A DNA stretch of 63,433 nt, counting the filler, from Collodictyon triciliatum (taxonomy: Eukaryota): the NCBI GenBank assembly GCA_043381765.1. It is 52 parts of 52 records of this genome, joined end to end, with 100 filler letters (N's around TTAATTAATTAA, not from the genome) between each part and the next. Parts side by side here need not be neighbours in the genome. Positions count along the whole stretch, not along the records: positions 30,614 to 31,735 come from JBHJMP010012216.1; 51 more parts are not named here. One strand, 5' to 3'. Both the position numbers and the translations under genes were made by a program. Positions 1-63,433 of this stretch are shown piece after piece; the first letter of the stretch is position 1, and each line of letters begins with the position of its first letter. Under the pieces are notes generated by a model. It was not told the DNA's origin. It was given only the letters and a program-made list of their open reading frames with translations, and ran no database searches.

Positions 1-160
1 TCAAAAAGTTTGCAACTTTTGTTTTCCACAATTTAGAATATTTTATATTTAACTAATATACTCTTGGATGTTATGTAAAAAATAGTACTCATAGAAAGCC
101 TTCATAATTGCTCACCAAATCTCTTTATTATACATAAAATCACCGCGATTATGTCACCAG

Positions 161-1127
161 ATATCTTTTCGCGGTGGATTAAGATCAATTTCAGACATAC
201 TAGTCAATTCTATCTCACTTGGTCAGAGCCCGAACTTGCGAATACCGCAGATTTGGCCCAAGCTTATGTGGTTGGATTGCTCAAATAATGGATTGACATC
301 TCTAGATAAATCGTTGGTAGGAATTTTACATATTGGAAAAGCCTTTTTCTATTATTATAATTACTTTAGACAACCTTCTAGTACTTCCCTGAGTGTTTTT
401 TTTTTTTATTTTCATTCCTTAATTGCTATATCATATCCTTACGAATATCCCTATTAATCTATCGCTCAGAAATTTTTGCCGGCGCTTCAGTATATCAACT
501 TGAGCCATAACAACTTGACTATCGTCCCATTTCTGGATGATTGCTACAAACTTTCTCACATAGATATGTCATATAACCAAATGAGTTCCCTAAGCGAGAT
601 ATTCTTGTTCCTTGGTTGCATCACACATTTCAACCTTTGTTCCAATGGAATAGCCTCGACACTAGGATTGGAAAAGATGCTGGGACTAGTGGTAATCATA
701 TTCCTGTGTCTTTGCGCATCATTACAAACATGCAAATTCGATCAATCATCCCATGCTGATGATGCTATTGTTAATATTAATCATGAATTCTTCAAACATT
801 CTTTTCATTCGACAGAAATTGGACCTAAGTTACAACCTGATTTCAGACATCACTGAAGTTGAGCGTCTTCGTGACCTTCCCTTTCTTACTCACCTCATTC
901 TAGAAGGAAATCCTCTGTCTAATTCCCCTAACTACAGAACCGCTGTCCTTCATGTTTTTGCAGTAAAGAGAAATGTATGTTTGCTTCGAAGGGCCATGTT
1001 TGCATCAGCTTGAATTATCCTGAATTATTATTGAGGTTTATTTATTTCTTAAAAAAACATTAGTTTGTTCTCGACGACTCTCCTGTTATGGATACGGAAA
1101 CCATCGACCTTCTATCTATCACACCAA
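161..1127 (+). CDS. LRR protein, nischarin/STK11IP-like LRR region (partial; exons ~161-316, 470-691, 816-974, 1064-1127)
   Basis: GT-AG splicing gives WPKLMWLDCSNNGLTSLDKSL/KFLPALQYINLSHNNL...LGLV/KLDLSYNLISDITEVERLRDLPFLTHLILEGNPLSNSPNYRTAVL.../FVLD: SDS22-like LRRs plus an LRR cap. Confidence 0.8.
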
Positions 1128-1227
1128 NNNNNNNNNNNNNNNNNNNNNNNNNNNNNNNNNNNNNNNNNNNNTTAATTAATTAANNNNNNNNNNNNNNNNN
1201 NNNNNNNNNNNNNNNNNNNNNNNNNNN
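1128..1227. other. Artificial contig linker (N44-TTAATTAATTAA-N44); first of 51 copies spaced about every 1.22 kb
   Basis: The same 100-nt spacer with stops in all six frames recurs throughout; flanking contigs are unrelated and roughly ordered by decreasing length. Confidence 0.98.
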
Positions 1228-2454
1228 ATCCCTCCTACCATTTTTTTTTCTATTCTTTCTCCTTTTTCTTCTTCCTTTTTACTTTGTTTTTCTCGTTGTA
1301 CTTTCTATAGTTCCATAGCCATCAGTTATGGCACGTCTGCATAGTTGGTGCTGCTTATGTCTGGTATTTGGGCTGTGCCAAATACGCCGAGTTCATCGAG
1401 ACGAAGGAATGCCCATCTGACCTTGTTTCTGTGTAGTTCTAATCAGCATTGCTTTTTAGCACAACTATCCAAAATCAAAACCATGACTCACCCATCTCAT
1501 CACCTCCCCAACTCCCTTTCTCACAGTTCCTCTTCCCCCTTCCCACAAGAATTGCAACCACACACCCTTAACAAAACCCAGTGCCATTTACAAGCTACAA
1601 GCACTGCTTTTCGCCTCCCAAAACCTACTTTATAAACAAAACCACACAAACCGACAAGGTGACATCATCCGGGTCTTATATATCCTTTATGCATTTCTGT
1701 ATTTATTGAAACGGTGCAGAAGCAAAAGTCAGGCGCTGAAGAATATAACCTTACCATTGTAGATAAGAGATATACACGCATCAAGAAAATCGCTTGTTTA
1801 CTCAACGCAGAAGAAAATATAAATGGCTGCATTATCTCTTAAATGCTTTTTTCCTCTAATACAGCCATTGATTTTGTAAGTCGGTGGCATTCTATGTTTG
1901 CCACGTTCTGAAGGAGCCGTCTTTGCTTCCTGTGATGAGGAGGATAGAGCCTTGGTCGACTACGATTCCAGATAGTGAGTCTTGTGCGATGATGAAGATG
2001 ATAGCAAAAGATATTTATATGTTTATTTATCTGCAGATGGAAAGTCTGTTTCGACTGAGAAATTGGGTACATACTTCCCGCGACGATGCAAGAGATGGGA
2101 GAAGAGCCTCCGCGATAGCAGCCATTGGCTTCGCCCTTGGTTGATAAATCAATTCATTAATAGATATATCTTTAATAGCCAAGTTTTTCATTGGGACTGG
2201 TACAGCTTAGTAGAAAGAAAAAAGAAAAGAAGAAAAGAAGAAAAGAAGAAAAAAGAGAGAAAAGAAGAGAAAAGAAGAGAAAAGAAGAGAAAAGAAGAGA
2301 AAAGAAGAGAAAAGAAGAGAAAAGAAGAGAAAAGAAGAGAAAAGAAGAGAAAAGNNNNNNNNNNNNNNNNNNNNNNNNNNNNNNNNNNNNNNNNNNNNTT
2401 AATTAATTAANNNNNNNNNNNNNNNNNNNNNNNNNNNNNNNNNNNNNNNNNNNN

Positions 2455-2668
2455 GGCGCACTCGCGGGTGCGGTGGACTTCGCACAGCTGCTCCAGCAGA
2501 CGCAGGCGTGTGGCATGCGTCAGTGTCTCAGTGTACTCGCCCACAAGGCGCACCACGCAGCCGGCCGGGTAGAGTCCCTTCTGCTGCAGTCCCGCTGCTC
2601 GCTCCACCGGTCGCGTCCGGTAGTGCTCGTAGACCACATTCTCGTCGTCAAGTTGAGGCTTGGTTGCT
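2455..2668 (-). CDS. GC-rich coding segment of unknown function (partial)
   Basis: Open frame ATKPQLDDENVVYEHYRTRPVER...HRTRECA with strongly G/C-ending codons; no ATG and no recognised domain. Confidence 0.4.
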
Positions 2669-2674
2669 ATATGT

Positions 2675-2757
2675 GTGGTTTTTGTGCAAAACCAAAGGGA
2701 AACGTGGTTTTTGTGCAAAACCAAAGGGAAACGTGGTTTTTGTGCAATACCAAAGGG
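2675..2757. repeat. Three tandem 29-bp units, each with an internal inverted repeat
   Basis: GTGGTTTTTGTGCAAAACCAAAGGGAAAC starting at 2675, 2704 and 2733; the third copy has one substitution and is shortened. Confidence 0.92.
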
Positions 2758-3146
2758 GAGGTCGCGCAAAACTTGGTTCGGGTGTTGTGAGTTTGGTCGG
2801 AGATGCGCCAAAATTAAAAATGCTGTCCAAACCCTCAATTTTTTTTTCTGGTAGAACCCTGGGCGTTTTCGGAATTTAATAACTTACTATGGAATGACAA
2901 AATAATATCGTAATTAAAATGTCGTAAATACGTTAGACGGAATTGATTTTGCCCATAAATGTAGCGATTGTAACGTTTATTCCATTTGTGGAAATTATAG
3001 AATTATGATATAGTTTTCTAAATATGTTCTAAATTTTGTGCCTCTCTTATATATCATTTTCGAAAAATCCAATAATAGGTATACAGTGTTCGTCCACCTC
3101 AAGCTCTATTTATTCGCTAACTATGAGAAACAAACGGTATCGTTAA

Positions 3147-3581
3147 GCGCCTGACGGAAAACACAAGCCGCGACCCGTCGAACGCTTCTCAAGTTGCAGC
3201 CTGTTCTTTTGGTTCCAACATTGGTGCGTAGAGACCCCGAGTCGCACGCAAGTCTAGGAAACCCCGTGCAAGGAAGCCGCCTGAAAGTCTGTCTGAGTGG
3301 ACAGTATTCTTGCTTGGGGTCGAGCAAGTCTTTTACAACAAGAACAAGACCGCAGACTCACAGATGCGCTCGCATCCTTTTTGAAAGCGAACATGCTTCG
3401 GGAAGAGTCCATCCAATTGCGCTTACCGGACAGCGAAGGCCTTTGCCTGATCGCCTTCCGCACTGCAAAAAACGCCCGAAAGCTTGTGGAGCTGAAGCAG
3501 GTAAGTTTGATCGATATTACGATCAGCTTCAGCAGAAGTAAACCAACAGAGACCTCGGCGATGCTCTACGAACTACCGCTG
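3147..3581 (+). mobile_element. Repeat family A (LINE ORF1-like), degenerate 5' copy
   Basis: High DNA similarity to 6134-6590 and 22200-22639; ATG mutated to ACG, small deletions. Confidence 0.85.
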
Positions 3582-3914
3582 NNNNNNNNNNNNNNNNNNN
3601 NNNNNNNNNNNNNNNNNNNNNNNNNTTAATTAATTAANNNNNNNNNNNNNNNNNNNNNNNNNNNNNNNNNNNNNNNNNNNNATTGTGAGTGACCTATTTA
3701 GCGGGCGTGATATTAGATTCGAATCACCCATCACCCGGTTCACTAATGATTTAAAAGGTACGAAATAGTGTAATACTTTGTATATATATCCAAAAATTTT
3801 ACTCATAGCGTCTGATTCTATAACTTTCTCTCCATTTTTTTCCCATTTCCTACTCGTTATTTAGACGGAGTCTACCATCGGCGAATTTCAAAGTATCGTA
3901 AAAGAATAGAAACG

Positions 3915-4325
3915 ATGGAAAAGAGCCTCTATCTAGAAAAGCTTCGTGATTATCATGACCAAAACGTTTTGTTATCCATGGAGTATGCAAAGAAATTACA
4001 AAACCCATCCGAGCTAGAGGGCTTAGATTACTATGGTCGGCTTGTATCTCAGTGTGATGACGAGATTGACGAGACTCAACGACTAGATGATTTAAAGGAG
4101 ACCCTAATTCATGAAAAAAGCATTAAATCACAAATGATTCAGAATATGGAAAGCCGGCTGAATCAATCAATCGAAGCGATAAACAGCTTCCCATCTTTTC
4201 ATAACTCTATGTATGATTCCGTTGACATTGATCAAAATATGATAGACGAACAAAAGATATCGAATTCAACACCCACTTCACTAACGCATGTAATTTTATA
4301 TAATGCAGTCAATATGGATACATGA
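3915..4325 (+). CDS. Uncharacterised coiled-coil-like coding segment
   Basis: 136-aa E/K/Q/L-rich ORF with an AG acceptor shortly upstream; no family recognised. Confidence 0.4.
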   Translation: MEKSLYLEKLRDYHDQNVLLSMEYAKKLQNPSELEGLDYYGRLVSQCDDEIDETQRLDDLKETLIHEKSIKSQMIQNMESRLNQSIEAINSFPSFHNSMYDSVDIDQNMIDEQKISNSTPTSLTHVILYNAVNMDT

Positions 4326-4750
4326 ATTCAAGTGATGAAATTGAGGAAGAAACACCTTGTACAACGATTAATCCGTTTGTATTTTCTAGATTGATACAAT
4401 ATTTAACCAGTCATTATATTCTTTTTTTCATCGAAAAAAGAAAGAAATCTGACGATTTTTTATATGTATAGCATGTCCTTATGTGAGAATCATGAAGGTA
4501 GATTATTATCTCATAATCTTTTGATTAAATTATTATTATGTATTATGTATTATGTATTATGTATTATGTATTATGTATTATGTATTATGTATTATGTATT
4601 ATGTATTATGTATTACTCTCACATAATTGTTTTTTTTCTTTTCAACAGTTTATTGAGAGGAAATACTCTCACATAATTGTATTAATTCGTTGCTAACTTA
4701 ATATTAGATTATGTTGCAGGTGCATCTCAGGTTGACTATTCTTGATACAT

Positions 4751-4789
<39 letters not shown>

Positions 4790-4907
4790 TTTTTTTTTTT
4801 TAAATTTNNNNNNNNNNNNNNNNNNNNNNNNNNNNNNNNNNNNNNNNNNNNTTAATTAATTAANNNNNNNNNNNNNNNNNNNNNNNNNNNNNNNNNNNNN
4901 NNNNNNN

Positions 4908-5025
<118 letters not shown>

Positions 5026-5039
5026 AAATAAATTAAACC

Positions 5040-5929
5040 TCATCGATGCATATTCATTCATTTTTTCTTGTTCAATTCTTTTCAATATATCGATTTGTTC
5101 CTTGATAAACTCTTCATCTGAGCCTTTTCCATCCACCACGACAGGAGGTTTCTAATTTGTTCATATTCAAATTGCTGTAAATATAAATGCTGATCATTCG
5201 AGATGTGAGCGGATATATAAAATTTGACCAGAACTAGGCCTATAAAATGTCACGAATAAGAGGAAAATATTCTACCTGGTTCGAGGTTCCAACAGCCAAA
5301 GAACTCCTGGGCAAACAAGTTATATGAATACCAAAAATGATTAGAATTTGACCATATTACAGACAAATTAAACTACAAAAAATAAACATAGATGTATAAT
5401 TAAATAAACATGCAATTCGAAATTCATCACAACTAAACCCACCCGCCCTTTTCTACCAACACAATATGGACAATTGAAATCGGCGGACCAGGTTCAAATT
5501 ACAGATATATGTTTCATTTCAATGTAAATTTGATTCATAAAAATGAGGTGTAAAGCAAACAAACAAACAAACAAACAAACAAACAAACAAACAAACAAAC
5601 AAACAAACAAACAAACAAACAAACAACTAATTATAAACAAACCTATTTCTGGCATAATATGCTGCTTTATGGGCAACTATGGTTACAACAATCAGAATTG
5701 AGCGACTCAACTTAAATTTTAATCAAACAAGAAAAGGAAAGGCATCAAAGAAAGGATGATATTTAGAAGGACAAATACATACATGTGCCAGAGGCCTCTC
5801 GCGGGATGAGGCTTCGTATGTCAAGATCTCCATATCGTCACCACATGCTGCGAAGTGCTCCAAGATTTGAGTAAAGAGGAACGTGCGTCGACACTTTGGA
5901 CAGCGGAAAACCGAGGGAGAAGAGCTCAT
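5040..5929 (-). CDS. Protein with N-terminal UBZ-like C2HC zinc finger (partial; exons 5929-5783 and ~5151-5040)
   Basis: MSSSPSVFRCPKCRRTFLFTQILEHFAAC (C-x2-C-x11-H-x3-C) ends at a GTATGT donor; later exon reads SDEEFIKEQIDILKRIEQEK. Confidence 0.5.
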
Positions 5930-6133
5930 CTGATGAAGTGTCTTTTTTTTTTTTTTTAAAAAAAAAACAAAACAAAACAATAAAACAATAAAACAATAAA
6001 ACAATAAAACAATAAAACAATAAAACAATAAAANNNNNNNNNNNNNNNNNNNNNNNNNNNNNNNNNNNNNNNNNNNNTTAATTAATTAANNNNNNNNNNN
6101 NNNNNNNNNNNNNNNNNNNNNNNNNNNNNNNNN

Positions 6134-7258
6134 CCTGATGGAAAACACGAGCCGAGACGGGGAGATCGGCGCAAGCCGCGACCCGTCGAAGGCTTTGCAA
6201 GTTGCAGCCAGCTCTTCTGGTTCCAACACTGGCGCGGAGAACTCCCGAGTGGCACGCAAGTCTAGGAAGACTCATGCAAGGAAGCCGCCTGCAAGTCTGT
6301 CTGAGCGGACAGTATTTTTGCACGGGGTCGAGCAAGTCGTTTATAACAAGAACAAGGCCCGCAGGCTCACAGATGCGCTCGCCTCCTTCCTGAAAGCGAA
6401 CAAACTTTGGGAAGAGTCCATCCAATTGCGCTTACCGGACAACGAAGGTCTTTGCCTGATCGCCTTCCGCACTGCAGAGAACGCCCGAAAGCTTCTGGAA
6501 CTAAAGCAGGTAAGTTTGAGCGATATTACAATCAGCTTCGGCAGAAGTAAACCAACAGAGAACTCGATGATGCTCTACCAACTAACGCTGGACGTGTGGC
6601 CGCAACTCCTTCGTGAGGAGCTGAAGCCGTTCAGACCGACCCACGTGGAGATCAAAAAGGACAAAGGCTTCTTCACAGGCACGGCCGTGGTGAAGCTTCT
6701 CTACCACAAGAACCAGCTCCCTGTAAAGTTACGGTCATGGGCAAAAAGTGTCCAAAGCGCATCCTCAAGAAGCGTCCGCCAGCCGCGAACAACGAACGAC
6801 AAGTAAAAGCCCCGCAAAAGAATGCACCTGCCAAGCAGACAAGCAGCAACGGGGTCAAGGAAGCCAAGGCCAGGCAACAACTGAGCCCGCAAGACTCACA
6901 GCAGATACGCGCATACAGCAACAGCAACAATGACATGGAAGGAAATCTCGGTTCCTCTTCAGAATCCTCGCACTCGAGCCATCCACCGCCAATACCGGAC
7001 AAGCTCGTACATCGCAAGACCCAAGAGCAGCGCATCTCCAAACCCCGAAAAAAAATCCCCCTTAAACTACCCATTCAGACTGACGTGAATATGGTTAACA
7101 TAGGAGGCATAAAGGCAGTCTTCGTTACTTATCCGAAAGGATACTTCAAAGCGAAGGCAACACAAGAACCAGCGCCCACCAAAGATAGTCTGTTTATCCT
7201 GCCCCAGCCCGTCGCACCGAGAACCAAGGAGCAAGAGCAAACAGCACAAGTCGAATCC
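6134..7258 (+). mobile_element. Repeat family A, longest copy: LINE ORF1-like protein with a 1-nt frameshift near 6730
   Basis: ORFs 6138-6806 and 6737-7258 join if the T present in the copies at ~10725 and ~22065 (AAGTTTACG versus AAGTTACG) is restored; two RRM-like alpha/beta blocks then a basic disordered tail; intronless and multicopy. Confidence 0.8.
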
Positions 7259-7358
7259 NNNNNNNNNNNNNNNNNNNNNNNNNNNNNNNNNNNNNNNNNN
7301 NNTTAATTAATTAANNNNNNNNNNNNNNNNNNNNNNNNNNNNNNNNNNNNNNNNNNNN

Positions 7359-7575
7359 CCATCGCTTGCCCCGAAGGCGGACAAAGCAGTCTTCGTCTTT
7401 GAAGAGTTCGTTCTCAATCGCACTTTTTGATCGCGGTACGTCAGCCACGAATGATCGATCGGGAGGTTTCGTTTCCCGATGCAAGCTCGACCCTGCACGA
7501 GGTTGACTGGCGCCAGCCTCGCGCCTGGTCTCACTGAAGTCCATCGATGGTTGAATTAAGCCAGCCGAGATCGAA
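7359..7575 (-). mobile_element. Repeat family B (LINE ORF1-like), 5' end
   Basis: Highly similar to 17526-17689; ORF starts MDFSETRREAGASQPR at 7544. Confidence 0.75.
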
Positions 7576-7582
7576 TAGCAAA

Positions 7583-8108
7583 GTCTTCGTTACTTATCTG
7601 AAAGGATACTCTAAAGCGAAGGCAACACAAGAACCAGCGCCCACCAAAGATAGTCCGTTTATCCTACCCAGCCCGTCGCGCCGAGAACCAAGGAGCAAGA
7701 GCAAACAGCACAAGCCGAATCCAAGCTTGGAACTTCACACACCAAAGACAATCCGAACAAGCAGGAGCGTATGTTTCTAAAACCACAAACGCGTATCCAT
7801 ACTCTGATTAAGCAAAGTCCACTGCCGGCTACGCATGATTCCGAAACCAGGGGACGGCCAAGCGTCACTTCCGATAATACCAGACAAACAACGATGCATC
7901 GCTTTCTGTCTGAGTCGCCCATCAAGAAACGCAAGGAAAGGAACCCGTTGTCCCCTCAAAAGACTCATCCTGTGGAATGAAATAGGATGTAAACCTTGTC
8001 TGAGACAGATGGTTGAATAGACTCGTCGGAGTCGATTTGAGAATTAACTGTCATGCGCGTAATTTCATCGACCCGACAACTTTATCCGCTCTTCTGTCAG
8101 TCTCGAAT
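7583..8108 (+). mobile_element. Repeat family A, ORF1 C-terminus and downstream segment
   Basis: Overlaps 7118-7258 and matches the reverse complement of 9808-10335; ORF1 ends ...SPQKTHPVE* at 7980. Confidence 0.85.
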
Positions 8109-8583
8109 GCAACCAGAAATCGCGCTGGAGCTGATTCACCTTCGGTAGAATAGTTTGCGTGTGAGAACAAACACTCTCTCTCCTTTCTTTCTTTTTTTCT
8201 TTTTTCTTTTTTTTCTTTTTTTCTTTTTTTCTTTTTTTCTTTTTTCTTTTTTTCTTTTTTTCTTTTTTTCTTTTTTTCTTTTTTTCTTTTTTCCTTTTTT
8301 TCTTTTTTCTTTTTTCTTTTTTTCTTTTTTTCTTTTTTCTTTTTTTTCTTTTATTTCTTTTTTTTCTTTTTTTCTTTTTTTCTTTTCTTCTTTTTCTTCT
8401 TTTTTTTCTTTTTTTTCTTTCTTTTATTCTTTCCTTTTTCTTGCTCAGATTGTTTTGTGGATGGTCGTGAACCTTTGCATTGCNNNNNNNNNNNNNNNNN
8501 NNNNNNNNNNNNNNNNNNNNNNNNNNNTTAATTAATTAANNNNNNNNNNNNNNNNNNNNNNNNNNNNNNNNNNNNNNNNNNNN

Positions 8584-9333
8584 GACGAGGGAACAGTTGA
8601 TTATTTGTATGATAAGGCAAAACAACAGGAAATGCGCAATTTTGATGCCTGGTATGCCACGATTTTTGATCACCGCGACCCAGCGCAACTTAAATTGTCG
8701 CGCGAAATTAATCCTGGATGGTTTGACCGGAGAGTCAAAGCTATTGACGAATCGCTTGATTTTCAGAAAAAAATTGCAAGGATGAATCTGATGGGCATAA
8801 GAAACCAGGAAGATGTGTTGACGGCATATGCTATAGCCACAGGACGCATAGAACCAGCTTTGTATAATACAAACTTTATGCAGCCTACACAACAAGACCA
8901 AGAGTTGAGAGATCGTCAATACGTTAAGGGAATGTTTGCGCCCAGATTGTTTGATGATTACATCAAACCGGCACAGCAATTAGTTGGTGCAACAGATCCA
9001 CTGAATCATTCTAATTTCGCAGCGCCTACAGGAGGAAATATCAATCTAGCAACGTTCAAACAAATGATGCGGGGACGACAAACTGCACCAATATTGACTG
9101 GAGGACTTTCACAAGAGAAAGTGCAAAACATTACGGCTAAAGAAAATAGTATATTACGCCCATACCAAACAGATTTAAGTATGAGTAAAGGAAGAGCAAA
9201 TCGAACTGGAGCAAATAGAAGTGCATCATTTGGAGTTGCTGAATCGTTGTATTTACCAACACCAGGAGCACAACAAAGACCAGCAAGAGGAACAGGTACA
9301 ATGGTACAGGATTATTTAGGCTTAGATCAATAA
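8584..9333 (+). CDS. Intronless hypothetical protein, virus-like (5' partial, 249 codons open from the contig edge)
   Basis: Open from 8584 (DEGTVDYLYDKAKQQEMRNFDAWYATIFDHRDP...) to TAA 9333; A-rich codons, no introns or microsatellites, only 38 bp to the next gene. Confidence 0.8.
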   Translation, partial: DEGTVDYLYDKAKQQEMRNFDAWYATIFDHRDPAQLKLSREINPGWFDRRVKAIDESLDFQKKIARMNLMGIRNQEDVLTAYAIATGRIEPALYNTNFMQPTQQDQELRDRQYVKGMFAPRLFDDYIKPAQQLVGATDPLNHSNFAAPTGGNINLATFKQMMRGRQTAPILTGGLSQEKVQNITAKENSILRPYQTDLSMSKGRANRTGANRSASFGVAESLYLPTPGAQQRPARGTGTMVQDYLGLDQ

Positions 9334-9341
9334 ATATAAAA

Positions 9342-9353
9342 ATAAAAATCTAG
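9342..9353 (+). promoter_or_regulatory. Candidate viral promoter motif ATAAAAATCTAG (TCTA core in AT-rich DNA)
   Basis: TCTA ends 19 nt before ATG 9372; identical 12-mer at 30908-30919 before ATG 30928. Confidence 0.45.
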
Positions 9354-9371
9354 ACTTAAATTAATAAAAAA

Positions 9372-9707
9372 ATGTTGTCAGTGTATAACAAATTGAAAAA
9401 AAGGAGCCAGCATCATAACAAAGCGTTGTTTGATCTGCAATACCCGTCGCGAAACGCAACCGATATAAACGACAGTAGACAGCCTTTAGAGCCGAAAAAA
9501 GGCAACAGCTGCAAGGCCGTGAACAAAGACGGAAGACGATGTGGCTTAAAATGCGTGGCAACTTACCCGTTCTGTTGGGTGCATTTGCGGGAACAGTATG
9601 GATTGCGTGTGAAGGAGAGCCACATACACAAGCACGACCCGAAAGGGCTATATATTACGGAGCCGGTGAAGGAAGGGGAGGTTATTGCGCCATACACTGG
9701 AGAAATA
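9372..9707 (+). CDS. C3H zinc-finger plus SET-domain protein (3' partial), virus-like
   Basis: CKAVNKDGRRCGLKCVATYPFCWVH followed by the SET N-terminal pattern GLRVKESHI...KGLYITEPVKEGEVIAPYTGEI. Confidence 0.78.
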
Positions 9708-9807
9708 NNNNNNNNNNNNNNNNNNNNNNNNNNNNNNNNNNNNNNNNNNNNTTAATTAATTAANNNNNNNNNNNNNNNNNNNNNNNNNNNNNNNNNNNNN
9801 NNNNNNN

Positions 9808-10931
9808 TATTCGAGACTGACAGAAGAGCGGATAAAGTTGTCGGGTCGATGAAAGTACGCACATGGCGGTTACTTATCAAATTGATTCCGACGAGTCCTT
9901 TCAACCGTCTATCTCAGACAAGGTTTACATCCTATTTCATTCTACAGGATGAGTCTTTTGAGGAGACAACGGGTCACTTTCCTTGCGGTTTCTTGCTGTA
10001 CGACTCAGGCAGAAAGCGATACATCGTTGTTTGTCTGGTATTATCGGAAGTGGCACTTGACCGTCCCCTGGTTTCGGAACCATGCGTAGCCGGCAGTGGA
10101 CTTTGCTTAACCGGAGTATGGCCATGCGTTTGTAGTTTAAGAAACATACGCTCCTGCTTGCTCGGACTGTCTTTAGTGTGTGAAGTTCCAAGCTTGGATT
10201 CGGCTTGTGGTGTCTGCTCTTGCTCCTTGGTTCTCGGTGCGACGGGTTGGGACAGGATAAACAGACTATCTTTGGTGGGCGCTGGCTCTTGTGTTGCCTT
10301 CGGTTTGGAGTATCCTTTTGAATAAGTAACGAAGACTGCCTTGTTGCTTCCTATGTTAATCATATTCACGTCAGTCTGAATGGGTAATTTAAGGGGGGAT
10401 TTCTTTTGGGGTTTGGAGATGCGCTGCTCTTGGGTCTTGCGATGTACGGTCTTGTCCGGTGTTGGCGGTGGAGGGCTCGAGTGCGAGGATTCTGAAGAGG
10501 AACCGAGATATCCTTCCATGTCATCATCGCTGTCGCTGTATGCGCGTATCTGCTGTGAGTCTTGTGGACAATGTTGTTGCCTGGCCTTGGCTTCCTTGAC
10601 CCCGTTGCTGCTTGTCTGCTTGGCGGGTGTATTATTTTTCGGGGCTTTTACTTGTCGTTCGTTGTTCGCGGCTGGCGGACGCTCTTTGAGGATGCGCTTC
10701 GGACACTTTTTGCCCATAGTCGTAAACTTTGCAGGGAGCTGGCTCTTGTGGCAAAGAAGCTTCACCGGCTGTATACTTGAAGAAGCCTTTGTCCTTTTTG
10801 ATATCCACGTGGGTCGGTCTGAACTGCTTCAGCTCCTCACGAAGGAGTTGTGACCACACGTCCAGCGGTAGTTGTTAAAGCAACACCGAGGTCTCTGTTG
10901 GTTTACTTCTGCTGAAGCTGATTGTAATATC
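9808..10931 (-). mobile_element. Repeat family A copy (central and C-terminal ORF1 plus downstream segment), with frameshifts
   Basis: Reverse complement matches 6521-7258 and 7583-8108. Confidence 0.88.
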
Positions 10932-11218
10932 NNNNNNNNNNNNNNNNNNNNNNNNNNNNNNNNNNNNNNNNNNNNTTAATTAATTAANNNNNNNNNNNNN
11001 NNNNNNNNNNNNNNNNNNNNNNNNNNNNNNNAGAAAGAAAAAGAGAAAGAAAAAGAGAAAGAAAAAGAGAAAGAAAAAGAGAAAGAAAAAGAGAAAGAAA
11101 AAGAGAAAGAAAAAGAGAAAGAAAAAGAGAGAGAGAAAGAGAAAAAAAATATAGATCACGAATGAAAACAGAGCCGCGCCAGGGTATTTATTTTTCTGGG
11201 GAAAGATAAGACCCGTAG

Positions 11219-23832: not shown

Positions 23833-24392
23833 TCAGTCCAAAGAACAACCGTGGGACGCTCCAGGAGCGTTCTCAGAAACCTCCCCTGAACCCTTTGTCC
23901 GGAGGATATTTAACGAGTCCGTCGACTCTTTAATAGGTTGAGAATCATACAAAAAGCTTATAACAGAATAAAAGGACATCCCCTTACAATTAGAGAGCGT
24001 CTTGATTTTATATTTTTGATTATTCGTAGTGATGAAGTTGCGGCAGATGTCTTCCAGCTCCTTTAGCCTTTGGGGATTCAGCAAAGTGCCTATCATGTTA
24101 TAGATAAGGGTCGACACCATCACTTGGTTCCACAACCTTACTTTACCCACATCCGAGAGATAAAAGTTGCTCCACATTGATATTTTCGACTTGATGTCCT
24201 CAACTAGGCTTGTCCATTTGTTATCTGATTGTGTACCGAAGATGATACCAAGATGCTTGAGTGGATGTGACAGTGGCTTCCACACAATGTTTCCTGGAAA
24301 CACAAGTCCGTCCTGAGAACCGAAAAGAATTCCATCTGTTTTTTCGTAGTTGATTTTCCCGCTGACAGCTCGTGTGTATTCCTGCATGCATT
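23833..24392 (-). mobile_element. Non-LTR retrotransposon ORF2 fragment (RT C-terminus/thumb, L1/Tx1-like)
   Basis: YTRAVSGKINYEKT...LKHLGIIFG...W..LVEDIKSKISMWSNFYLSDVGKVRLWNQVMVSTLIY follows the L1-clade SGxKINxxK / YLGI / WxxxxLSxxGK pattern. Confidence 0.85.
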
Positions 24393-24493
24393 NNNNNNNN
24401 NNNNNNNNNNNNNNNNNNNNNNNNNNNNNNNNNNNNTTAATTAATTAANNNNNNNNNNNNNNNNNNNNNNNNNNNNNNNNNNNNNNNNNNNNT

Positions 24494-24589
<96 letters not shown>

Positions 24590-25715
24590 TTGAATGGGAA
24601 ACTTCTTTACTATATTGTAATTCCATTTCTTTTTTTTATTCTCATTGAATTCTTCACCTGGCACACCCTGTCCTGCATTCGTAACCGATCTAACGATAAC
24701 TTCGATAGTCAACCTATACAAGTACGATGAATACAAGGAGTATGATTTATGGATTCCATTGTCTCCTCGACCAGGAACTGTAAAATCTTACAAATATAAA
24801 TAAGATTCCTATCGTAAATATCGTATTCGCTTTTTATTTGCTCCGAATATTAATCATACATTTTTCTTCAAAATAATACAACAAATCCTGAGTTGATGCA
24901 ATTAATTATGAAAATTGTAAATTGTCTTTTAGAATGCCGAGGTCAGAGGAGATTTACACATTCGGTTTTGTATAAAAAGGTGTAAAATAAAAATATATTC
25001 ATATACTCAACAGATTCATATTCTTGCCTTTCGCAAGTTCAACTCATTACCTTTCAATTTTTATTATTTTTTTTTTTTGCTCCGAAAATTCAATAATAGA
25101 TACCACATCTACCGCATCTTTAGGATTAGAAATATTCTAGCAAGAAGTTTATTTACTTAAAAAAGATTTTTCACTAAGAATATGTATTTATCACACACAG
25201 CATCAACTTCCTATCAAATCAGATCGAAAGAATAAAAAAAAACTTCGAAACGTCCGAGCCCATGGATTCCTCTAGCTCACGTTTACTTCCGAAGGCAAAA
25301 ACTGTTGTCAATCTGGCCGAATCATCAAATCCTAAAAAGATTCAAAGGATCGGTTTCGAAGGGCAAATAACCAAGGACCCAAGTAACGATTGTAGTTATT
25401 ACCATTACTGTTATTTTTATTTTCATTATTTATTGATTTATTGATTTATTGATTTATTGATTTATTGATTTATTGATTTATTGATTTATTTTCATCGCTA
25501 TTACAAAAGGATCAAGACCGTTTAGTAATTGTTTTATAAATTTTTTTGCTTTGATAGCATGTATGTTTTCGTAATTATTTGTTTTTTTTTTTTTTTTGCG
25601 ATTTTATTCGTGAACNNNNNNNNNNNNNNNNNNNNNNNNNNNNNNNNNNNNNNNNNNNNTTAATTAATTAANNNNNNNNNNNNNNNNNNNNNNNNNNNNN
25701 NNNNNNNNNNNNNNN

Positions 25716-25998
25716 ATTTATATCTTTCCCCAACAGCTTGTCTAGTCACTTGACATTCTTCATTATTCAGACCCCGCGAGAAGAGACATGTGGAAATAGG
25801 CTGAGAAAAAAAAACTAGACCTCACTTTACTTCTCATGCAGGCACAAGATACAGCCCAGAAGCTAAACCTCGAGATGCAATTCCTGACTACCGACTACTA
25901 CTTCTCGACCAATCGGATGTGAATGGGCGTCCATATAAACAAAGTTTAGAAAGCCAAAGCTAGAATCTCCAACACTTTGAACAAATATAAAATAAAAT
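25716..25998 (+). mobile_element. Diverged LINE 3' end with A-rich tail
   Basis: Aligns by eye to 53900-54190 (GACCCCG.GAGAAGAGACATGTGGAAA..GCTGAGAA...CTCATGCA.GCACAAGA). Confidence 0.7.
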
Positions 25999-26938
25999 AA
26001 TTTATGAAATGGCAAACAGACAATCTAGGGTACAGGCCCGTCGCAAAGCGTTTCATTTCATAGCCAAGAAGCCTGTTGATGTATGAATCATTACAAACAA
26101 GTAGCGTTACCAATAAATGGAATCTTTCCGAGTTCAGATAATATTTTTGTCACTTTGCATGTTTTTTTATTTTTTATTTCTCATATGGCATTACACAATT
26201 AGCAGCCACACACATAGTTTTACCCAGTCCTGGTTTAATTTTCTTGCGATGCAGCATCGTTGTGGTGATAGCCATGTTGTGTGAGGAAATATTGTCGCCT
26301 TGGCTGCCATTCATTTGCCGTTAATATAAATTGTGAGCTTCTGCAGTCATGGACATTCTTTGATGTACTGCCTTTTTTTATTACGAAGGAAGTTCAGATT
26401 TTCATCATAACGAGGCTTTTGTATGCTGGTGTTTTGATATCATCGAATACGAGAATGTCATGAGTTTTGTATGATTCATATGTAAGCTGCATCAAATCAT
26501 GATGTTTCAAGTGGCAGCAACGAAGTAAAGATTCATTTCTATGCTGAGAAAAAATGTGTGAAGACCAAAGCAATAACTCAAGCACAGCTGATGTGTGATG
26601 TGTGTATGTGTGTAAGATGACTCGTCTGGTTTAGATAATCGCTCTTTGACGTTAAACATACTGACTATAAGACAACGAAGGAGTGACGCTTTGCTGCTTT
26701 TAAAAAGAAAAGAAAAAAGAAAAGAAAAGAAAAGAAAAGAAAAGAAAAGAAAAAAGAAAGGAAAAGAAAAGAAAGAAAAAGAAAAGAAAATAAAAGAAAA
26801 GAGAGAAAAAGAAAAGAGAGAAAAGAAAATAAAATAAANNNNNNNNNNNNNNNNNNNNNNNNNNNNNNNNNNNNNNNNNNNNTTAATTAATTAANNNNNN
26901 NNNNNNNNNNNNNNNNNNNNNNNNNNNNNNNNNNNNNN

Positions 26939-27021
<83 letters not shown>

Positions 27022-27061
27022 TCGAACCAATCTTAACAGATGATTTTCATGTAATGGTCAC

Positions 27062-27808
27062 CTTTTTTCTTTTGGGTTGATGGTTGAGACGAGTTTGAAG
27101 TGCTTTTTCCATCAGCTCCTATGTATTTCTGATATTGCCAGGCAATCTTAAGCTTGGAATCCTCAGGGACTGACTTCGGCTCCTATCATCCAAAGTAAAT
27201 CATTACTACGAAATAAAAGCTATGTACCCAAAAAAAAAAAAAAAAAGAGATGGAAGGATAAAGCTACAGTTAAGTATTTTGAAAGAATGCGAACAGTTGT
27301 TGTAAATCCTTCTGCAGAAAAAGCTCGGTCGATAGTTGTGTTGTATGGAAGCCTTTTAGTGATTTGGTCCGGTTCGAAATCCTTCAAAAAAAAAAAAAAG
27401 AGTTGAAAAAATCCAATAGATTTGTCCCAGCATTTAACCCCTGCACAGCTAAATTTCAACCATAATTACGCAGTGTTATATTCAGAGACCGTAAAGAAGA
27501 TATGAATATTGTATAATGAATCTTAAAGATAGACGAAACGAAGATATTTGCATTATATTCGTGCATCGATGGAAAGACTTACACTGGGTATGCAAAGATA
27601 CACTTTTTGTTGGCATGAGACACCTTCTGCAATTAAATAACGAAGAAAAATGTATGCATGCTTGCTGAAATGATCTTCTACGACAAGATTGAACGAGCCC
27701 AGAGGAAGTCCGCCCCCGAGTATATCTAATTAATTTATACATAGGCAATTTGACAGCTGCCTTCTCAGGAAGATAATAAAAATAAAATGAATAAGCAACC
27801 AATTTTCA

Positions 27809-27905
<97 letters not shown>

Positions 27906-28060
27906 CCGAAAGAGATGTTTGCCTCTATCTCCAACTAACCATCCAAATCAGCAAAGCCTGTAGAAGCGAGGATCTGGCGGTTGTGGACCGAGCCTTTTGT
28001 ACCCACTGGAAGAATCATGGAACGAGACGGAAGAGACGGTGTTGTCGACGTAGGAGCCGA
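27062..28060 (-). CDS. ELP4: Elongator complex subunit 4 (partial, at least 4 exons)
   Basis: Exons read PVGTKGSVHNRQILASTGFADLD / ILGGGLPLGSFNLVVEDHFSKHAYIFLRYLIAEGV / DFEPDQITKRLP / DSKLKIAWQYQKYI; STG..DLD..LGGGLPLGS plus KIAW.Y is the ELP4 pattern. Confidence 0.88.
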
Positions 28061-28160
28061 NNNNNNNNNNNNNNNNNNNNNNNNNNNNNNNNNNNNNNNN
28101 NNNNTTAATTAATTAANNNNNNNNNNNNNNNNNNNNNNNNNNNNNNNNNNNNNNNNNNNN

Positions 28161-28500
28161 TGAATGGGAATGCGCTTCTTTTTCAAGACAAAGCTTTCGG
28201 GTTGCTGCAGTTCCTAAGCAATCGACTCGGGTTGAGTGGATGAAAGCGGAACGTCACAACAGGTGATGACTTTGTCGTTGCCCCTCAACAGATTCGTTTC
28301 GGTTGATGAAAGGAAATTATGAAAGGTGAATGTCAAATGCAAAAGTGATGTTATGAAGAAAAAAGTTAATCTAACTTTGACAATCATCTCGCGCAGCTGT
28401 GAGATAGTTGTTGTCCCTGTTATGATCACCTCTCCGATTATGTTTTGCTCGTTCTCTTCTTCCAGGTACACCACAAGACCGATGCTTTCAAGCGGACTGC
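28161..28500 (-). CDS. Spliced gene fragment, possibly a ubiquitin-like fold
   Basis: Exons ...VVYLEEENEQNIIGEVIITGTTTISQLREMIVK / ELQQPESFVLKKKRIPI with GT-AG boundaries. Confidence 0.35.
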
Positions 28501-28612
28501 TTGCTACGAATTCAATTTAATAGAAAATGTTATCTCCATCACCACCAAACGATGTGCTATCTAATTAGTGGGGATTCTATGGAGATGCACTATTTATTTT
28601 AATAACAAAATC

Positions 28613-28690
<78 letters not shown>

Positions 28691-30613
28691 TCACAATTAC
28701 AAATATGAATCGTCCCGTCAACCATCGAAATTAGATAGGAATCTTTGCATTTAGGTCTCTTCAATTTGAAAAAAAATAATCACAAGACCACGACATCAAG
28801 ATTGTTATGCATTCGATGTTTACAAACCTGAAGACCTTGGGGTAGAGGCTTGCTTCAAACCAGATTCCGAATTGAAAGATGGCTGTCTACAAATTCATAG
28901 GTGTTTTGATTGGCGATATGAAGCGCAGGAATGAGATTAAAAGTAGAGAAAAGCGTTTTATGGATTGTAAACAGACAAGTCCAGGTGAATAATATAATGA
29001 AATATATGATAAAAGGAAGGGAGAGAGAACCTTGATATTGAAGCTATGCGAGAATCGATACAGAATACGGGTGGAAAAAAAAGAGTTAAAAATCAGGTTA
29101 AAAAATTGGCTTTGCTGCATAATAAAACAATATGCTGAGTTTGTTTGCTTTCAGACAAACAAAAGAAAAAAAAGACTGACATGATTCCCCTAATCGGCGG
29201 AGCGATGGTGGCTGTATCTTTGAGACTGGCGCAGCACTATCGAATGTCATATTCTCTGACGCATTTCGGACCTTAATTGTATNNNNNNNNNNNNNNNNNN
29301 NNNNNNNNNNNNNNNNNNNNNNNNNNTTAATTAATTAANNNNNNNNNNNNNNNNNNNNNNNNNNNNNNNNNNNNNNNNNNNNTATTGCTGTCCTTCATTT
29401 CTTTTTTCTTTTTTTTTTTTTTTTCATTTTGTGCCATTTCTGTTCTTTGGCTCTATCCCATTTAACATATTTCGCCAATAAACTCCTTTTTTTTCCTGGT
29501 TTACTTTGTTTTGTTTCACTTTGTTTTTATTCTTTAGCATTTTATGCACTATCCCCTCTCTGCAGCCCGCCTCTTAATACACTCCTGTTCATGAAAACCC
29601 CCCGAAGCAGAGACCACTTCCCATCCCTCTCTTCTCCCAACCCACCGCAGAGTAACTACCAAAACCTTTCTCACACGACTTTTCCCGCGAAGCCCGACCG
29701 AGCTCCCCAAAGAACACGGAGCTTCTCCCTTCCTCTGCCACAACACAGGGAAATACCGGAGAAGCGGCAATCGAAGCCGAACACGCAAACGCTGCCAATG
29801 TCGAATATCCATATGACCCGACTGCATACCAACTCGTCGGATATCAGGCGGCCCACTCTGTTGAGGCAGAAAATGCACCTCCGAGGCGAGCGACAACAGG
29901 CTATGCCCCGGCACCGATGGATAATACCAGCGTCTCGGTGGGTTGATTTGTGCTATAGTAATAATAATAGAAATAGGAATAGGAATATTGAATTCTTCTG
30001 TGCTAGTATGAACAGATAGAAAGTAACATGATTTATATTGCATTTTGGTGTTGAATTAATGGTGTTGCGTCCTTCCTTCCTTCCTGAACCTATTTTCTTT
30101 TTCTTTTTTCTTTTTTCTTTTTTCTTTTTTCTTTTTTCTTTTTTCTTTTTTCTTTTCATCTGTCATCTCACGAAGGCTATCGTATATGTAATCAATGACA
30201 CATTTATTTTTACAGGGTGTCCACAGCTTTGATTACAGCGTACATGATGTAAGTTTCAACAGATTTGTGTATCGCTCTCCACATTCCCTCCCTTTATCCA
30301 CTTTCCAATCTGCTACCTCCTGGATGAGAAATGCACCCAACGAGCCTTTGCACTATTTTTTGCTTCATTCTGTAAATTATCGCATACTACACTCTATTAT
30401 ATTCTTTTTTATTCTTTTTTTATTCTTTTTTATTCTTTTTTATTCTTTTTTATTCTTTTTTATTCTTTTTTATTCTTTTTTATTCTTTTTTATTCTTTTT
30501 TATTCTTTTTATTNNNNNNNNNNNNNNNNNNNNNNNNNNNNNNNNNNNNNNNNNNNNTTAATTAATTAANNNNNNNNNNNNNNNNNNNNNNNNNNNNNNN
30601 NNNNNNNNNNNNN

Positions 30614-30895
30614 CTTTGTATTCATTTTCTTAATGTCCAGGTCCCCCAGAGTGCTCAGCCCCCTACCGAGGTAATTGGCTGCCTTGATGGTGCTGACCAG
30701 GGGGTTGGTGATAGTCTGGATGGCGGGCTTCACTCCGGTGCTCGTCAATAAATTGTCGACTAACCCCATGCTGGCGTCGTCGAGTTTTACATATGCGTTG
30801 TTGAGTCCTTCTAGTCGTCGTATGGCTCTGTCAGTCGATGTAGTAAGAAACCGCCCTACCCCTCGCGCTCCTCGCTGTGCGTAATTTACAATCAT
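30614..30895 (-). CDS. Small virus-like hypothetical protein (3' partial), homologous to 58666-58784
   Basis: MIVNYAQRGARGVGRFLTTSTDRAIRRLEGLNNAYVKLD...; intronless and divergent from the next ORF. Confidence 0.8.
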
Positions 30896-30927
30896 ACTGG
30901 GGCACAGATAAAAATCTAGGGTATAGC
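30896..30927. promoter_or_regulatory. 32-bp divergent intergenic spacer, candidate bidirectional viral promoter
   Basis: Lies between ATG 30895(-) and ATG 30928(+); contains ATAAAAATCTAG; similar in length and motif to 58785-58817. Confidence 0.55.
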
Positions 30928-31735
30928 ATGAGCAGATTCACTCCAGGCCAAAAAGATAAAATAGAGGGAGACATATCAGATGCTTTGCTATTTGAGGACA
31001 AAGCAAATACAAGAACATCAGGAAAGATTATAACTAAATACAGGACGAAATTAAAAAGCCTATGGCATGGAAAAGACAAGGGGCGCTCAGAAAACTTACT
31101 ATTACCAAGCTTAAAAGAATACACAAACCCTGACGGTGAGAAATATTTTATAAAGCGTGTACCGACACAACACGCAGCAATTGTAAATCAAATTGCCGTA
31201 CTGCGTTTTCCAAGAGACACGCCTGGAGAATCATACGCTGCAGCAGAAGAAGAAATAAAGAAAGCATTAAAAGAAGATGAAGAATTTCAGCACAGATACT
31301 TTAGAAATATATGGGCACTTACACAAAAATCAGACGGTGGAGGACACCATTTAACATCATGGTCTAATTTAAATACTGCGTTCTCATATGCATATTTTTA
31401 TGCTGGAATAGAAGCTGAAAATATTCCTGATCCTTCACCGCAATCACTCCCGCCCAAGAAAGTTCCTGTGCGTTCAGCCTCTGGTGAAGATTCAATGTTT
31501 TCGAGTGCAACTGCAGTCCCAATAGAACAAGGCCAAAAACCTTTAGAAGTAATACCCCAGGGTATTGACAAAGAAGAAGACGAAGAAAGAGAAGAAGAAG
31601 AAGAAGACGAAGAACAAGAAGAAGAAGAAGGTGAATGGGAGCCTGATATTACTGAAGACGAAATGATACAAAGACGACTTACACTACGGGAACAATACAA
31701 AAGAAAGAAGGAAGTTTTTCTGATGCCCTATCTTC
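30928..31735 (+). CDS. Intronless hypothetical protein with an acidic tract, virus-like (3' partial)
   Basis: 269 open codons from MSRFTPGQKDK; A-rich codons; poly-E/D stretch near 31570-31630. Confidence 0.75.
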
Positions 31736-33258
31736 NNNNNNNNNNNNNNNNNNNNNNNNNNNNNNNNNNNNNNNNNNNNTTAATTAATTAANNNNNNNNN
31801 NNNNNNNNNNNNNNNNNNNNNNNNNNNNNNNNNNNACGATTTGGAGGAAGCGAAGGGACAGCTCTCCACCCTAGCTCACTGAAGAGAGGCAGATGGGAGT
31901 CAAGGTCGCAGCGAAGGAAAATGCCGATGTACTTGTCTCTTTCTTGATTTGACTTGATTTTGTTACACAGTGACGCAAACAATTTACACCCGAGAGTAAG
32001 CTAGCAGAGGAACTGGTGTTGCGCACATCACAAGAAGCAGAGAGAGGGAAAAAGAAAAAAAAGAAAGGAAAAGAATACATGATTATTCTGGATGCAAGCA
32101 CCAAGGACGAAATACAGAGGAGTGAAGCGTTCGACTACGCGGGAGTTCGTCGACATGTTTCCTGTCGACACACCCACGGCTCGTGCAAACAATATGAGTC
32201 TCCACACACACACACACGCATATCCATATATAAGCTTTCGACGGAACTGCCACTGAAACGGGCTAGCTGTTTGGGACGAAAGTCACAGTGCGAGGCGCTC
32301 CTTGTGTGCGGCTTCGTTGGGAGCCCAGTGAGGAGACGGACGATGCAGAGCTTGGCCGAGACCTTGGAACCCACCAATGGTCGCGTGTAGGGGCATTTGT
32401 CTGTGCTGGAGAGTGTGCCCGCCACGACGTTTGAGGGCTTTTGGCTACAATTTAAAAAGAGTTTTTCATTCTGCTTGTGCTGCTATCATTTTCTATGATT
32501 TTCTTCAAAGGCTTCGTGTTTTCTTGTTGTTTGCATATGCTTTTGTATTCAAAATCTTTATCAGTCAGTGCAATTTCAGACGTATAATCGCTTATATTAG
32601 TAACAATACATGACTGGTTTTGTCAGGTTATATATGTTGCTACTAGGGAATAATTGTCTGATAGACAATTTTGAATAAATCATACGACGGTATTCCACGC
32701 GCTCGGCTGAAGGAGAACGTTTCAATGCTGAGGGAGGAACAGTGTTGGGATTATTCGGAGAGAGGGCGGGAGATGGACGTCTTGTCTCTTGTGGTTGATC
32801 GACACTGTTTTCAGATTGTTTTCCAGGGGCTGCGCTTATTTTTGGTTGTGTCTGATGTGAATGATGCGCTGGTTGTGGCTCATGTCTGTCACCCGAAGCA
32901 CCAGAGTCCCGAGATGACATTTGAAGAAATCGACTGGTGTGGTTGGGCATAGACCCANNNNNNNNNNNNNNNNNNNNNNNNNNNNNNNNNNNNNNNNNNN
33001 NTTAATTAATTAANNNNNNNNNNNNNNNNNNNNNNNNNNNNNNNNNNNNNNNNNNNNGAAAAAGAAAAGAAAAAGAAAAGAAAAAGAAAAGAAAAAGAAA
33101 AGAAAAAGAAAAGAAAAAGAAAAGAAAAAGAAAAAGAAAAAGAAAAAGAAAAAGAAAAAGAAAAGAAAAGGAAAACACAATAGAAAATGTGGCCAACGTA
33201 AACACGCCTCCGAGTTAAAATTAAAAGCGCCGGTGACTGAAGACTTCATGGCACTTAC

Positions 33259-33367
33259 CCGAATCACCCAAGAGGAGCATCTTCACAGCGACGTCGTAAG
33301 TGGACTGCGAGACAGTACTTGCATCAAGGCTGAGATTTGGTTCCGTTTGGGTGGAATTACGAGCCAT
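33259..33367 (-). CDS. Rab-family small GTPase, first exon
   Basis: MARNSTQ...STYDVAVKMLLLGDSG then a GTAAGT donor; YD...K.LL.GDSG is the Rab G1 lead-in. Confidence 0.8.
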
Positions 33368-34333
33368 CTTCAGAGGTGACCAACGGTGAAAAATCCGCTT
33401 CGCAAGAGGTTTCACTTCCTGCAGAGTACGTTTCTCAGAAGAAAAAAAAGAGAACAAAAAAGTAAACAAAAAAAGAAAGAAAGAAGCTGGTTTTCGTTGG
33501 TTTCTTTTTTCAGGGGTGGCCACTTTGTTTTCCCATTAATTGGAAGGCATCATTCCGCTATCCTTCTCCGCCTGGTTCTGCTCTGCTATCGTCTTCTTAC
33601 ACGAGCAGAGGTCCATCCACAAGCTCTCTTCTGCGCAGGGGTAGAGAGGGCCGGAGGGAAAAGAAATGAGGGAAAAGAGAAGTAGAAAATAACGCAAGTC
33701 CTTGAAGAAGGAGAGAATCAGGAGCGGGTGCCAGGAGCGACTATGAGTCTTGTCTCGATCTCCAGGCGACTTTAAGTGCCAGACATCGATTCTGTAGAAT
33801 CCCTGCCTCTTGCAGATTCTCTTCGGGGTGTCTCGTCATTTCTTGAGGCGCGCCTTGGGTTTGTTTTCATAAGCGACGACTTGGGAATGAGTGTTGGGTT
33901 CAGGACTTCTCTCTATGGTGTGTCCGACGAGCTGCAATGAACCGGGAATATAATTTCCATTTAGGGCATAAATGAAGCAAATAATGTACCGTATATTTGA
34001 TGCCATATATTTATTTCTTTGCCATTTCTTGGACTTCTGTCCTTGTGTTATTCTTTGGGTGCCAACATCGTAACCCTAAACCGGGCACCAAACGCCAAGG
34101 CATACAGCAGCAAAGACAGAAAAACAAAAAACAAAAAACAAAAAACAAAAAACAAAAAACAAAAAAAAAAAAACAAAAANNNNNNNNNNNNNNNNNNNNN
34201 NNNNNNNNNNNNNNNNNNNNNNNTTAATTAATTAANNNNNNNNNNNNNNNNNNNNNNNNNNNNNNNNNNNNNNNNNNNNTTCCAAATCTGGAATTCCACA
34301 TTAGGAAGGTATAGGGGTATATAAAGGATGAAC

Positions 34334-34377
34334 TCTTGTACCCAAATTATATATACCTAGATAATTTGGGTACAAGA
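34334..34377. terminator. Perfect 17-bp-stem hairpin between convergent reading frames
   Basis: TCTTGTACCCAAATTAT / 10-nt loop / ATAATTTGGGTACAAGA; a + frame stops at 34324 and a - frame stops near 34449. Confidence 0.6.
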
Positions 34378-34448
34378 TTCTCACTTTGTTAACCAAAAAA
34401 GAAATCACGAACTGTTTTTAAAAAAACATAGTTGTAGTTTTGCTATCT

Positions 34449-35110
34449 TAATGATAAAGGTATAGTGGAAATAATGAATATTGTTTTTTTCCAAGTGGAA
34501 TTTCCAATATTTCGTTAACAGCGAAACATCGTATCAACCCTTGAAATTTATCGTAAGACATCCCATGCATCCCAGCTTGAACTCCAACATTCTCTGCAAA
34601 AAGACTTATGGTGGTGTAGTCTGCTTTTCCTTTCGCGATAACATTGACTATATTTTCAGCTTTCTCAAAATATATTGAAATATCATAATCCCAATCAAAA
34701 TAAGTGTTTGTGCCAATCGCATCATCATCTGAAACAAATGAATTTCCTAAATGAATCGGATATTTAGTAGCTCCATACAGTTTTGATATATCTACATCTT
34801 TAACACCCCTTGGGGGTGTTCAAATTATACTTGATATATGACCAAAATCTATTTATACTATAACCAAGTGCCATTTGATATATATTGTATGACATAGGGC
34901 TTCAACTGTCCCAACTTTTTTGCAACTCTTCTCATACTAATCGGTTAATGTGTTCATCTCACTAAATACCGCAAAGTATTCATTATTTGTAAAATTTAAT
35001 CTGTCTCTGGGTACGTTTACAATATCTATATCTTTAAAATGGAATCCTAACCTATCTCTACTGAAATCGTATCTTAATCTTTCTAAAACTTTTGCAAATT
35101 CCATATACAT
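34449..35110 (-). pseudogene. Decayed intronless AT-rich ORF of unknown, possibly viral, origin
   Basis: Frames MYMEFAKVLERLRYDFSRDRLGFHFKDIDIV..., YQMALGYSINRFWSYIKYNLNTPKG and a ~120-codon open stretch GVKDVDISKLYG...PLYLYH* are joined by a stop and frameshifts. Confidence 0.45.
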
Positions 35111-36723
35111 TTTTCTTTAGGATGATCGCCTCAGACTTGCATTTTCCAGAGATTTTTTGATTCCATTTCAACAGTTTATTGAGAGAAAACAAAGCCGAGG
35201 AAACCACCTTCGCCTCTAGGACAAAAAATGAGCTGTGTACAAGACCGTGGAAACCCTGATAGTGTGGTTGGAGTTTTTGTATTTTGGGTGGAAGGAAAAG
35301 GAAAAAAAGAAAAAGAAAAAGAAAAAGAAAAAGAAAAAGAAAAAGAAAAAGAAAAAGAAAAAGAAAAAGAAAAAGAAAAAGAAAAAGAAAAAGAAAAAGA
35401 NNNNNNNNNNNNNNNNNNNNNNNNNNNNNNNNNNNNNNNNNNNNTTAATTAATTAANNNNNNNNNNNNNNNNNNNNNNNNNNNNNNNNNNNNNNNNNNNN
35501 AAAAAAAAAAGAAAAAAGAAAAAAGAAAAAAGAAAAAAAGGGTCGGCCAGCCACCAACGCGAGGCGTAAGGGGTGGCGGGAAAAGTGGACGGAGAAGACT
35601 CTCCAGAATAAGAGCGACGCCTCCTGGTGAGACTTCAGCGAAGGAGACAAATCCTCTCTGCATCGGCACCGATGCGTGGGCGTCCAGCATCCCCATGCGT
35701 TTTCGTTCTTCCGCCGGTTGTCACACAATCACGGCCCGCTTCTAAACGAACCCACTAATGGATCCATGGGGATTCGCTCGCAGGAAATGAAAGAATACTC
35801 CAGCCCTGAATCCGCAAGCAGAACAACGCCGCACAATAAGTGGGGTTTTGTCTAGAATCCCAAACTTCTACAAATTCGAATGAAATGACATAGAAATATT
35901 CTTTATATAGAAAATTTGGCCTAAAATTGAGTAGCTATACTTTTTTTGGAAGACGTGTCACAACTCGTCACCAAATCGAGAGAAACATATTTCATTTATA
36001 TTCGATGAATATAATAAGAAAAAGGACGCACCACTTTATGTAATTATATGGCATAATATATACAGTATTTTGTATATGATATTCAGTGTGCCTTTAATTT
36101 GTGTTTTTTTCCCACTTATCCTCTGTCTCTGTTCTTGTTGTGCTGGTTTGGCTTTCGTTAAAGCTCCACCGACAAAAGTCATAAAGACGTCCTCACTTTG
36201 TGCCCTTTCTGCTAGGATGGAGGGAGCCTACGCTTACTCTGCTTCAGGACTGACAACAGAGACTGAATTTCCTCACGGATGTGATGACACGGCGGTGGTC
36301 ATCTGTTCTCGACCAGTAACGAGAGGCCACAACAGGCTCCTTTCCTTTCCTTTCCTTTCCTTTCCTTTCCTTTCCTTTCCTTTCCTTTCCTTTCCTTTCC
36401 TTTCCTTTCCTTTCCTTTCCTTTTCCGCTTTCTTTTTCTTTTCCTTTTCCCTTCCCTTTTTCTCTTTTCTTTTTCTTTTTCTTTTTCTTTTCCTTTTCCT
36501 TTTCCTTTTTCTTTTTCTTTTTCTTTTCCTTTTCCTTTTTCTTTTCCTTTTCCTTTTCCTTTTCCTTTTCCTTTTCCTTTTCCTTTTCCTTTTCCTTTTC
36601 CTTTTCCTTTTCCTTTTCCTTTTNNNNNNNNNNNNNNNNNNNNNNNNNNNNNNNNNNNNNNNNNNNNTTAATTAATTAANNNNNNNNNNNNNNNNNNNNN
36701 NNNNNNNNNNNNNNNNNNNNNNN

Positions 36724-36771
<48 letters not shown>

Positions 36772-39700
36772 AATTATTATTACAATTATTATTACAATTA
36801 TTACAATTATTATTACAATTATTTTTCGTCAGCTCCGCGGGTGACCCTATTTCACTGGGTAAATTAAATGTGTGATGAATACTTTCCGTTTCGTCCAAGC
36901 ACTGGCTCGCCAAGGGCGACATTCTTGCCATTGCGAACGGACTAATGGGAATGCCAACCGCATCTGCACCTTTATCGTAGGTCAAGATGCAAACTCATGC
37001 AGGAATCCCTGCACGCACCTGCCATTCCCACCTCTTCTATGCTTTCTGATTCGCCCTGCTCTATCTGTGAAGGTGGCATGGGATCATTTTCGTGGATCAG
37101 AAAACAAGAGAGAAGAAAATTAATCAATTCCACATCTAGAGTAGCAGCCCATTAAACTACAAACCCCATTTGTGGAAAATAATCTTCCAGAGTTAAGTCA
37201 TATTTGAAATCCCAAAATATGATGAATCTGGGAACTCAGCAAAAACCAAGCTAGTCTTCTTCTATGTCTATTCTACGAATGAATATTCAAAATGTCTGTG
37301 GATTCTTGTGAGGTGCAGAAGCTTAGCACCGGCCACCACCAGATGTCACTGGGGTGTGAAATGGTTTGATTGTGTAGCAACGTAAAGTATTTTGAAAGGA
37401 ACGTGACATTCATGGCGAACTAGGGTTTGTGTAAGTGGCGCACTGAAAGAGGGAAGAGCCTCGCCCTTGGGTCTGCCCCAACGAGAAAATGGAACTCTTT
37501 CTTGAACTAGAGAAGAACACACGAAGAAGGAAACAGAAACTAATCAGCAGTCGTTCCTTTAGCTGTAAGAGTGAAGGAGAAGGTAGAACCTAGACCAGCA
37601 AGCTTTTGTGCTCTACGCTTGTAACAATCTCCGAAGGAAAGATATATTGAGGAGGTGTGTCCATTCGCTTGCTTCAGAAAGAAAGAAAAACGGTAACATC
37701 CACTTTTCATTTTTGAATATTCCCACTTAAAATTGCACCAGAGATAGACAAAACAAAACAAAACAAAACAAAACAAAACAAAACAAAACAAAACAAAACA
37801 AAACAAAACAAAACAAAACAAAACAAAACAAAACAAAACAAAACNNNNNNNNNNNNNNNNNNNNNNNNNNNNNNNNNNNNNNNNNNNNTTAATTAATTAA
37901 NNNNNNNNNNNNNNNNNNNNNNNNNNNNNNNNNNNNNNNNNNNNTTATGTTTTTATCTTTTTATGTTTTTATGTTTTTATGTTTTTATGTTTTTATGTTT
38001 TTATGTTTTTATGTTTTTATGTTTTTATGTTTTTATGTTTTTTTGTTTTTTGTTTCTTATTTCCAAACCATTTGTATCGGTTCGCTTGGTTTTCCTTGCA
38101 ATTGCGTCTATTTCTCCGCGCACTTTTTTTATATCTTAAATAAGACTTCGTTTATGTGAATGGTTTTGCCTCTCTCTCTCTCTTCTCCGGTTAGATAAAT
38201 GCCGTCCGCTTGAAAAAAGGTCTTCCTCTTCTTGTCATACACGAGCTCGACTTTCCAGAACCCTCGTGATGACTCATTTACATGAGTCTGAGTCAGAGGA
38301 GGCTTTAGATTTATAAGTTTATGGGATTCAGAAAGACCATGGACAAGAAAAAAATCGTGCGTGTACACTATTTTCCTTTCATTTGAGAAAGGTGTGGAGG
38401 AGATGCAAACAGATGAACTTATCAGACCATCTATGAAAAGCATAATTTATTTATTTATAAAATCACACACACAAAGATCGTTATTTCGCTCTTACATTAA
38501 GTAGAAAAGTTGGTGGTGTCTTGCGAGTATGAAATTGAGTATTGAACGATGCGAGAAAAAAACCAACTTTTTTAACTCGGCTTCGATGCAATTCGTCTGT
38601 TTATTTGTTTATTTCCTTGTCCATATAATCAGTTTTGTTTCTTAGTTTAAGGCCTACTTCTTTGTGCAGACACAATATGCAAGCCTCCTTGTTACCGAAT
38701 CTGCTTCTCACCCGAACACCACCTGTTCTAGCCATCGCTTGCTAGCAGGATGAGGCGGGAACACTACTTCCTATGCCGAAATATGCTTCTGCTTCTGCTG
38801 ATCTCACACCACCCGGAGCCGGTAGAGCCGACGCAAGGCTTGGACAAGGCAGAGGGATTAGTAATTGAGCATGCGTTTCACTTTTCCCCACACAAAGTTC
38901 TGGAGTCAGGATGGACTCTGGATATTCTTTCAGTGAGTTTTTTTCTCTCTCTTTTTTCTCTCTCTTTTATCTCTCTCTTTTATCTCTCTCTTTTATCTCT
39001 CTCTTTTATCTCTCTCTTTTATCTCTCTCTTTTATCTCTCTCTTTTATCTCTCTCTTTTATCTCTNNNNNNNNNNNNNNNNNNNNNNNNNNNNNNNNNNN
39101 NNNNNNNNNTTAATTAATTAANNNNNNNNNNNNNNNNNNNNNNNNNNNNNNNNNNNNNNNNNNNNAGCCGGTGTGATGTTATTTTCTCATAAAGCTGCCA
39201 ATTGGCAAGAATTGTATGTATGTATGTATGTATGTATGTATGTATGTATGTATGTATGTATGTATGTATGTATGTATGTATGTATGTATGTATGTATGTA
39301 TGTATGTATGTATGTATTGTTGCTTACGTTTATTTCGGACTGGTTGGCTGTTTGGATTTGGAGGATAGGGAGGATACCTCGAGTGAATTATATTTGAACG
39401 AGGTTGATTATGTTGTGGAACTTTGGGAGAGCTGCGGGAAGGTGTCTGCATCGCAGTTATGTTTTGGGCTTGTGTAAAAGGGTTGCGTGGAACGTTCGAC
39501 TGAATGTTGAGCATAAAATTATTTTCTTTCGATTTATTTATTTATTTTTTTGCCGCCCTTCTTTATCAACATACAATAATGCCCCACAGAAGAAAAATCT
39601 ATGTATTTTTATTTCCTTGTATAGGTATGCATTACTTTCGGGGGCTCATTTTGTTTCACTTGGTTTAGTGCTTGCTCAATCTAAAAAGTAAAATAAAATG

Positions 39701-40385
39701 TAGTAGCGAAAAAATAATAAAGATTGCATAGTTACCAAATGAACGAGCGAGTGAGTTGTGATAAGGCCACTCTGTGTATACCAATACCTAATGTCAATCC
39801 CTTTTTACCTTATTCTTTATATTCATAGCCTTCTCTAACTCTGAGGCTTTCTTCAGTTGCTCCTGCCTTATCCTTTCCTTTTCCTCCCTCATTTTCTGAT
39901 CAACTTTGATGGGTGTCCTGGAGACTGGGCCCTTGGATACAGGAGGCTATGATTTATCAATCCAATTCCATTTAGGTCTAACTAGAGCCAATTATTTTAT
40001 AGCTTTGTATACAACACCATGAGTGAAAGAGAACGCAGATGTCTTACTTTCCCTTTTTGAAGCGCACTTGGATGGGTTGGGGAAGCGCTTGACGCAGTAG
40101 CTGATATAATCTGGCGTGGAGTGACTGAAATGCTTGGTTTTGATGGTGTTTCGGGTGGTTGCTCAGCTTCTGGTGTCGGAACTCTTTTTGCCCTACAAGA
40201 TGAAAGCTCACTTCTTTTTTTTCTTCTTCTTCTTTTTTTTTTTTTGAGATTATGGGCATATCTGCAGTCGGAATTACCGCTGCCANNNNNNNNNNNNNNN
40301 NNNNNNNNNNNNNNNNNNNNNNNNNNNNNTTAATTAATTAANNNNNNNNNNNNNNNNNNNNNNNNNNNNNNNNNNNNNNNNNNNN

Positions 40386-41230
40386 GCTTGCGCAAGCCCT
40401 TTTCTTTGCATCGACAGCATTGGATGCAGAGAATATGCGTATGCTTGGCAAAGTCTTTCGAACAGAATCTTTTAGGTCAGCATACTTTCATCTTACCGTT
40501 TTGTTGTCTGAATATCATTCTATTATTCTGCATAAACATCGGGTGGTCACCAGGGAGACAGCTGGCGAAGCATACAATATTAATGAATATGGTGTATTTT
40601 GCAATAGAGTGGTCAATCTTACTGGCGACTGGAAGTCAATAATGCAATTGAATCGTGTGTCTTTTCTCTCGTTCATCAACGTGGGCGATTTCGAAGGGGC
40701 ACTCGGGGTGTTAAATGTTGCAGAAGGGATTTGCAATCTTCACTCACACAGGTGGATTCAAATCCTCCATCTTATACAACTGCGCTTTGCTGGATAGAGG
40801 GACCATACTAATTTGTTTATGTACTATTGGCTAGAATTTAATAACAATAATAACAATGTCTCTTTCTTCGATTACAAGTCGCCATGCATTCTACACAGAG
40901 TACATTCTATCATCGCGTGCAGCATGCTATTTCTACTGGAGCAAATTTAACCAAGGGTTCGAAACCGCCAGGAAATGTGAAGGTGTCTATAGTATTTTCA
41001 AACTCTTTTCAATCGCATCAACAAAGAATCCAGCCGTTTCATCTATTCATTTATCCATGTCCACATTCCTTGTAATTATTCTCATCCATCATGTGATATC
41101 TTTTACATATAGAGCTTGCACGAAAAAGAGAGACATTCAACTTGGAAATAGCTGCTATTGGCATCGAAGTAATTTCGCTTCTGCGGCTCGGTCAAATTGA
41201 GACTGCTAAAAGAACTCTGGGGAAGCTAGG
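40386..41230 (+). CDS. Spliced helical (TPR-like) protein fragment, unassigned
   Basis: Long open exon LAQALFFASTALDAENMRMLGKVF...SFINVGDFEG plus later segments such as AACYFYWSKFNQGFETARKC. Confidence 0.35.
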
Positions 41231-41233
41231 TTA

Positions 41234-41321
<88 letters not shown>

Positions 41322-41711
41322 CGTTTTCCGAAGAAGAGTAGTATAGACAAGGACAGTTCCTTTTTATATGTGAATGTATTGTCTGAGTTTATCGAAAGCT
41401 TGCACGAATTACCGTTTCCCGAAACTCCAGATTACACAATTGAAAGGCCTGATGTCGCACTCACTACGTCGTATGTTTCCTGTGCTGCATTTATTTCGTT
41501 CAAAGNNNNNNNNNNNNNNNNNNNNNNNNNNNNNNNNNNNNNNNNNNNNTTAATTAATTAANNNNNNNNNNNNNNNNNNNNNNNNNNNNNNNNNNNNNNN
41601 NNNNNCGTAATGGACCGCCTTTGGTTCTTCAGGCGAAAGAAAAATGGCGACGGTGCTCCGTATGAGATGGGACGTCGTGAGCGCCATTCTCCTTTGTTGT
41701 TCAGGACGGCT

Positions 41712-42725
41712 GGACATTCTATACATGATGTATTTCCATATGAGCCAGAGTTTGAATTGAATGTGCCTTTTGGACAAGCATAGCATGATTGAATGTCTTT
41801 TGTGATTCCTTCCTTTTGATAGAATCCTGATAAACACAAGCTGCATGTCGCACCACCAACTGAGCTGTAGCTCCCATTCGGACATGAGATGCAAGATGAT
41901 TCAAATGAGCCAGGTTTATTGTTGAATGTACCCGCTGGACATGATGTGCATGATGCTTGACCATCTCTATCATTCCAAGTACCTTGTGGACATTCAATAC
42001 ATGATGAGTTCCCATATGAGCCGGAGTTTGAGTTGAATGTGCCTTTTGGACAAGCATAGCAGGATTGAATGTCTTTTGGGATTCCTTCTTTTTGATAGAA
42101 TCCTGATAAACATAAGCTGCATGATGCACTTCCACTTAAGCTGTAGCTCCCATTTGGACATGAAATGCATAGTAATTGATTCAATGAGCCAGTTTTATTG
42201 TTGAATGTACCAACTGGACATGATGTGCATGATGCTTGACCATCTCTATCATTCCAAGTACCTTTTGCGCATTCAATACATGATTTGTTTCCATATGAGC
42301 CGGAGTTTGAGTTGAATGTGCCTTTTGGACAAGCATAGCATGATTCGGAGTCTTTTGTGATTCCTTCCTTTTGATAGAATCCTGATAAGCATAAGCTGCA
42401 TGATGCGCTTCTCTCTGAGCTGTAGCTCCCATTTGGACATGAAATGCATAGTAATTGATTGAATGAAGCAGTTTTGTCGTTGAATGTACCAGCTGGACAT
42501 GATGTGCATGATGCTTGACCATCTCTATCATTCCAAGTACCTTGTGGACATTCATTACATGATGAGTTCCCATATGAGCCGGAGTTTGAGTTGAATGTAC
42601 CTTTTGGACAAGCATAGCATGATTTCGAGTCTTTTGTGATTCCTTCCTTTTGATAGAATCCTGATAAGCATAAGCTGCATGATGCGCTTCTCTCTGAGCT
42701 GTAGCTCCCATTTGGACATGAAATG
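41712..42725 (-). CDS. Cysteine-rich repeat surface protein (GCC2/GCC3, ephrin-receptor-like CPxG repeats), internal fragment
   Basis: Frame open across the contig; about 3.6 near-identical DNA super-repeats with periods 279, 279 and 276 bp, built of CxxCPxGT(F/W)N modules. Confidence 0.88.
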
Positions 42726-42825
42726 NNNNNNNNNNNNNNNNNNNNNNNNNNNNNNNNNNNNNNNNNNNNTTAATTAATTAANNNNNNNNNNNNNNNNNNN
42801 NNNNNNNNNNNNNNNNNNNNNNNNN

Positions 42826-43662
42826 CAGCTCTTTTAGCTTCTTCAGCTCTTTTAGCTTCTTCAGCTCTTCTAGCTTCTTCAGCTTTTCTAGCTTCTTCAG
42901 CTCTTTTAGCTTCTTCAGCTTTTCTAGCTTCAGCTGCGGTATCGACCTAGGGTTATGTTAGTTGTGTTCTGTATTGTGTATGTGGGGGTTGGGGGTGGAT
43001 GTGTGCTTACGGGGTCGTAGAGCTGCAGAGCGCGGATGTGTTTATAGTCTCTGTGTCCTGTGTTGTTCCAGCATGGGAGATTTGAGATGCCACGCGGGGC
43101 TCTCTTTATGGTGACTTTCTGTTCACCTCTAAGATCCAACCAGAGATCTTTCAGATTTGTGAGGGCTGTGATCTGTGGTGGAAGCTCCTCCATCTGTGTG
43201 TATCGTTGTCAGATATTTTCTTTTAAACATAAATAGTAATATAATATATGAATAAAATCATACCGGATTTCTGCATACATCTAGATATGTGAGACCAGTC
43301 AAACACGATATTTGTGCAGGTAGCCATGACAACTGATTTCCACTAACAGAAAGTATACTGAGACCAGTCAGACACGATATTTGTGCAGGTAGTGATGACA
43401 GCTTATTGTTATGAACATTAAGTACACTGAGACCAGTCAAACACGATATTTGTGCAGGTAGTGACGACAACTGATTGTCACGAAGAAACAATTCTTTCAG
43501 ACCAGTCAACAAAAAAACACCAGGGGGCACAGATGACAGATTCTTGCTCCAGAGATTCAGATTTGTGGATCGTTTCAGAGTGGCAATATCAGGATCACCA
43601 GAGAGTTTCCGGACTTCTTCCAAAAGCTCATCCACTTGGGCAGGTGTGAGACAGTCGGACAT
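42826..43662 (-). CDS. LRR protein followed by a charged (AEEA[K/R][K/R])n helix (exons 43662-43264, 43193-43011, 42946-42826; 3' partial)
   Basis: Near-identical 69-bp LRRs LSSLPAQISCLTGL; canonical splice sites; 18-bp tandem repeat in the last exon. Confidence 0.88.
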
Positions 43663-45089
43663 CTGGACAGATTCCGAGCTGTATATGAGTAGACTGCTGG
43701 GTGTCAATACAATACACATCATTTATTTGTTTTATGAGTGGACTTGACAATCACACAGGACAGAATAACTCGACTCAGACGGTGGGTTGTGCACACGGAG
43801 ATCAGAAAGTACTTTGTGAATAGAAAAAGAGACGAGAAGGATTTCCACAAGACGACATTAAATATCCCGCAAAGGCCGGCGGATTTTTCAGAGAAGACGA
43901 CTTGTGCAGAACTTGTGTGCTTGTGCTTCCTTGGAAATTCACCGGNNNNNNNNNNNNNNNNNNNNNNNNNNNNNNNNNNNNNNNNNNNNTTAATTAATTA
44001 ANNNNNNNNNNNNNNNNNNNNNNNNNNNNNNNNNNNNNNNNNNNNGTTTTTTTGGTTTTTTTGGTTTTTTTGGTTTTTTTGGTTTTTTTGGTTTTTTTGG
44101 TTTTTTTGGTTTTTTTGGTTTTTTGTGTTTGTGTTTGTGTTTGTGTTTCATTTCGTTTTCATGCAATGGGCTACATATCCCACAAAGAGCCTTCGGAACA
44201 AACGATACCCAAGGTGCTCATGCTCCTTGGTGTCAAGATGCGCGGCTCCTTATTACAGCCACAAAATAAACCAGTTAATGAACTGGGCAGTATCAGGAAC
44301 AGGATATCCAAAACAAGGCACTATGAGCTTTCAGTCGTTTGAACTCACGATATCCTCCATGGCACAAGACAAACACGATGCGTAGGTCTGATCGATCGGG
44401 TGCCGAGTTGATCGCCTTCGGCCAGAGCTACAGAATCCATCAGGGATCATTCAAAACAACCGCCTATCGTCGATCGAGAATAAGTCGGTCCACCGACGAA
44501 TGCAAAGTATTTGCTCTCTTCCAGCTTCATCGCAACGCGAATACGAGGCCAAGCAGATTAATCGGAAGGCGTGGGTGAAATTCCAAGGAACGAAGGTAGG
44601 CAGGCATCTGTAATTTTTTAGCCCGTACATCATGTTTCCGCTCAACACTAGGTCTGAACTGGAAAATGATTCCTAAAATAAGCAGAGAAATACAATAGTG
44701 CACACCTTGTGTGTTAAATAAGAGATTTACTAGGTATTTTCCAGTTGCAAGAGTGATATTATATAAATTCCAGAAATAAAAACATGACGCAATCATTAGT
44801 CATAGAAGACAAATCATTCTTCATTTTAAGACATTTTTAATGAAGACCACAGCGATTCAGGCTTTGTTGTTGCTCTTGCTTCGACTTTGATCGCAGCACA
44901 TTGAGCGTGCGAGGCGATCGCAACATCTCATCAGGCCATTAAGTTCCACAAGACGAACGAGTAGGACAGAAGAAAAGGGGTTTCGCTTCTGCAGTCTTGA
45001 ACGCTATATTGTAAATCATCATTTATTTCAGTAAAGCCAACATTTGCAGCGAGCAACATTAAATTATCCTCTGCCTTATTGTCTTTGTC

Positions 45090-45164
<75 letters not shown>

Positions 45165-46485
45165 NNNNNNNNNNNNNNNNNNNNNNNNNNNNNNNNNNNN
45201 NNNNNNNNTTAATTAATTAANNNNNNNNNNNNNNNNNNNNNNNNNNNNNNNNNNNNNNNNNNNNTACCTCCACCCAGCCCGCTGACCGTATTTAAGTTCT
45301 GTGAATCCTGTTTGTCACGAAGACAATAAAACTCGAATGCGAGAAATTGTGCCTGCCGTCCTATCCCTCGCACGCTAATATCATACTTTGCACGATTCTC
45401 CCACCTGGCGTGCTATCGCGTCCAAGAAAGAAGACTGTGTGGGTGATGCAGCTTTGAAACAACGAGAAGTAATGGCGATGAATGAGGAGTGAACTGTATC
45501 TCTCAGTCACCTTAGAACGGCGGCTGTTTCAATCAGTATCTCCACGCAAACGACATCTCAGACAAGCATATGGCATTCTTCATCCTCCCATCGGACCGAG
45601 GATGCCTGACAAACAAAAATCCAATCTTTGTGTGTAAAAAAAAGAATCCTTGCGAGAAACTGTGCCTCGATGCCAAGCCGCAGCGGTGTTGTTGGAGGGT
45701 GGAGGAACATACGAACAATGCAGACAAACCAAAATCAGAATGACTCATATTTAGCATTTATATTCGTTGAATATATTGTTATAATGTCTTCTTGTGGCCT
45801 GTCCAAAACAGGAGACCTGGCCTGTGTCTTACCCCGCTCCTTTTTCTTCTGACGCAACACAGCTCAACAAAGCCAAAAAGGATATGACGAGTGAGCTTGC
45901 TTTGAGCTCAAAAGAATAATGGCCACCCAAAGGCAACCAAGAAGACAGTGCTGCTCCTTGCCTTCTTGTAGGGAAGTCATAAGACGATGCTGGGGTTCTG
46001 CAGATACTTTACGCGCATGTTTTCTAGCTCCACCACCCTATTTGTTTTTATTTCCTACATTTTTTTTTTCCCTCTTCACCTTTTCGTCCTCTCTCCTTCA
46101 TTTTCTGGGGTTTAGGAAGGGGAGTCTGCCACAGAAAAAGAAGAAATATAAACCAGATGCGTGTCTTTGTTACTTTCCCCAATTCTACCTGGTTTTTTTT
46201 ATTTACATATATTTATCAGTCAACTTTCTCTGCTTAAATCACAGTTTTGAGACAAGGAAAAAAAAAAAACAAATGAAAGAGAATAAAAAACAAAAGAAAA
46301 AGAAAAAGAAAAAGAAAAAGAAAAAGAAAAAGAAAAAGAAAAAGAAAAAGAAAAAGAAAAAGAAAAAGAAAAAGAAAAAGAAANNNNNNNNNNNNNNNNN
46401 NNNNNNNNNNNNNNNNNNNNNNNNNNNTTAATTAATTAANNNNNNNNNNNNNNNNNNNNNNNNNNNNNNNNNNNNNNNNNNNNAA

Positions 46486-46586
<101 letters not shown>

Positions 46587-46620
46587 AAAGACTTCAAAAG
46601 AAGTAATAGAAAGTATGTAC

Positions 46621-46804
46621 CTCAAAACACTCCCGGGAGTTACAATGTTTTTTTCAAAGTTTTGAATGATGAGGTCACTTAATACGGGCATAAGAAAGCC
46701 ATGTCGTTCACAAAAATGTGATATAATCTGGGAGGCTCTTTCTAAATCACCTGGCTCCAAATACCCACAAATGTCACTAATAAAACTATGAATCAAGCCC
46801 AAGT
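46621..46804 (-). CDS. Probable RasGAP-domain exon
   Basis: DLERASQIISHFCERHGFLMPVLSDLIIQNFEKNIVTPGSVLR ends at a GT donor; resembles the helices preceding the RasGAP arginine-finger (L)FR motif. Confidence 0.5.
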
Positions 46805-49167
46805 CAGAAAAGGATTGCTATTATAATTGTATTGTTCACCCGTTAAGATATAAGGCTCAATCCCCATCGAGTATTAAATATATATATATATACTTATGAC
46901 AAAATATTTAATTGCTTAAAAGATAAATGATTATAAAAGCAAATCCTTTAATTTTACTTCTGTCCTTAACTTAGGTCACTATTTAAACCTTAAGAATCGT
47001 ATGGGGCAGCTCACAAACACAAATACGAACACAAAATGTGTAAATATATGTACCAAAACTGAATCGTGAGGAGGAAACAAAAAGCTCACTTTGGATCCGT
47101 TCCTAGATGCATGGCAAGAGGCAAGTAAGGGAACATCGACCCAGGAGTCTCTGCTTCGAGTGGCCTCGATCCTCTTCTGCTCATTGTTTACAATCGGGTC
47201 CAAGCGAAACTACCGGGCTGTCTGTGTTGGAATCAAAAAAGAACGCCGGGAATTAAGTGTGTTAAGTCAGTATCTGCAAGCTCCATATTATTTCGATTCA
47301 AATAGACAAAGCTCCGGTGATCAGAGATAATTAATCAATCATTCGGGGCAAATCAAACACGTCATAAAACAACAGAACATAAGCCCTCCGTGGGGCTGAC
47401 TCTCCACTTTCGGTCCTTCGTGGCAGCGATTTCTTTGTTTCTTTGTTTTTTTGTGTTTTTTTGTGTTTTTTGTGTTTTTTGTGTTTTTTGTGTTTTTTGT
47501 TTTTGTTTTTTGTTTTTTGTTTTTTGTTTTTTGTTTTTTGTGTTTTTTGTGTTTTTTGTGTTTTTTGTGTTTTTTGTGTTTTTTGTGTTTTTTGTGTTTT
47601 TTNNNNNNNNNNNNNNNNNNNNNNNNNNNNNNNNNNNNNNNNNNNNTTAATTAATTAANNNNNNNNNNNNNNNNNNNNNNNNNNNNNNNNNNNNNNNNNN
47701 NNAAAAAAAAAAAAAAAAAAAAAAAAAAGAAAAAAAAGAAAAAAAAGAAAAAAAAGAAAAAAAAAGAAAAAAAAGAAAGGCTCAAGACACACGACCAACA
47801 AAACCCACTCTGAAATTTATGACTTTCGAATTGCAGTGCACGACAAGGCTCTCAAGGTCGTAGCGCGGCAGGTGTTTATGGAGGACTTGTAGAAAAAGTT
47901 TATCAAGGATTACATCTTCCGGGTCATCCAGGTGGAATGCACATGTCAAGGCTGGTACTTGTTGGAGATTTCACTGGCGCGGCTGGTGATTGCGTGGCGG
48001 CTGGTACACTTCAGGCTCTCCATCTAGGTGCTGTACCCGATGCTGCGCATCATCGCTCCGTGGTGGCTGCCGGAGTTCTCAGCATCCTTCTAAAGCCGTC
48101 CTACTCCCATATAGAGCTTATCCATATTACTATTAATTAGGCGCGACAAGTTTATACCCTTCTTTGCCCCTAGGAATAATAGTCAATGCAAGTATATTCC
48201 CCTTAATGAAGTAGGTTAAAACAGCTACGTAAAAAACAGTGTAAGTTTTAATTCATTTGAAAAGACTGAGATATATAATTGACGGCTTTTCATGCTGATA
48301 TTGTGTTAAGAAATTTGACTATTGAATGGCACACATATAAAACCAATTAGTTCAATTTGACTGAGTAATAAGATAAGCAGAAAGGTCATTTCATCGCGTC
48401 CTATCTGCATGAGCGACGACCAAGTAAATTCCCATAATTTGAGAAGGAAATAAGAAAAAAATTGGCTGCAAAATGAGAAGCATAATGAGTCGCCTGAAAA
48501 AAGAGGGAAACCCAACCAGCAAATATGTAGGTTTACGACAGGCAAAGAAAGCAAAAGGAGACACTGGAGCAAATAGAATGAAGGCTTCATGACCAAGTAA
48601 TCCGCGCAATGAATCGAAGAGAACAAGAAAGGCCTGATGAAAGGGTTAGTAGGCTTCATGTTCTAGCCGTCAACTCATAAAGAGCAACATAATTATGAAT
48701 ATAGTGCTCAGTATTCATTGTTATGCTTCGTTCATCCGTTTCCATGTTTTCTTTTTTTTTCTTTTCACCCATTCCGAGGCGAAGCACAGGTACCAAGGCT
48801 AGTATTAAGTATCAATACCANNNNNNNNNNNNNNNNNNNNNNNNNNNNNNNNNNNNNNNNNNNNTTAATTAATTAANNNNNNNNNNNNNNNNNNNNNNNN
48901 NNNNNNNNNNNNNNNNNNNNTTTTTTTTTCTTTCTTTTTTTTCTTTCTTTTTTTTCTTTCTTTTTTTCTTTCTTTTTTTTTTTTTTTTTTTTTTCTTTCT
49001 TTTTTTTCTTTCTTTTTTTTCTTTCTTTTTTTTCTTTCTTTTTTCTTTCTTTTTTTTTCCTTCCTTTTTTTCCCTTCCTTTTTTTATCTTTCATCTCCAA
49101 AAAAAAATTGGTACAATTTTGTCACGTTATTGACGAAGCGTCAGTCATAATAATCTTGTTTTTCTAG

Positions 49168-49662
49168 GTATCTTCCTCCGGAATGTTTTGAGGTTGGGAC
49201 TGGTCCGCCTATGATATCCTCAAAGGTTTGGTCTCAATCACTCTACTGTGTCTGAATCTCTATGTATTGAGCATTTAAAATGAAAATCTAGGTTGATGTG
49301 TGGTCTGTCGGCGTCATACTGTATCAAATGCTCTTTGGAAAGAAGCCATTTGGGCATGAATTATCGTAATAGTTTGTATAATTCAATATGAAATGTGTTG
49401 ATCGATTTATCTCCGGATGCTACGAAACTTCAATGGCTATAAATAGATTCCTCGTTTTATGAAGGTGTATGATGCTTTTACGCTCAGTCCTCCTTTTAAA
49501 TAGATAGGAAATAAAACTGGGCAAACTTTGGTTAATAATCATTATGTTCATCAATTGCAATTCAAAACTTGTAGGCAACAAAAAATTCTTGCTGACCAGG
49601 TCATCGTAAAGGCATCAGGCGTAGAGTTTCCTCCTAAACCAGTGGTATCGTCTGAGTGCAAA
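49168..49662 (+). CDS. TLK: Tousled-like kinase, catalytic-domain exons (49168-49225, 49292-49365, 49575-49662)
   Basis: Spliced [73 protein letters not shown], characteristic of TLK; absent from the ORF track. Confidence 0.92.
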
Positions 49663-50140
49663 GTATGTTGTTGGATTTGAAACGAAAAGCTCTGCTGAAG
49701 AGCCTTGCTTGCCTTTTAGTGAGCAGTTCTATCCACCACTCTAGACTTTTCAGATTTCATTTTGAATTTTACTAGCTCATCGTCCCTTTATTTTTTCCTT
49801 TATCCCTTTCTTTATCCCTTTCTTTTTTTTTTCTTTTTTTTCTTTTTTTTCTTTTTTTTCTTTTTTTTCTTTTTTTTCTTTTTTCTTTTTCCTTTTTCTT
49901 TTTTCTTTTTTCTTTTTTCTTTTTCCTTTTTCCTTTTTCTTTTTCTTTTTCTTTTTTTTTTCTTTTTTCTTTTTCTTTTTCTTTTTCTTTTTTCTTTTTC
50001 TTTTTTCTATTTCTTTTTTTTCTATTTCTTTTTTTTCTATNNNNNNNNNNNNNNNNNNNNNNNNNNNNNNNNNNNNNNNNNNNNTTAATTAATTAANNNN
50101 NNNNNNNNNNNNNNNNNNNNNNNNNNNNNNNNNNNNNNNN

Positions 50141-51094
50141 GAGTCCATTTTACAATTCCATTCATAGAGTTTCTCAAAAGATCAAATACATCCTCAGACC
50201 CATTCCTGATGACGTTCTCTGGTATGTTGCTGACGGGATTTCCTTGGATAAGTAACCCGCTTCGCAGGCTTTTTATATTAGCGATGAACGGGGGCACGAG
50301 TCGAATCTAAATCGTGGGTAAGCATGAAAGTCCCTCATTTTATTCCTTTCTCATTCAAATCGTACTTAATTATAATCGACCACGAAAAACAAATAGAAAA
50401 ATCAAAATAATCTAAAACTTTAAAAATTATTTAAAAAAAAACACACAAAAACAAAAGTAAAACAAAAAAATGAACACATAACGAGAAAACATAAAATGGT
50501 GTATGGAGAAGGAAAAATACTGACCTTGTTGTTGGATGTGTCAAGTTTTTGTAGATTCACAAGGTTTGCTACGGTATCAGGAATGTGGGAAATCTGAATT
50601 TACCAGAATCTTAGTTAAATAGGGCAAGTGCGTAGAATTTCGTTCTGTTTATATACTTGAGGACTTTTGCTTCGTATGGGTAAGTTTTGTTAGGATTAAA
50701 CTTGTTTGTTATTAAAAGTGTCAAATATAATGATATTTTTTTTATTGTTTTAAATAGGGAACGCGAAGAGAAAATATAAGTTGGCAAATAGGTCAATTTA
50801 CGACTATTTCGGAATAGTAATCATATATTTTCTGTATTTTATACTCCAAATACCCTATTATGACTAATATTGAGATATGTGAGATTTACTAAGTCCGATA
50901 TGTTTGTTGGTAGTAAAGATATCTATTGAAGAAAATTAATCACAATCAATTGCTAATAAACTTTCGAATGCTAGCAAAATGACTTTAATTTATTAAGTTA
51001 TAAGATTGATTAATTAATGAATTACATAATTGTTGGAAATATCAAGTGACGCAATTAATGTCAAGGCACATATAGCTGTGGAAAATAGGTCAAT
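50141..51094 (-). CDS. LRR region of a probable Roco (LRR-ROC-COR) protein (exons 51094-51026, 50922-50854, 50593-50525, 50306-50141)
   Basis: Three 69-nt exons each encode one 23-aa LRR; last exon GNPVSNIPENVIRNGSEDVFDLLRNSMNGIVKWT resembles the LRR-to-ROC hinge. Confidence 0.72.
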
Positions 51095-51160
51095 CTATAT
51101 TGTGTATGTCATTTTTCTTCATCGATTAATTGTTTAAAATGAAAGCATGTCAAGCAGTGC

Positions 51161-51258
<98 letters not shown>

Positions 51259-51636
51259 NNNNNNNNNNNNNNNNNNNNNNNNNNNNNNNNNNNNNNNNNN
51301 NNTTAATTAATTAANNNNNNNNNNNNNNNNNNNNNNNNNNNNNNNNNNNNNNNNNNNNAAAAAAAGAGAAAAAAAAGAGAAAAAAAAGAGAAAAAAAAGA
51401 GAAAAAAAAGAGAAAAAAAAGAGAAAAAAAAGAGAAAAAAAAGAGAAAAAAAGAGAGAAAAAAAGAAAAAGAAAAAGAAAAAAAGAGAGAAAAAAAGAAA
51501 AAGAAAAAGAAAAAGAAAAAGAAAAAGAAAAAGAAAAAGAAAAAGAAAAAGAAAAAGAAAAAGAAAAAGAAAAAGAAGAAAAAAGAGGAAGTATGAGGAA
51601 AGGGTGTGGCTTGTTCATACAAACGGATACACTTAC

Positions 51637-52331
51637 ACCACAGAGAGTACAAGCAAAGTGCTCAGGATGAATCTTTTTGCCTCCCAGAATAATATATTCC
51701 CCGTAGATCGGGTAGCCACAGCGACCGCATTTTGGTATTTCTATGCAACATTTCTTGCCATCAGTTATATTCAAATGACGCAACAAGAATAATTTCTACA
51801 TTCCAAAAATAAAAATAAATCATTTGAATGTGGAGTAAAACACAAACCTTCACCGCTGGCAATCTTTTCAAACTTGATTTTGCACTCACGACAAACAGCA
51901 TTTCCATCATGATTGAAGTAGCCCTTACCAGCAAGACCAGTCTACAATGAGAGTGTAGTGTAAGAAAGAATGCTACATTCATCGAAATTGATGTGAAGCA
52001 AACAGTCGTTCTTTTTTTTTTCTTCTTCTTCTTATCATTATGACGCTACCTGAGATGAAAATAAAAATAAAAAAGAAAGTGAAATAAAGCAGATAGAGGG
52101 AGAAAAGAGTAATACCTTGCATTCGGCACATGTAAAGTGTTCTGGGTGATACTTTCGCCCCAGTGCCGTGATGCACCGGTCAACGATAGGCTCGTTGCAC
52201 TGTGAACATCTGACAGCTTGGCTCTTAGCGTAGCATTTTTCGCAGTACGCTTTGTCTTCAACCGGCAAGTACGGCGTGCCCATGAACGGCGTTTGGCAAT
52301 CGGAGCATCCAAAGTGGTGAATGTGCCAGAG
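51637..52331 (-). CDS. Multi-LIM-domain protein, paxillin/leupaxin-like (exons 52331-52116, 51941-51848, 51740-51637)
   Basis: WHIHHFGCSDC...YCEKCY, CSQCNEPI...ALGRKYHPEHFTCAEC...VCREC and CGRCGYPI...IHPEHFACTLC. Confidence 0.9.
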
Positions 52332-52577
52332 CTTTGAGGTCACCATAAAGATTAAACCGGGGTAATAAAGAAGCGACGAGAAGAAAAGAAAAGAAAAGAA
52401 AAGAAAAGAAAAGAAAAGAAAAGAAAAGAAAAGAAAAGAAAAGAAAAGAAAAGAAAAGAAAAGAAAAGAAAAGAATNNNNNNNNNNNNNNNNNNNNNNNN
52501 NNNNNNNNNNNNNNNNNNNNTTAATTAATTAANNNNNNNNNNNNNNNNNNNNNNNNNNNNNNNNNNNNNNNNNNNNC

Positions 52578-52673
52578 TCCACCGTCATCATGCAGCTGCT
52601 CCGCGACAACCTCTCCCTCTGGACTGCCGATGGCGAACCCGCCCGCGACGGCGACGAGCAAGGCGACAAGTAG
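52578..52673 (+). CDS. 14-3-3 protein, C-terminus
   Basis: STVIMQLLRDNLSLWTADGEPARDGDEQGDK* matches the IMQLLRDNLTLWT signature; GC-rich third positions; absent from the ORF track. Confidence 0.95.
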   Translation, partial: STVIMQLLRDNLSLWTADGEPARDGDEQGDK

Positions 52674-53106
52674 ATCCAGCCTCTGCCCGCCTGCTGCCTG
52701 CAGGCCCGGAACCCGCCGCGAGCCGACCGCTCTTATCGCCGCACGACATAAACAACGCCCACGGCAAGACTCAAGCGCGCTGCTCCCCTTTTCTCTTTTT
52801 CGATTTACTTTGCTTTTGTTACCTACTGCCATCCCTCTTTTTCTTTTTTCTTTGGCAGGTAGATTCTCCGGCATTGAATGAATTGCCTCCCTTCTGCATC
52901 TGCGACATCTGTCCCCTGCCATCTTTTACTTTCTTTTGCTTGATTTATTATCCACCGAAAATATGTTGAAGGAAGAGAAAAAGAGAAAAAAGGGGCGCTG
53001 GGAGAAAGGGCGCTGCTGGTAGGTTGCAAGATTCCGGCGGCTTCTGGTGGGTCTGTTGTCCTTTGGCCTGCTCCTCTTCTTGCGTCCTCGTTTCAAGACC
53101 GTGGCG

Positions 53107-53270
53107 TTAGTCTACCTTCCCTGCAAAGACGGCGCTGTGTGTGCTGCCTTGCGGGTGCGATTGCCGCTGGAGGACCGTGGCAATCAGCGCCCAGAGAACA
53201 ATCCACCCGCTGATGGAGCCCACCACAAAAAGGATGAGCTGCTGCACGCGGTCGCCGATGTGTGAGATCG
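53107..53270 (-). CDS. Terminal exon of a membrane protein convergent with 14-3-3
   Basis: ISHIGDRVQQLILFVVGSISGWIVLWALIATVLQRQ...KVD* has a hydrophobic helix and a TGCAG acceptor upstream. Confidence 0.45.
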
Positions 53271-53564
53271 CTGCACTTGCGTCGAGTCCTAAGCGACCGT
53301 GGGGAGGGTGCATGGATGATGAGGGTGATGATAAGACATAAGAACAGGTAATTATAGATGATGAAAAGTATCAGTGTTTTGTGGGCCAACAGAAAAAAGA
53401 TATTGTAAACCAGGTTGGTCACATTCTCTCTGCTTCTTTTTTTTTTTTTAGGGTGATGTACTTTGCTTTCGGAAAGCCAAAAAACCAAAAAACCAAAAAA
53501 CCAAAAAACCAAAAAACCAAAAAACCAAAAAACCAAAAAACCAAAAAACCAAAAAACCAAAAAA

Positions 53565-53687
<123 letters not shown>

Positions 53688-53794
53688 AAAAAAANNNNNN
53701 NNNNNNNNNNNNNNNNNNNNNNNNNNNNNNNNNNNNNNTTAATTAATTAANNNNNNNNNNNNNNNNNNNNNNNNNNNNNNNNNNNNNNNNNNNN

Positions 53795-54190
53795 ACGCGA
53801 GGCCATTTGCTATGGACTATGTGGATAGCGCGCATATACTCACGCAAAGCAAGACTCAACAACCAGCCACCCATTCCTGATAACAGGCTGAATGACATCA
53901 TACAAATCTCTTTCCATAACGGTCTCCTCGCCACCTGCACGTTCTCTACTACTCCGACCCCGTGAGAAGAGACATGTGGAAAGAAGCTGAGAAGGATATT
54001 AAACCTCGCCTTGTATCTCTCATGCAAGCACAAGACCCAGACTACAGGCCAAACCGCAGGATGCCATTCCTGATTGCCGTTCATTTCCCCGCCACTCGGC
54101 CACCAAGTAGCGTCCATGCAAACGATGGCTAGCGAACCAAAGCCACATCCTCACCATCCTGCGCAAAATTGAAAAGAAGAATAAAAATAA
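53795..54190 (+). mobile_element. LINE 3' end: ORF2 C-terminus and A-rich tail
   Basis: TRGHLLWTMWIARIYSR resembles the L1/Tx1 C-terminal LWxIWxxR motif; ends ...CATCCTGCGCAAAATTGAAAAGAAGAATAAAAATAAA; multicopy. Confidence 0.75.
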
Positions 54191-54519
54191 ATATATGTAT
54201 CGATATCGCATAACATGCGCCCAATAGCAGACATCGAAACTTCCTTCATCTTAGGAAATAATAAATATTATTCTATAACTGATTTATTGCTTGTCTATAT
54301 AGTGAGATAAATATAATAATAGTAACTTATATTGTCAACAATATCAACTAAAAAATTTATCAAGGCAGGGCTATGTGCACAATAAAACATTTCGGTATAA
54401 ATTCCATAAACAGTCATGAATTCCACATTGAACGAAATTCAAGACCAATTTTTAAAAAGGGGAAAAAAACCTCCAAAGGGCTTGGTTGGGAATTTCATGG
54501 GTTTTTGCACAACTGCCAC

Positions 54520-54584
54520 GTCACGAATGTCGATGGCATGTCACGAGTGTCAGTGAAATGTCACGAGTGTCAATGAAATGTCAA
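54520..54584. repeat. About three 20-bp tandem units with ~10-bp TGTCA sub-periodicity
   Basis: GTCACGAATGTCGATGGCAT / GTCACGAGTGTCAGTGAAAT / GTCACGAGTGTCAATGAAAT / GTCAA. Confidence 0.8.
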
Positions 54585-54857
54585 AGAAAAACTGTCATAA
54601 ATGACCCAAAATTTAATAGGATTCCTACAATTATTATTATTATTATATATAATTTGAATTTGCGCGTGTGTAATTTTTAAACAGAATATAAATATTTGAT
54701 GAACTGAAATTTTATTTTACACTCAAAGCCTAAAGTTATCCTCATCCACAATATGATTTAATGGCTCTCGATGGTGCCCTATATAAAAAATAAAACCTTT
54801 CTACTGTTCAAATGATTTACCTATTCATTCTCATGAAAATATCTACCTATTAAAAAG

Positions 54858-54912
<55 letters not shown>

Positions 54913-55012
54913 NNNNNNNNNNNNNNNNNNNNNNNNNNNNNNNNNNNNNNNNNNNNTTAATTAATTAANNNNNNNNNNNNNNNNNNNNNNNNNNNNNNNN
55001 NNNNNNNNNNNN

Positions 55013-55170
55013 ACAGCTTCCTGAACAGCCTGCTGAAACACGCTCGCATTCTTCGCTACTCTGACCGCAAGCGAAGAGAGATGTGGGAATGTGTCGTGCG
55101 ATATCTCCCACAGCATATCCAATCCTCTGCTACCCACGCAACCTATCAACCAGTTGGGGACGCCCACCTG
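55013..55170 (+). mobile_element. Diverged relative of the LINE 3' region
   Basis: CTACTCTGACCGCAAGCGAAGAGAGATGTGG aligns with CTACTCCGACCCCGTGAGAAGAGACATGTGG at ~53949. Confidence 0.5.
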
Positions 55171-55514
55171 ACCAGCTCGCTATCACTGATTTCTTTCCAG
55201 AAGTGACTTCTTCAGAGTAGGGTCATCTCTTAGTCGCGTTTGCTCTACCATGCGCTTTTATTTCCCCCCTTGTATGGCATAACCTCGCTACACTTTGAAT
55301 CGAATAAAGGAAAAAATATTTTCCAGATATTTACAAAATAGTCTCCGAACTATGCCGGAAAAAAAGCCATTTAAAAGTCGCCACGTTTCTTGATCAAACG
55401 CAACAGATCAGACACCATAGTTCAAACATATTCACCCACAATTGTCCCTGGCTCTCTGCTCATACTTTCATCTCACTTGTTTTCTGGCAGAGAAAGGAAA
55501 AGAATAAATAAGAG

Positions 55515-55882
55515 ATGGAGAGCGAATGCCGATGCCCAACCTGCCATGAAACCTTTCAGGACACTGCACAACTCCCGTGTGGGCACGTTTTCTGTCGCGA
55601 GTGTGTTTCAGATACTGAGAAACTCGCACAAAAAACAACTGCAAAACTCGGGTGTCCCGTTTGTAAAGCCGAGTTCGCTGCCTCTTCGGAGGAAAATCCA
55701 CACCCAAACTCTGTGTATCACGACCAACTCGTTTCGCAAAGAGATCCGAAGAGAAGGAAAGAATGTGCGGACTGTATGAACGAACCATCTCTGGTTTGCA
55801 AGGAGAACTGCGGGTTGCTTTGTGAGGAATGTCACGAAAAGCATCACTCCAGAAGGAAGCGGACCGCAGGACACGTGGTCAT
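55515..55882 (+). CDS. RING (C3HC4) plus B-box protein, TRIM-like E3 ligase, first exon
   Basis: CPTC...LPCGHVFCREC...CPVC then CADC...VCKENCGLLCEECHEKHH...GHVV; GTATTT donor at 55883. Confidence 0.88.
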
Positions 55883-56230
55883 GTATTTTTCCTTTTTTTT
55901 CTTCTTCTTATTATTATTATTTATTATTATTATTTATTATTATTATTTATTATTATTATTTATTATTATTATTTATTATTATTATTTATTATTATTATTT
56001 ATTATTATTTATTATTATTATTTATTATTATTATTTATTATTATTATTTATTATTATTATTTATTATTATTATTTATTATTATTATTTATTATTATTATT
56101 TATTATTATTATTATTTATTATTATTATTTNNNNNNNNNNNNNNNNNNNNNNNNNNNNNNNNNNNNNNNNNNNNTTAATTAATTAANNNNNNNNNNNNNN
56201 NNNNNNNNNNNNNNNNNNNNNNNNNNNNNN

Positions 56231-56291
<61 letters not shown>

Positions 56292-57448
56292 GTTGTTGTT
56301 GTTGTTGGTGTGGTTATTATTGTTATTTGTATTTGTATTTGTATTTATTATTGTTATTTGTATTTGTATTTGTATTTGTATTTTAAAATTAAATGCTGAT
56401 TCATATAATACGTCAAGCCGACCTCCATTATTTTCATCACTGGCACTTAATAACTCCTATTAACTAATCCTATAGCTATTGAAATGTCTTCCTGAGTATT
56501 GAATTGAATAATTTTTATTCATGCACTATTCCCCCAAGCACATATCTTTGTTTTTCATTTTACTATCATCTAAGGTTTATAATTTATTGAAAGAATCGTT
56601 TTTGTTTAGGTTATTACGAGAGAACAAACCCCTGTTGGTGTCATGTAGATCATCTCCTAAGCATGTTTTTTTACTCCGATCTTTTGCTTCAGACCATTTG
56701 CGAAAAGGTCTGAAGAATGCAACCATAATGGCTGAGTAGTCCACAGCATACGATTTTGATCGCTCGGGCAGCCCATGTGCTTTTCTTTCTACAAAATAAG
56801 ACAGTATTAATGAGGAGATAGAAATGGGAAAACTATTAGATATTTTGGGGATACTACGTGGTGAGTCAGTAGGAGCAGTCCGCCTGGTTCCCATCAGTTT
56901 TTTTTTTTTTGTGAACGTAAGGGATACTCGCTAAAGAAAAGAAAATACTCTTGGAACTTAGTGGTTAAAAAAAAGTGACATAAAAGCGCAGTTTGCATCA
57001 GTCGCATGAACGCGTAGTTTTTTTTCAATTCTTTGCCTCATTTTGTGATCAATACCACACTGCTGGTTTCATAAGCACATGTTTTATTCGAACTTTTGAT
57101 CGAGTAATGGAAAAAAAAAACATTTTGATCGAAAATCTGTGGCAGCAAATCGCGCTTAAGAAATTGGGTGGCTCGAAGTGACAAAGAACGACATTTCTAT
57201 ATTTGGTATCTATACGCAATTTCCTGCTTTTCGATTTCAATCTATTCTATTCTATTCTATTCTATTCTATTCTATTCTATTCTATTCTATTCTATTCTAT
57301 TCTATTCTATTCTATTCTATTCTATTCTATTCTATTCTATTCTATTCTNNNNNNNNNNNNNNNNNNNNNNNNNNNNNNNNNNNNNNNNNNNNTTAATTAA
57401 TTAANNNNNNNNNNNNNNNNNNNNNNNNNNNNNNNNNNNNNNNNNNNN

Positions 57449-57543
<95 letters not shown>

Positions 57544-58414
57544 TTATTAAAATAAAAAGCGAGCTATATGCGTGGAAGGCGTGTTCCTCTTTGACTTACG
57601 AAGTAGATCAGGCTCCAAAGGGCTGTTTATCTATTAAAAGAAAAGCTTTCTGAGCGAGGTAACTATTTGTGATCGAAATGATCGCAAAGAATATGACCTG
57701 CTTGCCACTCGTTGGGAGAGGCAGAAGGTAATCAATCGAAAATGAAAAAAAAAAAGAAAGAATATCAACAGGCATAGTAAAAAGTGTCCAAGCTTTTAAG
57801 CATGTAGTCGGAAAAAGAGAAAACTCACGTCCATTTCTCGATCCTGCGAAGCGGTCAGTCAGAGCGCTAGTAGAGTGGGAAAACGACAATGAAAAAAAGA
57901 GGAAAAAACTGTGCGAGTCAGAGAAGGAGAGCAGAACAAAGACTTGAAAGACTTGAAAGACAAAGGATTCTTGCGGCCAGACAAGCCAGAGCACTGCGTA
58001 TGTGTGAACTTGACAATTCGGTAAACCAAATAGTGTCTCCAGAGTGTTTCACAGGGCGTAAAATTAAAGCAATGTGAAAAATAAAATATTATAAAAGGGC
58101 GCAAGAAAAAGGTGGAGCGTTCGAGACGGATGACCTTGGATGCTGCCAGCAAAGATGCCAACTAAATCCTATGCGGGTTATCAATAAGCCGAGCTTCTTT
58201 CTTCCCATGGCGCCGCAAATGCCGATGATTCAGAATGCGTCTTGATGGAGAAATATACGGAGGTGGTGCCCAACTTTTCATATGTTCTTCGGATGTTGCC
58301 GCATGGATATCGCAACTGGAGACAAAGCGAATCCACGTTGGTATGGTATTGGATGAGGTTTTGGATTCCTGCGCTTTGCGCCTTCAAGTATATCGTCTCG
58401 AGCACAAAAATGAA

Positions 58415-58565
58415 TTTTTCTTTTTCCTTTCAATTTTGCGCAGGATGGTGAAGATGCTGGCTTTGGTTCGCTAGCCATCGTTTGCATGGACGCTACTTGG
58501 TGGCCGGGTGGCGGAGAAGTAGTCGGTAATCAGGAATTGCATCCTGCGCTTTGGCCTGTAGCCTG
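58415..58565 (-). mobile_element. LINE 3' end copy with A-rich tail
   Basis: Reverse complement is highly similar to 54038-54185. Confidence 0.8.
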
Positions 58566-58665
58566 NNNNNNNNNNNNNNNNNNNNNNNNNNNNNNNNNNN
58601 NNNNNNNNNTTAATTAATTAANNNNNNNNNNNNNNNNNNNNNNNNNNNNNNNNNNNNNNNNNNNN

Positions 58666-58784
58666 GCCCGATTCAAATCCGAGTAGGCTTTGTCTAATCG
58701 TTGCAGTTTGTTTAGTGCGTTGTCCGTGTGCCGGGTAAGAAAGCGACCAACACCTCTGCTTGCTTTTCTAACATCAACAATCAT
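58666..58784 (-). CDS. Small virus-like hypothetical protein (3' partial), homologous to 30614-30895; absent from the ORF track
   Basis: Hand translation MIVDVRKASRGVGRFLTRHTDNALNKLQRLDKAYSDLNR. Confidence 0.8.
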
Positions 58785-58817
58785 ACATTAGCCAAGAAAT
58801 TTTATATAGGTTATATT

Positions 58818-59782
58818 ATGAGCTTAAAATATAGAACTACTGCTGAGTTAAATAAACAGAAACTAGGTTTAGGTTTTTACAGAGATTTTTTTACTAAACC
58901 TGACACTAAAATGCTATTTACTGTAGATACATCTAGTTTAATGGGGTTAAAATTTAATTATATATTGTTCTTTCTTTCAAAAAATATTATTGCAAAAAAT
59001 GATTTTCATACTTTATATTATGAAGCTAGACGAAATGCAGAGCAAAATCAATATGATAAGGAAGACTTTATAGAATTAGAGAACTTGTATGAAAAGGCCG
59101 TGAAAGCCAAATTGCCAAAGGAAGCTGATACTTTAGACCAAGAACAAATTGTGGGAAGGACTGATTTATTAGAACCATATCACATAACAGTAGACCCGGA
59201 CCCGGAACCAGTATTTCAATCAAGTCGTAAAATATATAATAAAGAAAATCTGGAACTTTTTGAGAAATTTATAGAAAATGCAGAAGAGGATAATCCACAA
59301 ATTCCAAAATGGAAATATATATTGGCCTTTAAAACAGACCCTCCAGAAGATATGACTCCTGAACAAATGATACAGGCTATAAAAGATGAGGTGTATGAAG
59401 CTGAAGATCCAGATAGACGTAAAAATTATAATCAAAAAGAAGTTATTGGTATACAAAGAAATATAGATAAATTATTAAAAGATAATCCTGATGATTCTAG
59501 TCTTAAATTGGCAGTGCTAAATTATAAAGTGGTATTTGCTATGGAACCTCCAGATGGCATGACTAAAACAGAAATGATTAATGATACAGAAGAAAGATGG
59601 CGACGAATCGAAAAAGAACGTAAGGAAGAAGCGGAACAAATAGAAAAAGAATTGGAACAATTGCCAAAACAGAAGGAAGTAGAAGATAAGGGACGATTGG
59701 ATTCAACAATGGATGAGCTAAATGCGTATTTTGCACAATTTGACAAGGCAATAGAAAGCCCCGAAGGAGAGGAAAGATTGCA
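58818..59782 (+). CDS. Intronless acidic/charged hypothetical protein, virus-like (3' partial)
   Basis: About 321 open codons from MSLKYRTT; AT-rich; internal repeat AFKTDPPEDMTPEQMI / VFAMEPPDGMTKTEMI; starts 33 bp from the divergent ORF. Confidence 0.8.
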
Positions 59783-59882
59783 NNNNNNNNNNNNNNNNNN
59801 NNNNNNNNNNNNNNNNNNNNNNNNNNTTAATTAATTAANNNNNNNNNNNNNNNNNNNNNNNNNNNNNNNNNNNNNNNNNNNN

Positions 59883-60999
59883 ATAAAATACATCAACACA
59901 TCCAGGGAGGCGCCAAAGAGACCGTCAACTGGCGCAATGGTGTCCCAGGTCGGAGGAAGCACAGTCTTTGTATAGTGGAAGGAGTTGTCAACCCACTGGT
60001 AGATGTGGATGGCTGCTGAGCTTGCGCCTCCGATGGTGCTTGCTGCACATGAGATGAAAGCATAGTCCCCTCTGGCAACAACTTTCTGTCCGCACTGGGC
60101 ATCCGCCGTTTCCTCAGGGTTTGATATCTGGCCTATCGGGATGAGTGTGCCTCCAATGTCGAACAAGATGGATACAATGCCACCATCACACGCCAACCCT
60201 GGGATGCAGAATGGCTGTCCAACAGCGACAACCGGCCCATCTGCAGAGATAGAGTACCCAAAACCAAACGAGTACGTGTTCTGCGGTGCAGGTGCGACAC
60301 TCGCTGTTGTTGAATTGTGTTATTTTATGTATTTTCTGTATATGCGATGAGAAGGATTGATAAATAGAAAAGGTTGAATGTGTTGCAATCGTACAAAATC
60401 CCATCGCTTATGACACACGGAGTCAGATTTGACACGGTAATAGGAAACATGAGAAGAAATGAAATAGAAGCAGGGTTGGGGTTTGACTTACGGGGTGGTG
60501 TCATCTCCTTTTCGCAGTATTTTCCGCCATACCTATTATTGCAAGCACATCTGTCGAAGGCCTCAAAGATACCGTGGTTGTTGCAGATTTCGAATCCTTT
60601 GGTATAAGAACAATCACGTCCCTGAATGGGTGTAATGTAAATACTTAAACCTGCATTATTCACGGAATAAAAGCCATTGAGCGTAAAAAGCAATCTCCAA
60701 TAATGACCGAGCTAATTTTTTCCTTACAAAGAAGCCCTCAGAGCATATGCATTTCCCAGCGCTGCAAATTCCGCTGTAGCTGCAATCAGGGTTACTCTTG
60801 CAAGGAATATTCAAGTAGGCTGAAATCGACGTGGCGTCCGAAGCCGTGTTGCTTCCACAGTCATCATTACCAAAGTGTGACTTGCATCTCTGGAGAACCA
60901 GACACTTCTCGTCCAAGTCTACAACGAGGCCGGTGGACTTTGTCTTGAAAATCCCTACAACGGTGTCGTCGCTCTTTCGAATGATTGGGGAGCCCGTCA
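59883..60999 (-). CDS. Extracellular protein with tenascin-like EGF repeats followed by FG-GAP-like repeats (spliced, partial)
   Basis: DCSYSGICSAGKCICSEGFF/GRDCS...ICNNHG...CACNNRYGGKYCEK then FGFGYSISADGPVVAVGQP, CGQKVVARGDYAFISC and LFGASLDV. Confidence 0.7.
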
Positions 61000-61099
61000 N
61001 NNNNNNNNNNNNNNNNNNNNNNNNNNNNNNNNNNNNNNNNNNNTTAATTAATTAANNNNNNNNNNNNNNNNNNNNNNNNNNNNNNNNNNNNNNNNNNNN

Positions 61100-61308
61100 T
61101 GAATATGGTTAACATAGGAGGCATCAAGGCAGTCTTCGTTACTTATCCGAAAGGATACTCCAAAGCGAAGGCAACACAAGAACCAGCGCCCACCAAAGAT
61201 GGTCTGTTAATCCTGGTCTAGCCTGTCACACCGAGAACCAAGGAGCAAGAGCAACCACCACAAGTCGAATCCAAGCTTGCAACCTCACACACCAAAGACA
61301 GTCCGAGC
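61100..61308 (+). mobile_element. Repeat family A fragment
   Basis: Near-identical to 7087-7258 and to the reverse complement of ~10160-10368. Confidence 0.88.
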
Positions 61309-61704
61309 ATCCCTCCTGGCATATAAGTGACTTCGCCTGCTAAATCCTGATGCGCCCAAGGACATTCGTTTGTTCGTGCGTTTGTAGATACCAGACATGC
61401 AAGACCGAAATAAATGACACATTCTAGACTTTCCAACTATCTGTGGCTGGTTGTCTGTCATTGTGATCCGGCCTGTCGTAAAGAAGCCCCCACCACGAGA
61501 AATCTGGTTCAATTCCGCTTGCAATACTCTGCTATGTTCCAGTCCGGCGCATAAGAACCGGCACGATGGATACAAACGAGCAGAGGGGCTGTGATATCAC
61601 TATCATGAGTGAAGCTGGTGACATCCACTAGCAAGTTCATCACTGCAATCTAATGCAAACTAAGCCTCTTCCAGTCTCTTTGGTTGTCAGCGAGAAAGCT
61701 CCTC

Positions 61705-61908
61705 ATGAATCGCAACCTACTCTTCTTGGGCGGTGGCCAAGCCTCGGCCAAAGTCCACCCAGTTGTCCTCCTGTCTGTGCTCGATCACCATATTCGCCGC
61801 TCACACGAAAAAACCCGAGTGGTTGGAACTCTCCTGGGCCACGTTGTGGACGGTGTCGTGCACATCCGCAACTGTTTCCCTGTGCCCTTTTCAAACAGCG
61901 AGGACGAG
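61705..61908 (+). CDS. EIF3F: Translation initiation factor eIF3 subunit F (MPN domain), first exon
   Basis: AKVHPVVLLSVLDHHIRRSHEKTRVVGTLLGHVVDGVVHIRNCFPVPFSNSEDE then a GT donor; GTLLG, RNCFPVP and EDE favour eIF3f over Rpn8 or CSN6. Confidence 0.82.
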
Positions 61909-63226
61909 GTTTCTGCTGTTTTCTTTGGTCTTTTACTTCTTTTCTTTTTGTTCTTACCGTTATTACTATAATCAATATCAATATGAATATCAATATGAAT
62001 ATGAATATCAATATGAATATCAATATGAATATCAATATGAATATCAATATGAATATCAATATCAATATCAATATCAATATGAATATCAATATGAATATCA
62101 ATATGAATATCAATATGAATATCAATATCAATATCAATATCAATATCAATATCAATATCAATATCAATATCAATATCAATATCAATATCAATATCAATAT
62201 CAATATCAATATCAATNNNNNNNNNNNNNNNNNNNNNNNNNNNNNNNNNNNNNNNNNNNNTTAATTAATTAANNNNNNNNNNNNNNNNNNNNNNNNNNNN
62301 NNNNNNNNNNNNNNNNAAAAAAAAAGAGGGAGGGGGGGGGGGGGGGGGGGGGGGAGGTCTTTCTTAGCGAAGGAAAAATATGGCAGTCGTGTATTATATA
62401 TGACTGTTGCATTGAAAGAATAACATGCATCCTGGTGAGGTATGTTTTTAACCTGTTCATGAAATGGTTCGACCACTCATTTGATGTTAAAGCCACCAAA
62501 AAAGAGAACAAAACTATTTTCTTTTGAATGGAAAGAAGAAAAAAAAAAGAGGGAGACAAGGGAGAGGATGGGGCTGATCTCTCGTGCCGTTATGGACAGC
62601 CAGACAACTCTATCATGGACTCAGCAACTAGGTGCGTAAGGGAAAAGTGGCCAAGAATGATCGGCAGCAAGAAGGCCCAATAAGGAGTGCTGATATTTGA
62701 GCGAATAACAACGTTTGTTTGAGTAAGCAGGTAATGAGTAAAGAAGAGGAAACAAGACGGATTGGAAAGGAGGGAGTCTAAAGGGGTCAAAAGAGGACAA
62801 AGGAGAAGGAATTAAAAAGACGAGCATGATGAATACTCAGTGTGGCAACTATATCCTTATCCTTAAAATAACTCACGTTTGATAGCAGGGAACATAGAGT
62901 TTGAAAAGCGCGTAGTGGAAGCAAAGGGGCAGAGCGACACGATCAAATATTGTGCGTTCAGCCTTTCCTTCCACCAATAGCCGATGATCCACAGCGCACA
63001 GAATGCCGAAATGTTTCTCGAATACAATACCGGCTTTTGTTTTCCATCATTTTCATCAGTCCTACCCCTTGCTACTCGCCTCCGCTTTGTTGTGACAGGC
63101 GAGCAAAAGACGAAGGACATTATAAACAGTCACCTTTTTTTTCTGACCTATCCTTTCCCTGTCCTGGCCAGTTTCGGCTGGATAAAGTATGATACAGCAA
63201 AAATTATGTCATCCAGGATATCCGGC

Positions 63227-63261
<35 letters not shown>

Positions 63262-63433
63262 ATTATTACTCTTTTCTATCTGCGCAAGTTGTTGGAGGTT
63301 CGGTCTTGCTTTTACACACATACCTTCATTCATTCATACATACGTACATACATACATACATACATACATACATACATACATACATACATACATACATACA
63401 TACATACATACATACATACATACATACATACAT

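What the first reader, a model, noticed from the sequence alone, without database searches (positions are those of the whole stretch)
30614..31735. Conserved head-to-head gene module on two contigs: candidate undescribed endogenous DNA virus family
Seen: the minus ORF at 30895 (MIVNYAQRGARGVGRFLTTSTDRAIRRLEGLNNAYVKLD) has a clear homolog at 58784 that the ORF track missed (MIVDVRKASRGVGRFLTRHTDNALNKLQRLDKAYSDLN). In both contigs it lies 32-33 bp from a divergent, long, intronless acidic ORF that starts ATG AGC. Both contigs lack the introns and microsatellites typical of the host contigs. Known: such compact intronless layouts are typical of virophages, Polintons/Polinton-like viruses and other small dsDNA viruses that integrate in protist genomes. 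Inference: at least two diverged members of one viral or mobile family. No hallmark gene is present on these fragments.
Basis: partly seen in the sequence, partly recalled or inferred. Interest (0 to 1): 0.85.

Follow-up and report, generated by a model that had tools for sequence, protein, structure and literature searches.

The report
Fragments of two Polinton-like viruses
Two short contigs in this eukaryotic assembly are pieces of two related small DNA viruses of the Polinton-like kind, also seen in freshwater metagenomes; whether they are integrated in the host genome cannot be told from these fragments.

Summary
Contig A (30614-31735) and contig B (58666-59782) each carry the start of a small minus-strand gene. 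The two products are 49% identical over 39 aa (E 1e-10). Each small gene lies 32-33 nt from a divergent long ORF that starts ATGAGC.

The small protein belongs to a family of 114-119 aa all-alpha proteins found in metagenomes. Nine metagenome loci repeat the head-to-head layout. In them the small gene is followed by a 510-550 aa protein that folds as a double jelly-roll capsid protein, with top matches to iridovirus, Sputnik and PBCV-1 capsid proteins. One locus (L003) also matches the poxvirus A32 packaging-ATPase family, and a second (L004) has a weak primase-like match. The divergent ORF is the variable N-terminus of a 1340-1520 aa protein with a conserved C-terminal domain. A promoter-like motif, four A/T then TCT, 9-11 nt before the ATG, precedes the small gene, the capsid gene and three other genes.

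The viral reading, with two diverged members, is therefore supported: these are pieces of roughly 17 kb Polinton-like viruses. "Endogenous" is not shown, because there is no host junction and no coverage data. "Undescribed family" cannot be tested here. I rate it a new member of a known kind, of moderate interest.

The parts
30614..30895 (-). Contig A: first 94 codons of the small (119 aa in relatives) all-alpha protein gene, cut by the contig end
   Evidence: Translation. It is 98.9% identical (93/94) to the L006 and L007 proteins. The family was found (P0005 E 1.4e-22, P0006 1.3e-14, P0008 9e-4). Substitutions fall mainly at third codon positions.
30896..30927 (.). Contig A: 32-nt divergent intergenic region with two back-to-back promoter-like motifs (AGAT-A run-ATCT), each 10 nt from its ATG
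   Evidence: TTTATCT-N10-ATG faces the small gene and AAAATCT-N10-ATG faces the large ORF.
30928..31735 (+). Contig A: first 269 codons of the large variable protein
   Evidence: Translation. It is 76% identical over all 269 aa to P0057 (1523 aa). P0057 ends in the C-terminal domain shared with P0012 (37% over 172 aa, E 1e-18). An 8688-nt metagenome contig covers 30614-31439 and 31647-31735.
58666..58784 (-). Contig B: first 39 codons of the small protein gene, cut by the contig end
   Evidence: Translation. It is 100% identical over 40 aa to the L005 protein, with 1 nt difference in 117 nt.
58785..58817 (.). Contig B: 33-nt divergent intergenic region; AATTTCT-N10-ATG faces the small gene and an AT-rich TATATA core faces the large ORF
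   Evidence: It differs from the L005 intergenic region at 2 positions, read by eye.
58818..59782 (+). Contig B: first 321 codons of the large variable protein
   Evidence: Translation. It is 48% identical over 96 aa to the N-terminal fragment of the divergent ORF of L005. It holds the same position as the 1342-1503 aa ORFs of L002, L003, L004 and L009.

Best explanation
Contigs A and B are fragments of two diverged members of one lineage of small dsDNA viruses of the Polinton-like kind, with a double jelly-roll capsid and a genome of probably about 17 kb. Each fragment spans the junction of two divergent transcription units in the structural-gene region.

Rightwards, in the virus's own orientation, a promoter-like element lies 9-11 nt before the ATG. 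It is an A/T run ending in TCT. It precedes a 119-aa all-helical protein and, about 25 nt after that gene's stop, the major capsid protein gene, which has its own copy of the element.

Leftwards, from the same 32-36 nt spacer, a 1340-1520 aa protein is read. It has a fast-changing N-terminal part (the piece seen in the window), a long middle part that looks like coiled coil, and a conserved C-terminal domain of about 170 aa.

Shown: the homology, the synteny, the capsid fold, the ATPase match and the motif statistics.

Inferred:
- The small protein is a minor virion or assembly protein co-expressed with the capsid protein.
- The large protein is a fibre- or spike-like virion protein, anchored by its conserved C-terminus, with the variable N-terminus exposed.
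- The TCT element is a late-type promoter, possibly read by a helper giant virus as in virophages.

The physical state in this assembly, integrated or free or co-sampled, is open.
For: (1) Family. A phmmer search of 1.84 billion representatives found 5 hits at E<=0.001. Three of them are 114-119 aa proteins aligned end to end; the other two are spurious repeat proteins.

(2) Synteny. All 9 metagenome loci have a divergent ORF upstream of the small gene. The gap is 32-36 nt in 8 of them and about 100 nt in L001. A 510-550 aa ORF follows the small gene wherever sequence continues: L001, L002, L003, L005, L007 and L008.

(3) Capsid. The P0013 model has pLDDT 74.9 and pTM 0.76. Foldseek against PDB gives 240 matches at E<=0.001. 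The top ones are the Singapore grouper iridovirus capsid (5.9e-13), Sputnik 3j26_A (6.7e-12), Faustovirus, PBCV-1 and vaccinia D13. In BFVD the top matches are capsid proteins of eukaryotic viruses and virophages.

(4) Other genes. L003:1279-2001(-) matches Pox_A32 at 2.4e-9, 37.4 bits against a cutoff of 22.8, and phrog_2666 at 9.5e-15. A neighbouring ORF has weak primase matches: PriCT_2 at 0.004 and phrog_3022 at 0.0017.

(5) Tie to the window. The small proteins of L006 and L007 are 98.9% identical to contig A's, and L005's is 100% identical to contig B's. P0057 links contig A's long ORF to the conserved C-terminal domain.

(6) Motif. W4-TCT-N9-11-ATG occurs 5 times in L003, and all 5 sit before ORFs of 90 codons or more (300 shuffles: mean 0.03, max 1). 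In L004, 4 of 7 occurrences do. It also precedes both genes of contig A and the small gene of contig B. In the whole window 16 occurrences were found, and only the 2 on contig A lead into ORFs of 60 codons or more.

(7) Genome size. The longest contigs of four capsid-protein clusters are 16905, 17173, 17175 and 17215 nt.

(8) From papers, passages seen: mavirus-type virophages carry 'TCTA' flanked by AT-rich sequence, which is the CroV late promoter (PMC8547959). The Polinton-like virus PgVV uses its giant virus's early promoter (bioRxiv 10.1101/2022.07.28.501842).
Against: - No hallmark gene lies on the window's own contigs. The assignment rests on relatives.
- The penton protein was not identified.
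- The small protein has no significant fold match: 0 of 500 BFVD hits at E<=0.001. Its model is only moderate, pLDDT 71.7.
- The motif was derived from some of the same loci it was counted on, so the count is partly circular. Only L001, L005, L006, L008, L009 and the window scan are independent of the derivation.
- The large ORFs of the contig-B clade (L002, L003, L004, contig B) lack the TCT core on their side.
- The roles proposed for the small and large proteins are inference from position, composition and pattern of conservation only.
- No integrase, protease or polymerase was found in the 10-11 kb held. About 2.5-3.5 kb of each long contig could not be fetched.
Confidence: 0.8

Rival explanations
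1. The fragments are integrated (endogenous) copies of these viruses in the nuclear genome of the sequenced eukaryote.
For: - Two distinct lineages of the same virus group occur in one eukaryotic assembly.
- The other contigs of the window are eukaryotic: LIM, RING, LRR and Ephrin_rec_like domains.
- Integration of Polinton-like viruses and virophages in protist genomes is common according to PMC10120064 (search listing and abstract start only) and PMC7805220 (passages).
Against: - There is no junction, target-site duplication, terminal repeat or host sequence on either contig.
- The contigs end in unique coding sequence, not in the microsatellites at which many host contigs break.
- No integrase was found in the parts of relatives that are held.
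- Relatives at 91-99% nucleotide identity occur in freshwater metagenomes as separate contigs, and cluster contig lengths recur near 17.2 kb. That pattern fits free genomes.
Confidence: 0.3
2. The fragments come from free virus particles, or from an infection of another organism, co-sampled with the sequenced eukaryote. They would then be environmental or culture carry-over with no integration.
For: - The contigs are short, unique and viral throughout.
- Near-identical small genes are found in lake and freshwater metagenome contigs.
- Two different lineages occur together, as expected for a mixed natural virus population.
Against: Nothing speaks directly against it. Coverage and source data are not available.
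Confidence: 0.5
3. The lineage is a tailless, membrane-containing double jelly-roll phage of bacteria (tectivirus-like), present as bacterial contamination.
For: The packaging ATPase also matches a PHROG family of phage 'terminase large subunit' (phrog_2666, 9.5e-15). One BFVD hit, at rank 36, is a phage capsid protein (Gluconobacter phage GC1, 1.2e-8).
Against: - The best fold matches are all capsid proteins of eukaryotic viruses.
- Of the 7 proteins scanned against PHROGs, 2 had any match: the ATPase, and a weak primase match.
- The pattern scan of 185,579 prokaryote genomes found no relative of the capsid protein.
- The tblastn search of P0004 against 50,697 phage records found nothing.
- Genes are preceded by an A/T-TCT element and not by a Shine-Dalgarno-like sequence.
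Confidence: 0.05
4. The lineage is a virophage in the strict sense (class Maveriviricetes), not a Polinton-like virus.
For: Sputnik's capsid protein is among the top PDB fold matches. Virophage capsid proteins appear in BFVD. The TCT(A) motif after an AT-rich run recalls the mavirus/CroV late promoter.
Against: - No cysteine protease was found among the ORFs scanned. It is a required marker according to PMC9952930 (passages).
- Fold matches to iridovirus, asfarvirus-like and ascovirus capsid proteins are as good or better.
- The genome parts held are incomplete.
Confidence: 0.1

Closest known systems
Polinton-like viruses (PLVs; Yutin et al. 2015, PMC4642659, search listing only; Bellas and Sommaruga 2021, PMC7805220, passages)
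   Same: Small dsDNA genome of about 17 kb, by recurrent contig length. Double jelly-roll major capsid protein of the eukaryotic-virus type. FtsK-HerA / A32-like packaging ATPase. A primase-like replication gene in place of a protein-primed polymerase in the part seen. Abundant in freshwater metagenomes.
   Different: The penton protein is not yet identified. The 119-aa helical protein directly upstream of the capsid gene, and the divergent 1340-1520 aa protein with a variable N-terminus, have no named counterpart in any library searched. The capsid family was not found in IMG/VR by pattern scan.
Mavirus-type virophages and their endogenous forms (EMALEs; PMC8547959, passages)
   Same: Short gene-proximal promoter elements with a TCT(A) core after an AT-rich run before most genes. 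Compact genome. Same capsid fold and ATPase class.
   Different: No protease, rve integrase or protein-primed polymerase was seen in the parts held. The core here is TCT followed by A, G, T or C, not strictly TCTA. Dependence on a giant virus is untested.
PgVV / Gezel-14T (bioRxiv 10.1101/2022.07.28.501842, passages)
   Same: A Polinton-like virus with virion fibre-like proteins that uses giant-virus promoters.
   Different: That virus uses the AAAATTGA early motif and has all genes in one orientation. Here the structural block is divergent, with a TCT motif.

Membership tests
Polinton-like viruses | Double jelly-roll major capsid protein | tested here: met
   Met in relatives, not on the window contigs. 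The P0013 model matches iridovirus, Sputnik, Faustovirus, PBCV-1 and D13 capsid proteins at E 6e-13 to 1e-9, and eukaryotic-virus capsid proteins in BFVD. The same gene follows the small gene in L007, whose small gene is 91% nucleotide-identical to contig A's.
Polinton-like viruses | FtsK-HerA / A32-like DNA-packaging ATPase | tested here: met
   L003:1279-2001(-) matches Pox_A32 at 2.4e-9, 37.4 bits against a cutoff of 22.8, and phrog_2666 at 9.5e-15. It was scanned only in the contig-B-type clade; L004 carries a near-identical ORF.
Polinton-like viruses | Single jelly-roll penton (minor capsid) protein | tested here: inconclusive
   The 254-aa ORF (L003:2624-3385) is a candidate by size, position and shared promoter motif. 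It has no Pfam, PHROG or PDB sequence match.
Polinton-like viruses | Genome of roughly 14-40 kb, linear with terminal inverted repeats or circular | tested here: inconclusive
   The longest cluster contigs are 16905-17215 nt. No terminal repeats were seen in the parts held. Full contigs could not be fetched.
Polinton-like viruses | Eukaryotic host, or integration in a eukaryotic genome | not testable with these tools
   No whole assembly is held. The source run is not indexed. The contigs have no host flank.
Virophages (Maveriviricetes) | Adenain-like maturation cysteine protease (required marker, PMC9952930) | tested here: inconclusive
   No protease family was found among the 12 locus ORFs scanned. 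About 2.5-3.5 kb of each long contig is not held.
Polintons / Mavericks | Protein-primed family B polymerase and rve integrase | tested here: inconclusive
   Neither was found in the ORFs scanned. A primase-like ORF is present instead (PriCT_2 0.004; phrog_3022 0.0017). The genomes are incomplete.
Tectivirus-like phages | Bacterial host, phage gene families | tested here: not met
   No relative was found in the prokaryote genome scan. 5 of 7 proteins have no PHROG match. The top fold matches are eukaryotic viruses.

The most novel reading that the evidence does not exclude
Both contigs are integrated copies of two lineages of a so-far uncatalogued freshwater clade of Polinton-like viruses, which would make this eukaryote the first known host of the clade.

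The clade's signature would be a divergent structural module. A bidirectional, virophage-like TCT promoter drives a small helical virion protein plus the capsid protein on one side. On the other side it drives a giant fibre-like protein whose N-terminal head is exchanged or diversified right at the start codon, as an arms-race cassette for recognising a host or a giant virus.
Probability: 0.2. Interest if true: 0.6.

Novelty: new member of a known kind. Interest (0 to 1): 0.4.

Why it matters
According to the abstracts listed, Polinton-like viruses are very abundant in water, and the replication strategies of most are unknown. Finding two lineages of one clade inside a eukaryotic assembly gives a concrete candidate host, which can be checked with the raw reads.

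The module itself is a compact, testable case of three things:
- a 32-36 nt bidirectional viral promoter;
- a conserved small protein coupled to the capsid gene;
- a very large protein whose N-terminus changes abruptly between otherwise near-identical genomes.

If the TCT element is a giant-virus late promoter, the clade would be virophage-like and might act as an inducible defence of its host.

Tried and rejected
- Pfam and PHROG scans of the four window proteins gave nothing above cutoffs.
- Pattern scans of IMG/VR found no relative, with the small protein, its alignment and the capsid alignment. These are pattern-based, so this is weak evidence of absence.
- The GTDB genome scan with the capsid alignment found none.
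- tblastn of P0004 against phage records found none.
- The search for homologous proteins with P0004, longer proteins only, found none.
- The protein atlas gave no usable hit for P0004. For the small protein the best score was 0.83, below the 0.9 lead level.
- The two long hits (P0007, P0009) are FliK and DUF7507 repeat proteins, rejected as compositional or repeat matches.
- The small-protein profile against PDB sequences gave a best E of 0.005 to an ATP synthase OSCP subunit, not pursued.
- The small-protein model against BFVD gave no hit at E<=0.001.
- Complex prediction of the capsid protein with the small protein returned no verdict.
- The look-up of sequencing runs found no run with more than 12% of contig A's words and listed no RNA holder.
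- Rfam found no family in the window.
- The search of earlier findings returned nothing for this genome or for these sequences.
- My first motif spacing (N11-13) was wrong and gave no gene-linked hits. It was corrected to N9-11.
- The identity of the host organism could not be established with the tools at hand.

Full report
**What the window is.** The window is not one locus. It is 52 contigs of 1117-1131 nt, joined by N/TTAATTAATTAA spacers and ordered roughly by length. Other contigs carry eukaryotic domains (LIM, RING, LRR, Ephrin_rec_like) and many microsatellites, often at contig ends. No whole assembly is held for this window.

**Check of the observation.** Contig A (30614-31735) has a minus-strand ORF from 30895 to the contig end, 94 codons long. 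Contig B (58666-59782) has one from 58784, 39 codons long.
- The two products are 19/39 identical, E 1e-10.
- In a tblastn of the whole window they find each other at E 4e-7 and 7e-8, and nothing else below 0.28.
- The divergent ORFs start with ATGAGC 32 and 33 nt away and stay open to the contig ends, 269 and 321 codons.
- The two long ORFs are not detectably similar to each other.
- Neither contig has microsatellites, apart from a coding GAA run in A.

**The small protein is a real, conserved gene.** phmmer against 1.84 billion representative proteins gave 5 hits at E<=0.001.
- Three are full-length matches of 114-119 aa: P0005 at 1.4e-22, P0006 at 1.3e-14 and P0008 at 9e-4.
- The two long hits are FliK and DUF7507 repeat proteins, and I reject them.
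- Against locus L007, contig A has 23 nucleotide differences in 94 codons. Twenty are at third positions, and there is one amino-acid change.
- The model is all-helical (helices 2-41, 45-53, 55-84, 93-118; pLDDT 71.7). It has no significant fold match in BFVD, and no Pfam, PHROG or atlas lead.

**Genomic context in relatives.** A pattern scan of metagenome contigs with a three-sequence alignment returned 9 loci.
- All 9 have a divergent ORF upstream of the small gene. The gap is 32-36 nt in 8 loci and about 100 nt in L001.
- Wherever sequence continues downstream (L001, L002, L003, L005, L007, L008), a 510-550 aa ORF follows.
- That ORF (P0013) has 34 relatives besides itself, all unnamed or 'hypothetical protein'.
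- With a 23-sequence alignment it folds with pLDDT 74.9 and pTM 0.76. It matches double jelly-roll capsid proteins: Singapore grouper iridovirus 5.9e-13, Sputnik 6.7e-12, then Faustovirus, PBCV-1 and vaccinia D13. In BFVD it matches capsid proteins of asfarvirus-like viruses, ascoviruses, mimivirids, pithoviruses and virophages.
- L003 also carries a Pox_A32-type ATPase: 2.4e-9, above the Pfam cutoff, and phrog_2666 at 9.5e-15.
- L004 carries a weakly primase-like ORF.
- The longest contigs of four capsid clusters are 16.9-17.2 kb, which suggests a genome of about that size.

**Link to the window.**
- The small proteins of L006 and L007 are 93/94 identical to contig A's. L005's is identical to contig B's over 40 aa.
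- Contig A's long ORF is 76% identical over all 269 aa to the N-terminus of P0057, which is 1523 aa.
- P0057 ends in the same C-terminal domain as the 1368-aa P0012 of L003: 37% over 172 aa, E 1e-18. P0012 and P0014 share that domain too.
- A freshwater-metagenome contig of 8688 nt covers contig A from 30614 to 31439, with 56 differences, and from 31647 to 31735.

So the long ORFs in the window are the N-termini of one positional gene family, with variable heads and a conserved tail. The capsid gene should lie just beyond the left ends of both contigs.

**Abrupt change at the start codon of the large gene.**
- Contig A and L007 are 91% identical in nucleotides up to about 5 nt past the large ORF's ATG. 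Beyond that there is no similarity.
- A 650-nt contig of run X1 likewise follows contig A to 30934 and then runs on unlike it.
- Contig B and L005 differ at 1 of 117 nt in the small gene and at 2 positions in the spacer (by eye). Their large-ORF N-termini are only 48% identical in protein.

This points to recombination or very fast divergence of that N-terminal part. Which of the two is not resolved.

**Promoter-like motif.** Upstream regions show an A/T run ending in TCT, 9-11 nt before the ATG. Counted as W4-TCT-N9-11-ATG:
- L003 has 5 occurrences, all directly before ORFs of 90 codons or more: the 116-aa, 254-aa, 807-aa, small and capsid genes. In 300 shuffles the mean was 0.03 and the maximum 1.
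- In L004, 4 of 7 occurrences are before such ORFs.
- The motif also precedes the small and capsid genes of L001 (capsid only), L002, L005, L007 and L008, both genes of contig A, and the small gene of contig B.
- In the whole window there are 16 occurrences, and only the two on contig A lead into ORFs of 60 codons or more.

The motif was derived from some of these same loci, so the count is partly circular.

In contig A the two motifs sit back to back as AGAT-A run-ATCT. In the contig-B clade the side facing the large gene has a TATATA-like core instead.

According to passages of PMC8547959, mavirus-type virophages use 'TCTA' flanked by AT-rich sequence, which is the late promoter of their giant virus. 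According to passages of bioRxiv 10.1101/2022.07.28.501842, the Polinton-like virus PgVV uses its giant virus's early promoter. The likeness here is a lead, not a test.

**Interpretation.** The evidence places both contigs in a lineage of small double jelly-roll viruses of the Polinton-like kind.
- Of the defining features, capsid fold and ATPase are met in relatives.
- The penton, genome ends, host and integration are open.
- A strict virophage assignment lacks the required protease (for the criterion; for the scans). The genomes are incomplete, so this is inconclusive.
- A phage origin is unlikely.
- 'Endogenous' is neither supported nor excluded.

I give about 0.3 to integration and about 0.5 to co-sampled free or infecting virus.

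The roles I propose are inferences. The small protein would be a capsid-associated minor or assembly protein. The large protein would be a fibre-like virion protein with a conserved anchor and a variable head. Both rest on gene position, shared promoter, composition and pattern of conservation. The one complex prediction gave no verdict.

**Novelty and score.** Polinton-like viruses are a known and very diverse kind. This lineage has unnamed genes and was not found in IMG/VR by pattern scans. I could not compare it with the published sets, because their supplements are closed. I rate it a new member of a known kind, with interest 0.4. The main value is a possible host link and a neat divergent structural module with a hypervariable giant gene.

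Noticed in passing
L003:890-1046 and L003:2418-2574; L002:6300-6537: A 157-nt direct repeat (99% identical) brackets the ATPase and 116-aa genes in L003. By eye its reverse complement resembles the tail of L002 after the capsid gene. L004 has only a 35-nt gap at the second site. It could be a mini-element or a genome-end repeat.
   Followed up: partly
L002:6227-6400 and L007:2594-2760: A short ORF with a hydrophobic N-terminal stretch and a cysteine pair follows the capsid gene in both clades. This was read by eye from the sequence printed. It may be a small membrane protein.
   Followed up: no
L007:2788-2867: Two exact 39-nt tandem copies lie at the very end of the contig. They may be a terminal repeat or an assembly artefact.
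   Followed up: no
window 6134-7258 and 9808-10931: Two host-type contigs carry clearly paralogous ORFs, both with a shared serine- and lysine-rich region, on opposite strands (by eye). This is probably a repeated gene or a transposable element of the host.
   Followed up: no
window 8584-9333: A 249-codon ORF is open at the contig start, without introns, and has no Pfam or PHROG match. It is not related to the loci ORFs at E<=1e-3. Its origin is unknown.
   Followed up: partly
window 41606-42725: A 279-nt tandem repeat (3.6 copies) encodes eight Ephrin_rec_like cysteine-rich repeats. It is an ordinary eukaryotic surface-protein gene.
   Followed up: partly
window 23270-24392: The minus-strand ORF looks by eye like the tail of a retroelement reverse transcriptase, but it had no Pfam hit at E<=0.01.
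   Followed up: partly
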